Below are positions 1 through 47,577 of a stretch of DNA of 47,577 bases, piece after piece (the first letter of the stretch is position 1; every line of letters starts with the position of its first letter). Both the position numbers and the translations under genes were made by a program. The notes beneath the pieces are model-generated. The model worked only from the letters and a program-made list of their open reading frames with translations. It made no database searches and was not told the origin of the DNA. The DNA comes from Nitrospirota bacterium. Lineage in GTDB: Bacteria; Nitrospirota; UBA9217. The stretch covers positions 1 through 47,577 of the forward strand of contig JBGOTO010000003.1 in the NCBI GenBank assembly GCA_041476485.1. Reading direction: 5' to 3'.

Positions 1-188
1 GCCTCAGACTTCATTCTGCTCTACCCGACCTATGTAACTCAAGAAATACCAACTGTAGCTGATTTCTCCCATGTTTTGGTTAACAAGTGCGTTTCATTTA
101 CAGCAACATTCGTAAAATCTTTGTTCACATTATCAAGGAACCCCATAATTGTTGTACATATTTCATGGAATGCAGTGTGCGCATCAAT

Positions 189-746
189 CTAATTCTTTAC
201 TGGCTGATAACAGAGCAGTAGAACGCCCAAAGCGAGCGTTTTCGTTTTGACAAGCTCCAGCTTCGTCATGTGCATGCCTTCATTGAAGAAACGCTTCCCG
301 CTCCCCATGAAAATGGGTTGAATTAGGAACTGATATTCATCGATTAGATTGGTATTCATCAGCGCGTGGACGAGACTGGCGCTGCCGGGTATAAGGATGT
401 CGCCGTCAGGTTGCTGTTTCAGTCTCTTGATTTCCTCAATGAAATTGTCTTTGATAATTGTCGAATTATTCCAATTAGCTTCTTTCAGTGTGGAAGAGAC
501 AACATACTTGGGCATGCTGTTAATACTGCTCGCAGGCCCATTGTCATCATTCTTCTGATAGGGCCAATAAGCTGCAAGCATTTCATAGGTTGTTCGTCCA
601 ACGAGGAGGGCACCCGATCCGGATACAGTCGCTTTAATATACTCGCCCCTCTGACCGCTGTTGTAAGGGTTAAACCATTGACTCATTGTATCTGCGTCAA
701 AGACGCCATCCAGCGTCATCCAAGCAGAAACAACTATTCTTCTCAT
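189..746 (-). CDS. Dihydrofolate reductase / RibD C-terminal family protein (probable gene cassette)
   Basis: Motifs MTLDGV, LLVGRTTYE, KYVVSSTL, GSASLV, LIDEY, GSGKRFF are typical of the bacterial bifunctional deaminase-reductase C-terminal (DHFR-like) family; AGGAGG RBS upstream. Confidence 0.9.
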   Translation of the reverse strand: MRRIVVSAWMTLDGVFDADTMSQWFNPYNSGQRGEYIKATVSGSGALLVGRTTYEMLAAYWPYQKNDDNGPASSINSMPKYVVSSTLKEANWNNSTIIKDNFIEEIKRLKQQPDGDILIPGSASLVHALMNTNLIDEYQFLIQPIFMGSGKRFFNEGMHMTKLELVKTKTLALGVLLLCYQPVKN

Positions 747-816
747 GTTTAGCTTCCTCCTATTTTAATTTGTTGTGCTTTCATAGTATCCCTCCGTTGC
801 GCACATTGCATATAAT

Positions 817-1033
817 GAGTCTGTAGGAAAAGTCCCTCTCAAAGCCCCGACGCACCAGGCTTCGTTTAACGCAATTAAACTTCCGCGCTGTCTCTCATGA
901 TGGCCAAGTGAGGAGAAGCCCGTCATTCGGGCTCAGAATCGTCGCCATTACTACTCCTATTAGCATCAGCGAAATTACGTCGCTACCCTCAAAGGGTTAA
1001 AATAAGCCCTTTCAGGGGTTTTTCTACAGACTC
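817..1033. mobile_element. MITE-like element, family A copy 1 (217 bp)
   Basis: Perfect 10-bp terminal inverted repeats GAGTCTGTAG / CTACAGACTC; flanked by AAT and AAC; colinear with 2533-2749; no credible ORF. Confidence 0.85.
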
Positions 1034-1036
1034 AAC

Positions 1037-1254
1037 GAGTCTGTAGAATAAGTCCTTTTTCTAACCCCGGTGCGCTAGAAGCGATACAGTGCAATTAAAT
1101 TCTGGTCGAGTCATTTGTTCTCTATGAGATGCGGGTAAGCCTGCTATTCGGGCATTCCCGCGTTTATATCGTTCCTTCTATTACGATCCTCGACATTGCC
1201 GCTGCTTCCCAGATGAGCAAATTTGGGCTAATTTAGGGGTTTTTCTACAGCTTC
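1037..1254. mobile_element. MITE-like element, family A copy 2 (218 bp), tandem with copy 1
   Basis: Termini GAGTCTGTAGAATAAGTCC and GGGGTTTTTCTACAGCTTC; AAC on both sides; interior more diverged than copies 1 and 3. Confidence 0.85.
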
Positions 1255-1437
1255 AACGCCCCGGTGAGCGGCTGCCCCCGCAGGGGGCAAGTCCGTCTCG
1301 ACCGGTTTGATGGCTCGCGCTGCTTTCGCGCGAGACAGCAGGTCGGCCGCTCACCGGGGCGATGGGCCGCGCGAAGCGCGGGCCATTGCGGTGTTGAGGG
1401 GCCAGCTTCACGGCCCCTCTCGAACACCTTGTTGGTT
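1251..1437 (-). other. Composite / degenerate attC region downstream of cassette 1462-1902
   Basis: Minus strand begins AACCAAC (R'') and ends GTTGAAG (R'); contains two attC-like palindromes and a 16-bp perfect inverted repeat (1257-1272 / 1346-1361). Confidence 0.7.
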
Positions 1438-1461
1438 TGTCGCAGATATAACTCTGTGTCT

Positions 1462-1902
1462 TTAAGCTCCGGATTGTGGGCTTGTATTCCTGCGTGTGAC
1501 AAATATATTCTCTTTGCTGACATGCTTTGAGATTTCGTCGAATAGAGAGTCGGCAAGCGCATCCATTTTAGATTTCATGGCAGGCTCGCGTCCTCTGACA
1601 TCATTCTGCAATACTAACCCAAGGCTTTCTAATCTTTTTTCTGGATATTCTGATTTCGGATAATGACATGTTGCATTGATGCAATTATTTCTTTCCGACG
1701 TGAAGCTTTTTAAGTATGCTGCAAGCAAATAATTGCGGCGTGCTGGATGGGCAATTTCTTGAACGAGAATAAAATGGTCGGCTTTTAAAATATCGATGAT
1801 TTTATCTAAAACCGATTTATCAACGTCATTCACACCAAAGGTAACCCTATATCCCGGATTGAAGAACTTTGACAGTTTATCAAGGAAACCATTTGCGCTC
1901 AT
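1462..1902 (-). CDS. Hypothetical protein (gene cassette), 146 aa
   Basis: ATG at 1902 with GAAAGGGG RBS just after the attC crossover at 1929; the longer ORF-track start runs through the attC and is unlikely; AT-rich. Confidence 0.7.
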   Translation of the reverse strand: MSANGFLDKLSKFFNPGYRVTFGVNDVDKSVLDKIIDILKADHFILVQEIAHPARRNYLLAAYLKSFTSERNNCINATCHYPKSEYPEKRLESLGLVLQNDVRGREPAMKSKMDALADSLFDEISKHVSKENIFVTRRNTSPQSGA

Positions 1903-1922
1903 AGATTCGCGACCCCTTTCAA

Positions 1923-1978
1923 AACTAACGCGGAGTTCACACGCCGCGAAGCGGGCGGCGTGGAACGACAAGTTAACT
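1923..1978 (-). other. attC recombination site (56 bp)
   Basis: Minus strand AGTTAAC-TTGTCGTTCCACGCCGCCCGCTTCGCGGCGTGTGAACTCCGC-GTTAGTT; imperfect palindrome with AAC/GTT cores; the upstream ORF's TAA stop lies inside R''. Confidence 0.9.
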
Positions 1979-2524
1979 TCCAGTCGCCTCACTGTTCAAA
2001 TCTTCCTCAATGCCCGAATTGGCGATCCTTAATTCGTTGTTACTGATGCGATAAATATAATTGTAGCCGGTGACAAAACCGTCAGCTTCTTGGAGAAGAA
2101 GTTCATCATTCGAAATCCAATGGTCTGCATAAATAAATGGCTCGTTCTCGCTTTGGGGCTTAATTTCGGTAAGTTGTTTTTTTCGATCTAGGTCCATGAC
2201 AATTATATGATGAACAGGTCTTAAATCACCAGGACCATCAAGTCCGACGACATTGTAAAAACCTACAAATACTGAATATGCGACATAGCGCCTGTCCGAA
2301 GTCATTAGGTAGCTTTTAACGTTCCCGTCAGCGGACGTAATTTTACTACCGACTTTATCACCGCTAATTTCGTAAAGCTCTCCATCTCTTAAAACTACTG
2401 CGGATGATGTTTGGGTTTTGCTCGGAATTATTTTATTCTTTTGACATTGCGGTAGGAGAGTAACTGTGAATAATAAAAGCAGTATTCTTATCAAATAGAA
2501 GTTGTGCACAGTATTTCCTTTCAC
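1973..2524 (-). CDS. Hypothetical exported protein / lipoprotein (gene cassette)
   Basis: Hydrophobic N-terminus ending in LLPQC; stop overlaps attC R''; an alternative GTG start at 2509 has a GAAAGGA RBS. Confidence 0.7.
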   Translation of the reverse strand: MKGNTVHNFYLIRILLLLFTVTLLPQCQKNKIIPSKTQTSSAVVLRDGELYEISGDKVGSKITSADGNVKSYLMTSDRRYVAYSVFVGFYNVVGLDGPGDLRPVHHIIVMDLDRKKQLTEIKPQSENEPFIYADHWISNDELLLQEADGFVTGYNYIYRISNNELRIANSGIEEDLNSEATGS

Positions 2525-2532
2525 TGATTAAC

Positions 2533-2749
2533 GAGTCTGTAGAATAAGTCCCTTTTTAAGTACCAACGCACCAGGCTTCGCTTAACGCGATAAATCTTGC
2601 GCGCTGTCTCTCGATGATGGTTAGGTGAGATAAAGCTCGTCATCCGGGCCTGGAATCATCGACGACACTATTCTTATTAGCATCAGTGAAAATACGTCGC
2701 CTCCAGAAAGGGCTAAAAAGTGCCTTTCTGGGGGTTTTCCTACAGGTTC
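2533..2749. mobile_element. MITE-like element, family A copy 3 (217 bp)
   Basis: Termini GAGTCTGTAGAATAAGTCCC and GGGGTTTTCCTACAGGTTC; AAC duplicated on both sides (2530-2532, 2750-2752); colinear with 817-1033. Confidence 0.88.
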
Positions 2750-2805
2750 AACGAGCGCGTGAGGGGTGCGTTTTTCAGTGACCATCTCGACACGAGTGGT
2801 TAGAA
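2746..2805 (-). other. attC recombination site (60 bp)
   Basis: Minus strand TTCTAAC-CACTCGTGTCGAGATGGTCACTGAAAAACGCACCCCTCACGCGCTC-GTTGAAC directly after the stop of 2809-3489. Confidence 0.85.
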
Positions 2806-2808
2806 CTT

Positions 2809-3489
2809 TTATTTTTCCCATTCGACGTGAACGTCTTTAATTTCATGGTCGTTGTATGCGGTAACATTGACCCGATAGAATGTTTTTCCTCCAAACGTCG
2901 AGTTGATATTCCAGGACGTGACAGAATATTTATATCCAGAGCCGGTAATTTTTTCTGCCTCAATCTTTGCTTTTTCAGGCGTCTCACCGAAGAGGGATAC
3001 TGACATAATGATCGCAAGTATAACGGGAAGACACCCGCCGAAGATAAACCCGTTTTTAGGCTTGCGCCAAAGCCGCTTATTGTCCACATTATTTTGAGTA
3101 ATGGCAGTAAGGATGACTTCTGAGTTTAATGTTTTGTAGACCCAAATCAAGAATATGATCAACGCAATTGCGATAAAACTGTATGCAATAAAGGCTATCG
3201 GGTAAAGCCTGATGTATGTTGTCATAAGATCGATTGGCGTAAAAAAGGGGAAAAGCACCATCACGCCTATGAATGCACTTGATAAAAAGGCGCTAAACCA
3301 GCTGATGATGCGAACTGATTTTAGATTTCCTCGATACAGATACACACCCGCGATAATGGCAAAAATATTAAAGCTGGAAGAATAGCCTATACTATGGATG
3401 ATGCAATAAATCATGTACGCAACATCGACGGTACCAATAGCGATAAGGGCAATACCGACTTTCTTCATGATTGAACGATAATCATTCAT
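2809..3489 (-). CDS. Hypothetical multi-pass membrane protein (first gene cassette)
   Basis: 226-aa ORF with several hydrophobic segments; AAGGA RBS; bounded by GTTAGAT (3512) and an attC whose R'' (TTCTAAC) is nearly complementary to it. Confidence 0.8.
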   Translation of the reverse strand: MNDYRSIMKKVGIALIAIGTVDVAYMIYCIIHSIGYSSSFNIFAIIAGVYLYRGNLKSVRIISWFSAFLSSAFIGVMVLFPFFTPIDLMTTYIRLYPIAFIAYSFIAIALIIFLIWVYKTLNSEVILTAITQNNVDNKRLWRKPKNGFIFGGCLPVILAIIMSVSLFGETPEKAKIEAEKITGSGYKYSVTSWNINSTFGGKTFYRVNVTAYNDHEIKDVHVEWEK

Positions 3490-3505
3490 GTTCTGTCCTT
3501 TTACG

Positions 3506-3530
3506 ATCTAACCAGTTATTGAGCAGTTAG
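3506..3530 (-). other. attI-like site at the head of the cassette array
   Basis: Minus strand CTAACTGCTCAATAACTG-GTTAGAT; GTTRRRY core with no attC-length palindrome upstream. Confidence 0.55.
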
Positions 3531-3536
3531 GCTCGG

Positions 3537-3664
3537 GTATCTAATATTAGATGCAAACATATAATACTATATACAAGCATCTATTATTATATACCTGCCA
3601 GGTTTATAGTATTAGATGCTTTTTGCTTTTTTCATCTCCCCTACTTGCATCTAATACTATATGC
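3537..3664. repeat. Five 18-bp quasi-palindromes, consensus GCATCTAATATTAGATGC
   Basis: Copies at 3537-3554, 3557-3574, 3577-3594 (20-bp period), 3602-3619 and 3647-3664. Confidence 0.85.
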
Positions 3665-3966
3665 TTTTCCAGCACAGTCCCTTTGATCTTGCCGAATTGA
3701 ATGAACCATAACTTTGCATCCGGGTCCCATCTTCCCCTTGCTGCCCGTGCCTTTTCCTGCAATGCTGTTTCAGCAAACCCGATCCGCACAGGAACAAGTG
3801 TAGTGTCGGAAATCTGCGGCCGAGGTGAGGGTGTCCATGCTTTTTTCTCCACAATGAGCTCAACGGTCTTTGCCCTCGTGCAGCTCGCCCTGTCATACCG
3901 GTAGCGCACGCAGACAAGCGCGTCGCCGTACTCGGACAGCAGCTTTTTCGTTCCGTTTTGTTCCGA
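3604..3966 (-). pseudogene. Small basic protein with DUF5710-like C-terminus, apparently 5'-truncated
   Basis: Frame reads ...EQNGTKKLLSEYGDALVCVRYRYD...KTVELIVEKK...ARGRWDPDAKLWFI; it extends upstream of the track's GTG but meets a TAA near 4003 with no ATG or RBS. Confidence 0.6.
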
Positions 3967-4064
3967 TGAAATATTTAATGCTAAAATCGAACTGCAACAG
4001 CCTTAGTTCAATCGACTGCTGTTTTCTTGCTTGATGGAAGGAAATATTTCGTAGATGTGGCTGG

Positions 4065-4093
4065 AGTATGTGGAACTTTGCAAAAGATGTCAA
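4065..4093 (-). promoter_or_regulatory. Candidate sigma70 promoter firing into the cassette array
   Basis: TTGACA-N17-CATACT on the minus strand; a second TTGACA at 4110-4115 lies within a ~21-bp tandem duplication. Confidence 0.45.
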
Positions 4094-4248
4094 TATCCAA
4101 AAAATCACCTGTCAAGCCAAAAAATCACCGGGGATGGGTATTTTTAGGGGATGTAAAAAGGTAAACAATTTTTTTGGCACAGCCCACAAAGGCTGCAATT
4201 TTACTGCGCGGAAATCGATTCGGCTTTGTCGAGTAGGTGTCGAGGAAG

Positions 4249-4914
4249 TTACCGCTTCTTCGACTTCGGCACGTAGTACCGCGTACCTTGCTTCATGCCG
4301 AGGATCTGCTTGAGCAGGTCGTCGAGGTCTTCCCGCCGATGCACAAAATCGATGTCCGAAGTATTGATGACGAACAAGGGGGTATCGCTGTAGCGGAAAA
4401 AGAACTGGTTGTAGGCCTCGTTCATGGCGGCGATGTAATCGGAATTTACGTCTTTCTCGAAAGATCTGGCGCGCAGCTTGATGCGGCGCAGAAGCGTGTC
4501 CGTGTCGGCCTGGAGAAAGATGACCAGGTCGGGCCGCACGATCTTGGGCTCGAGTATTTTATAAAACTGTTCGTAGAGCGCGAGCTCGTTCTCGTCGAGA
4601 TTGAGGTATGCGAAGATGCGGTCTTTATCGAAGAGGTAGTCGCTGATCGTGATCCGGGTGAAAAGATCGGGCTGGGCCATCTCCTGCTGCTGGCTGAACC
4701 GGCTCAGGAGAAAGAACATCTGCGTCTGAAACCGGTATCGCGCGGGGTCCTTGTAGAAATCGGCGAGAAAGGGGTTGTCCTCCGCGCGCTCGAAGATCAC
4801 CCGGGCGCCGAGTTCCTCGGCGAGCAGGCCCGTCAGGCTTGTTTTGCCCACGCCGATGGGGCCTTCAGTCACGATATATCTGGCATGGAGCGCGGTTTCC
4901 CGTTTCCTGTTCAT
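4249..4914 (-). CDS. Deoxynucleoside kinase
   Basis: P-loop EGPIGVGKTS, FQTQMFFL, PDLVIFLQA; typical position next to folK. Confidence 0.92.
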   Translation of the reverse strand: MNRKRETALHARYIVTEGPIGVGKTSLTGLLAEELGARVIFERAEDNPFLADFYKDPARYRFQTQMFFLLSRFSQQQEMAQPDLFTRITISDYLFDKDRIFAYLNLDENELALYEQFYKILEPKIVRPDLVIFLQADTDTLLRRIKLRARSFEKDVNSDYIAAMNEAYNQFFFRYSDTPLFVINTSDIDFVHRREDLDDLLKQILGMKQGTRYYVPKSKKR

Positions 4915-4927
4915 AATGGTCCCCGGC

Positions 4928-5407
4928 TCAGCATGCGGCCACGCGATGCGGGTCCTGCAGCTCCTGAAGCAGCAGGTCCGCCGTTTTTTGGAAGATCGGG
5001 TGCACGACCTGGGGCGCGATTTCGCACAGCGGGATGAGCACGAATCCCCGCGACGCCAGGAGCGGATGCGGTATCGTAAGGCCGGGGGTCTCGATCACCC
5101 GGTCTCCGTAGAGCAGGATGTCGAGGTCGATGGTCCGCGGCCCCCAGCGCAGCGACCTGCGCCGCCCGAGTTCGTCCTCGATGGCGCGGCAGGCGGCCAG
5201 CAACTGTTCCGGCAAAAGGGAGGTTTCGAGCTCGCAAACGGCGTTGATAAAATCTTCCTGCGGGCGGTAGCCCACCGGCTCCGTGCAGTAATACGAGGAA
5301 ACTCGTTTCACGCGGCCCGCCCTGTCCAGGAGCTCGAGCGCCTTCAGACAGAAGCCCTGTTTGTCGCCGATATTCGAACCCAAACCGATATATGCGATGG
5401 TCGGCAT
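4928..5407 (-). CDS. folK: 2-amino-4-hydroxy-6-hydroxymethyldihydropteridine diphosphokinase
   Basis: AYIGLGSNIG, RWGPRTIDLDILLY, LTIPHP; start moved to MPTIAY. Confidence 0.95.
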   Translation of the reverse strand: MPTIAYIGLGSNIGDKQGFCLKALELLDRAGRVKRVSSYYCTEPVGYRPQEDFINAVCELETSLLPEQLLAACRAIEDELGRRRSLRWGPRTIDLDILLYGDRVIETPGLTIPHPLLASRGFVLIPLCEIAPQVVHPIFQKTADLLLQELQDPHRVAAC

Positions 5408-5416
5408 AGAAGTACG

Positions 5417-5492
5417 GGATGCAGGATGCACGATACAAGATAGAATAGAGGCCGAAAACATCAGGCATCATGTATCTTGGCAGCGTGTATCG
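5417..5492. repeat. Inverted degenerate 7-mer tandem repeats
   Basis: GGATGCA GGATGCA CGATACA AGATAGA followed by reverse-complement-like units GGCATCA TGTATCT ... TGTATCG. Confidence 0.6.
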
Positions 5493-5494
5493 TC

Positions 5495-6745
5495 TTAAAA
5501 CTCGAACTGCAAGTCCCCCATCCTCTTCTTGAACTCCTCGAGCACGCGCTGCTCGTCCGCCCTGCCTTTGGACTCGAAGGTGGCCGAGAAGCGGATGTAC
5601 GGGCCCGCATCGTCCCAGGGCACGGTGCTGATGAGTTTTTCAGTGATAAGGAACTCCGAAAATTCTTCGGCATTCGCGAACCGTCTGCCGCCTTTGATCC
5701 CTTTCGGCATTCCGACGTACAGATAGAAGGACCCCGCCGGCATCTTTGCATTGAACCCCATTCCCGCGAGCACGGACACCATGGCCCGCAGCCGGCGCTC
5801 GTACTTTGCCGTGATCTCATCGGTGATCTCTGGATGGCCGAGGGCATACGCGCCCGCCTTCTGGATGGCCTTGAATTGGCCCGAATCGTAATTGTCCTTT
5901 ACATTGCCGAAGCCCGCCACCACGCGCTCGTTCCCCGCCACAAAAGCCAGACGCCAGCCGGTCATGTTATACGCTTTTGATAACGAGTGGACCTCCACGC
6001 CCACCTCTTTTGCGCCGTCTACCGAGAGAAAAGAAAAGGGCCTGGAGCCGAACGTGAGCGCCGCGTACGCCGCGTCATGGACAACGACGATGCTGTTTTC
6101 CTTCGCGAACTTCACGACTTTTTCAAAAAAGGCTTTCGTCGCGCCCGCGCCGGTCGGATTGTTCGGGTAATTGATGTAAAGGAGCTTCGCCCGCTTCTTC
6201 ACGTCATTGGGAAGCGCGTTCAGGTCCGGAAGAAAACCGTTCTGCTCCTGAAGCGGCAGGTTCACCACCTCTCCTCCGTACCAGCGGGTGTGCGTGCCCA
6301 TGACGGGATACCCCGGCACGGTCATGAGCGTCACGTCTCCGGGATTGATGAAAACCGCGGGAAACATAGCGAGCGCCGGCTTGCTCCCGATGGCGTGCAA
6401 CACCTCGGTTGCGGGGTTGATAGTGCCGACGCCGTAGACTTTTTGCAGGTAGCGTGTTGCCGCGTCCTTGAACTCCTGAATGCCGTTGTCCGCGTAACCG
6501 CGGTTTTCGGGTTTCGCCGCTTCGTCCTGGAGTGCTTTGACCACGCCGGGGAAGGCCATCTCATCCGGCTCGCCCACCCCGAAATCGATCAGCTCCTCGC
6601 CGGGATGCGCGGCAAGCGCGGCGCGTTTGGCCCGCTTGATCTTTTCGAACTTGTACTCTCCCCGTTCCTTCCCGAACATCTTCCCGCCGAGACGCTCGGC
6701 AAAGAGGGACTGAACATAGGTCTCCTTCTCCGTCGTTTGGACCAC
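5495..6745 (-). CDS. dapL: LL-diaminopimelate aminotransferase
   Basis: Class I/II PLP aminotransferase motifs (INYPNNPTG, HDAAY, SLSKAYNMTGWR); dap operon context; GTG at 6745 after a GGAGGAG RBS. Confidence 0.9.
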   Translation of the reverse strand: MVQTTEKETYVQSLFAERLGGKMFGKERGEYKFEKIKRAKRAALAAHPGEELIDFGVGEPDEMAFPGVVKALQDEAAKPENRGYADNGIQEFKDAATRYLQKVYGVGTINPATEVLHAIGSKPALAMFPAVFINPGDVTLMTVPGYPVMGTHTRWYGGEVVNLPLQEQNGFLPDLNALPNDVKKRAKLLYINYPNNPTGAGATKAFFEKVVKFAKENSIVVVHDAAYAALTFGSRPFSFLSVDGAKEVGVEVHSLSKAYNMTGWRLAFVAGNERVVAGFGNVKDNYDSGQFKAIQKAGAYALGHPEITDEITAKYERRLRAMVSVLAGMGFNAKMPAGSFYLYVGMPKGIKGGRRFANAEEFSEFLITEKLISTVPWDDAGPYIRFSATFESKGRADEQRVLEEFKKRMGDLQFEF

Positions 6746-6806
6746 GAACTCTCCTCCCCGTATCCTCAGAATGCAATCGCCGCTTTTTAATGCCGCCCGG
6801 CGGGGA

Positions 6807-7562
6807 CTATTGTTTCTTGTCGATCCACTCCAAAAGCTTTTCTTCCGGAAGATACCCGGAAAGCACCGTGCCGTCTTCGCGCACGAGCGTCGGCGTGCCG
6901 TTGAATCCGTGCGAGTCGGCGAGGGCCTTGCTTCTCTCCACCGCATCCGCGGGGCAGGCCGGTTCGGGCACTGCTTTACCGCTGAAGGCATCGTCGAGCA
7001 TCGTAAGTGATTTTGAGCAAAGGACGGCCTGGGCCTTCTTGTACGCGTCCTTATGCATGGGCAGCGGATTGAGGATGAGGTAAAAAACGATATCGCTGCG
7101 CTTTGCAATGATCTGTTTCATGATCGGGTGCAGCTCCCGGCAAAAAGGGCAGTCCGGATCGGTGAACACGATCACTTTTATCTTTGCCTTCGTTTCGCCG
7201 AGAACGATCGCATCGGTGAGCGGAATTTTGGAGAAGTCCACCTTGCGCTGCGGCGGCTGTTTGCCGAGCTGGTCGACGGGGACGATCTGGCCGGCCAGAT
7301 ACTTTTTTGAGTAATCGAGAAGCACGGCGCCGCGCTGCTCACCCCGTTGAACGTCGATTTGCCATACGCCTTTTATCGGCGAAGCCTTTACTTCCACAAC
7401 CTTGCCGCCAGGCACCGCTTTTTCGATAATTATTTGCGCGTCCTTTACGTTCAGCTTGTGGCAGTCCATGCAGTCCTGCCCTTTTTTCATCTTAAATGCA
7501 TGCGCCGAAAGTGGCGGCAGCATAATTAGGCATCCGATGATTAACAGCGAAATTTTTTTCAT
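6807..7562 (-). CDS. dsbC: DsbC-family thiol:disulfide interchange protein with an N-terminal CxxCH
   Basis: Signal peptide; FTDPDCPFC active site; GFNGTPT cis-Pro loop; LSGY; extra CMDCH after the signal peptide. Confidence 0.85.
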   Translation of the reverse strand: MKKISLLIIGCLIMLPPLSAHAFKMKKGQDCMDCHKLNVKDAQIIIEKAVPGGKVVEVKASPIKGVWQIDVQRGEQRGAVLLDYSKKYLAGQIVPVDQLGKQPPQRKVDFSKIPLTDAIVLGETKAKIKVIVFTDPDCPFCRELHPIMKQIIAKRSDIVFYLILNPLPMHKDAYKKAQAVLCSKSLTMLDDAFSGKAVPEPACPADAVERSKALADSHGFNGTPTLVREDGTVLSGYLPEEKLLEWIDKKQ

Positions 7563-7586
7563 GATAGACTCCTTTATCCTGTGTCG

Positions 7587-8396
7587 TTATTTTAATCCGA
7601 GAACGTCCTGCATATCATAGAGGCCGGGTTTTTTGCCGACGATCCATTTCGCGGCCCGCACTGCGCCCGCGGCAAAGGTGTCGCGGCTGGTGGCACGGTG
7701 AGTGAGTTCGATGCGCTCGCCTATTCCAGCGAACATCACGGTGTGATCGCCGACGATGTCGCCGCCACGAAGCGTCTGTATGCCGATCTCCTTCCTGGAC
7801 CGCTCGCCGACCATGCCCTTGCGGGCGTACACGCCGACTTCGTCCAGGTTCCGGTTCACCGCCTGCGCCAGCACCTGGGCCATCTTCATTGCCGTGCCCG
7901 AGGGCGCGTCCTTCTTCATGCGGTGGTGGGCCTCGATGATTTCCATATCATAGTCCTCGCCGATGGTCTTGGCGATCTCCGACAGGACCTTGAAGCAGAG
8001 GTTCACACCAATGCTCATGTTCGGCGAAAGCATGCAGGGAATCGCCTGGGTCAAGGTGTTTATCTCTTCGAGCTGGGCCTTCGAAAACCCCGTTGACCCG
8101 ACCACGATGGGCCGCTTGTGTTCGGCGCAGACGCGGATATGCTCAAGGCTCGCCTCGGGCAGGGTAAAGTCGATGAGCACGTCCGCCGCCTTCAGCGCGG
8201 CGCCGAGGTCGTCCGTGATGAGAGTCAGTACCCCGCCGGACGGAAGCCCCGCTGCGCTGGAAGCATCCTGGCCGATCAAGGCATGCCCCTTCCGTTCGAT
8301 TGCGGCCGATAGTCGGATGCCTTCCGCTGTCGAGAGAACGTTGATGATCCGGGAGCCCATTCTGCCCGCGGCGCCCACTACGACGGCTTTGATCAT
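7587..8396 (-). CDS. dapB: 4-hydroxy-tetrahydrodipicolinate reductase
   Basis: GAAGRMG, IDFT, EAHHRMKKDAPSGTA. Confidence 0.97.
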   Translation of the reverse strand: MIKAVVVGAAGRMGSRIINVLSTAEGIRLSAAIERKGHALIGQDASSAAGLPSGGVLTLITDDLGAALKAADVLIDFTLPEASLEHIRVCAEHKRPIVVGSTGFSKAQLEEINTLTQAIPCMLSPNMSIGVNLCFKVLSEIAKTIGEDYDMEIIEAHHRMKKDAPSGTAMKMAQVLAQAVNRNLDEVGVYARKGMVGERSRKEIGIQTLRGGDIVGDHTVMFAGIGERIELTHRATSRDTFAAGAVRAAKWIVGKKPGLYDMQDVLGLK

Positions 8397-8420
8397 AGTT
8401 CAGCTCCTTTAGAAACAATA

Positions 8421-8538
8421 TGCCACGAAGTCTCTAAGACACTAAGAACAACATAATTATTTTACTCTTTCTTCGTGCCTTCGCCTGCGCCCAGCGTTTA
8501 CGAGTGGCATCGCGAGTGCAGGGCGTGTCTTCGTGGCA
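8421..8538. repeat. Inverted 8-mer tandem-repeat element with an inserted hairpin
   Basis: TGCCACGAAG TCTCTAAG ACACTAAG ... CTTCGTGC CTTCG [insert] TGT CTTCGTGGCA. Confidence 0.65.
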
Positions 8539-8544
8539 AAAAAA

Positions 8545-9417
8545 TTAAATCAGCCCGTAGTCCTTCAGCGTCTTCTTCAACTTTTCCTTGTTCGCGTCCG
8601 CCAGGGGACACAGCGGCAAACGAAACTCCTCGGCTATCCTGCCCATGAGCGCCAGGGCGGTCTTCGCCGGGATCGGATTGGTCTCGATGAACATGGCGCC
8701 GTGGAGCGGTTCCAGCTTGTAGTGGAGCTTAAGCGCCTCCTCCATCCTGCCGGCGAAGAATGCATCGAACATCGCCGCGCAATCGGCGGGCGCCACGTTC
8801 GCCGTGACCGAAATGGCGCCGACGCCGCCGAGGGAAAGGACCGGAAGGGTGGTGAAATCGTCGCCCGAGATCACGTCGAAATCCCGGCCGCAGAGCCGGA
8901 GGATCTCGCTCACCTGCTTCAGGTCTCCGCTGGCTTCCTTGACGCCGACGATGTTTTTGACCTCGCGCAGCCGCGCAGCCGTCGACGGCAGCATGTTCAC
9001 GCCCGTCCGGCCCGGCACGTTATAGAGGACGACGGGGATGTCCACGGACTCGGCCACCAGCTTGAAGTGGCGGTAGAGGCCTTCCTGCGTGGGTTTGTTG
9101 TAATAGGGGGTGATGAGCAGCGCGCCGTCGGCGTCCGCCTTTTTCGCGTACTGGGTCAGCTCCAGCGTCTCGGAAGTCGAGTTCGAGCCCGAGCCCGCGA
9201 TCACCGGCACGCGCTTGTTTACTATTTTCACGGCGAGTTCCACGACCCGGCGATGCTCCTCGTGAGAGAGCGTGGCCGACTCGCCCGTGGTGCCGCAGGG
9301 CACGATGACGTCGGTGCCGTTTTTAATCTGAAATTCTATTAAATCGCCGAAGGCCTTTTCATCCACCTTCCCGTTCCTGAACGGCGTAACAATGGCGACC
9401 ATTGATCCCTTAAACAT
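8545..9417 (-). CDS. dapA: 4-hydroxy-tetrahydrodipicolinate synthase
   Basis: GTTGES, PYYNKPTQEG, YNVPGRT, VKEASG. Confidence 0.97.
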   Translation of the reverse strand: MFKGSMVAIVTPFRNGKVDEKAFGDLIEFQIKNGTDVIVPCGTTGESATLSHEEHRRVVELAVKIVNKRVPVIAGSGSNSTSETLELTQYAKKADADGALLITPYYNKPTQEGLYRHFKLVAESVDIPVVLYNVPGRTGVNMLPSTAARLREVKNIVGVKEASGDLKQVSEILRLCGRDFDVISGDDFTTLPVLSLGGVGAISVTANVAPADCAAMFDAFFAGRMEEALKLHYKLEPLHGAMFIETNPIPAKTALALMGRIAEEFRLPLCPLADANKEKLKKTLKDYGLI

Positions 9418-9445
9418 AGAGGCCTCCTTAAAACAAAATACGTCG

Positions 9446-9529
9446 TGTTTCGAGTCTCAAGTCTCTATTCTCAAGTTGTTAAACTAATAGAACCGAAAAC
9501 TTGAGACTTGAAACCTGTGACTTGAGACT
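9446..9529. repeat. Inverted degenerate 7-mer tandem repeats
   Basis: AGTCTCA AGTCTCT ATTCTCA AGT ... ACTTGAG ACTTGAA ACCTGTG ACTTGAG ACT. Confidence 0.7.
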
Positions 9530-10346
9530 AAATATACAACGTCCCTTCGCAGATCACCTGCGCCCCGCCTTCAAGGCGGATGTCGCCGAACCCTTCAGCC
9601 GTGCGCTCGTAGGAGACCTTCAGCTTTTCTCCGCCCCACGTTGCGACCTCAACCGGCGAGGAGACCGCTCCGATCGCGCCGGCAACAAGCGCGGCTGCTA
9701 CGGAGCCGGTGCCGCACGCGAGGGTCTCTCCCTCAACGCCGCGCTCGTAGGTCCTGACCCGGAGCTTGTGAGGGCCCTGGATCTGAATGAAGTCCACGTT
9801 CGTGCCGGCGGGCCGGAACAGTTCGTGATGCCGCGTGGTCCGTCCGACACGTTCCACGTCCTCGTTCTCGATGTCCTTCGAAAGATACACGAGGTGCGGC
9901 ACGCCGGTGTTGATGAAGTGGCCCATGCGCAATCCGCTCTCGAGCGAAATGGCGATGTTCATACGCAACCCGGAGGCGCCGGGGAGCTGCACGTTTACTC
10001 GGTCGTTCTTCACCTGCGCGGAAATGGTGCCTGCCAGCGTCTCGAAGGACACATTCTTCCCGGAGATCTTCCTGAGTTGGGCGAACCGCGCTGCGCAGCG
10101 CGAGCCGTTGCCGCACATTTCGGCCTCGCTCCCGTCGGCGTTGAAGAACCGCCATTTGAAGTCGGCCCTCCGCGACGGCACGATCACGATCAGTCCGTCA
10201 GCGCCGACCGAATAATGCCGGTCGCAGACGGTGATTGCAAGGTCCTTCAGGTTTTTCCCTTTCAGGACGCCCCTGCGGTTGTCGATCAGGATGAAGTCGT
10301 TCCCGCTCCCCTGCATTTTAGAAAAAGGTATTTTCTTCATGGCCAT
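9528..10346 (-). CDS. dapF: Diaminopimelate epimerase
   Basis: KMQGSGNDF, NADGSEAEMCGNG, TGVPH, ERGVEGETLACGTG; start at 10346 or 10340. Confidence 0.96.
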   Translation of the reverse strand: MAMKKIPFSKMQGSGNDFILIDNRRGVLKGKNLKDLAITVCDRHYSVGADGLIVIVPSRRADFKWRFFNADGSEAEMCGNGSRCAARFAQLRKISGKNVSFETLAGTISAQVKNDRVNVQLPGASGLRMNIAISLESGLRMGHFINTGVPHLVYLSKDIENEDVERVGRTTRHHELFRPAGTNVDFIQIQGPHKLRVRTYERGVEGETLACGTGSVAAALVAGAIGAVSSPVEVATWGGEKLKVSYERTAEGFGDIRLEGGAQVICEGTLYI

Positions 10347-10366
10347 TCCGCAATCCGCATTTTTCA

Positions 10367-11629
10367 CTACCCTTCCAGCCACCGCGGCACCTTCTCGCCT
10401 TTGATGAGGTCGTTGTAGGTCTCGCGTTCGCGGATAATGTGGTACTCTTTCCCCTTGACCATCACCTCCGCCGCGCGCGGCCGGGAATTATAGTTCGACG
10501 CCATCGAGAAGCCGTAGGCCCCCGCGCCCATGACCGCAAGGAGCTCGCCCTGCTTCACTTCGGGCATCGTCCGGTCTTTGGCCAGAAAATCCCCGGACTC
10601 GCAGATGGGGCCGACCACGTCGAACAGGTCCTTTCCGTCCGCGGCGGGTTCGATCACCGGCCGGATGTCATGATAGGCTTCGTACAGGCTCGGCCTGATC
10701 AAATCGTTCATCCCCGCGTCCACAATGAGGAAGTGTTTGTCCCCGCTGTCCTTGTGGTAGAGGGCGCTCGTGACAAGAATGCCGGCGTTCCCCACGAGCG
10801 CCCTCCCCGGCTCCATGATGATGGTGCATCCGCAGTTCTTGAGCAGCGGCCGGATCGCCTGCGCCATTTCAGCCGGCAGGGGCGGGGTCTCGTCCTTGTA
10901 GGTGATGCCCAGTCCGCCGCCGATATTGACGTACTTGATGTCCATGCCCGCGGAGCGCAGCTCGCCAACGAACCCGACGAGCTTTTCGAGGGCGTCCACG
11001 AACGGCTGGACCTCGGTAATCTGGGAGCCGATGTGCTGGTGCACGCCGACGATCTCCACGTGCGGGAGGCCCTTCGCGGTCTGGTAATATTCGAGCGCCT
11101 CATCGATGGGAATGCCGAACTTGTTCTCCTTGAGCCCCGTGGAAATGTATGCATGGGTCTTGGGATCGATGTCCGGGTTCACCCGGAGGCCGATCCTCGC
11201 CTTTGCGCGCATGTCCTTTGCTGCCCGGTCTACCGCGAGAAGCTCCTCGCCGGACTCGACGTTGAACATGAGGATGCCGACCTTCAGGGCGTACTCGATC
11301 TCGTCCCGGCGTTTGCCCACGCCGGCATAGACGATCTTCTTCGGGTCGATGCCCGCGCGGAGGGCCCGGAACAGTTCGCCGCCTGACACGATGTCCGCCC
11401 CGGCCCCCGCCCTTCCGAGCAGACGGAGCACGGCGCTGTTCGTGTTGGACTTGAGGGCAAAACAGATGAGGTGAGGGACGCCCGCAAAGGCGCTGTCAAA
11501 GGCGCGAAAGTGGTTCGCGAGCGTATGGCTGCTGTACAGGTAGAACGGCGTGCCGACCCGCTGGGCCACGGTCTTGACCGGGACCCCTTCGCAATAGAGT
11601 TCTCCGTTTTTATACTGAAAATCGTGCAT
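10367..11629 (-). CDS. lysA: Diaminopimelate decarboxylase
   Basis: FALKSN, HIGSQI, IGGGLG, EPGR, GPICESGD, GAYG...YNSRP. Confidence 0.97.
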   Translation of the reverse strand: MHDFQYKNGELYCEGVPVKTVAQRVGTPFYLYSSHTLANHFRAFDSAFAGVPHLICFALKSNTNSAVLRLLGRAGAGADIVSGGELFRALRAGIDPKKIVYAGVGKRRDEIEYALKVGILMFNVESGEELLAVDRAAKDMRAKARIGLRVNPDIDPKTHAYISTGLKENKFGIPIDEALEYYQTAKGLPHVEIVGVHQHIGSQITEVQPFVDALEKLVGFVGELRSAGMDIKYVNIGGGLGITYKDETPPLPAEMAQAIRPLLKNCGCTIIMEPGRALVGNAGILVTSALYHKDSGDKHFLIVDAGMNDLIRPSLYEAYHDIRPVIEPAADGKDLFDVVGPICESGDFLAKDRTMPEVKQGELLAVMGAGAYGFSMASNYNSRPRAAEVMVKGKEYHIIRERETYNDLIKGEKVPRWLEG

Positions 11630-11710
11630 CGTAGTATGTCCCGGTTAACATTGAAAAAAGAAAAATCCAAAATAGCGGCTGTTGCCGCGGCTTTTTTTCA
11701 TTTTGCTTTT

Positions 11711-11868
11711 GTAACTACTCAGGTTTGCTGCGGAGCGCAGGCGCAATGAAGCGCGCGGCGACCGATACACGGACATCAAGCAAGGCGGGGGCTTGTGGTC
11801 GACTTCGAAATTCCCTTCATTATCCGGCGCGCCTTGCGCAAAGCGAAGCAGCTGACCTGAGTAATCAC
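11711..11868. mobile_element. MITE-like element, family B copy 1 (158 bp)
   Basis: Termini GTAACTACTCAGG / CCTGAGTAATCAC; complementary GC-rich arms; flanks TTGCTTTT and TTGTTTTT resemble an 8-bp target duplication; arms shared with 27595-27780. Confidence 0.7.
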
Positions 11869-11893
11869 TTGTTTTTTCTGTTTTGAATTTTGA

Positions 11894-12961
11894 TCATCTC
11901 AGTTTCTCAATGAACGCTTTCTTTTCCACTGATCTTGGGCTCTCATTCCCCGACACATCAACCGCCGTAATGAGGTAGTAATACATGGCGCCGGCCTTCA
12001 CGGTCTCGTCCGAGAAGGTCGTGCGGCCCAGGGGCTTGTCGGTCAACCGCTCATAGTCCTTGCCGCTCTTCTTCGACCGGTATACGTGATACCCGGCGAG
12101 GTCCCGCTCCTTGTTCTCATTCCAGGTAAGGAATGCCCGGCCGATGCCCGGCACGACCGTAAGCCCCGTCGGCCTGTTCGGCGGCGTCATGTCCCGCGGC
12201 GTGGCCGACACCTCGGCGGAATCAAGGCTTTCTCTCCAGGGAAGCGCGGGACTGTCGACGGACCGTACCATATAAAAATACGTCCTGTCGTTTGCGGCCG
12301 CGGTGTCCTTGTACGAAGTCGTTCTCACCGGCTCCTTGTTCAGCGGCGTCTCTTCGTACCGGCCTTTCTCCGCGCCGCGGTACACATTATATCCGACGAA
12401 CCCGTCGTACTTGCTCCCGTCCATCCGTGTGGTCACCGGCTCCCAGGAGAGCTGGTTATTGCCGTCTCCGCCCTGTGCAACGAGGCCCTTGGGGACCGCG
12501 AGCGACAAGAGCGGCGCAACCCACGCTTCATCAGACGGCGTGCTCACCCCGCCCCGTGCGCTTACTGCCCTGATCCGGTACCCGTACACCTGTCCGTATT
12601 TCAGGTTGCGGTCGGTCCAGAAGACCATGCCGTTCCTCACCGACGCCGGCGCGGGATTCGCCATGTCGATTTCGACAAAGAGCTTGTACCGGGGCCTCTT
12701 CCGGTCGTGCCCGATCTCGGCACGGTAGACGCGGAACCGCCGGACATCGGCCTGGACCATATTCTTGCCTTCGATGTTCCGCGTCGGTATGGGCCAGGAG
12801 AAGAATGCGTTGGTATCTCTGGTCACGGCCTTGATGTCCTTTACCGCTTCAGGCCTCGGGCTCTCCGGAACAAGCGGCGGCGACTTCCTTCCGCAGGCGG
12901 TCCCGGCCGAAAGCGCGAGCGCCAAACAGACCGCGATCAGCCATAGTGGACGAATATTCAT
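11894..12961 (-). CDS. Lipoprotein with fibronectin type III repeats
   Basis: Lipobox GTAC followed by GRKSPP; repeated Fn3 signatures (LSW, GYNVYR, YxD, YxYxVxAVD); ATGA overlap with the argH stop. Confidence 0.85.
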
Positions 12962-14379
12962 CGCATCTTTTTCTTGAGCGTCCGGAGGCGCTTCTTCAGA
13001 TTCGACGGGGCCGTGCCTCCGTATGACGTGCGCCTTCCGACGGACGCTTCCACGGACAGCGCATCGTACACGTCTTCTCCGATCAGCGATGAGAGTTTTT
13101 TGTATTCCCCGACCGGCATGTTCACGAGGCCGCACTCCAGTTCGAGGGCGCGCAGGACCGCCTTGCCCACCACTTCGTGCGCCCGGCGAAACGGCATCCC
13201 TTTTCTCACCAGGTAGTCGGCAAGGTCCGTGGCCGTGATGAACCCGTCCTCCGCCGCCCTGCGCATCACGTCCTTGTGGAGCGTGATGCCTTTGAGCATT
13301 TCGGTGAATACCGAGAGTGAGCGCGTGACCGTGTCCGCGGCGTTGAAGATGGGCTCCTTGTCTTCCTGCATGTCCCGGTTGTAGGCGAGCGGCAGTCCTT
13401 TCATGATCGTCAGGAGCGCCATAAGGCTCCCATACACCCTCCCCGTCTTGCCGCGGGCCAACTCGGCCACGTCGGGGTTTTTCTTCTGCGGCATGATGGA
13501 AGACCCGGTGGTGAAAGCATCGGCGATCGTTATAAATCCGAACTCCGACGACGACCACAGGACGAGTTCCTCGGACAGACGCGAGAGGTGCATCATAATC
13601 TGGGCGCAGGCCGCAGTGAATTCAATGGCGAAATCGCGGTCCGAGACGGCGTCTATGCTGTTTTCGGCCACGCTTGCGAACCCGAGCTGTTTGGCAACGA
13701 AACCCCGGTCGATGGGAAGCACCGTTCCCGCGAGCGCGCCAGCTCCGAGCGGCATAACGTTCACCCGGCGAAAACAGTCCTCGAGGCGGCCGCGGTCCCG
13801 GTCGAACATCTCGAAATACGCGAGCAGGTAGTGGCCGAAGAGCACGGGCTGTGCCCGCTGGAGGTGGGTGTACCCCGGCAGGACCACATCGCTGTACTGG
13901 TCCGCGATGGCCACGATGACCTTTTGAAGGGAACCGAGGAGTTCGTGGATCTGGGCGATCTCGTCCCGCAGATACATGCGGAGATCGAGCGCCACCTGGT
14001 CGTTCCTGCTCCGCGCCGTGTGGAGCTTGCCGCCCACCGGACCGATCTTGTGGATCAGCCGGTCCTCGATGTTCATGTGAATGTCTTCGAGCTCCACGCT
14101 GAATTTGAATGAGCCGGAAGCGATCTCCTTCAGGATCTCTTCCAGCCCGCGGACGATCCGGTCGGCTTCTTTCTTGGCGATAATGCCGGTTTTGCCGAGC
14201 ATATTCGCATGGGCTATACTGCCGGCGATGTCATAGGGATAGAGCCGCCAGTCATAGGAGATCGAAGCGGTGAACTCTTCCACGAGCTCGTTCGTGGCCT
14301 CGGTGAAACGGCCGGACCAGGGCTTGCGTCCCACGGGCTTTTTAGGGCCCATCTTTTTTTTCACGGTCTTACGCATCAT
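12958..14379 (-). CDS. argH: Argininosuccinate lyase
   Basis: [38 protein letters not shown]. Confidence 0.97.
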
Positions 14380-14425
14380 GCTTATGCTTTCCGTTTCCCT
14401 TCCTGACCTTCTTACCCCTGCCTTC

Positions 14426-15631
14426 TCACCTTCCCGCTTTTCGCCCCGCTCTCAGTCTCAGCGCGTTCAGCCGGATGAAGCCCTCGGCGTCTTTCTGGTC
14501 ATAAACCGTCTCGGCTTCGAACGTAGCGAGCTGGGCATTATAGAGCGAAACGGGAGATTTCCTTCCCACCGTATCGCAGTTTCCTTTATAGAGCTTGAGC
14601 CTCGCGGTGCCGGTCACGTTTTTCTGGGACTCGTCGATGGCCGCCTGGAGCATGGCCCTCTCGGGAGAGAACCAGTACCCGTAATAGACCATCTCGGCAT
14701 AGCGCGGGACCAGGCCGTCCCGCAGGTGCATGACCTCGCGGTCCATGGTGATGGACTCCACGGCCCGGTGCGCGGCGTGCAGCAGCGCGCCGCCCGGCGT
14801 CTCGTAGACGCCGCGGGACTTCATGCCCACGTAGCGGTTTTCCACAAGGTCAACGCGGCCCACTCCGTGGGCTCCGGCTATGCGGTTCGCTTCGGCAAGG
14901 AGCGCCGCCGGGGACATCTTCTTCCCGTTTACGGCAACGGGATTTCCGGCCGCATACTCCACTTCCACATACTCGGGACTGTCCGGCGCTTTTTCAATCG
15001 GCACGGCCATCGTGTACATGTCGCCCGTTGATTCCCTCCACGGGTCTTCGAGGATCCCGCCTTCGTAGCTGATATGCAGCAGGTTCCGGTCCGTTGAAAA
15101 AGGCTTGGACTTGGTTGCCGTCACCGGAATCTTGTGCTTCTCGGCATAGGCGATGAGCTCTTCTCTTCCTTTCATGCTCCACTCGCGCCAGGGCGCGACG
15201 ATCTTTACCTCGGGCTTGAACGCGTAGTACGTAAGTTCAAACCGGACCTGATCGTTGCCTTTGCCCGTGGCGCCGTGGCAGACCGCGTCGGCGCCTTCCT
15301 TTTCAGCGATCTCGATCTGTCGTTTGGCGATGAGCGGCCGGGCGATCGAGGTGCCCAGAAGATAGCGGCCTTCGTACACGGCGTTGGCCCGCAGCATCGG
15401 GAACACGAAGTCCTTGACGAACTCTTCGCGCAGATCGTCGATGTAGATCTTGCTCGCGCCCGTCTTGAGCGCCTTTTCGCGAAGCGGCTCGAGCTCCTCG
15501 CCCTGGCCGATGTCCGCCGTAAACGCAATTACTTCACAGCCGTACTCTTCCTTGAGCCACTGGATAATGACCGACGTGTCCAGCCCGCCGGAATAGGCAA
15601 CGACGATTTTCTTGATCTTCTGCTTCAACAA
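14426..15631 (-). CDS. argG: Argininosuccinate synthase
   Basis: [33 protein letters not shown]. Confidence 0.97.
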
Positions 15632-15656
15632 AACACCTCAATAAAAACAGCTATCA

Positions 15657-15713
15657 GCCACAAAGTCGCAAAGACACGAAGTAATTCTTTTTAAAGCTTA
15701 GTGACTTCGTGGC
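15657..15713. repeat. Inverted 8-mer tandem-repeat element
   Basis: GCCACAAA GTCGCAAA GACACGAAG ... CTTAGTGA CTTCGTGGC; same family as 8421-8538. Confidence 0.65.
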
Positions 15714-15733
15714 ATGCTCTGGGTTTTCCGGGG

Positions 15734-16435
15734 CTATTTTCCTTCGACGATCTTCACCTTCATCTCGATGCGTTCGTCCGGGTTGTCGCTCGCGTCCCGG
15801 GGCTGGGACACGATCTTGTCCACCGCCTCCATGCCGCTCTCCACCTCGCCGAACACGGTGTATTGCCGGTCAAGGGATGGAGCGTCCTTCACGCAGATGA
15901 AGAACTGCGAGCCTGCGCTGTCGGGGTTCGCGGACCGCGCCATCGAGAGCGTGCCGCGCTTGTGCGGACGCTCGTTGAACTCGGCCTTGATGGTGTACCC
16001 CGGCCCGCCGGTGCCGTGCGCGCGCTTGTCCGGGTTCTTTGAGTTCGGGTCCCCTCCCTGGATCATAAATCCGGGAATTACGCGGTGAAAGGTCGTCCCG
16101 TCGTAGAAGCCTTTCTTTGCCAAGTCGATAAAGTTCTTTACGTGCCCGGGGGCTGTATCAGGAAAGAACTTCAGGGTAATGTTGCCGAATTTCGTCTCGA
16201 TGATCGCTTTTGTCGTTGGCATTTTTTTCTTCTCCTGTTTCGTCGATTTTGCCGTCGCCGGCTTCTTTATCATGGATTTCTCAGGTTTTGCGGGCGCCGA
16301 AGTCGTGGCCGCGGCCGTCGGCGTTACGGAGGACTCGACAACCGGCTTCGGGGCCTCCTGCTTCTTCTCGCAACCGAACAAAACCATGCCGGCCGATATT
16401 GCTAAAGCCGTTATAAAAACACCGTATTTTTTCAC
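15734..16435 (-). CDS. Cyclophilin-type peptidyl-prolyl isomerase with an N-terminal lipoprotein signal
   Basis: FYDGTTFHRVIPGFMIQGGD, SMARS...SAGSQFFI, YTVFG; lipobox LFGC. Confidence 0.93.
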   Translation of the reverse strand: MKKYGVFITALAISAGMVLFGCEKKQEAPKPVVESSVTPTAAATTSAPAKPEKSMIKKPATAKSTKQEKKKMPTTKAIIETKFGNITLKFFPDTAPGHVKNFIDLAKKGFYDGTTFHRVIPGFMIQGGDPNSKNPDKRAHGTGGPGYTIKAEFNERPHKRGTLSMARSANPDSAGSQFFICVKDAPSLDRQYTVFGEVESGMEAVDKIVSQPRDASDNPDERIEMKVKIVEGK

Positions 16436-16713
16436 GATCGTTCACCTCTCCTTGAGTTAAATAAAGAATATCGCGGTGCGAAATCCGTGCTCGCGCTGCA
16501 AAGAGCCAACGATATACAGTTTTACCAGAAACCCGGTGGGATGTCAAACAAAACCAGAGGTTTGCGTCTCCAAGCCCCGGTAAATCAGAAGGGAAAAACA
16601 TCTCCCGGTCCTTCGCGGCGGCCCGTGCGCGGTCAGGGAAACAGGTTGACTCCGATTGACGGCAGCGGTGCATTATTGCTATACTTAAAACATGGGGCGA
16701 CGAGAGGGCGTGT

Positions 16714-17106
16714 ATGGCGGGTAACATGAGCGAGAGAAGAGAGTTTATCCGGGTGCCCTTCAATACCGAGGTAGAGATCCAGGCGGAAGGCCTGACCGTC
16801 AGGTCCGGGGCCGGGATCGATATCTGCATGACCGGGCTCCGCCTGACGGTTGAAGACGCCGTCCCTCCCGCAGGCACGACCTGCGGCGTAAAGATAACCC
16901 TCGCGGCGTCCGAGCCGCGCGTGGTCATTGAAGCGCGGGGAACAGTCGTCCGGTCCGATCCGGGGAGCCTGTCAGTCACCTTCTTGGAGCTCGATCTCGA
17001 CAGTTACCACCACCTCCGCCAGCTTATCCTGAACAATACCGACGACCCCAAGCGGGCGGAACAGGAGTTTTTTTCCCACTGGGGAATCCGGCGGCCCCGC
17101 ACATGA
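16714..17106 (+). CDS. PilZ domain protein
   Basis: ERREFIR (RxxxR) and DICMTG (D/NxSxxG-like) motifs. Confidence 0.85.
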   Translation: MAGNMSERREFIRVPFNTEVEIQAEGLTVRSGAGIDICMTGLRLTVEDAVPPAGTTCGVKITLAASEPRVVIEARGTVVRSDPGSLSVTFLELDLDSYHHLRQLILNNTDDPKRAEQEFFSHWGIRRPRT

Positions 17107-17222
17107 CCCGTCCCTTCTCAACAGCGTGCATTCGGCTCTTCCCATTTTGAACATTTTCTGATAAAATCTTCGACACAGGGTCCGAAACCGGCAAGGCTTC
17201 CCGGAAGGAAAGGAGAATCTCG

Positions 17223-17648
17223 ATGGTGCAAAAGGCAAGCGGCAAGTTGATCGAATTGATGAACAGGGGGATCGCGCGCGAGATCCAGGTGAGCGTGCAG
17301 TATATGTGGCAGCATGTGATGGCAAAGGGGCTTGAATCGGCGGAAATCGCCGATGTTTTGAAGGGCATCGCCGTCGAGGAAATGAAGCACGCCGAAAAGA
17401 TCGCCGAGCGCCTCTTCTATTTTGACGGTATTCCAACAACGAAACCCGCCCCCATCGCGATAGTAAGTTCGCTCAAAGAGATGCTCGAGGCCGACGCAAA
17501 AGCCGAGGAAGAGGCCATCGAGCTTTACAAGGAGACCATCAAGCAGGCCACTGCTGAAGGCGACTCCACGACTCGGCTGCTTTTCGAGGAAATCCTCGCC
17601 TCAGAGGAAGATCATCACAATACGTTCACGACCCTTCTCGGGAAATAA
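17223..17648 (+). CDS. Bacterioferritin / ferritin-like di-iron protein
   Basis: E..QY, EEMKHA, EEEAI, EEDH ferroxidase-type motifs; AAGGAG RBS. Confidence 0.88.
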   Translation: MVQKASGKLIELMNRGIAREIQVSVQYMWQHVMAKGLESAEIADVLKGIAVEEMKHAEKIAERLFYFDGIPTTKPAPIAIVSSLKEMLEADAKAEEEAIELYKETIKQATAEGDSTTRLLFEEILASEEDHHNTFTTLLGK

Positions 17649-17742
17649 TCTTCCCGGCCCGATTGCATGCAGTGCTCCTGGTTCGCGGCTCTTTAGGAAA
17701 AGCTGTCGGCTGCGGGCCACGAGCTACAAGCTGAATCATTCT

Positions 17743-18588
17743 ATGCGGACCATTACCAGCATCGCGGAAATGCAGACTTTCGCCGACTCGTTCAGGAGCC
17801 AGGGCAAAAAGATCGGCTTTGTTCCCACCATGGGTTTTCTGCATGAGGGCCACATGTCTCTGATGCGGCAAGCGCGCCAAGGGTGCGACAGCGTCATCGT
17901 GAGCATCTTCGTCAACCCCACCCAGTTCGGGCCCGCGGAGGACTTCGACCGCTATCCCCGGGACCGGGAAGGCGATTGCGCAAAGTGCGAAGCCGCGGGC
18001 GTCGACGTCCTGTTCCTGCCGGAAGCGAAAGAGCTGTATCCGGAAAAACCGTCGGTGTTCATTACGGTGGAAGGAATATCGGACATCCTGGAAGGCGCGG
18101 TCAGGCCGGGCCACTACCGGGGCGTCGCGACGGTCGTCGCCAAGCTTTTTCACATCGTAAAACCGCACGTAGCCTTTTTCGGGCAGAAGGATTATCAGCA
18201 GTGCGTCGTGATCAAACGCATGGTGAAAGGGCTGAACATGGACGTGGCGATCTCGGTGCTGCCGACGGTCCGGGAAGCGGACGGCCTCGCCATGAGCTCG
18301 CGGAACAGCTACCTCCAGGCTGACGAGCGGCGCGCCGCAACGGCGATCTTTCGCGCTCTTTCCGCAGCCGAGCGCCTGGCCAAGTCCGGCGTCACGGACC
18401 CAAACAAGCTGAAACACGCGATGCAGTCCCTTTTGCAGGAGGAGAAGAGCATCGCCATCGATTACCTCGAGGTGGCCGGGCCGGAGGACCTCACGCCGCT
18501 CATAAACGCCGCCGCCGGCATGGTGATATTGATTGCAGTCCGCCTCGGCCGGACAAGATTGATTGACAATATCCTGATTTCGTGGTAA
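17743..18588 (+). CDS. panC: Pantoate--beta-alanine ligase
   Basis: VPTMGFLHEGH, FVNPTQF, FGQKDYQQ, GLAMSSRN, RLIDN. Confidence 0.97.
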   Translation: MRTITSIAEMQTFADSFRSQGKKIGFVPTMGFLHEGHMSLMRQARQGCDSVIVSIFVNPTQFGPAEDFDRYPRDREGDCAKCEAAGVDVLFLPEAKELYPEKPSVFITVEGISDILEGAVRPGHYRGVATVVAKLFHIVKPHVAFFGQKDYQQCVVIKRMVKGLNMDVAISVLPTVREADGLAMSSRNSYLQADERRAATAIFRALSAAERLAKSGVTDPNKLKHAMQSLLQEEKSIAIDYLEVAGPEDLTPLINAAAGMVILIAVRLGRTRLIDNILISW

Positions 18589-18661
18589 AAATAGCGGAAC
18601 GTACTCCCTATGTTCGGACCTTGAGCGACTCCAGAATGACTGGTATGCGGAGCAAGCGGTA

Positions 18662-19693
18662 ATGGCGGTCACGAAAGAAAATAAGAGGCTTCTCGACATC
18701 ATCCAGGCGTCCCGGACGGTCGTCTCGCAGCTCGACCTCGACAAGGTCCTCGCCACGATCCTCAAAAAGGCGATGGAGATCACCAAGACCCGGGCGGGAA
18801 GCGTCGCGCTCTATACGCCAAAGACGTCGACGATGCGGATCCATGCGCACCGGGGGTTTTCCAAGGGCTTCATCGGAAACTGCGAATGGAAGGTGCGGCG
18901 TGGGGGTCTGACGGACAAGATTTTGAAGTCCCGGGCCGTTACCGTTCTCGAAGACACCACGAACAAAGCGTTCTTCACCACCCCTCTCGCGGTGCAGGAA
19001 AACATCAAGTCTCTCGCCTGCGTTCCGCTCATCTTTTCCCACGAGGTCGTCGGCATTCTCTACGTCGATGATTTCACCCCGAGGAATTTCCCGCGCGAAG
19101 AGCTCCAGGCGCTCGAAATCCTCGCGTCTTTCGCGTCCATCGCTATCCATAACGCGCGGACGCATACCTCGCTCAAACAGCAGGCCAGCACCGACAGCCT
19201 GACGGGCCTGTTCAACCGCCGGTATTTTGAAAGCATTCTGAACAGGGAATTCCAGCGCGCGGACCGGCACCGTCACGAGTTTACTCTCGCGCTCGTCGAT
19301 GTGAATGATTTTAAGAAGTATAACGACACCTACGGCCACCAGGCGGGAGATCGGGCGCTCGCGGCGCTCGGCGAGGCGATCAAAAAATCCATCCGGAGCA
19401 CCGATCTCGCGTCGCGATACGGCGGCGATGAGCTCGTAATCATCCTCCCCGAGACCAGACTCCAGAAGGCATACAACCTGTTCGCCTCGAGGATCAAGCA
19501 GGAGATCGAGGACGAATTTCTGCGCATCTCCGGCGAACCGTATGCCTTAACGGTCACGATCGGCATCGCGTCGTACCCCCGCGACGGTAAAAACGCCGAC
19601 GAATTGATCCTCTCCGCGGACCGGGCGCTCTTGTCCGCCAAGAAACAGAAACACAGTGTCAATATCGGCTGTGCACGGCCGGTCGCCGCATAG
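18662..19693 (+). CDS. GAF-GGDEF diguanylate cyclase
   Basis: N-terminal GAF; DSLTGLFNRR, NDTYGHQAGD, RSTD I-site, YGGDEL. Confidence 0.9.
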   Translation: MAVTKENKRLLDIIQASRTVVSQLDLDKVLATILKKAMEITKTRAGSVALYTPKTSTMRIHAHRGFSKGFIGNCEWKVRRGGLTDKILKSRAVTVLEDTTNKAFFTTPLAVQENIKSLACVPLIFSHEVVGILYVDDFTPRNFPREELQALEILASFASIAIHNARTHTSLKQQASTDSLTGLFNRRYFESILNREFQRADRHRHEFTLALVDVNDFKKYNDTYGHQAGDRALAALGEAIKKSIRSTDLASRYGGDELVIILPETRLQKAYNLFASRIKQEIEDEFLRISGEPYALTVTIGIASYPRDGKNADELILSADRALLSAKKQKHSVNIGCARPVAA

Positions 19694-19754
19694 CCTTCGC
19701 CGTTCTTCCTTTTTACGCTTGTCAAACATTCAATAATACGCTATCATACTCGCG

Positions 19755-20042
19755 GTGAAAATCTGTCATTCCTGCAAAAAAGATTTGTCTCTCAGCGGAA
19801 GCGTCGGCAGAAGGGACGTCTGTTCCGCCTGCGGCGCCGACCTGCACTGCTGTATGAACTGCGCATTCTACGACCCGTCCGTATCGAAACAGTGCCGCGA
19901 ACCCGCGGCAGAGCTGGTGAGAGAGAAAACAAAGGCGAATTTTTGTGATTACTTCTTTTTTGCGGAATCACAACGCACCGATATATCGAATACCAGGACC
20001 GAACAGGCGCGCAAGGCGATTGATGAACTGTTTAAGAAGTAG
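19755..20042 (+). CDS. Small Cys-rich (zinc-ribbon-like) protein
   Basis: CHSC, CSAC, CMNC, NFCDYF; upstream TTGTCA-N17-TATCAT promoter. Confidence 0.75.
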   Translation: MKICHSCKKDLSLSGSVGRRDVCSACGADLHCCMNCAFYDPSVSKQCREPAAELVREKTKANFCDYFFFAESQRTDISNTRTEQARKAIDELFKK

Positions 20043-20063
20043 ACCGTTTTTTTATTAACGATC

Positions 20064-20801
20064 ATGATCAAGCTGGATAAAAAAACAATTCTCGGTCTTA
20101 CGGTGTTCGGGGCGATCGTCGCCGCAATCGTCTACCTTCTGTTTCCCCTCGGGCTGATCCGGTACTTCACCGACAAACATCTCCTGCTGACGTTTATCGC
20201 GGCGCACCGCACGTACGCTGTTTTCATCTTTATCGGTCTCCAAATCCTCCAGGTGGTCGCGGCCCCCGTTCCCGGCGAGATGACCGGCTTCGTCGGCGGG
20301 ATGCTCTTCGGGACGGTAGGGGGAGTGGTCTATTCAACGATCGGCCTCACCATCGGTTCATGGCTGGCCTTCGTCCTTGCCCGGCTTGCCGGCAGGCCGT
20401 TCGTCGAGCGGATGGTGAGCGCCGAAACGATGAAACGCTACGACTACGTAATGAAACACAAGGGACTGTTCCTTGCGTTTCTCCTCTTTCTCATCCCCGG
20501 GTTTCCGAAGGATTATCTGTGCTATCTGCTGGGATTGGGGCACATGGGACAACGCGATTTTCTCATGGTATCGACGAGCGGCAGGTTGCTCGGCACCGTG
20601 CTGCTCACCCTGGGCGGTTCGTTCTTCCGGAACAAGCAGTACGCGGCGCTCTTCACGCTTGCCGGCGTCAGCATTGCGCTCATCCTGCTCACCATGATCT
20701 ACCGCGAAACCATCGAGCGCTGGTTCCGCAAGCTCCGGGCGGCCCACCTCGTAAAAACACGGGCCGACCGCGACCGTCTGAAAGACAAAAATACTCCCTA
20801 A
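20064..20801 (+). CDS. TVP38/TMEM64 (DedA/VTT-domain) membrane protein
   Basis: LQVVAAPVPGE, GMLFG, LFLIPGFPKD. Confidence 0.88.
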   Translation: MIKLDKKTILGLTVFGAIVAAIVYLLFPLGLIRYFTDKHLLLTFIAAHRTYAVFIFIGLQILQVVAAPVPGEMTGFVGGMLFGTVGGVVYSTIGLTIGSWLAFVLARLAGRPFVERMVSAETMKRYDYVMKHKGLFLAFLLFLIPGFPKDYLCYLLGLGHMGQRDFLMVSTSGRLLGTVLLTLGGSFFRNKQYAALFTLAGVSIALILLTMIYRETIERWFRKLRAAHLVKTRADRDRLKDKNTP

Positions 20802-20875
20802 CCCGGACAAACCGGAACCTAAAGGCGTCTCTCGCGCCCTGCATTCGCGTAAACACTCATAAGCGCTGGGTGCAA

Positions 20876-20980
20876 GCAAAGCGCGCAAAGGGAACCTTAA
20901 GTCAAAATCTTTTCCGGTTTAAAACCAAAAAGCAAGCCGCGGTTTAGAATCTTCTTGGCGTCCTTTGCGAGCTTTGCGAG
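20876..20980. repeat. Inverted 9-mer tandem-repeat element
   Basis: GCAAAGCGC GCAAAG ... CTTGGCGTC CTTTGCGAG CTTTGCGAG between convergent genes. Confidence 0.55.
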
Positions 20981-21035
20981 AAAAATTCTTGCCTTTTGTT
21001 GAATTTGGTCTCTTCGTTACTAACAGGAATCCCCC

Positions 21036-21719
21036 CTAAACGCCCTTTCTCGTTTTATCTCTCCGGTCCCGGTGCACGCCGCCCACACGGTCCTGGTATC
21101 GCTTGTTGATGATCGCGCAGACTTCTTCCGGCTCATCCACGATATGCATGAGCTCGAGGTCCGCCGGATCGATATTCCCCGCGGTAAGCAGCGTCTTCTT
21201 CATCCAATCGATCAGGCCCTGCCAGTAGTCCCTGCCCACCAGGACCACCGGAAAGCCCCGGATCTTTTTGGTCTGAATCAGCGTGAGGGCCTCAAAGAGT
21301 TCATCCATCGTGCCGAAGCCGCCCGGGAAGATGACGTAAGCGACCGCATATTTCACGAACATCAGCTTGCGCACGAAGAAATAGCGGAACTCCACCCGCA
21401 CGTCCTGGAACGCGTTCGGCGTCTGCTCGGACGGCAGCTCGATATTAAGGCCCACGGAAACGCCGTTCGCGCTCTGCGCGCCCTTATTCGCCGCTTCCAT
21501 GATGCCGGGCCCCCCGCCCGAGATCACGGCAAAGCCGTCCTTTGCCAGCGTTTCAGCCACCGCGAGACATTTGTCGTAATAGGGCGAACCCGGCTCGGCG
21601 CGCGCGCTCCCGAATACGGTCACCGCGGGGCCGATGTTGCTCAGCGCTTCGAAACCTTCCACCAGTTCCGCCATGATCCTGAACACTCGCCAGGTGTCCG
21701 ATTTTGCCAGATCTTCCAT
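21036..21719 (-). CDS. LOG-family (TIGR00730) Rossmann-fold protein
   Basis: VFGSAR, SGGGPGIMEAAN, FFVRK, PGGFGTMDE; ATG at 21719 after AAGGAGG. Confidence 0.92.
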   Translation of the reverse strand: MEDLAKSDTWRVFRIMAELVEGFEALSNIGPAVTVFGSARAEPGSPYYDKCLAVAETLAKDGFAVISGGGPGIMEAANKGAQSANGVSVGLNIELPSEQTPNAFQDVRVEFRYFFVRKLMFVKYAVAYVIFPGGFGTMDELFEALTLIQTKKIRGFPVVLVGRDYWQGLIDWMKKTLLTAGNIDPADLELMHIVDEPEEVCAIINKRYQDRVGGVHRDRRDKTRKGV

Positions 21720-21805
21720 GCTTGTTCCTTCCTCCTTACGGATGACGTGCAAAATTTCTTCGGTCTCGAATAAACTCCGGGAACATCCGCCCCGAACAGT
21801 CTTAC

Positions 21806-22882
21806 TTATTTTCCTTGCCGGCCTACGAATTCCTCGCGGTAAATCTGGATGAAGGCGGTCAGCAGGGTGACCACGAGGGGCCCGAGCAGAACACCGAGGA
21901 TCCCGTACACTTGCAAGCCCCCCAGAATACCGATAAACAGGAACAAGGTCGGGAGTTTCGCTTTTTTGCCGATAAAAAGGGGCTTCAAAAAATTATCCGG
22001 CAAGGTCACCAAAACGAGTCCCCACGCGAGCAGCAACATCGCCTGGATTTTCGCGCCCGCCAGAAACAGGTAGAGCATCCCCGGGACCCAGACGATCGCC
22101 GCGCCGCCGACGGGAAGGATCGCCAGTACGGCCGCGAGAAAACCCCAGAAAACCGCGTAGGGGACGCCGAAAAGGGCAAACCCGATGCCCGTGACCAGGC
22201 CCTGGATGAGGGCGATCAAAAAAACGCCGTGCATTACCGCCTGAAAGGTGTCATACACTTTCCGGGATATGGAATGCTTTTGCTCGGAAGAGAAGGGAAG
22301 CATCTCCATGGCCGATTGGTAATAAAATTCACCCTTTTTTAAAAAGAAAAAAAGCGCAACAAGCATGACCGCGAGCTCGAGCGCCAACAGCAGGGTATTT
22401 TTCAAGAAGGGGCCGATCTGGCCCGCAAGGGCAGATGATACTTCTCCGATGCCCTTCACCAGGAACCCTTTAATATCGATTGCCGCAAGAGAAGGATGCG
22501 CGAGAAATTTCTCGGAAAGCGAAGAGGAAAACCCATTCCACAGCTCGATAAGCCTGCCTGACTGGATTCCGCCGGACGCCCATTCATACAACGCTATGGC
22601 CTGGAACGCGCACAGGGCAAGAAGCACGATCGCCGGCAGGACGATCGCCAGCACCGTGATGAGCGTGGTCGCGGCCGCGGCAAGCCCCGCCCTGCCCTTG
22701 AACACGCGCAGGATCCGCGTGTGCAAGGGGTAGAGCACCAGCGTGAGGACGGCCGCCCAGAGCAGGGCCGATAAAAAGGGCGCAAGTAAACGCGCCATCT
22801 GGTACAAGAGGAAGAGCAGAAGCGCGAAGAAGACAACGGCAAAAAAATAGGGGCGGCTTAGGAACGGCGGCGTGCTCTTCAA
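21806..22882 (-). CDS. AI-2E family transporter
   Basis: Multi-TM; LPVGGAAIVWVP, DNFLKP, GILGGLQVYGILGVLLGP; TTG start overlapping the pdxA stop. Confidence 0.88.
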   Translation of the reverse strand: MKSTPPFLSRPYFFAVVFFALLLFLLYQMARLLAPFLSALLWAAVLTLVLYPLHTRILRVFKGRAGLAAAATTLITVLAIVLPAIVLLALCAFQAIALYEWASGGIQSGRLIELWNGFSSSLSEKFLAHPSLAAIDIKGFLVKGIGEVSSALAGQIGPFLKNTLLLALELAVMLVALFFFLKKGEFYYQSAMEMLPFSSEQKHSISRKVYDTFQAVMHGVFLIALIQGLVTGIGFALFGVPYAVFWGFLAAVLAILPVGGAAIVWVPGMLYLFLAGAKIQAMLLLAWGLVLVTLPDNFLKPLFIGKKAKLPTLFLFIGILGGLQVYGILGVLLGPLVVTLLTAFIQIYREEFVGRQGK

Positions 22883-23898
22883 TCGTTCTCCTTTGCGGGG
22901 GGCTGCCGCTTTGCGGCCATGTGGGCCGCGAGCTTCACTGCCTCCAGCAAGCTCGCCGGATCGGCGCAGCCCTTGCCCGCGATGTCGTACGCGGTCCCGT
23001 GGTCGACCGACGTGCGGATGATCGGGAGTCCCACGGTGACGTTCACGGCGCTTGCGAAGGCCAGCATCTTGAGCGGAGCGAGGCCCTGGTCGTGGTACAT
23101 GGCGACCACGATGTCGTAGTAATCGTTTCGCGCCTTGTAGAACAGCGTGTCCGCGGGGACCGGATCGCTTGCGTGAATGCCTTCCTGCCGGGCTTTGATG
23201 ACCGCCGGGAGGATCTCGTCCCATTCCTCGGACCCGAACAGCCTGCCCTCTCCCGCGTGCGGGTTCAACGCCGCGACGCCGATGCGCGGGTCCTCGATGC
23301 CGTAGTGCTTCATTGCCTTGTGCGCGAGGCGCAGGGTCTTCAGCACGTTCCCCGTCGTGACGTGCCGGGCGACATCTTTCAGCGCCACGTGAATAGTCAC
23401 GAGGATCACCCGCAACCCGCCGCCCACGAACAGCATGCCGAATTCTTTCGTGTTCGTCAGGTGGGCAAGGAGTTCCGTATGGCCGGCATAATGATGTCCC
23501 GCGGCGTTCATCATCTCCTTGTTTATCGGAGCGGTGACGATTGCCGCGGCCTCATTCTTCATGCAAAGGTCAACTGCCTTCTTGATGTATTCCACGACCG
23601 CCGTGCCGGACGACTTGTTGGGTGTTCCCCATTTGTGACTTGAGAGGTCCACATTCTTGCAATCGAGAACATCGAGCTTGCCTTCGGCCGGGTCGGCTTC
23701 CCCCGCGGACGCAATGCTCCTGACCGTGACCGAAAGCCGCATCTCTTCCACCAATTTTTTCATGACCCCCGCGTCGCCGACTACGATGGGCCTGCAGAGC
23801 GGGAACAGCTCGTTGCTGTCGATCACCTTCGCGATGATCTCCGGGCCGACCCCCGCAGGGTCGCCCATGGTTATGGCAATCAATGGTTTTTTGCTCAT
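22879..23898 (-). CDS. pdxA: 4-hydroxythreonine-4-phosphate dehydrogenase
   Basis: TMGDPAGVGPE, GHTE, LNPHAGE, AMYHDQG, RTSVDHGTAYDIAG. Confidence 0.95.
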   Translation of the reverse strand: MSKKPLIAITMGDPAGVGPEIIAKVIDSNELFPLCRPIVVGDAGVMKKLVEEMRLSVTVRSIASAGEADPAEGKLDVLDCKNVDLSSHKWGTPNKSSGTAVVEYIKKAVDLCMKNEAAAIVTAPINKEMMNAAGHHYAGHTELLAHLTNTKEFGMLFVGGGLRVILVTIHVALKDVARHVTTGNVLKTLRLAHKAMKHYGIEDPRIGVAALNPHAGEGRLFGSEEWDEILPAVIKARQEGIHASDPVPADTLFYKARNDYYDIVVAMYHDQGLAPLKMLAFASAVNVTVGLPIIRTSVDHGTAYDIAGKGCADPASLLEAVKLAAHMAAKRQPPAKEND

Positions 23899-24088
23899 GG
23901 CATGTCTTCTCGTTCTATACTTTTATCGGCAATCATCCGGTCGAGCCGCACGAAATTATTGTAGCGTAAAAAATGGTGTTTTACAATCAGAAAACCATGG
24001 AGAAGGGCATAAAATCTCTAGCGAATACCGTTTGAATTGTGCAATCACCTGATGTTTCCCTCCGAACAACCTGTCAGGAGGGGGAACT

Positions 24089-25183
24089 TCACTGATCCGG
24101 GGGTCGTAATAATCTTATCGCTAATATTTTTTTTACACTAAAAACGGTGGCATTGGTTAAAAGAAAAGACAGGCCGTAAATACATGCCAGCAGGAGAGCA
24201 AATAGCATATAGCTGTTGAAATAATTTAAGTGTAGATCCTTAAAGATTGACAGTGCTTGAGTGAGAAAAATATGGTGAATTAAAAAGGCCCCATAGGAGT
24301 ATTCACTGACAAACCTAATGGTCCTTGCAAGCAATTCCGCGTTCAAGAGCTGAGACATGCAGGCGAGGCATACAAAAAGGCATACCCCCGGCGCCAGAAA
24401 ACCATAAGGATCCGGCAGAAAAAACGATAAATAAAAAAGTAGGGCCGATACCCCACAGAAAAGCAGAATCAGCGTCCTGCGGGGCGAATTGAATAAATAA
24501 ATGAAGCTCATTCCGAACAAAAACTCAGCGAGGCGCAACGGGGGAAAACGAGTAATGGCCATCGCCCCGTGATAATATTGTCCGGTCATCATTGTTATGC
24601 AGAAACAGAGCAGGAAGGTGAATAGCGGTCGCTTTAGAAAAAGATATCGGATAGCAGGGAAGATGGCATACATGATGATGATAAATCCTAGGAACCATTC
24701 GCCCAATAGGTAAAAATTAGGGATTGCATACACCAAAAATCCATCAAGGCCCACAACCGTCAAGAGAAAAGTTGCTGGCGCGGCGTTCGGCGTCGGCCGA
24801 TGCAAAAGAAGCAGTCCGGAGAAACTCGCCGCATAGGAAACCCACAATAACGGATAAATATGAAGAAATCTTTTTTTGTAAAAGGTCTTGGTATCGAAAC
24901 CTTCCCTGGTGCTTAACATTAAAGAGGCGCCGGATAAAATAATAAAGAGGGATACGCCAATGCTTCCTTGGAGCGAAAAATCAATTACCGATGAGTTAAT
25001 CCAGAATATCGCGGTGTCGAAGGTTTTAAATTCGAGGGCGTGAGTGTTAAAGTGGGATAAGATTATCAGGCAAATTGCGGTCGCCCTGATGAGATCCAGA
25101 TATAAAACCCTTGTTAGAGTGGATTGTATCTGCGAGGGATTACCCATCACGCTATGCGTATTACGTGGTTGCAATAAAGTCAT
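24089..25183 (-). CDS. Acyltransferase family 3 (OafA-like) membrane protein
   Basis: YLDLIRA...H, GVSLFIILSG, FYKKRFLHIYP, WF, YSYGAFLIH; AT-rich. Confidence 0.88.
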   Translation of the reverse strand: MTLLQPRNTHSVMGNPSQIQSTLTRVLYLDLIRATAICLIILSHFNTHALEFKTFDTAIFWINSSVIDFSLQGSIGVSLFIILSGASLMLSTREGFDTKTFYKKRFLHIYPLLWVSYAASFSGLLLLHRPTPNAAPATFLLTVVGLDGFLVYAIPNFYLLGEWFLGFIIIMYAIFPAIRYLFLKRPLFTFLLCFCITMMTGQYYHGAMAITRFPPLRLAEFLFGMSFIYLFNSPRRTLILLFCGVSALLFYLSFFLPDPYGFLAPGVCLFVCLACMSQLLNAELLARTIRFVSEYSYGAFLIHHIFLTQALSIFKDLHLNYFNSYMLFALLLACIYGLSFLLTNATVFSVKKILAIRLLRPPDQ

Positions 25184-25263
25184 TTATCTTTTATTCCTAA
25201 CCGTGGGAGCTTGAAGCTACAGAAGGAGAACATCATACTTTACAATTATTGCAATATTTTATT

Positions 25264-25291
25264 AAAAAAGGGAGCTGGTGTGGTGCTTCCC
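25264..25291 (-). terminator. Rho-independent terminator after the GH19 gene
   Basis: GGGAAGC...GCTCCC stem followed by TTTTTT on the minus strand. Confidence 0.55.
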
Positions 25292-25439
25292 TATCAGTCT
25301 CAACCAGCAGAACAGACCCATTTACTCTACGTGTAACCGACGATATCGAATATCGCAGCCGAGTCACAACTTCAGGAAGTAGACTGCACCGCATGCTTTA
25401 ACAGGGAATAGCGGGGCTGAGATGACCGTGCCAACAGCC

Positions 25440-26027
25440 TTAGGTTAGAACGCTTTTCGCAACAGAGTAGAATTTCTTTCTGTCATCCATGCCGTTGTAG
25501 CCGCCATTAATAGCGATGCTGATGAACTCTATCGGCGACACATCGATGACGTTTCCTTTGTATTTCTTCTTCAAGATATCGCCGTCAGCATGGTTGGCAA
25601 CGTCGTTGAGGCCGCGCGTCTTCCAGTACTCGCACGCGCTCCACACCGCATATTCAGGCTGTTCAAGAAGCCCGGGAGTGTTGATGAAGAGGTCCCGGCT
25701 CCCTTTCTTAATGCCAAGTTGCAGGTAGTTGCCTCGCCCCGTGGTTTGGAAGATCCCGCGGCCTTTGAACTTGACTCCGTCGCCTGGCTGTGTGTTTCCC
25801 AGGTCGACTCTGCCTTCATATGCTTTGCCGGAGGCGTACTCGCGCAAAGTTTTGAAATGATCGGTTTCATGGCAGGCCTGGGCCAGGAAGTGGCAGTACT
25901 CCTGCGGCGAATCAATTTCGTACGACGGACAGGTCTTGTTCAGCCAGTCTGCGAGGCCCGGCATCAAGGCGGTCGATATGCCGGCTATGGCGGAGAGCTG
26001 TTCAGGCTTAATGATGTACGGCATCAC
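25440..26027 (-). CDS. Glycoside hydrolase family 19 (phage endolysin / chitinase-like)
   Basis: HFLAQACHET, LREY, YEGRVDLGN..GDG.KFKGRG..Q.TGRGNY, INGGYNG..DR; no signal peptide. Confidence 0.9.
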   Translation of the reverse strand: MMPYIIKPEQLSAIAGISTALMPGLADWLNKTCPSYEIDSPQEYCHFLAQACHETDHFKTLREYASGKAYEGRVDLGNTQPGDGVKFKGRGIFQTTGRGNYLQLGIKKGSRDLFINTPGLLEQPEYAVWSACEYWKTRGLNDVANHADGDILKKKYKGNVIDVSPIEFISIAINGGYNGMDDRKKFYSVAKSVLT

Positions 26028-26047
26028 GCGTTCCTCCTGAGCTGTTC

Positions 26048-27466
26048 TTATTTTATCCCCGCCGCGGCCGCCTCGACCCGCTTGATGGTCTTGTCCTTTC
26101 CCATCACCTCGATCACGTCGTAAATGCCCGGACTGACCGTGCCGCCCGTGAGCGCGACGCGCACGGGCTGGGCGATCTTGCCGAGCTTGATGCCTTTTTC
26201 CGCGACAAGCCCGTTGAATACTTTCTCGATCTCCGTATGCGTGAAAGGCTCCGTTGATTTTAGTTTGCCTGCCAGCTCAATCAAAAGCAACGCGACATCC
26301 GGCGTTAAGTGTTTTGCTTTTGCCTTCTCGTCTAACTGAATCTCATCAGCGAGGAATGGAAGAGCGGCGGTCTTCATCTCCACGAGAGTATGGCTGCGCT
26401 CGATAAGAATCTTCACGAGTTTCTTGAACCACTCAAGGTCCGGCTCGGCGCCCTGCTTTACCACCCCGTCCTTCTTCAGAAGCTCGAGCACCAGCTCCGC
26501 GAGCCTGCCCGGGTCTGCCTGCTGAATATAGTGATGGTTTAGCCATACGCACTTCTCCTGATTGAACACCGACGGGGCCTTGCCCACGTTCTCGAGCGTG
26601 AATTTCTCGATCAGCTCCTTGGGCGAGAAAATCTCCTGATCTCCCGACGACCAGCCGAGGCGTGCCAAGTAGTTTACGAGCGCCTCGGGCAGATACCCGA
26701 GGTCTATGTATTCAGTGATGGCGGTCGCGCCGTGGCGCTTTGATAACTTCGTCTTGTCCGGGCCGAGGATCATCGGCAAATGGGCGAACTTCGGCGGCTC
26801 GTACCCGAGAGCGGAATAAAGCTGGATCTGGCGCGGGGTGTTGTTCAAATGGTCGTCGCCCCGAATCACGTGCGTGATGTTCATGGTCACGTCGTCCACC
26901 ACCACGGCGAAATTATAGGTGGGAAGACCGTCTGAGCGTTGGATGATCAGGTCGTCCAGCTGCTGGTTCTCGAAGGTCACGGCGCCCCTGATCAGGTCTC
27001 GCACGATGGTCTGGCCCTCATCGGACGAAAGGAAACGGACCGCCGGAGTCCGTCCTTCGACCGGGGCCTTGAGCGTCCGGCACTTCCGGTCGTACTTCGG
27101 CGGCCTGCCCGCGGCCATTGCTTCTTTTCTCCGGGCGTCGAGCTCCTCGGGCGTGCAGTAGCAATGATATGCTTTGCCTTCCTTGAGCAGCTTGTCCACA
27201 TGGGCCCGGTAGATCTCCATGCGCTCGGTTTGGCGGAAGGGCCCCTCGTCCCAGTCGAGGCCGAGCCACTTCATGCCGTCGAGGATGACTTTGATCGACT
27301 CATCCGTGGAACGGGTCTGGTCCGTGTCCTCGATCCGGAGGATAAATTTGCCGTTGTAATGCCGGGCGAACAGCCAGTTGAAGAGCGCGGTCCTCACCCC
27401 GCCGAGATGCAAAGCGCCGGTGGGGCTCGGTGCGAAACGAACACGAACAGTACCCGTGGTATTCAT
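26048..27466 (-). CDS. gltX: Glutamate--tRNA ligase
   Basis: RFAPSPTG.LHLG, LRIEDTD, KLSKRHG; anticodon-binding domain present. Confidence 0.97.
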   Translation of the reverse strand: MNTTGTVRVRFAPSPTGALHLGGVRTALFNWLFARHYNGKFILRIEDTDQTRSTDESIKVILDGMKWLGLDWDEGPFRQTERMEIYRAHVDKLLKEGKAYHCYCTPEELDARRKEAMAAGRPPKYDRKCRTLKAPVEGRTPAVRFLSSDEGQTIVRDLIRGAVTFENQQLDDLIIQRSDGLPTYNFAVVVDDVTMNITHVIRGDDHLNNTPRQIQLYSALGYEPPKFAHLPMILGPDKTKLSKRHGATAITEYIDLGYLPEALVNYLARLGWSSGDQEIFSPKELIEKFTLENVGKAPSVFNQEKCVWLNHHYIQQADPGRLAELVLELLKKDGVVKQGAEPDLEWFKKLVKILIERSHTLVEMKTAALPFLADEIQLDEKAKAKHLTPDVALLLIELAGKLKSTEPFTHTEIEKVFNGLVAEKGIKLGKIAQPVRVALTGGTVSPGIYDVIEVMGKDKTIKRVEAAAAGIK

Positions 27467-27594
27467 GATACGATGGACTCCTTGTGCGGACGGATGATTT
27501 GTTTTTCGGCGCTATTATAACAAAATAGCGGTTGAATCAAAAGGAAATTCAACGCGGGTGGTTCAATGAATCAGCGGGTTTTTGGCGGGAAATC

Positions 27595-27780
27595 GTGACG
27601 TCGGGTCCTGCTGCTGAGCACAGGCGCAATAAGCGCGCCGCATACGGGAAACGACAACACCCCGGCCCAAACAGCGCGTGCGGAGCGAAAGCGCTGCCGG
27701 CGCAAGCACAGACGGCATTACAAGAAAAAGCATCTTTGCGCGCCTTGCGCCGAAGCGAAGCGGCAGGACCGAGCAACTAC
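27595..27780. mobile_element. MITE-like element, family B copy 2 (186 bp)
   Basis: Arms TGCTGCTGAGCACAGGCGCAATAAGCGCGC and GCGCGCCTTGCGCCGAAGCGAAGCGGCAGGACCGAG match 11711-11868; flanks GGGAAATC and GGAAAATT. Confidence 0.65.
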
Positions 27781-27814
27781 GGAAAATTATTTTTCTTCGC
27801 AGAGACCGGAAAAG

Positions 27815-27843
27815 AAAAGGGGCGGAAAAATCCGCCCCTTTTT
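27815..27843 (-). terminator. Rho-independent terminator after atpE
   Basis: AAAAGGGGCGGA-AAAA-TCCGCCCCTTTT hairpin with T runs on both strands. Confidence 0.85.
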
Positions 27844-27874
27844 GTTTGTAACGTTGCGGTCTGCTCTGCCGACC

Positions 27875-28234
27875 TCATACGACTTTGAAGGGGTTCATGT
27901 AGAGCACGATGAACACGATGACGAGCGCATAGATCGCCAGCGATTCGATCAGGGCCAGACCAAGAATCATCGTGACCGTTATCTTTCCCGATGCTTCGGG
28001 GTTGCGGGCGATGCCCTGGCAGGCGCCGCCGATGCCGTGGCCCATGCCGATACCCGTACCCACGGCCGCGATACCGATGCCGATGGCGCATGCCATCTGG
28101 ACGTTGCTGAAATACGTCAAGTGTGCTGCATCGGTCGGTGCTTTCGCCGCTTCAGCTGCCACAGCGGCATAAACTGCGGTCGCGCAGAGCATCAGCATGA
28201 AAGCCAGGAGTATGATTGCTGAAATTTTTTTCAT
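27875..28234 (-). CDS. atpE: F0F1 ATP synthase subunit c with an N-terminal extension
   Basis: GxGxG glycine helix, ARNP loop, IESLAIY. Confidence 0.95.
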
Positions 28235-28351
28235 GTAGTTCGCCTCCTTTCCTCAAAATTAGTATGAATTTCTCTCCGGATATTACCGGTGTACAACCAC
28301 CCGGGTACTCCCTTTCGGGAACTCATTCCCCGGGGTCAATGTCAATATGCC

Positions 28352-29035
28352 TTAGTGGTGCTCGCCTCCGCCCATGTGGGCTTCTTCGACAGAGCCCGCA
28401 ATATACAGCGTGGTCAGCAGCATGAAGACGCCTGCCTGCACGAAGGCGACGAGCAGGCCCAATCCCAGGATCGGTACCTGCAGGAAATAGGGATACAGGA
28501 TAAACAACACAACCAGCAGAATGTGTTTTGCCGCCATATTGCCGAAGAGACGGAACGTGAGCGATATCACCCGGGCAAAATGGCTGACCACCTCGATGGG
28601 AAACATAAGCGGCGTAAGCCACCAAATGGGGCCGAGGAAATGCTTGATATAACCGATGCCCCACCGCCGCACGCCGACGACGTGGGTCACGGTGAAGGCC
28701 ACGAGCGCAAGAGACAGCGTGGTGTTGACGTTCCCGGTCGGTGACTCGAACCCGGGAATCAGCCCCATGAGGTTACACACAAGAATGAAGAGAAACAGCG
28801 AACCGATCAACGGCAGGAAGTGCTTGCCTTCCGGCCCCATGGTGTCCACAACGAAGTTCTCCAGGCCGCCGACGACGACTTCAAAGAAGTTCTGAATGCC
28901 CGTGGGCGCGGACTTCTTGAGCGAGAGCCGGGCCGCCAGCGCGAGCCCGATAAGAATGGCCATTGCCAGCCAGGTATACGTAACGTGCGCGGGGAACAAA
29001 TGGAATTCCGGCAGCAGTAAGGGCGCTTCTAACAT
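28352..29035 (-). CDS. atpB: F0F1 ATP synthase subunit a
   Basis: NLMGLIPG, SPT, SLTFRLFGN, VQAGVF.LL..LY. Confidence 0.95.
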   Translation of the reverse strand: MLEAPLLLPEFHLFPAHVTYTWLAMAILIGLALAARLSLKKSAPTGIQNFFEVVVGGLENFVVDTMGPEGKHFLPLIGSLFLFILVCNLMGLIPGFESPTGNVNTTLSLALVAFTVTHVVGVRRWGIGYIKHFLGPIWWLTPLMFPIEVVSHFARVISLTFRLFGNMAAKHILLVVLFILYPYFLQVPILGLGLLVAFVQAGVFMLLTTLYIAGSVEEAHMGGGEHH

Positions 29036-29083
29036 GACCTATGCTCCTTAAAAACCGATAAAATGCTGAAACACAACCTGGGA

Positions 29084-29112
29084 AATTTACAGGAAAGGAC
29101 GGTTTTTGTCAA
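29084..29112 (-). promoter_or_regulatory. sigma70 promoter of atpBE
   Basis: TTGACA-N17-TAAATT on the minus strand. Confidence 0.6.
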
Positions 29113-29333
29113 GAAAAAATCGGGTAAAATCATAAAACTTCTTTATAATCATATATCTGCCTGCTGATAAACTATCGATAACTGACATTTACTAAATTAC
29201 GCGGAAAAATTCTTCTTGGGCCCGGTTTCTGTGGCGAAGACGCAGTTCCCCTTACACAACCGTGGGTGAATAACCTGACGCCTGAAAGCTCCAGAGAACT
29301 CCGGGGAACGTCGGGAATCGGCCTTTTGGGGCC

Positions 29334-29362
29334 TTGACACTCAAACTTGTTTTGTCTATAGT
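29334..29362 (+). promoter_or_regulatory. sigma70 promoter, rightward
   Basis: TTGACA-N17-TATAGT. Confidence 0.65.
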
Positions 29363-29500
29363 GTGCCAAGCAGCAAACAATCTAAAGTTCGCAGATCGCT
29401 TGGTGCGCATGGCGCTTTTTTGAAGCATCTGCGCAGGGTTGACAATTCGAGGCATGCGTTGGGTTTGTCAGTGAGAATAGAAATAGTGGAGGGACAATAA

Positions 29501-29737
29501 ATGCAGCAATTCGGCCCAATAGCTCAGCAAAATTTTATCATAAGTTCGGGGATAATTTTTTTACTCATCGTCGTTTTCATTATTTTATGGATTGATGCGC
29601 TGGTTGATATAAAAAATCAAGAATTTCAGGACAAAAAGAGCAAGCTGCTCTGGTTCCTCTTCGTTCTGCTGATCGCGCCTCTCGGTGTGCCGCTCTATAT
29701 TGTGATCGGCAAAAAACAGCGGACAAAAAAGACGTAA
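29501..29737 (+). CDS. PLDc N-terminal domain small membrane protein
   Basis: LWIDALVDI...KLLWFLFVLLIAPLGVPLYIVIG pattern; GGAGG RBS. Confidence 0.8.
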   Translation: MQQFGPIAQQNFIISSGIIFLLIVVFIILWIDALVDIKNQEFQDKKSKLLWFLFVLLIAPLGVPLYIVIGKKQRTKKT

Positions 29738-29743
29738 CACCAG

Positions 29744-30271
29744 TTACAATTCAGTAACCACCGTATAGGCGTTTTTAAACACCGGCTTTTCATGGTTGCA
29801 AAATTTTTTGCACTCTTCGGCATCAACGCTGTTCCATTTATTGATAGTGAGACAAACTCCCAGAATATCGGAAAATACATTCTTTTGAACGGTGTCGGAA
29901 ATGCGGAACCGGGACAATACGAAGAATAAGCAGCTATTGATAATTACGAAAAATTCGCCCAAAAAGTTACTGCCGGCAAATATGGCTACGATGGGTATCA
30001 GCAGAATGTTCCTCGTCTTGTTCTGCGACTTGCTTCCGACCGATAGCACCATTTCGATATTGTCTGAATATGATTTTCCGATCGGCTGTATTTTCTTCGA
30101 TTCCTGCCCGAATTGATGTTTATCTACGGTGCTGAATATTTTTTTTATTGCTTCCGGGTCCGCTAATATACTTCCCCTGAACTTAAGGGATTTAACACAC
30201 GACCAGAACGCCGAACCCGTCATTTGCAGCGCTATGGCGAGAACAATTTCAAGCATGATTTTCAGATACAT
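29744..30271 (-). CDS. Hypothetical membrane protein
   Basis: AT-rich ORF with hydrophobic segments; ATG at 30271 after GGAGAG. Confidence 0.55.
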   Translation of the reverse strand: MYLKIMLEIVLAIALQMTGSAFWSCVKSLKFRGSILADPEAIKKIFSTVDKHQFGQESKKIQPIGKSYSDNIEMVLSVGSKSQNKTRNILLIPIVAIFAGSNFLGEFFVIINSCLFFVLSRFRISDTVQKNVFSDILGVCLTINKWNSVDAEECKKFCNHEKPVFKNAYTVVTEL

Positions 30272-30460
30272 TTCGCTCTCCAAAACCGGGACAGAAAGAT
30301 CGGGCGCTTTGCGCTGTTGCTGATTCAGTGAAAATACAGTACAGTAAAAAGCCGCCTTTATCAAGAACTTTCTGATAAAGGCGGCTGAATTTGCCTTCTC
30401 CTGACCGCGGCATCATACTCCGCTCATTCACCTGCAAGCTCGGTCCGAATGCCACAGCCC

Positions 30461-32587
30461 TCAGTCGATATTCTGCGCCAACAGCTCCGCGGTATGTTTT
30501 ACCTTGACCGGACTTCCTTCTTTATCAAGGCCGCCCTTTATCTGCATGATGCATCCCGGGCAGTCAATCGCGACCGTGGGGGCCGCGGTATTCCTGATAT
30601 TTTCGAGCTTGCGCTTCAGAATAACGCCGGAGATCTCCGGCTGCTTGATGGTATAGGAGCCGCCCATGCCGCAGCACGTGTCGGATTCCAGCATCTCGGT
30701 CAGCTCGAAGCCGGACTTTGTCAGGAGTGCGCGCGGTTCCTCGGAGACATGAAGCGTCCTCTTGAGATGGCAGGAGTCGTGGTACGTCACCTTCCCGAGG
30801 CCCTTCGCCTCCTTAAGGGAGAGTCTCCCCTCTTTGACGAGCTTCGTGACCAAGGTCGAGAAGTCTATGGTCTTTGCCGCGAGCTCCTTTGCCTTGGAAA
30901 GCCACTCGGTCTTGCCCACGCTTTCGAGCGTATGAGTGAAGTCGTGCTTCAAGGCGACCGTGCAGGTGGGGCATGCGGAGACCACGTATTTCACGTCGCT
31001 GGCGAGCAACGCCTTGATGTTGTCGATCGCGTTGTGGGCCGCGACGTCAAAGGCCCCGGCGTAGCGCGCGGGCGCTCCGCAGCAGGTCTGCTCGTCGGGG
31101 AAGGACACCTCGACGCCGGCCTTGTTCAGGACCTTAATAACCGCTTCTCCGATATGAGGATAGGAAAAATCTATGAGGCATCCTGAGTAAAAGGACGCCT
31201 TCTCCGCGGTCTTGGGCTGCTTGATCGTCTTGAAGCCGTCCCTGAACGGGACATCGGCGATTGCCGGAAGACTGCGGTCCTTGGTGATATCGGACAGGAA
31301 CATCGGCAAGTGCCTGATGAAGCCGTCCTTCGCGAAGGGCTTTTGCGCGGTCGCGGCGGTGCGAAGCATGGTGTGGAAGAGCTTGCGGTTGTTCACCACC
31401 GAGTAGATGGCCCTCTGGACCACGGGCAGCCCCTGCTCTTTCACGAGCCGCCGCCGCAGCTCCACGATCAGTTCGGGGATGTCGATCTTTGCAGGGCAGA
31501 TATCCTTGCACCTCCCGCACTGGATGCAGAGGCCCTGGATATCTTCCGTCTTCTTGAGCTCGTCGAACCAGGCCGTCAGGATCGTGCCGATGCCGCCGGT
31601 GTAAATATGGCCGAATACATGGCCGGTCACCAGGCGATAGACCGGGCAGACATTCAGGCAGGACCCGCAGCGAATGCACTGGAGGGCCTCCTTGAACTTG
31701 GGGTCCTTTGCCATGGCAATCCGGTTGTTGTCCATGAGGACGATATGGAGGTCTTTCATCGAGCCGTCCGTATTTTGCGCCGGGCCGGTTATCATCGAAA
31801 CGTAGCAGGTTATGAGCTGGCTGGTCGCGCTCTTGGGCAACGCGGTCAGGATCGGGGCCGCGTCCGCGTAGTTCTCGATGAGCTTCTCAAGGCCGACGAG
31901 AATTACATGGGTCTTCGGGAGCGTGCCGGCGAGACGGGCGTTTCCTTCGTTGGTGCAAATTACGACCGTGCCGGTCTCGGCAATCGCGATGTTCGCGCCC
32001 GACATGCCCATATCGGCCTCGAAGTATTTCTCGCGCAACTCATTGCGCGCCACCTTCACCAGGTGCTGGATGTCGCTGGGCTGCTCCTTTTTCGTCTCTT
32101 TGCTGAAGAGGTCCGCTACCTCCTCCTTGGTCAGGTGGAGGGCCGGCATGACCATGTGCGAAGGCCTCTGGTGGGCCAGCTGGATGATCCATTCGCCGAG
32201 ATCGGTCTCATGCGCCTGAATGCCGTTCTCGGCAAGATGCTCGTTCAGGTGGATTTCTTCCGAGGCCATGGACTTGGATTTGACGATGTTCTTGACGCCC
32301 TTCTCTTTGCAGAGCTTCGTGATATAGTCCTTGGCGGCCTGCGCGCTGTTCGCCCGGAAGACCTTGGCGCCCCGGGCTTCGGCCGCTTTCTTGAACTTAT
32401 CGGCAAGCTCGTCGAGGCGTCCGGCGGCATCGCCCTTTATCTGCGCTATCCGGTTTCGCAGCGCCTCGAAATCGACGCCCGCGTACGCCGCGGCGCGGGT
32501 AGCGGGATAATTCCACCGGTCGAGGATGCCGGCGAGGTTGTGGTTCTGAAGGGCCTTTTGTATGGATTCCGAGAATTGCTTATTCAT
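30461..32587 (-). CDS. L-lactate dehydrogenase large subunit (LutB/LldF domain fused to CCG domains, LdhH-like)
   Basis: KSKSMASEE, ETDLGE, PSHMVMPA, CIRCGSCLNVCP, CIQCGRCKDICP, two CCG motifs, YHDSCH. Confidence 0.9.
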   Translation of the reverse strand: MNKQFSESIQKALQNHNLAGILDRWNYPATRAAAYAGVDFEALRNRIAQIKGDAAGRLDELADKFKKAAEARGAKVFRANSAQAAKDYITKLCKEKGVKNIVKSKSMASEEIHLNEHLAENGIQAHETDLGEWIIQLAHQRPSHMVMPALHLTKEEVADLFSKETKKEQPSDIQHLVKVARNELREKYFEADMGMSGANIAIAETGTVVICTNEGNARLAGTLPKTHVILVGLEKLIENYADAAPILTALPKSATSQLITCYVSMITGPAQNTDGSMKDLHIVLMDNNRIAMAKDPKFKEALQCIRCGSCLNVCPVYRLVTGHVFGHIYTGGIGTILTAWFDELKKTEDIQGLCIQCGRCKDICPAKIDIPELIVELRRRLVKEQGLPVVQRAIYSVVNNRKLFHTMLRTAATAQKPFAKDGFIRHLPMFLSDITKDRSLPAIADVPFRDGFKTIKQPKTAEKASFYSGCLIDFSYPHIGEAVIKVLNKAGVEVSFPDEQTCCGAPARYAGAFDVAAHNAIDNIKALLASDVKYVVSACPTCTVALKHDFTHTLESVGKTEWLSKAKELAAKTIDFSTLVTKLVKEGRLSLKEAKGLGKVTYHDSCHLKRTLHVSEEPRALLTKSGFELTEMLESDTCCGMGGSYTIKQPEISGVILKRKLENIRNTAAPTVAIDCPGCIMQIKGGLDKEGSPVKVKHTAELLAQNID

Positions 32588-33141
32588 CAGTTCATGCCTC
32601 CTAACTCATCCACGCAGAGGATAACAACTCGCTCGGGGCCATGGACGCCGATGGCGAGCACCCGTTCGATGTCCGCGGTCTTGCTCGGCCCGGTGATCAG
32701 CGTGAGATAGTTGCTTGTGCTCGGGTGCATTTTTGTCATGAACGCCGGCAGGTCGGCCACGATATTGCCTGTGCCGAGCAGCATGATATGGGTCCACGAC
32801 AGCGTGGACGCCAGCCGCTGTTCGGCTTTTGTGGCATCCTGCGCCAGCGTGCCGGTATTGGCGATCCCCCATTCCATCTGGGTGATTCCGATCTTCGCGT
32901 TTTTTGCCGACTCGCGGGTGACCTCGAACTTCAGGCCCGGGACCCTGGCTGCGAAGGCTTTTGTGTCTACCCCTTTAAGGACCGGGCCGTCGGCCCAGAC
33001 CGCATAGGAACCGACCGCGTCCTTTATGTCTTCTTTTTTGAGATACTTCTCGATAAAATTGAGCGCCTCGGCTTTCGTGCCAAACCGCTGGACCTCGGTA
33101 TTGCCTGCCGCTTCGGCCTTTGCTTTAAACGTGTCGAACAT
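32587..33141 (-). CDS. lutC: Lactate utilisation protein LutC/LldG (LUD domain)
   Basis: ITGPSKTADIERVLAIGVHGP. Confidence 0.88.
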   Translation of the reverse strand: MFDTFKAKAEAAGNTEVQRFGTKAEALNFIEKYLKKEDIKDAVGSYAVWADGPVLKGVDTKAFAARVPGLKFEVTRESAKNAKIGITQMEWGIANTGTLAQDATKAEQRLASTLSWTHIMLLGTGNIVADLPAFMTKMHPSTSNYLTLITGPSKTADIERVLAIGVHGPERVVILCVDELGGMN

Positions 33142-33478
33142 TTTCGGGTCTCCTTTTTCGCCGCGTGCTGAGTGGAGATGAAATCGTGCGCCTCCTGGTC
33201 CCCGCAGAGGCCTGTTATTTCATAAAGTAGAATATGGGCCTGGGGAGGTCTTACCTGCTTTGCACATGCAGCAGCCCGAGAGCATAGAATGTCTTATCGA
33301 AGAATGATTTTCTGCTGAAGGGGCGTGAGCATATTCTTAGGCATTGGGCGGACTTAACAAATAGATGGTCCGACCATCAGGCCAGCAAAATGCGTTTTTT
33401 TTATATGCTCACGATGTTATGAATATTTCTCAGGAGCCAGTCTGGGTCACGATAACGTTTCTTAAAAAGCAAAAATAT

Positions 33479-33512
33479 CAAGGACAGAGGGGCTTCTGTC
33501 CCTCTGCCCTTG
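33479..33512 (-). terminator. Hairpin after the lactate permease
   Basis: CAAGGACAGAGGG...CCCTCTGCCCTTG stem; only a weak T-tract. Confidence 0.5.
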
Positions 33513-33527
33513 ATAGTGTTACGCTTG

Positions 33528-35354
33528 TTATGCTGCCGCTTCTTTGCCGCCAAACTTCGCCGCGATCGTGATAATAAGGGCTATCGCGATCGTTATCACA
33601 AGGTAAGTCATTCCTTCCATGGGGAAGGCCGGTGCCGGTTTCGGCGCCGCTACTGCTACAGCCGTCGTAGTAGTTGCGGCGGAAGTCACCGCGGAAGTAA
33701 CGGCCGGGGCCACGGCTGCCACAGCCGCCACGGCCTTTTGATAGACCGGCGCCCATGAGGTGATCACATAGGCCTGCAAATAAGCCATAACGCCGATGAC
33801 CGACGTCAGAATGAGTGAGTGCTTCAGGGTGAAACGGAAGATATCTCCCTCACGGCCGACAAGGCCGGTTGCCGCGCACGCAACTGACAACGACTGAGGA
33901 GAGATCATCTTTCCGCAGACGCCGCCTGATGAGTTTGCCCCAACCGTTACGAGCGGGTTGATTCCCAGCTTGTCCGCGGTAATAAACTGGAGCTTGCCGA
34001 ACAGGGCGTTCGACGAGGTGTCGGAGCCGGTCATGAACACGCCGAGCCAGCCGAGGAATGCTGAGAAGAACGGGAAGAGAGCGCCGGTCGATGCAAAGGC
34101 AAGACCGAGCGTCACGGCCATTCCCGAGTAGTTCAGGATAAACGCAAGTCCGAGGACCATGGCGATCGTGTATATGGGCCATTTGAGTTTATTGAGCGTA
34201 TCAGTAGCAACGCCTGCTGCGTCCCCGAGCTTTGCTCCCGTGACCGGGATCGAGAAGAGGCCCGCAAAGAGGATTGCCGTGCCTGCAGCGCTCAGGAAAT
34301 TCATCATGTAAACGGCGGGCATGGGCGCGGTGCCCCTGACGACCATGTTATGCAGTTCAGGTATTGACCATTTGGCTAAAAATAAGTGGTTAAGAGCGGC
34401 CCCAATCGGCTTAACGCCCCAGGCCGCAACAAAGATCGACAGCAGAAGGAAAGGCGCCCAGGCACGGAAGACCTGTCCGCCGGAGTAATTGAGCACTGCT
34501 CTGCCGGTGCTCTTTTTTTCGTGGGCGAAGTGCCAGCTTTCTTTCGGGTGCCAGATTTTGAGAAATATAACCATGGCGATGATCGAAGCGATAGACGCGA
34601 GGATATCGGGGAGCATCGGTCCGATGAAGTTGGATGTCAGATACTGGACGACAGCGAAGGAAACGCCGCTGACCAGACATGCCGGCCAGACTTCGATGCC
34701 CTTCTTCCATCCGGCCATGAGAACGGTCAGATAGAGCGGGATCAGGACGCTCAAAAACGGCAGGGTGCGGCCCACCATCTGGCTCAGGGCCAGTTCATCC
34801 ACCCCGGCGACCTTCGCGCCGACGATGATAGGAATGCCGATTGCGCCGAAAGCGACCGGTGCGGTATTGGCGACAAGACAAATACCTGCTGCATACAGCG
34901 GTTCAAACCCGAGGCCCATCAGCATAGCGGCGGTGATCGCAACGGGCGTACCGAATCCCGCGGCGCCTTCGATAAACGCGCCGAACGAAAAGGCGATCAA
35001 AAGGGCCTGCATGCGCCGGTCATCCGAGAGACTGGCCAGCGAATTCTTGATAATTTCGAACTGCCCGGTTTTTACCGACAGATTGTAAATAAAAAGGGCC
35101 GTAACAATGATCCAGCAGACCGGGAACAGGCCGATTAGAGAGCCGTAAAAGGTGGACAGTAAGGCTAATTTTACCGGCATTCCATATGCGAGAATAGCAA
35201 CAACAACTGCAATGGCCACGGTAATTGATGCGGCCAAATGTCCTTTCATTCTCTTCCACGCCAGGGCCCAGAACAGGAATACGATGGGCAGCGCGGCAAC
35301 AAGGGCTGAAAGGCCGATGTTTCCTAATGGGTTTTCAGGTTGTGTCCAAGGCAT
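33528..35354 (-). CDS. lctP: L-lactate permease
   Basis: FIEGAAGFGTP, ANTAPVAFGAIG, GSDTSSNALFG, GKMISPQS. Confidence 0.95.
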   Translation of the reverse strand: MPWTQPENPLGNIGLSALVAALPIVFLFWALAWKRMKGHLAASITVAIAVVVAILAYGMPVKLALLSTFYGSLIGLFPVCWIIVTALFIYNLSVKTGQFEIIKNSLASLSDDRRMQALLIAFSFGAFIEGAAGFGTPVAITAAMLMGLGFEPLYAAGICLVANTAPVAFGAIGIPIIVGAKVAGVDELALSQMVGRTLPFLSVLIPLYLTVLMAGWKKGIEVWPACLVSGVSFAVVQYLTSNFIGPMLPDILASIASIIAMVIFLKIWHPKESWHFAHEKKSTGRAVLNYSGGQVFRAWAPFLLLSIFVAAWGVKPIGAALNHLFLAKWSIPELHNMVVRGTAPMPAVYMMNFLSAAGTAILFAGLFSIPVTGAKLGDAAGVATDTLNKLKWPIYTIAMVLGLAFILNYSGMAVTLGLAFASTGALFPFFSAFLGWLGVFMTGSDTSSNALFGKLQFITADKLGINPLVTVGANSSGGVCGKMISPQSLSVACAATGLVGREGDIFRFTLKHSLILTSVIGVMAYLQAYVITSWAPVYQKAVAAVAAVAPAVTSAVTSAATTTTAVAVAAPKPAPAFPMEGMTYLVITIAIALIITIAAKFGGKEAAA

Positions 35355-35561
35355 TGTGTTTTCCTCCTTAAAATTGATCGGGTCTCTGAAAATATTTTTA
35401 TTTGTAATGCAGACGATCAGCTTACACGCGACAAAATCCGTAATCTACTCTCAAGCAGCCGCACGGTCCCTTGTCACCTCCTTCGTTCACTGCGCCGCAT
35501 CCTTCTGTCCGTGGCGGTATTCAACGTTGCTCATGATAAGGCAAACGGGGGCGATTAAGGT

Positions 35562-35601
35562 ATCGGATTGCGTCTGATTTTTCCCATAGGAGTTTGTCCT
35601 A
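35562..35601 (-). promoter_or_regulatory. Tandem palindromic operator upstream of lctP
   Basis: ATCGG-N7-CTGAT and ATAGG-N7-CCTAT; 31/40 identical to 38641-38680; 23 bp upstream of a TATCAT -10. Confidence 0.8.
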
Positions 35602-35633
35602 TGGGCGGGAACCAGAAAGGAAGTGCCGGCGGC

Positions 35634-38540
35634 TCAAATGACCGGTCTCGCATCCGGACGAGGAAGCGCTGAAGCGGATGGTAATTTTTCCGACGTGCAT
35701 CTGTCCACGAGGTAAACGATGGATTGATACGGGATGCCGCCGTGGTGCGACAACCCGATCTCGCACGTGCGGCTGTTGGAATATCCTGTGCCGCAGTCCG
35801 TTGGAAGCGACTGCTTCAAGTCCGCGAGGGCCGAGGCGTTGAGTTCGGGATAGGAGAAGCCCCGGTCGCCCGCAAAACCGCAGCACCCGATCTTTGACGG
35901 CAGCACGACCTTCTCGGCGCAGGCCTGCGCCACGGCCCTGAATTTTTCCGCGAGCCCCATCTTGGTAGAACTACAGGTCACGTGCACCGCCACCGTCTCC
36001 GGGGCCCTCTTGAAATCGAGACGGTCCATGAGGAAAGCGTGGATGAACTCCACGGGTTCGTACAGTTTTACTTTCGACTTGAAGGCGGCCCTCATCCGGT
36101 AAAGACACGGGCTCGTATCGCAGAGAATGGGATATTCGCCGTTGTTGCTGCACTCGAGGACCGCCTTCTCGAGCTCCCGCGACATCGTATCGGCCTCCGT
36201 GAAGAGGCCCTTGCTCTCAAAGGTGAGGCCGCAGCAGAGCCTCTCCACGGCTTTCGGAAAGAGCACGTCATAGTGTGCCTTGCGGAGCACCGAAAGCATC
36301 GCCTCGAAGACCGGCCTCTGGTCTGTATCGCTTTGTGCGGGACCCATGGTTCTGACGATACAGCTCGGGAAATAAACCACCTTACGGTCCGAGCCTTTCA
36401 CGATAGCGCTGAACTTCGGTGAAGAGATTCCCTTCGGCATCGAGGGATACCAGAGGGGGACCGTTTTAAACGAAAGCGTCCGCAACCCCTTCGCGAGGCC
36501 GCTCATGAGCGATGTGCCGAGAACCGCATGCGCCGCATGGACCGCTTTCAGTCCGGCCCTCACGCCGGCGAGGACCAGGGGATAGCGGCCCGCTACCCAT
36601 TGGGCGGTACGGACGGCCCCGGCGGTATTCTGCAACGAGCGCAGGCGCTTGGTAAGCTCTCCGGTGTTGATCGAGACCGGACACGCGGTGGAGCACAGAC
36701 CGTCCGTTGCGCAGGTTTGATCCCCCTGATACCGATAATCGTCTTCGAGACGCCTGAGCCGCAGTGCGTCTTCCTGCGTCGCCTTCAGGCGGGAAATCTC
36801 CCGCTGAATGACGATGCGTTGCCGCGGGGTCGTGGTAATATTTTTTGACGGGCACTTCACCTCGCAGAAGCCGCACTCGATGCACTGGTCCACGATTTCG
36901 TGGGTCTGCGGCAGCGGCTTCAGGTTTTCGAGGTGGAGCGTCGGGTTCGCGCTTATCATCACGTCGGGATTCAGGATCGTGTGCGGGTCGAAGGCCTTCT
37001 TGATCCTCCTCATAAGGCCATAGGCTTTCTCTCCCCATTCCAGTTCCACATAGGGCGCCATGTTCCTGCCCGTTCCGTGCTCCCCCTTGAGCGAGCCGTC
37101 GTATTTTTTCACGACCATAACGGCCACGTCATCCATAAATCGCTGGTACCGCAGCACCTCTTCGGGCAGGCTGAAATCCTGGGTAAAGACGAAATGAAGG
37201 TTCCCATCGAGGGCATGGCCGAAGATGATCCCTTCTGCATAGCCGTGTTGCCGCATCAGGCGTTCAAGCTCGACGGTCGCGTCAGCCAGCGTTTCGATGG
37301 GAAAGGCCACGTCTTCGATGATGACCGTCGTGCCTATCTTCCTCGCGGCGCCGACCGCCGGGAACAGCCCCCGCCTCACGTCCCAGAGGTTCTCGTATTC
37401 CTGTTTCTTGTCGGTGAACGAGACGGGGAATACCGTGGGTATGGATGCAAGCGATTTATTCACCGTCTCCATCTGTTCTCGAAGAGTCGCGGGATCTCCT
37501 GCCCTCGTTTCTACCAGGAGGGCCGCCGCTTCTTTGGACAGGGACTTGAGAAAAGAGGGAAGGCCCGGCTTGTTTTCGACCGATCGCAGGGACGACCTGT
37601 CCATCAGCTCGACCGCCGCTACGGGCTGCTTCTTCAGGATGATCGTCGCCTTGCAGGCGCTCGCTATGTCGGGGAAGAGGATGAGGGCGCTTGCCTTGTG
37701 GGCGTGCTCGGGAACGGTCCTGTAGGTGATCTCGGCGTTGAACCCCAGGGTGCCCTCGGACCCGATCAGGAGATGGAGAATGATATCGATCGGATCGGAA
37801 TAATCGATGAAGGAGTTGATGCTGTAGCCGGTCGTGTTCTTGATGAGGTATTTGTGGGCGATCCGGTTTCGGAGCCCCGGGTCGCTGTTGATCTCGTCAC
37901 GGATATCCTTGAGCTCTTCGATCAACTCTTTGCGGGCTTCAAGAAAGGAACGCCGGGACGCGTGATCCGCCGTATCGAGCAGCGCGCCGTCGGCAAAGAT
38001 GATCTTCATGCTCTCCACGGTTTTGTAGCTGTTCTGCGCCGTGCCGCAGCACATGCCGCTGGCGTTGTTTGCGGCGATGCCGCCGATCATGCAACTGTTG
38101 ATGGAGGCCGGGTCCGGCCCGATCTTTCTCCCGAAGGGCGCCAGGTACCCGTTCGCCTCGGCCCCGATAATGCCCGGCTCCAGGCTTATCCGCTCCCCGT
38201 TGTCACGGATAGCATATTTTTTCCATGCCCCGGCAAGCAGGACCAGGACGGAGTCGGTGACCGCCTGGCCGGAGAGACTGGTGCCCGCCGCCCTGAAGGT
38301 CACCGGGATCTTGAGCCGTCCCGCGGTCCGCAGGACGTGCGATACTTCATCCCTGCTTTCGGTCTTGATGACGATTTTCGGGATCAGCCGGTAGAAGCTG
38401 GCATCGGTGCCGAACGCAAGGGTCTTGAAGGGATCGATCAGAAGCCGGGCTGCGGGGATGAACACTGCGGCCGCATCGTAGAAGCTCCGGTATTCGGAGG
38501 GCAGCGCCCGGTAATCGTTTTTTTTCTTGTTCCCACTCAT
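35634..38540 (-). CDS. FAD- and Fe-S-binding D-lactate dehydrogenase (Dld-II type)
   Basis: FRAAGTSLSGQA, GPDPAS, GSEGTLG, GHALDGNLH, LKGEHGTGRN, CIECGFCEVKCP, CCG domains; ATG at 38540 after AGGAG. Confidence 0.9.
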   Translation of the reverse strand: MSGNKKKNDYRALPSEYRSFYDAAAVFIPAARLLIDPFKTLAFGTDASFYRLIPKIVIKTESRDEVSHVLRTAGRLKIPVTFRAAGTSLSGQAVTDSVLVLLAGAWKKYAIRDNGERISLEPGIIGAEANGYLAPFGRKIGPDPASINSCMIGGIAANNASGMCCGTAQNSYKTVESMKIIFADGALLDTADHASRRSFLEARKELIEELKDIRDEINSDPGLRNRIAHKYLIKNTTGYSINSFIDYSDPIDIILHLLIGSEGTLGFNAEITYRTVPEHAHKASALILFPDIASACKATIILKKQPVAAVELMDRSSLRSVENKPGLPSFLKSLSKEAAALLVETRAGDPATLREQMETVNKSLASIPTVFPVSFTDKKQEYENLWDVRRGLFPAVGAARKIGTTVIIEDVAFPIETLADATVELERLMRQHGYAEGIIFGHALDGNLHFVFTQDFSLPEEVLRYQRFMDDVAVMVVKKYDGSLKGEHGTGRNMAPYVELEWGEKAYGLMRRIKKAFDPHTILNPDVMISANPTLHLENLKPLPQTHEIVDQCIECGFCEVKCPSKNITTTPRQRIVIQREISRLKATQEDALRLRRLEDDYRYQGDQTCATDGLCSTACPVSINTGELTKRLRSLQNTAGAVRTAQWVAGRYPLVLAGVRAGLKAVHAAHAVLGTSLMSGLAKGLRTLSFKTVPLWYPSMPKGISSPKFSAIVKGSDRKVVYFPSCIVRTMGPAQSDTDQRPVFEAMLSVLRKAHYDVLFPKAVERLCCGLTFESKGLFTEADTMSRELEKAVLECSNNGEYPILCDTSPCLYRMRAAFKSKVKLYEPVEFIHAFLMDRLDFKRAPETVAVHVTCSSTKMGLAEKFRAVAQACAEKVVLPSKIGCCGFAGDRGFSYPELNASALADLKQSLPTDCGTGYSNSRTCEIGLSHHGGIPYQSIVYLVDRCTSEKLPSASALPRPDARPVI

Positions 38541-38640
38541 GGACACTCCTGGGGACCGCGGACGGCGCGGGAAAAAATCGTTAGCACCGTTCAAGATAAT
38601 CGCCTGAACATATTTTAGACCTCGCGGCCATCACAAGAAC

Positions 38641-38680
38641 ATCGGTGCGCGTCTGATTTTCTCTATCGGGTTTTGTCCTA
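38641..38680 (-). promoter_or_regulatory. Tandem palindromic operator upstream of the D-lactate dehydrogenase
   Basis: ATCGG-N7-CTGAT and ATCGG-N7-CCTAG; 23 bp upstream of a TAAAAT -10. Confidence 0.8.
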
Positions 38681-38767
38681 GGGGGGAAATCACCTGAGGA
38701 ACGATGCGACGAGGGGACCTTTGCGCCCGCTATCCAAGCGGCGGGAAACACGGGAATCCGGGTAACG

Positions 38768-39412
38768 CTAATCGGTCATTGAGACGAGGTTGTGCTTGAT
38801 GGCGTAATTGGTAAGCTCCGCGTTCGTTTTCATCTTCATCTTCTCGAGGATATGCACCCGGTGGGTGCTCACGGTCTTGACGCTTAGGACCAGCGTCTCC
38901 GCTATCTCGCCCACGGTCCTGCCCGAGGCGATCATGCAGAGGACCTGGTATTCCCGGTCGGAAAGCCGCTCGTGGGGCGGCTGTTCCGGCTCAGGCCCGA
39001 AATCAACGAGCAATTTGTCCGCGATGGACGCGCTGATGTACCTTCCCCCCGCGGACACCTTCCTGATCGCCTCGATCAGTTCTTCGGAAGCGCTCGCCTT
39101 GGTGATGTACCCATAGGCCCCCGCCTTGATCGCGCGGACCGCATACTGCTCCTCGGGATACATGCTCAAAATCAATACGCGCAGCTTCGGCTTCTGGCTT
39201 CTCAGAAGCTTGAGCGTTTCGAGCCCGCTCAAGCCGGGCATGGCTATATCGAGCAGAAGAAGATCGTAGTCGTTCTTGGAAACTTTGTCGAGGACCTCCT
39301 GCCCCCGGCTTGCCTCATCGACGACGACCAGCTCGGGAACGTCCTCGAGTATCTGGCGCAAGCCCTCCCGGAAAATAGCATGGTCGTCTGCAATCAGTAT
39401 CCGTGTCGTCAT
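38768..39412 (-). CDS. NarL/FixJ-family response regulator (REC + LuxR HTH)
   Basis: ADDH, LDIAMPG, LSDREYQVL, LSVKTVSTHR. Confidence 0.95.
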   Translation of the reverse strand: MTTRILIADDHAIFREGLRQILEDVPELVVVDEASRGQEVLDKVSKNDYDLLLLDIAMPGLSGLETLKLLRSQKPKLRVLILSMYPEEQYAVRAIKAGAYGYITKASASEELIEAIRKVSAGGRYISASIADKLLVDFGPEPEQPPHERLSDREYQVLCMIASGRTVGEIAETLVLSVKTVSTHRVHILEKMKMKTNAELTNYAIKHNLVSMTD

Positions 39413-41610
39413 CCGTTCTCCTTGTGGTCGAGAGGTATTTTCACCGTCACCGTCGTCCCTTTCCCCGGAGCGCCGGCGACCGTGACGCTGCCCCCGAGAA
39501 AGCGCGCGCGTTCCTTCATCCCCATGAGCCCGAACGACGCATGGTTCGAGACCTTCTCCTGGGGAATTCCCGCGCCGTTGTCCCGGATTTCCAGCATGAG
39601 CATACTCTCTTCCTTTTTTAATTGCACGTCAACCCGGCTCGCTTTCGAGTGACGGATGATGTTCGTCAGCGTTTCCTGAAAAATCCGGAAGACGGCGATG
39701 GAAACATCCTGGTCCGGGACGGCGAGGTCGGGATCGATCGAGATCGCGCATCCGATCCCGGTCTGCTCTTTGAATTCCTTTGCCTGCCACTCGATCGCGG
39801 CCGGGAGTCCCAGGTAATCCAGGACCGCCGGCCGCAGTTCCGAGGAGATCCTCTGGACGGTGCGAATAGTGCTGTCCACGAGGCCGGACATTTTGTCGGA
39901 CTTTTCCGCGAGCTGTGTCTGGTCCAGCGACAGCCGCTTTTTGAGCCACGCTATGTCGAGTTTCAGTTTTGAAAGGATCTGGCCGAGTTCGTCGTGTATC
40001 TCCCGGGCGATATGTCCCCGTTCCTCCTCGCGCGCCGACTGGATGTGCGCCGAAAGGCTCCTCAGCTCCTCGCGCGATCGCCGTAATGCCATTTCCACCC
40101 GCTTGCGCTCGGTCATGTCCCTGCCGATGGTCTTCGTCCGGATCAGCTCGCCGTTTTCATCGAGCTCGACGAAGACGTTCAGGGCCGCGGGAAACGTGGT
40201 GCCGTCCTTTCTGACGAACTCCCGCTCAAGGCCGAACAGCTCCCGGTGGTCTTTTAACGTGGAAAATTCCTTTTCGTAGGTCTTTCGCGATTCTTCCGTC
40301 AGGAAATCGGCAATGGGCCTGCCGATGATCTCTTCTTTCCGATAGCCGAGCATTTTCGCCTCGGTCTCATTGCAGTCGATGATGATGCCTTTCTCGTTGA
40401 TGGAATGATACATGTCGGGCGCGTGGTCATAGAGGTCCCGGTATTTCTCCTCGGAGTCCTTGAGCGCCGTTTCATATCGCTTCCGCAGGGAGATATTGAC
40501 GAGCAAAACGATGATGACGAGGCTCAGAACAAAGATCGTTGCCGAGCTCACGAGGATGATATTCTTGTACCGGGAATAGAACGTGTCCGGCTTGTTGATG
40601 ATGATGCTTTCCGCGGGAAGGGCTGACGGCTTGATGCCGAACCGCGCCAGCTCCCGGTAATCGAACATATACAGGTTCGGGCTCTTCTTGACCACGGGGA
40701 TGGTTGAGACGTCCTCTCCCCGGAGGATGCGGAGGGCCATGCCGGCGGCTGATTTCCCCTGCTGAAAAGCGCTCGTCAGCATGCCCCCCACAATGCCCCC
40801 GTTGAGATAAAAATCCCAGAAGCTGTATATGGGGACTTTCGCCGCCTGGTAAATAAGGTCGAGGCTTTCTTCATAGGCGAAGAAGTTTCCCGTCCTGTCC
40901 CGGTTTACGACGGTCAAGAGGATTATGCTGTCGCGAGGGAGGTCCCGGACCTTCGTCAAAAGTTCGTCGATATCAAAGTCCTCGAGGAAAACGAATTTTA
41001 TCCGGCCCTCGAAGTGCGGCATGACTTCTAGCACTTCGTTCTTCATGGCGATGCCGGTGGTGGTCTTGTCGCCGACTACCACGATTTGCGCGGCCTTCGG
41101 GTGCAGCTTCAGGGCGATTTCTATCGTGCTTTTCACATCGGTGTCTTCCACCACTCCCGTGAAACGGTTGAAACCGGCAAGCATCGAGTCCTTGTAATTG
41201 TTGATCCCGCAGAAAACGACGGGGAGGGAGCGAAACGGTCCCTGGTTATAATGCTTTCGGACAAAATCAAAGGCGTCGTTGTCCGTGACGATCACTACAT
41301 CGAAGCGTTCCCGCCGGTACTTTTCCGCGAGGGTTTCATACAGTTTTTGAAAGTAGCGTTCATCATAGTATCGCTTCGTGTCCATGTACTCATAATAGAG
41401 CTCGATACCCTTGCCCTCGCCTTCGCTTTTCAGGACCGTCTCGATGCCGGCCACGATGTTGTCGGTCCAGCTCAGGCCCTTGTGATAGGAGTTCAGGACC
41501 AGGACGCGTTTCTTCGGCGTTGCCTGGGCGTATGCGTCGCCATACGGAAAGACGCCGCAAACCAGCGTGATGAAGAGCGTGATGAGGAACTTCGTTGTTA
41601 CCCTTGTCAT
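39409..41610 (-). CDS. Sensor histidine kinase (periplasmic substrate-binding-like domain, PAS, HisKA_3)
   Basis: Signal/TM helix, VLVLNSYH periplasmic domain, PAS, EERGHIAREIHDELGQ, DNGAG, FGLMGMKER. Confidence 0.93.
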   Translation of the reverse strand: MTRVTTKFLITLFITLVCGVFPYGDAYAQATPKKRVLVLNSYHKGLSWTDNIVAGIETVLKSEGEGKGIELYYEYMDTKRYYDERYFQKLYETLAEKYRRERFDVVIVTDNDAFDFVRKHYNQGPFRSLPVVFCGINNYKDSMLAGFNRFTGVVEDTDVKSTIEIALKLHPKAAQIVVVGDKTTTGIAMKNEVLEVMPHFEGRIKFVFLEDFDIDELLTKVRDLPRDSIILLTVVNRDRTGNFFAYEESLDLIYQAAKVPIYSFWDFYLNGGIVGGMLTSAFQQGKSAAGMALRILRGEDVSTIPVVKKSPNLYMFDYRELARFGIKPSALPAESIIINKPDTFYSRYKNIILVSSATIFVLSLVIIVLLVNISLRKRYETALKDSEEKYRDLYDHAPDMYHSINEKGIIIDCNETEAKMLGYRKEEIIGRPIADFLTEESRKTYEKEFSTLKDHRELFGLEREFVRKDGTTFPAALNVFVELDENGELIRTKTIGRDMTERKRVEMALRRSREELRSLSAHIQSAREEERGHIAREIHDELGQILSKLKLDIAWLKKRLSLDQTQLAEKSDKMSGLVDSTIRTVQRISSELRPAVLDYLGLPAAIEWQAKEFKEQTGIGCAISIDPDLAVPDQDVSIAVFRIFQETLTNIIRHSKASRVDVQLKKEESMLMLEIRDNGAGIPQEKVSNHASFGLMGMKERARFLGGSVTVAGAPGKGTTVTVKIPLDHKENG

Positions 41611-41770
41611 TTCCCGACCTTTCCGTCCGGTATTATAACCGAATTTTTGCAGGAAGGGTTACAAAAAAATCAGGCCGATGCTATAATAAAAGTCGCGGGG
41701 TGTTGCACGGTTTAGATTCATCCGGTTTTTCCGCGACTCAAAAGTCTTTTATGCATGAGGGAGGGATTCC

Positions 41771-42910
41771 ATGCCTCTTATGATCGGCGTGCCCAAGGAG
41801 ACAGCCACCGGGGAGAGAAGGGTCGCCGCCGTGCCCGACGTGGTCAAGAAGTTCAAGTCCCTCGGCGTTGAGCTCTGCCTGGAACGCGGCGCAGGCGAGG
41901 GCAGCCATTTCCGCGACGAGGATTTCGGCGCGACGGTCGTCGCCGCGAACGCCGCCGAGGTATTCGCCACGTCCCAGGTCATTTTCAAAGTCCAGCCGCC
42001 GGCCCTGGACGAGGTGCGTATGATGCGCCCCGGCACGGTGCTCCTCGGCTTCCTTCACCCCTACCAGGACCGGGAACGGGCGAAGCTCTTGTGCGAGCGG
42101 AACATCACGAGCTTCGCCGTCGAGCTAATCCCGCGTATTTCCCGCGCCCAGAGCATGGACGCTCTCTCGTCGCAGGCCACGGTGGCCGGCTACCAGTGCG
42201 CGCTGATCGCCGGGGTGATATCCCCGAAATTTTTCCCCATGATGACTTACGCCGCCGGCACGCTGCGTCCCGCGCGGGTGCTCGTGATCGGCGCGGGGGT
42301 CGCGGGGCTGCAGGCGATAGCGACCGCGCACCGGCTCGGCGCGATCGTCGATGCCTACGACGTGCGGCCGGAGACCAGGGAGCAGGTAGAATCCTTGGGC
42401 GCGAGGTTCGTCGACACCGGCGTGGCCGCCGTCGGCGCGGGCGGGTACGCGCGCGAGCTGTCCGAAGAGGAGAAGAAGCTCCAGCGGGAAAAGCTTGCGA
42501 AGGCCGTCGCGCAGTCGGACGTGGTGATCACCACCGCGGCGCTCCCCGGTAAAAGGAGCCCGCTCATCGTCACCGAGGACATGGTGCGCGGCATGAAGCA
42601 GGGCGCGGTCGTGGTGGACATGGCCGCGGACGTGGGCGGCAACGTCGCGGGCTCGCGCCCCGGCGAGACCGTGGTCACGGCTGGCGTCAGCATCGTGGGG
42701 ACCATTAATTTGGCGTCCCGCATGTCGGTGCACTCCTCCGAGATGTATTCGAAGAACCTGTTCAATTTCATTTCTCCCTTCATCAAGGACGGCGAGCTTC
42801 GGCTCGACTGGGACGACGAGATCATTGCGGGAAGCCTCTTTACGCGCGAGGGGCAAATCCGCCACAACGGGGTAAAGAAGGTTTTGGAGGAGCAAGCAGC
42901 TCATAGCTGA
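41771..42910 (+). CDS. pntA: NAD(P) transhydrogenase subunit alpha part 1
   Basis: GVPKE..GERRVA, PRISRAQSMDALSSQ, GAGVAGLQA, GGYA. Confidence 0.95.
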   Translation: MPLMIGVPKETATGERRVAAVPDVVKKFKSLGVELCLERGAGEGSHFRDEDFGATVVAANAAEVFATSQVIFKVQPPALDEVRMMRPGTVLLGFLHPYQDRERAKLLCERNITSFAVELIPRISRAQSMDALSSQATVAGYQCALIAGVISPKFFPMMTYAAGTLRPARVLVIGAGVAGLQAIATAHRLGAIVDAYDVRPETREQVESLGARFVDTGVAAVGAGGYARELSEEEKKLQREKLAKAVAQSDVVITTAALPGKRSPLIVTEDMVRGMKQGAVVVDMAADVGGNVAGSRPGETVVTAGVSIVGTINLASRMSVHSSEMYSKNLFNFISPFIKDGELRLDWDDEIIAGSLFTREGQIRHNGVKKVLEEQAAHS

Positions 42911-42951
42911 AAGAATTTACCTGAGCTACAACCTGTAATGAGGAGGTATCT

Positions 42952-43235
42952 ATGGAAGGTTTCGCAGCGCTCTACATTTTCATGCTAGCGGCATTTACCG
43001 GCTACGAGGTGATCGCGCGAGTGCCGGTGATCCTGCACACGCCCCTCATGTCCGGCTCCAACTTCGTACACGGCGTGGTGCTCGTGGGCGCCATGGTGGC
43101 GCTGGGGGAGGCGCGGACGCCGCTTGAGCAGACCATCGGTTTCTTCGCAGTGCTGCTCGGCGCGGCGAACGCCGCCGGCGGTTATGTGGTCACGGAACGG
43201 ATGCTCGCCATGTTCAAGAGCGGAAAGGCCGGCAA

Positions 43236-43239
<4 letters not shown>
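42952..43239 (+). CDS. NAD(P) transhydrogenase subunit alpha part 2
   Basis: LHTPLMSGSN, GGYVVTERML. Confidence 0.93.
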
Positions 43240-44612
<1,373 letters not shown>

Positions 44613-44618
44613 ATCTTG

Positions 44619-45047
44619 TTATGAAACCCCTTTTACCTTTTCATAGGTCCTCATGCCGCCGATCCCAAGCAAGCCGAACAAGAGCGTCATGAGCTCTCCG
44701 GACTCGAAAATAGGAATGGTTGATTCCACGTCGAATATGCTCATGATCCAGGACGCAAACGGCGCAAGGATGTAGTACCAGCCGAGCGCAAAAACGCAGA
44801 TCCAGCCCGTGGCGGGCCGCCAGCCGGAAACAAAGAGGTTGGGGCTCTGGGCCTCGACTACGTTGATGTCCGTCTGCGCTTTCTGCGCCGCAAATTCTAT
44901 CTCGAGAAGCTTCTGCATCGCCTCCGCTTCCTTTGCGGGGTCTTTTCCGGTTATCGCGATCCGGATGTCCTTCGCCAGTGCGCCGATGCCCGTAAAAAGC
45001 CCCTTTGCCCCGCCTTCCGCCAGCTCTGAAATCAAATTGCCCATCAT
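44619..45047 (-). CDS. 3TM holin-family protein (GTA/phage type)
   Basis: EAQS..LFVSGWRPATGW and LLGIGGMRTYEKVKG signatures; AGGAGG RBS. Confidence 0.85.
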   Translation of the reverse strand: MMGNLISELAEGGAKGLFTGIGALAKDIRIAITGKDPAKEAEAMQKLLEIEFAAQKAQTDINVVEAQSPNLFVSGWRPATGWICVFALGWYYILAPFASWIMSIFDVESTIPIFESGELMTLLFGLLGIGGMRTYEKVKGVS

Positions 45048-45349
45048 GCACCTCCTGTGGTTTTTCTAAGGGAACGCTGCGACAAGTAATGGCCGGAAAA
45101 TGCGACAACCGACCGCCTGAAATTTATTTCATTATAGCAAATCCATTCGCATGATTCACGGACAAGCACCAAGCTTCCGGCCGAATCAATAACACATTTT
45201 TCTGCTGTGTGTAAATCGCCCGCTATGGGTATTTTTCGGGTATGCGCGTTTATCGTTTTTTGATTTTTCAATGGGCTCCAAACGGGCACAGGTGGTCATG
45301 AGTGATGAGACGAGATGCTGCTCATGCCGGAGACAGCGCAAAAATCCTT

Positions 45350-45378
45350 TTGAAACCGCTCCCCATATGTGCTATGAT
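45350..45378 (+). promoter_or_regulatory. sigma70 promoter for the cytochrome genes
   Basis: TTGAAA-N17-TATGAT with a TG extension. Confidence 0.55.
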
Positions 45379-45441
45379 TGCCCGTCGGTTTCGGCAAGCG
45401 GCTTGTGTTGGCGCGGCCAAATGCAACGGGGAGGACCAATT

Positions 45442-46239
45442 ATGAAGCGGGCATTTTTGATCGTGATCGCAATTCTTACCGTCGCGAGTGTGACCATCGC
45501 ACAGACAGGCATGAAAAAGAAAAGGCCGCTCCCGTTCGAATACGGCAGGGTCGTCTTGAACGCGAACTCGGAAAAAGCGGGCCTCGCCCCCGTCGTGTTC
45601 GACCACTGGCTCCACCGTGCACGGTTTACGTGCAGGCTCTGCCACGTGGACCTCGCCTTTGCCATGAAAGCGGGCGCCACGGGCATAACTGCTTCCGACA
45701 ACAGCAGCGGATACTACTGCGGCGCGTGCCATAACGGCGAGAGGCTTTTTAACGGCAGGAAAATCTTTGCGTCGTGCGCGAAAAAGTCCACGCCGGAAGA
45801 CCTCAAGAGATGCGGACGGTGCCACGCGCAGGGGAGAAGCGCGAAGAGGGACAGCGAGTTTGCCGCGTTCACCGAAGGGTTCCCGAAGGAGCGGTTCGGA
45901 AACGGCATAAACTGGGAAAAAGCCGAGGCCGACGGCCAGCTCGCGCTCGCGGACTTTCTCGACGGGGTGTCGATCAAAAGAAAACCGCTCACTGTTCCGA
46001 AGGACATGACGGTCGAACCGAAGGTGGCGGAAATGCCGGAAATCATCTTCTCGCACAAAAAGCACTCTGCGTGGGCCGGGTGCGAACTCTGCCACCCGGA
46101 GATCTTCGTGGGGGTCAAGAAGGGCGCGACAAAATATTCCATGACCGAGATTTTCGACGGCCGGTACTGCGGCGCGTGCCACGGCAGCGTGGCCTTCCCC
46201 CTGCTCGATTGCCAGCGCTGTCATACGAAATCGATTTAG
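45442..46239 (+). CDS. Hexaheme c7-type cytochrome c
   Basis: Signal peptide; six CxxCH motifs (CRLCH, CGACH, CGRCH, CELCH, CGACH, CQRCH); FDHWLH and FSHKKH; GGAGG RBS. Confidence 0.9.
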   Translation: MKRAFLIVIAILTVASVTIAQTGMKKKRPLPFEYGRVVLNANSEKAGLAPVVFDHWLHRARFTCRLCHVDLAFAMKAGATGITASDNSSGYYCGACHNGERLFNGRKIFASCAKKSTPEDLKRCGRCHAQGRSAKRDSEFAAFTEGFPKERFGNGINWEKAEADGQLALADFLDGVSIKRKPLTVPKDMTVEPKVAEMPEIIFSHKKHSAWAGCELCHPEIFVGVKKGATKYSMTEIFDGRYCGACHGSVAFPLLDCQRCHTKSI

Positions 46240-46268
46240 CGCGCTGTTCCATCGAAGAAGGAGTTGCG

Positions 46269-46598
46269 ATGAAAAAAAATCTGACGCCTGCGGCAGTCGT
46301 GCTTGTCGCTGCATTCGCCTTTGTCGCTTTCACGGCATCCGTGAAACCACCGTTCGTTTCATCCGGGCCGGCCTATGCGCAGGACGATTGGAAAAAAGAA
46401 TTTGACGATGTCTGCGCCGGGACGCAGGACGCCATGCTGTTCGATCCTGAGAAGCTCAAGGAGCTCGTTGCCCGGTGCGACGCTTTAGAGCCGCGCATCG
46501 AAAAGCTCGACGGATCACAGCGCAAGGTGATGCTGAAACGGCTCCGGATGTGCAGGGACCTCTACCGCTATGTACTGCAGTCGAAAGAAGGGAACTGA
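46269..46598 (+). CDS. Hypothetical exported helical protein with three Cys
   Basis: ATG at 46269 after AAGGAG; signal peptide ending AYA; lies between two cytochrome genes. Confidence 0.75.
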   Translation: MKKNLTPAAVVLVAAFAFVAFTASVKPPFVSSGPAYAQDDWKKEFDDVCAGTQDAMLFDPEKLKELVARCDALEPRIEKLDGSQRKVMLKRLRMCRDLYRYVLQSKEGN

Positions 46599-46601
46599 CC
46601 A

Positions 46602-47402
46602 ATGGGGCTTGTACTACGGTTGTTTTGCATGCTCTGTATTTTTCTTTTGTATTCCATTCCCGCGACCGGTCGGAACAAGCCGGTGCCGGAGGAATACGGC
46701 CGGGTGATTATCGACAACTTTTCACGCCGCGCCGGGCTCGCCCCGGTGCGGTTCGATCACTGGCTCCACCGGGCGATCTATACGTGCAGGCTCTGTCATG
46801 TGGACATCGGCTTTGCGATGCAGGCGAACGAAACGAAAATCAAGGCCGATGCGAACGAAAAGGGGTTTTACTGCGGAGCGTGCCACGATGGGGCCCGGAC
46901 TTATAATGAAAGTAAAATCTTTCCGTCGTGTTCGACGAAAACGGTGAAGCCCGAAGCAGGCAAACGGTGCACGCGATGTCATTCCACCGGCACCAACGCT
47001 GAAAAGAAGCTTGAGTACGCCGCGTTCACGGCGCAGTTCCCAAAGCAAACGTACTGGAACCTCATTGACTGGGAAAAAGCCGAAGCCGCGTGGCTCGTTC
47101 GGCCGATTGATTTTCTGGAAGGAGTTTCCCTGCCGAGGCGGGCGCTCAAGGCGCAGAAGGACTTTTCCATCGCCTCGAAGAGCACGTGGATGCCGGACAT
47201 TATCTTTTCGCACCGAAAACATATCACGTGGAACGGCTGCGAGGTCTGCCACCCGGAAATTTTCCCGAGCGTCAAAAAAGGAGCGGTGCCCTATACCATG
47301 CTGGAAATCTCGGCGGGCCGGTACTGCGGCGTCTGCCACGGCCGTGTTGCATTCCCCCTCAATGAATGCGAGCGATGCCACACCACGCCGGTCGCCCGGT
47401 AG
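46602..47402 (+). CDS. Hexaheme c7-type cytochrome c (paralog of 45442-46239)
   Basis: Six CxxCH motifs (CRLCH, CGACH, CTRCH, CEVCH, CGVCH, CERCH); colinear with the upstream cytochrome. Confidence 0.9.
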   Translation: MGLVLRLFCMLCIFLLYSIPATGRNKPVPEEYGRVIIDNFSRRAGLAPVRFDHWLHRAIYTCRLCHVDIGFAMQANETKIKADANEKGFYCGACHDGARTYNESKIFPSCSTKTVKPEAGKRCTRCHSTGTNAEKKLEYAAFTAQFPKQTYWNLIDWEKAEAAWLVRPIDFLEGVSLPRRALKAQKDFSIASKSTWMPDIIFSHRKHITWNGCEVCHPEIFPSVKKGAVPYTMLEISAGRYCGVCHGRVAFPLNECERCHTTPVAR

Positions 47403-47577
47403 GGATTCCCATACCGGGCCACATGGTCGCGGCTACCGAGCGTAAGGGGTGTTGTATACAATTCTGAAAAAGAGCGCGTTATTTGAGCGGAACGAATATC
47501 TGGATCCGATTGTTGCCCCTGTCCGTGACAAAAAGAGCGCCGGCCTTGTCGGCGCAGAGTTGGGCGGGATAACGGAC

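Follow-up and report, generated by a model that had tools for sequence, protein, structure and literature searches.

Three short non-coding elements (W1, W2 and W3) in the stretch of Nitrospirota DNA analysed here (47,577 nucleotides; hereafter, the window) are very probably MITEs of an IS lineage of the IS1182 family that has specialised on integron recombination sites. In each case the element is bracketed by a triplet that reads GTT in the sense of the cassettes (ATT at one flank of W1), and at the attC this triplet is the core of the R' box. A full-length IS with the same ends, the same flanks and the same kind of target is found in related genomes. Apparently, they are a third type of integron-site specialist, and an undescribed one. 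The first-pass annotation of this DNA had called them possibly undescribed, and likewise no account of an IS1182-type IS or MITE at attC turned up in the main texts of the openly accessible papers that we searched.

Re-reading of the sequence bore out the three elements, their inverted-repeat ends and their common orientation as first annotated; all three lie on the same strand (Table 1). The terminal inverted repeats are ~20 nt long, with inverted arms of 16–21 nt, and the left tip GAGTCTGTAG is complementary to CTACAG..TC at the right end. The tip of W1 at 817–826 is the invariant inverted-repeat tip, on the side facing away from attC. The three copies are mutually only ~60–80% alike: W1 and W3 are 77.6% identical over 214 nt, and W2 is matched to either by blastn at its ends only, with an nhmmer alignment that spans its full length. 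Transposition of W1–W3 inside this genome may never have happened. Using blastn and nhmmer, we found no further copy in the window, as had been stated for its other ~43 kb, and elsewhere in the 2.5-Mb assembly only a solo 22-nt right end, on another contig (C143:4020-4041), where it also adjoins an attC.

Table 1. Elements, flanking triplets, attC sites and cassette ORFs of the array in the window
Feature	Position	Strand	Remarks
MITE copy W1	817-1033	+	217 bp; cassette sense is the minus strand
MITE copy W2	1037-1254	+	218 bp; most divergent copy; stacked directly behind W1; adjoins attC
MITE copy W3	2533-2749	+	217 bp; adjoins attC
Triplet AAT	814-816	.	Cassette side of W1
Triplet AAC	1034-1036	.	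Common to W1 and W2
Triplet AAC	1255-1257	.	GTT of the R' box of attC 1255-1315
Triplet AAC	2530-2532	.	Cassette side of W3; GTTAATC in cassette sense
Triplet AAC	2750-2752	.	GTT of the R' box of attC 2750-2805
attC	1255-1315	-	R1, 26.0 bits; occupied by W2 and W1
attC-like site	1385-1437	-	21.2 bits; last triplet degenerate (AAT for GTT); unoccupied
attC	1927-1978	-	R1, 26.2 bits; unoccupied
attC	2750-2805	-	R1, 18.0 bits; occupied by W3
Cassette ORF	189-746	-	185 aa; RibD_C domain; start 70 nt after W1
Cassette ORF	1462-1902	-	146 aa; no Pfam family
Cassette ORF	1973-2524	-	183 aa; no Pfam family; start 8 nt after W3
Cassette ORF	2809-3489	-	226 aa; no Pfam family; upstream of attC 2750-2805

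The element copies are non-coding, and diversity by codon position (0.199, 0.222 and 0.172) has no codon periodicity. About half of the copies have a 37-aa open frame; this small-ORF reading was rejected, as the frame has no codon periodicity and no frame is conserved. Rfam gave zero matches over the whole window at gathering thresholds. At E <= 10, a search of positions 700–3000 returned just three matches, at chance level. A promoter and terminator scan of positions 600–3700 placed neither kind of site within the copies (promoter-like sites in the region: 6 observed, 6.1 expected). Near its right end, the element has a stem-loop with a T run behind it, which is absent from the output of that scan.

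The flanking triplets are AAT/AAC for W1 and AAC/AAC for both W2 and W3. This is the bracket of AAC/GTT, with one AAT, that the first-pass annotation had noted. Position 816, the T of AAT, is C in the contigs of all four other runs compared (X3, X4, X5 and X6); hence, AAT is a local variant of AAC. It had also been remarked that the junction beside W3 resembles the R'' of its own cassette. Indeed, GTTAATC agrees with the reverse complement of that R'' in five of its seven bases. In 6/7 cases, the heptamer made up of the cassette-side GTT and the 4 nt that follow is complementary to the R'' of the cassette's own attC at 5–7 positions. Hence, the cassette-side GTT has been the boundary of the cassette from the start, and the other GTT is extra. 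This pattern suggests that the GTT has been duplicated at occupied loci. A search for empty-site alleles, proposed with the original annotation, recovered none: over positions 1–4200, the contigs of X3–X6 contain no joint at which one element is missing together with one triplet. Where those contigs cover the region, the joints are between different copies or are shorter variants, and nothing else.

To place the elements relative to attC sites, we used a covariance model (R1) built from 12 IS-adjacent attCs, all from other genomes and of a single attC type. Compensatory changes are present in 9 of 13 predicted pairs of the R1 consensus structure, which has single-base bulges as in attC. The model replaced a folding-based test (whole-site folds; two 24-nt arms), because random GTT sites score as well in that test as the real site at 2750 (-12.2 kcal/mol, against a median of -12.4 kcal/mol for 1500 random sites), so that it does not discriminate. 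R1 matches the window at four sites, each of them on the minus strand and outside the MITE copies. The GTT ends of two of these attCs (plus-strand AAC at 1255–1257 and 2750–2752) touch W2 and W3, respectively, with zero gap. The first-pass reading of the triplet as the R' core of the neighbouring attC is therefore correct, as is its observation that two copies are stacked at one attC, namely W1 and W2 at 1255–1315. None of the three elements contains an attC of its own according to R1, and their alignment has no conserved internal GTT box. A gene cassette has its own attC at the 3ʹ end, and the 217-bp unit is not one. The array of the window consists of four sites and four ORFs. There is no integron integrase on its contig, so the array is either an integrase-less cluster or one that is cut by the contig end.

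The full-length IS with the same ends that the first-pass annotation had proposed to look for is 1789 bp long, and occurs in six copies in one related genome (G077) and in one copy in another (G016). It shares the inverted-repeat tips of the MITEs (17 of 18 nt at the left end, and the right end also), and its copies have the same GTT flanks, orientation and attC context. Since the shared sequence is limited to the terminal ~18 nt, the partnership of MITE and IS rests on tips, target and co-occurrence. The transposase of 515 aa scores 278.2 bits against the NCBIfam model NF033551 (“IS1182 family transposase”; cut-off 270), and has Pfam matches to DDE_Tnp_1_6, DUF772 and DDE_Tnp_1. By its transposase model the IS belongs to the IS1182 family; DDE catalysis and transposition are predicted. 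These data support the earlier proposal of a non-autonomous element mobilised in trans by a DDE transposase of the IS5/IS1182 type. With ends that match an IS, a non-coding length of 217–218 bp, and identical copies at different loci in G077, the elements are very probably MITEs. Among IS loci from genome contigs, the attC-side triplet is GTT at 17/17 left ends seen, and the triplet on the other side is GTT in 10 of 12 (TTT and GCT in the remaining two). The arrays of G077 and G016 together have 24 co-oriented R1 sites, six of which are occupied, and lie alongside integron integrases that score above the TIGR02249 cut-off. In the window's own genome, tblastn gave no transposase hit at E <= 1e-3; the completeness of that assembly is 94.8%, and ISs are frequently lost during assembly.

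Among 63 other genomes of this bacterial family, 20 carry related MITE copies; none of 24 genomes from other families of the phylum does. All 23 full-length copies have AAC on the attC side, and the other side is AAC in 21 and AAT in two. A given triplet is expected at 1/64 positions, and chance cannot account for these flanks. Counted by site within the family and in cassette sense, the attC-side triplet is GTT at 19/19, and the other side is GTT at 17 and ATT at two. Thirteen of the 20 distinct MITE sites adjoin an R1-detected attC at zero gap (one of them by construction), three are at attI junctions, and four have GC-rich flanks that R1 did not score. This agrees with the targeting of attC claimed in the first-pass annotation, which had named random flanks or orientation, or a match to an already described attC-targeting element, as grounds for giving up its account; we found neither in the genomes and papers covered. 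Our analysis adds that some copies sit at attI/cassette junctions and that the family is far wider than this genome. For one of the attI-type flanks (L029), the neighbouring gene encodes an ETF alpha subunit and not an integrase; it was read as attI because 58 nt are 84% identical to sequence that directly precedes an intact integrase in another genome.

Three MITE copies in G077 are identical at 217/217 positions and sit at three different attCs with different neighbours. The MITE has been mobile recently in that genome. Copies are stacked at one attC at five sites, as MITE-MITE, MITE-IS or IS-IS. Downstream ORFs could be called at 19 sites and are all different except for one pair with 34% identity; they gave no direct sign of a MITE-plus-cassette unit that had moved. 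The attC-side tip varies at positions 3–5 and the opposite tip is invariant. By eye, the variation of the attC-side tip showed no correlation with the R'' of the neighbouring attC.

Metagenomes from sediment, soil and groundwater commonly contain the family. A metagenome scan gave 79 unique matches, with AAC/GTT beside the matched end in 76, and 47 of the 50 copies for which both ends were located have the same triplet on both sides. The attC-side tip after GTT begins with three purines in all 50 of these copies, and reads RRRY in 37. Of 51 metagenome sites, 19 adjoin the 3ʹ end of an R1 attC and 32 have no R1-detected attC; none lies at the 5ʹ end of an attC, apart from two reverse-strand echoes. 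MITE subfamilies of 96–221 bp are present in many metagenomes, and the tips are the only part that they have in common. Beyond the phylum, a Pseudoalteromonas piscicida replicon carries an IS with a 40%-identical protein; its tips are the same, GTT flanks it at either end, and a long palindrome lies upstream. In another MAG, a 44%-identical IS has five copies with GCT on both sides, at a different, non-palindromic target. Hence, a 3-bp flank, presumably a duplication, is a trait of the clade.

How would such elements reach the crossover triplet? We propose that the DDE transposase of the full-length IS, present in relatives, would bind the shared 18–20-nt terminal inverted repeats and insert the element at the base of the attC stem on its 3ʹ side, exactly on the GTT that serves the integron integrase as crossover point. 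The GTT would be duplicated as a 3-bp target duplication. The orientation is always the same, with the transposase gene and the cassettes pointing the same way. Since the attC-side tip starts with three purines (GAG or GAA), the attC would keep an R'-like box, and so an occupied attC would be expected to stay usable. The same attC could then be targeted again, giving stacked copies. In addition, the element would become the 5ʹ leader of the downstream cassette, and the integrase could carry it to other attC sites, to attI, or to other genomes. Continued function of the occupied attC and co-mobilisation by the integrase are suggested by the bases at the junction. Recognition of a folded or palindromic attC by the transposase is suggested by analogy with IS1272, a member of the IS1182 family that is reported to target stem-loop structures (PMC5678879). 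The attI junctions share little with attC beyond GTT, and a transposase that reads structure only does not explain the three attI-junction copies among the 20 sites, unless the integrase moved those copies there. More tentatively, and with somewhat less than an even chance of being right in full, we suggest a two-tier parasite of integrons that is wide across phyla. Its DDE transposase would read the folded or integrase-bound site and insert on the crossover triplet, the tip would rebuild the R' box, the integrase would ferry the element as a cassette leader to attI or to other genomes, and the MITEs would persist without a local transposase.

An alternative explanation for the position of the elements is that the integron integrase itself inserts and excises them, with a circular tip-GTT-tip as the recombination site, in which case the GTTs are crossover points and not a duplication. 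The flanks are the exact crossover triplet of the integrase, at attC and at attI; the orientation is fixed; the purine-rich attC-side tips fit; and a 3-bp duplication and a site-specific crossover look the same in sequence alone. Nonetheless, R1 has no match inside any MITE copy of the window, and tip-GTT-tip lacks both the R''/L''...L'/R' layout and the bulged bases of the attCs here. The ends are terminal inverted repeats common to an IS that encodes a DDE transposase, and the relatives in an attC-free context carry GCT on both sides at five sites, an outcome that no integron integrase would give. We therefore consider it very unlikely that the integrase does the inserting. A transposase with no real preference for attC is also unlikely, though marginally less so: one or a few elements could have landed beside an attC by chance, and the integrase could have spread the remaining copies with the downstream cassette. 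A GTT-flanked element beside an intact attC does become part of the next cassette, the copies at attI junctions (3/20) fit such transport, the transposase is absent from the window's genome, and the closest relative of W1 (89% identity) is in another genus whereas its neighbour W2 is far more distant. However, spread with cassettes does not fit the diversity of the callable downstream ORFs, nor the three identical MITEs and six IS copies in one genome that each precede a different cassette. Stacking at five sites needs repeated insertion on the same triplet, and the Pseudoalteromonas relative, with only 40% protein identity, shows the same arrangement.

The 217-bp unit could also be a selected functional leader of cassettes, such as a structured RNA, a terminator or a regulatory module, and not itself mobile. 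It is always 8–130 nt upstream of a cassette ORF, its interior has a mean column identity of 84% across genera, and the stem-loop with its T run remains paired despite substitutions (at one pair, 8 copies have GC and 7 have AU). Nevertheless, RNAalifold on 20 copies found weak covariation, with compensatory change in only 7/25 predicted pairs and a covariation term of -0.34 kcal/mol, and the structured-RNA reading was rejected. Moreover, there is no Rfam family match even at the relaxed threshold; the scan detected neither promoter-like nor terminator-like sites in the copies; identical copies occur at unrelated loci; the 96–221 bp subfamilies share nothing but their tips; and those tips are common to a transposase-bearing IS. 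A leader function without mobility is thus highly improbable. Lastly, both known types of attC-targeting element, the IS1111-attC ISs with their RNA-guided DEDD transposase and the group IIC-attC introns, enter attC in one orientation, as described in PMC11187229 and PMC3001079, and the MITEs might derive from one of them. Against this, the partner enzyme is of the DDE IS1182 family, neither a DEDD enzyme nor a reverse transcriptase; the repeats are terminal rather than subterminal, with a triplet on both sides; and there is no Rfam match, to a group II intron or otherwise, and no reverse-transcriptase domain was found. The transposase family of the partner in practice refutes a derivation from either type, as the first-pass annotation had anticipated in stating that the elements fit neither.

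MITEs and integrons have been linked before. In Acinetobacter and Enterobacter, MITEs bracket and move an entire integron as “integron mobilisation units”; those MITEs are not known to insert in attC or to have a link to the crossover triplet. IS1397 and ISKpn1 (IS3 family) are DDE ISs aimed at REP/BIME palindromes, with a short duplication, and differ from the elements here in transposase family and in target class, which in their case has no known connection to site-specific recombination. The IS1111-attC group is not known to make a target duplication, in contrast to the 3-bp flank, DDE IS1182-type enzyme, terminal repeats and MITE derivatives of the lineage reported here. Members of that group (ISPa21, ISPst6, ISKpn4 and similar ISs) resemble it in being placed specifically at one attC end, and are described as having a seekRNA-guided DEDD transposase and subterminal repeats (PMC11187229). 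Group IIC-attC introns are also attC-specialised mobile elements with one orientation (PMC3001079). As retroelements they have a ribozyme and a reverse transcriptase, neither of which was found here. The lineage also resembles those members of the IS1182 family that target stem-loops, IS1272 among them, which share the transposase family, terminal inverted repeats, a palindromic stem-loop target and joining at the stem foot. IS1272 is reported to insert in palindromes that are unrelated to one another, with loss of the stem-loop and no duplication (PMC5678879). In contrast, the elements here use one functional class of site (attC), leave the stem intact, have a 3-bp GTT on both sides and are fixed in orientation.

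What is the significance of a transposon that targets attC? Integrons are the main gene-capture devices of bacteria, and to our knowledge the only attC-specialised elements so far are IS1111-attC ISs and group IIC-attC introns. A third kind would combine a classical DDE transposase with abundant MITE offspring, and raises the possibility that an integrase spreads a transposon. For annotation, a stretch of 100–220 bp that separates an attC from the ORF after it may be such an element and not cassette sequence. Because they are located between the upstream attC and the ORF, insertions may alter expression or excision of the cassette. The lineage is also a natural experiment in how a transposase finds a structured DNA site to the exact base. 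It should be amenable to bench study, since it reaches a cultured Pseudoalteromonas; besides the IS described above, another copy lies ~8.5 kb from an integron integrase that scores 459.7 bits.

The evidence supports classing the three 217–218-bp elements of the window (W1, W2 and W3; see table) as MITEs that belong to a lineage of IS1182-family insertion sequences (ISs) specialised on attC, a lineage of clear interest to workers on integrons and on transposition. The window is the entire contig C3 of a 2.5-Mb assembly in 179 contigs. Four short minus-strand ORFs lie within its first 3.5 kb, with GC-rich imperfect palindromes between them; one ORF has a RibD_C domain, and the remaining three match no Pfam family. 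Each element starts with GAGTCTGTAG and finishes with CTACAG..TC, with inverted arms of 16–21 nt. W1 and W3 are 77.6% identical. W2 is highly divergent: blastn recovers only its ends, and a profile search aligns all of it. The flanking triplets are AAT/AAC for W1 and AAC/AAC for both W2 and W3 (AAC on the plus strand is GTT in the cassette sense). Position 816 is T in the window and C in contigs of four other sequencing runs, so the single AAT of W1 is a local variant. The W1-W2 pair is spanned by contigs of two other runs, X3 (1-1287) and X4 (434-1272); hence, misassembly of this record does not account for the stack. The first-pass annotation had described three same-strand elements with inverted-repeat ends and AAC/AAT flanks, two of them stacked at one attC, and had identified the triplet as the GTT of the attC R' box. 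All of this is real: positions, arms and triplets are as it claimed, and attC sites touch W2 and W3 with zero gap.

Elements and attC sites in the window
Feature	Position	Strand	Basis
MITE W1	817-1033	same as W2, W3	full-length mutual alignment
MITE W2	1037-1254	same as W1, W3	full-length mutual alignment
MITE W3	2533-2749	same as W1, W2	full-length mutual alignment
attC	1255-1315	minus	model match; terminal GTT touches W2
attC-like site	1385-1437	minus	model match; AAT replaces final GTT
attC	1927-1978	minus	model match
attC	2750-2805	minus	model match; terminal GTT touches W3

The attC sites were found with a covariance model built from twelve palindromes adjoining full-length ISs in other genomes. 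Each palindrome was cut at its GTT, so the model contains no element sequence. The consensus fold has AAC...GTT at its base and single-base bulges in the stem; compensatory changes occur at 9 of 13 pairs. A home-made folding test for attC did not discriminate and was dropped. Elsewhere in the assembly the model finds five more sites at E <= 0.01, the best being C143:4039-4094 (67.7 bits). Apart from a solo 22-nt right end that touches this site (within C143:4020-4094), the rest of the assembly has no further copy of the element; the solo end is a remnant of a lost copy. In two other genomes of the family, G077 and G016, the model finds 24 co-oriented attC sites across three regions, and next to these arrays are integron integrases that exceed the TIGR02249 cut-off. 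The window's contig has no integron integrase, so its array is either a cluster without an integrase or an array cut by the contig end. The one integrase match in the genome is partial and below the cut-off (contig C71, 227.7 bits). The attC-like site at 1385-1437 lies 69 nt from the attC touching W2, and 24-nt arms at 1254-1277 and 1341-1364 also pair (region 1316-1437); the two sites are either a tiny empty cassette or a single long composite site. The stretch that separates the first cassette ORF from the ORF at 3604-3909 holds four copies of a 15–19-nt AT-rich repeat (3536-3664), in direct and inverted order with arms of up to 23 nt, which look like an operator array or a leftover of an attI/promoter region.

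A tip search of five genomes revealed a second class of left ends in G077, which belongs to a 1789-bp IS. There are six copies in that genome, four of them 96–97% and one 85% identical to the first, and a further copy in G016. This IS shares the tips of the MITE, is flanked by AAC at either end, and abuts an attC with the same end as the MITE does; the sequence common to both is limited to the terminal ~18 nt. Its single ORF reads in the cassette direction. The 515-aa product matches NF033551 (278.2 bits; cut-off 270), DDE_Tnp_1_6, DUF772 and DDE_Tnp_1, and is thus an IS1182-family transposase. No trace of the transposase was found in the window's genome. These data support the earlier proposal of a non-autonomous element with a DDE partner of IS5/IS1182 type. 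A scan of genome_contigs, which may overlap the family-genome set so that counts of the two are not summed, found 26 IS loci. All are labelled Nitrospirota, Nitrospirae or Thermodesulfovibrionia MAGs except six: a deltaproteobacterial MAG holds five of these copies and a "Proteobacteria" MAG the sixth. Every transposase-proximal end present (17/17) comes after an attC-like palindrome and GTT; the triplet beyond the distal end is GTT in 10 of 12 cases, and TTT and GCT in the remaining two. The tip away from attC is invariant in 20/20 aligned copies (alignment A3), and the attC-side tip varies at positions 3–5. Similar IS copies of one genome (loci L048-L050) are dimorphic at the attC-side tip, GG vs CC. 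At L049:14793-14827, a 35-nt MITE left-end fragment is fused directly to an IS copy at a MITE-internal AAC, and the remainder of the MITE is missing.

By DNA search, 11 of 36 genomes from the same family carry the element, against 0 of 24 from other families of the phylum. Across the whole family, the count is 20 of 63 other genomes, spread over 12 of 19 genera; the window's own genus contributes 0 of 5 other members. All 23 full-length copies, including the three in the window, have AAC on the attC side; the other side is AAC in 21 and AAT in 2. Among 20 distinct MITE sites, 13 adjoin a model attC (12 independent of the training set and one by construction), four have GC-rich flanks not scored by the model, and three have an AT-rich flank, which is attI. 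At one of these (L046, in genome G064, contig C5), an integron integrase gene right of the MITE is internally deleted to its first and last parts, both lying beyond the AT-rich attI that carries the MITE. The flanks at L029 and L011 are 83–84% identical to a stretch of G016 whose end lies some 90 nt ahead of the start codon of an intact integrase gene (352.8 bits), where the same AAC is present once and unoccupied. Stacks with the triplet alone as spacer are W1-W2, L030 (two identical copies), L045, a MITE followed by an IS in L013, and two ISs in L048. Three MITE copies in G077, a genome that has the enzyme, are identical (217/217), and each lies at a different attC with neighbours of its own; no other observation points as clearly to recent movement. 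Internally deleted versions of about 60–103 bp retain both tips and the attC context (L023:1947-2049; a joint at 2574-2731 in runs X5 and X6). In the window's genome, tandem runs of 10–11-nt units similar to the first ten bases of the inverted repeat lie near contig ends (C115:115-170, C136:132-190, C169:376-440).

What is the origin of the flanking triplet? In integron arrays, G is the last base of the upstream attC and TT opens the cassette. The cassette-side GTT and the next four bases are complementary to the R'' box of the same cassette's attC at 5–7 of 7 positions in 6 of 7 cases, and once at all 7. The cassette-side GTT is therefore the original boundary of the cassette, and the GTT on the attC side makes the attC it adjoins complete. 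One of the two is additional. A 44%-identical IS with similar tips, in the deltaproteobacterial MAG, has GCT on both sides at five separate loci (L066-L069, L072), and its target is conserved, non-palindromic and about 12 bp long. Hence, equal flanks are a feature of the enzyme clade and their sequence varies with the target, the pattern expected of a 3-bp target duplication. We infer from these comparisons that the GTT flanks probably represent such a duplication. No empty allele of an occupied locus was observed in contigs of runs X3-X6.

Members of the IS1182 family have been reported to aim at palindromes, and IS1272 to replace stem-loops of unrelated sequence, with joining proposed at the feet of the extruded stem-loop (PMC5678879). 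Our copies are inserted at the 3' foot of the attC stem, on its last three paired bases, and the fixed orientation fits one-sided recognition of an asymmetric structure. We propose that the transposase would read the attC hairpin or palindrome and cut on GTT with a 3-bp stagger, leaving the stem intact; the element tip would then provide the purines of the R' box, such that the site survives. Survival of the site would explain repeated hits and stacks. The element would afterwards lie inside the unit that the integrase excises together with the next cassette. Carriage by the integrase is the simplest account of the three attI-junction copies, the patchy distribution among genera, and the presence of three dissimilar copies in a genome that lacks the enzyme. 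Alternatively, attI may be targeted directly, or bound integrase may provide guidance.

Two groups of attC specialists are known: the IS1111-attC group, with transposases of DEDD type (PMC11187229), and group IIC-attC introns (PMC3001079), which encode a reverse transcriptase. A DEDD transposase or reverse transcriptase as partner is excluded by the IS1182-family matches. The element itself matches no Rfam family, shows weak covariation and no codon periodicity, and contains no promoter-like sites in our scan and no attC by the model. Together, these results set it apart from both groups. The suggestion that it is possibly undescribed also holds: no description was found in the searchable literature, a scope that leaves ISfinder, subscription journals and supplements outside.

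Metagenome contigs were scanned for exact matches to a 20-letter tip pattern, which gave at least 120 stretches; 80 loci were listed for these, 79 of them unique. The triplet at the matched end is AAC in 53, GTT in 23 and another in 3 of these 79. Both ends were located for 50 unique matches among those listed; the two triplets agree in 47 (31 AAC/AAC, 16 GTT/GTT), and in the other three they differ by one base. The two classes are one arrangement read from either end. Among the matches listed, a model attC adjoins the element at 19 of 51 loci before de-duplication, always via the GTT end; the two 5'-end contacts are weak reverse-strand echoes of strong matches. After GTT, the attC-side tip has three purines in 50/50 of the two-ended matches listed and RRRY in 37/50. 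Element lengths among the matches listed range from 96 to 221 bp, and their clusters near 147, 159 and 219 bp, with common tips, indicate several MITE subfamilies. MITE and attC stretches of the window (841-980, 1261-1400, 1821-1960) show a 5- to 60-fold rise in summed contig depth in runs X5 and X6, so the sediment communities sampled there contain these sequences in many copies.

In the plasmid collection, the nearest relative of the IS (40% identity) is on a 1.3-Mb Pseudoalteromonas piscicida replicon, NZ_CP074588.1 (760774-762612). It shares the tip, follows a long palindrome and GTT, and is itself followed by GTT. On this replicon, GTT also comes after two more distal IS ends (758360, 1233573). 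Two integron integrases are encoded on the replicon; the distance from one of them to an IS end, measured in the cassette direction, is about 8.5 kb. One IS copy on the replicon is apparently interrupted by an IS3-type element.

Follow-up and report, generated by a model that had tools for sequence, protein, structure and literature searches.

A small gene and phased putative binding sites at the attI-like head of a Nitrospirota cassette array: an apparently undescribed variant of the integron platform

Results

The array head and its surroundings

The stretch of DNA analysed here, called the window throughout, comprises 47,577 nucleotides (positions 1-47577 of contig C3) of a Nitrospirota assembly of 2.5 Mb in 179 contigs. 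Its left end is occupied by a cassette array that leaves the contig there and is therefore only partly visible, and to the right of position 4249 lie minus-strand housekeeping genes, the first of which encodes a deoxynucleoside kinase. The G+C content is 0.37-0.50 over bases 1 to ~4200 and ~0.55-0.65 across the remainder of the window. At the head of the array, and read on the minus strand, a small gene is followed by five palindromes, the first two of which overlap its 3' end, by an attI-like core and by the first cassette (Table 1). The ORFs to the left of the small gene are co-oriented on the minus strand and unrelated in function; one encodes a RibD_C protein and three have no significant Pfam match.

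A search of the array for attC sites returned one clear attC-like site, located between cassette ORFs 2 and 3 and listed here as context only. A heuristic attC scan, which proved unreliable, gave no site in the array and 3+3 false matches in housekeeping DNA, and Rfam gave no match in window 1-4400 at E <= 1. In the junction region between the small gene and the kinase gene there is a weak promoter-like site, TTGACA-17-CATACT at 4093-4065 on the minus strand (1 found vs 1.8 expected in shuffles). In genomes of the same genus, the DNA beside the kinase gene holds neither the small gene with its palindromes nor any similarity to window 1-4300, and the empty site could not be aligned.

Table 1. 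Features of the array head and of the adjoining array in the window
Feature	Position	Strand	Remarks
attC-like site, between cassette ORFs 2 and 3	1918..1985	-	GTTAAC..5 nt..stem / stem..5 nt..GTTAGTT; hairpin -13.2 kcal/mol, z -2.2
First cassette ORF	2809..3489	-	226 aa, membrane-like, no Pfam family
attI-like core	3506..3532	-	GCCTAAC-TGCT-CAATAAC-TG-GTTAGAT; predicted crossover GTT 3512-3510
Palindrome P5	3537..3554		20 bp after P4; best copy, 1 mismatch to the 18-mer of the initial annotation
Palindrome P4	3557..3574		20 bp after P3; weakest copy
Palindrome P3	3577..3594		25 bp after P2
Palindrome P2	3602..3619		45 bp beyond P1 (minus-strand reading); overlaps the stop codon
Palindrome P1	3647..3664		in the final conserved codons of the gene (EKHIVLDA)
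Small platform gene, DUF5710-like C-terminal half	3604..3966	-	5'-truncated; no start codon
Junction region, truncated small gene to deoxynucleoside kinase gene	3967..4248	-	holds a promoter-like site pointing into the module

The small gene and its product

The basic reading frame of ~120 aa that the initial annotation had placed at the array head was confirmed, and it reads ...SSEQNGTKKLLSEYGDALVCVRYRYD...GRWDPDAKLW.... Its 5' end departs from that of its relatives. No ATG, GTG or TTG stands in the frame ahead of a GTG at 3909, family codons 1 to ~11 are replaced by unrelated sequence, and the window reads ILALNISSEQNGTKK where all 16 aligned relatives start M(I/K/T)..LKLKPGQ(K/N)GTKK, the canonical homolog start being MITRLKLKPGQ(K/N)GTKK. 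From residue 13 on, the window copy is 97% identical to an intact relative of 128 aa (P0001), and its stop codon falls within palindrome P2.

A second copy of the gene, with an intact start, is found on contig C119 of the same assembly, where it begins 9 bp past a RecX-like ORF (named from sequence only); its first 52 codons are present and are 100% identical to P0001. The two copies agree almost fully from about codon 11 onward and have unrelated sequence ahead of it, and the window copy is therefore taken to be 5'-truncated. In the sediment-metagenome runs X1 and X2, contigs with a 97-98% identical copy continue beyond 3961 into the canonical first codons. The contigs of four runs leave the junction at 3962-4248 uncovered and 3991-4203 without any cover, which says nothing about absence. 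From these two observations, the truncation may be strain-specific, or it may reflect an assembly join across the ~125 bp common to C3 and C119. Given the truncation and the lack of an adjacent intI (see below), the window copy appears to be a decayed relic, with its five sites and attI core intact, and not a working example. The C119 copy, with its intact start, could act in trans.

The family to which the small protein belongs is large. Among proteins of 66-210 aa, 665 of 669 candidates proved to be relatives at E <= 0.001; most are 115-130 aa long, with 60-98% identity to the window copy. When a profile was run against 1.84 billion cluster representatives (clusters at 50% identity), 2,573 reached E <= 0.001 and 1,469 reached E <= 1e-10. 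The C-terminal half (..GRWDP..KLW..) matches Pfam DUF5710 (PF18974), a family without known function, and the likeness is confined to this half. For the family as a whole the match is borderline. The earlier description of the gene as DUF5710-like holds at the gathering cut-off of 26.5 bits for two relatives (P0087, 29.0; P0112, 27.4) and fails for the window copy (20.7), as it does for P0001 (20.4) and for the copy at locus L009 (21.5). The N-terminal half has no family match in Pfam or NCBIfam. In addition, PHROGs returned one weak match of unknown function, PADLOC none and NCBIfam no useful name, and PDB sequences included no relative of the small protein.

The AlphaFold model of the protein (pLDDT 82, pTM 0.48) has two small halves of the beta-alpha-beta-beta type, plus a tail that is disordered. 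When compared with solved folds, it had no Foldseek match at E <= 0.001 and a best VIA-align Z of 3.4, and it matched no known DNA-binding fold. Likeness to Xis/RDF, IHF or Fis was found neither by sequence (Pfam, NCBIfam, PHROGs, PADLOC, PDB) nor by fold search. The protein is predicted to form a symmetric homodimer, with an ipSAE of 0.56 (best control 0.00), a mark that was attained for 20 of 30 proteins solved as pairs, as against 1 of 23 solved as single chains. Contact agreement between runs was at least 95% and partner pLDDT at least 73; the predicted interface is the beta-strand 37-54, in which residue 44 lies opposite residue 44.

Phased palindromes and an attI-like core

The five palindromes are imperfect, 18 bp long, and span 3537-3664 with start-to-start spacings of 45, 25, 20 and 20 bp on the minus strand. 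Thus the five copies described previously, three of them at an exact 20-bp period, are indeed present, the three being P3, P4 and P5. The distance of 25 bp from the last palindrome to the GTT of the first cassette also stands: P5 ends 24 nt before the G, and GTT starts at the 25th nt. The 18-mer given in the initial annotation matches the window three times with <= 3 mismatches (3537, 3577, 3647), where 0.02 matches are expected from shuffling and 0 of 100 shuffles reach 3. A locus-derived consensus (<= 5 mismatches) recovers all five, while the remaining 5,560 nt examined contain no match to it. The half-site of the window palindromes is GCATMTAAT, unlike the GTTRRRY core box, and the palindrome region of the window contains no promoter-like and no terminator-like site.

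Downstream of the palindromes, the attI-like feature that had been proposed was found, and it appears to consist of a conserved ..TAAC..ATAAC-NN-GTTRRRY core with a fixed G|TT at the array head. Cores were detected by regex, as an nhmmer profile from 11 seeds was too narrow (16 of 81 loci). In 12 pairs of loci, sequences are 85-100% identical across the 83 nt through GTT and 21-34% identical afterwards, with the first mismatch 0-1 nt beyond GTT; in one of these pairs both loci belong to a single MAG, and identity upstream of GTT is 100%. Environmental contigs behave in the same manner, as one from X2 departs from the window sequence at 3508 and one from X23 at 3510, other DNA continuing both; X23 is an RNA library, but this is no sign of transcription. 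GTT is the point at which related loci switch cassettes.

Conservation of the module across genomes

One genome per species was scanned; 360 of the 410 pattern matches code for a relative of the small protein, and the best 80 loci were studied. These belong mostly to Geobacteraceae and other Desulfuromonadales and to Nitrospirota, and nearly all have a common layout downstream of the gene. Cultured, non-pathogenic carriers include Geobacter argillaceus ATCC BAA-1139 (locus L036, with intI and 6 sites) and Geomobilimonas luticola JCM 17780 (L053). The presence of genes and repeats of this kind beside cassette arrays in Geobacter-like genomes, mentioned in the initial annotation, is therefore borne out by homologous loci. 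In intact relatives the order is a divergent intI, a promoter-like site, a gene of 115-130 aa, the palindromes, 23-24 nt, the G|TT core and the cassettes; the first palindrome is embedded in the last codons of the gene and the last three follow a 20-bp period.

Palindromes were counted in 81 loci including the window, 77 of them evaluable, with P1 taken at a fixed coding position. At least three sites are present in 62 of the 77, at least four in 55 and at least five in 45, and intact relatives carry 3-7. Fewer than three were counted in 15 loci, some of which are failures of P1 placement, as happens at indels (e.g. L008, L070), and others are degenerate or interrupted. The commonest arrangement is exactly that of the window, 45, 25, 20, 20 (19 loci), and a tail of 24/25, 20, 20 with at least five sites is found in 41 loci; upstream spacings vary from 34 to 68. 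The last palindrome is 23-24 nt from GTT in 39 of the 47 loci with a regex-detected core, and the remaining gaps are 17, 21 and 22 nt (one each) and 44-47 nt (five loci). The ~26 kb of module DNA contain 321 locus-consensus matches, and 670,690 nt of flanks contain 30. Many phased sites at an element border could also mark a transposon end; this reading was dropped, since the sites are palindromic, intact loci have them between intI and attI, and no transposase is found alongside.

The geometry of the sites is constant and their sequence is lineage-specific, with types that include GCATCTAATATTAGATGC, GCATCTACATGTAGATGC, GTTTGTAATATTACAAAC, GTTTATGATATCATAAAC and GCATCCTATATAGGATGC among others; site types sharing this geometry include GCATCTAAT.., GCATCTACA.., GTTTGTAAT.., GTTTATGAT.. 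and GCATCCTAT... Several types may occur within a single MAG, each next to its own protein variant (L020, L025, L061). Within P1, none of the 18 type-A and none of the 18 type-B loci departs from the fixed third codon positions (CAT, ATA, GAT; His, Ile, Asp, and also Lys), while third positions outside the P1 codons have an entropy of 1-2 bits; P1 is thus constrained as DNA. Mutual information between residues and bases links protein columns 5, 6, 16, 30, 38 and 40 to half-site positions 2-3 and 8-9; it was set aside as a sign of protein-base contact, as the groups are clades and the signal is confounded by shared descent.

The palindromes might instead act as folded nucleic acid, either as an RNA hairpin, terminator or attenuator in the leader of cassette 1, or as a single-stranded DNA hairpin or cruciform in the manner of attC, and single-stranded DNA of 3530-3670 does fold at -22.9 kcal/mol (z -6.5). 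A precedent is at hand, as folded attC strands are used in integron recombination according to a passage of a review (PMC8946536). Yet at variable half-site positions, pairing between the two halves is no higher than expected of independent half-sites, and at position 5 it is lower (0.32-0.46 observed vs 0.52-0.56 expected). Such independent variation favours two half-sites read by a dimer on duplex DNA over a hairpin that is conserved. With neither a terminator-like site in the palindromes nor an Rfam match, folding fits poorly and we regard it as highly improbable.

As the comparison shows, the gene, the phased palindromes and the attI-like insertion point form one conserved unit, hereafter the module, which in many genomes is placed between a divergent intI and the first cassette.

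Integrases with and without the module

No intI lies next to the array in the window, and none in the 44 kb to its right. The sole IntI-like ORF of the assembly, on contig C71, scores 227.7 bits against a cut-off of 265 and has an internal deletion. Using this ORF as a tblastn query, we classified the 73 loci whose small gene keeps its N-terminal motif (out of 77 extracted ORFs, the motif being missing in L035, L073, L074 and L083). Upstream of the small gene, a full divergent intI is present in 23 of the 73, remnants in 14, and none within 6 kb in 36. The canonical start of the small gene is kept in 34 of these 36 loci without intI, which have unrelated housekeeping genes upstream, and the window fits this decayed class.

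The check on homologs suggested by the initial annotation thus came out in favour of an association, with at least three palindromes in 62 of 77 loci and, of 73 loci, a full intI in 23 and a partial one in 14. Its broader reading, of a dedicated platform for cassettes, is upheld in part: the conserved unit of gene, palindromes and attI, the co-occurrence and the GTT junction speak for it, whereas in the window itself the gene is broken and no intI is adjacent.

Integrases that adjoin the module are ~480-500 aa long and carry two Phage_int_SAM_4 stretches. For example, the integrase of locus L009 (483 aa, two N-terminal SAM-like stretches) scores 393 bits with TIGR02249 and, being above the 265-bit cut-off, is a true IntI. 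In the order to which the window belongs, 28 of 64 genomes have an IntI above the cut-off. From these we fetched 30 intI loci, and the 19 with at least 700 nt upstream of intI were evaluable. Seventeen of the 19 have no small gene (tblastn, 9 diverse queries, E <= 1e-6), and in these 17 the biggest family of 18-bp palindromes has only 0-2 members, with none reaching 3. The same long IntI is nevertheless present, aligning from residue 1 in 16 of these loci and from residue 3 in L135. A core of the form ..ATAAC-NN-GTT.. lies 130-400 nt from intI in 8 of the 17 by regex and in 6 more as one-base variants seen by eye, and directly upstream of it there is a promoter-like site (TTGACC-17-TATGCT-like, by eye). 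The other two of the 19 have the gene, and one of them, L131, from the genus of the window, has five sites spaced 34, 25, 20, 20. In long platforms, as we call those with the module, the promoter-like sequence (TTGATT-17-TATAGT, by eye) is upstream of the small gene.

The palindromes therefore accompany the small gene, and not the integrase alone. Their absence from the 17 gene-less intI loci points to the module as an optional insertion between promoter and attI core and not as a site set of the long integrase, and since 17 of 19 integrons of the same order do without it while having the same kind of IntI and core, it is not required for recombination. The proposal that the architecture is distinct from the canonical one is also sustained, as the layout differs from the intI-Pc-attI arrangement of the same order.

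These comparisons bear on the possibility that the palindromes are bound by some other factor, with the small gene unrelated to them. The extra N-terminal domain of lambda-type integrases serves arm sites, and the adjacent IntI, with its length of ~480-500 aa and its two Phage_int_SAM_4 stretches, could use an additional SAM-like domain on the palindromes as arm-type sites; alternatively, a host factor could bind them. However, 17 loci have the same long IntI and no palindrome family of three or more, the palindromes are always found alongside the small gene, the two switching type in step, and 36 of 73 modules have no intI nearby. Binding by another factor is hence a poor fit, and in our judgement improbable.

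Discussion

A possible architectural role at attI

We postulate that positions 3506-3966 of the window represent the head of a 'long-platform' array, at which dimers of the small protein on the palindromes would serve as an architectural accessory at attI, a reading drawn from sequence comparison to which we assign a probability of roughly 0.42. In this model, the small protein would dimerise symmetrically and, on double-stranded DNA, recognise the palindromes specific to its own lineage, and about five dimers would coat ~130 bp abutting the integrase-binding core. The resulting intasome-like array could set the geometry or the accessibility of attI for attI x attC recombination. In addition, because the array of dimers would be sited between the promoter and the cassettes, it may also brake read-through transcription. 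An architectural role at attI is favoured by the fixed arrangement of the three proximal sites and of their distance to the crossover, while distal spacings and site number are variable.

Perhaps, on the other hand, the module is purely a transcription gate, in which the small protein is an operator-binding repressor or a roadblock on read-through and has no role in recombination. The small genes look intact without a full intI (36 of 73 loci with none, 14 with remnants), and a role in expression accordingly fits at least as well as one in capture. In integrons without the module the promoter-like site seen by eye is just upstream of the attI core, in the place where long platforms have their palindromes; in long platforms the promoter-like site seen by eye precedes the small gene, which would be the fixed first gene of a cassette operon with the sites in the path of the transcript. 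A roadblock, however, needs no set distance to the crossover, and yet 39 of 47 loci keep it at 23-24 nt whereas upstream spacings range over 34-68, and no promoter-like site lies within the palindrome region of the window. We consider a pure gate unlikely when taken by itself, and nearly as likely as the architectural role.

It is tempting to go one step further than the architectural role and to speculate that the types of protein and palindrome are orthogonal 'address labels', whereby each protein would mark only its own attI and license or block an IntI acting in trans. We hold this extension to be doubtful.

Relation to known recombination systems

The module resembles several known systems in part. 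DR1 and DR2 of attI1, the attachment site of class 1 integrons, are bound by the integrase itself. In the passages of two sources that treat them, these accessory direct repeats are described as supplementary binding sites favouring attI x attC recombination (PMC8946536; PMC3146285). As in attI1, the extra repeats of the module lie directly upstream of a simple site, with inverted core boxes around the GTT crossover. Unlike attI1, which has two direct repeats, the module has 3-7 palindromes that do not resemble core boxes and are tied to a dedicated small gene. An accessory feature of the attI1 type thus appears to be absent, the palindromes being unlike the GTTRRRY core and missing from the 17 intI loci without the small gene. 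The module-less 'short-platform' integrons of the same order share the long IntI, the ..ATAAC-NN-GTT.. core and the start of the cassettes right after GTT. They differ in that 130-400 nt separate intI from the attI core, which has a promoter-like site just ahead of it, and in that small gene and palindrome array are missing (17 of 19 evaluable loci).

The module may also work in a manner similar to lambda-type intasomes, in which Int acts with Xis, IHF and Fis on arm DNA, and phased accessory sites beside the core of a tyrosine recombinase carry small DNA-binding proteins that give the complex its shape. Unlike the sites of the lambda intasome, those of the module are palindromic and lie on one side of the core only, and we found no likeness of the small protein to known accessory proteins. 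In Vibrio cholerae, the attIA x attC reaction needs RecA and an unidentified host factor, as stated in one passage of a review (PMC8946536). The setting is comparable, namely a sedentary chromosomal integron with factors beyond the integrase, but at attIA the missing factor is a host factor and there are no accessory repeats, whereas here the candidate factor would be encoded by the platform. Finally, the array in the window is like a CALIN in that the 44 kb to its right are free of intI and that the one IntI-like ORF present in the assembly is decayed and sits on another contig. Unlike a CALIN, it retains an attI-like head with the platform module, and its left end is off the contig.

In the open literature searched, including passages of PMC3108266 and PMC2426708, we found no printed description of a small protein that is encoded by the platform and has its own sites there. 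The module is a variant of the integron platform that occurs widely and has apparently gone undescribed.

Implications for integron biology

Integrons are described as having three parts: intI, attI and Pc. The module would constitute a fourth, platform-encoded component, in which a conserved gene is combined with phased putative sites 23-24 nt from the crossover. The additional needs of attI x attC recombination in sedentary chromosomal integrons are ascribed, in the relevant passage of a review, to unidentified host factors (PMC8946536). If the address-label idea were true, the small protein would be an integron-encoded specificity factor of a kind that has so far been sought among host factors, and one cell could run several arrays independently, including arrays that have lost their integrase. 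To our knowledge, current tools recognise attI only for a few integron classes. If the small protein is indeed an architectural or gating factor, the module would provide an extra marker for attI annotation, and it would account both for the regulation of such arrays and for the conserved heads of arrays that no longer have an integrase.

Repeats and insertions around the cassette array

The ~220-nt repeats at the cassette-array end of the window (see table) are located between cassette ORFs, in the places where attC sites are expected, and two of the three copies are arranged in tandem. When contigs of sequencing run X6 were compared with the window, their summed depth was high at these repeats, and joints inside the repeat skipped 76-156 nt. 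The repeat could represent a long form of attC or, alternatively, a small mobile element. A G+C-rich stretch is flanked by a cassette ORF on one side and the 220-nt repeats on the other. Folded as single-stranded DNA, it gives a very stable hairpin of -63.8 kcal/mol (z -8.35), with equal stability in 0 of 200 shuffles. The stretch may represent a long attC-like site.

Coordinates of the features discussed
Feature	Location	Strand	Remarks
~220-nt repeat, three copies	window 813-1035, 1034-1260, 2529-2755		terminal inverted repeats GAGTCTGTAG...CTACAGACTC
G+C-rich hairpin stretch, 146 nt	window 1250-1395		single-stranded DNA folding
TTGAACTAAGGC...	window 3967-4010	minus	immediately upstream of truncated small gene
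CCAAAAAATCACC, two copies 20 bp apart	window 4097-4129, 4122-4154
396-aa IntI-like ORF, the only one in the assembly	contig C71 (locus L001, 524-1714)		TIGR02249 coverage
AGTGAAC-N4-GTTCAC(T/C) palindrome	intI loci L121, L128, L131, L134, L135; 20-90 nt from intI start		adjoins TATAGT-like hexamer

Next to the truncated DUF5710-like small gene, TTGAACTAAGGC is similar to TTGAACTAAGCCGC, the start of the attC-like sequences that follow GTT in loci L020, L055 and L087. Integrase activity at a secondary site might have caused the truncation. In addition, the 33 nt adjoining CCAAAAAATCACC share 88% identity with an intergenic stretch of contig C104 (L140, about 1500-1560; ..TCACC.GG.ATGGGTATTTT.AGGG.ATGT..), and CCAAAAAATCACC together with this adjoining sequence may be a host regulatory motif. 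The palindrome array itself is split by an insertion in L014, L062 and L076; because all three insertions begin with the same end sequence (..TGATG(G/C)..TCGTAAGAAGTCA..), an insertion element that targets the module palindromes is suggested.

Integrases and possible links to the SOS response

Integron integrases of the window's order are ~480-500 aa long (4292-5743 in L009, a relative with a full divergent intI, and most intI loci surveyed) and carry two Phage_int_SAM_4 stretches, that is, an extra, duplicated N-terminal SAM-like domain, before a full match to the integron integrase model TIGR02249. The passages of integron literature consulted contained no description of this duplication. 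The C71 ORF matches TIGR02249 at positions 2-221 and, beyond that, only at the last ~20 residues, and is without part of the catalytic region; the small gene is not its upstream neighbour.

The palindrome near the intI start is similar to a LexA box of the GAAC-N4-GTTC type and would be consistent with SOS control of intI. In six integrase-less modules (L008, L052, L059, L061, L062, L072), a LexA-like Peptidase_S24 gene lies directly upstream and co-oriented, and the second small-gene copy of the window genome (contig C119; L089 166-660) starts 9 bp past a RecX-like ORF. Modules that follow LexA-like or RecX-like genes may be orthologous loci, or may reflect a connection to SOS-regulated transcription.
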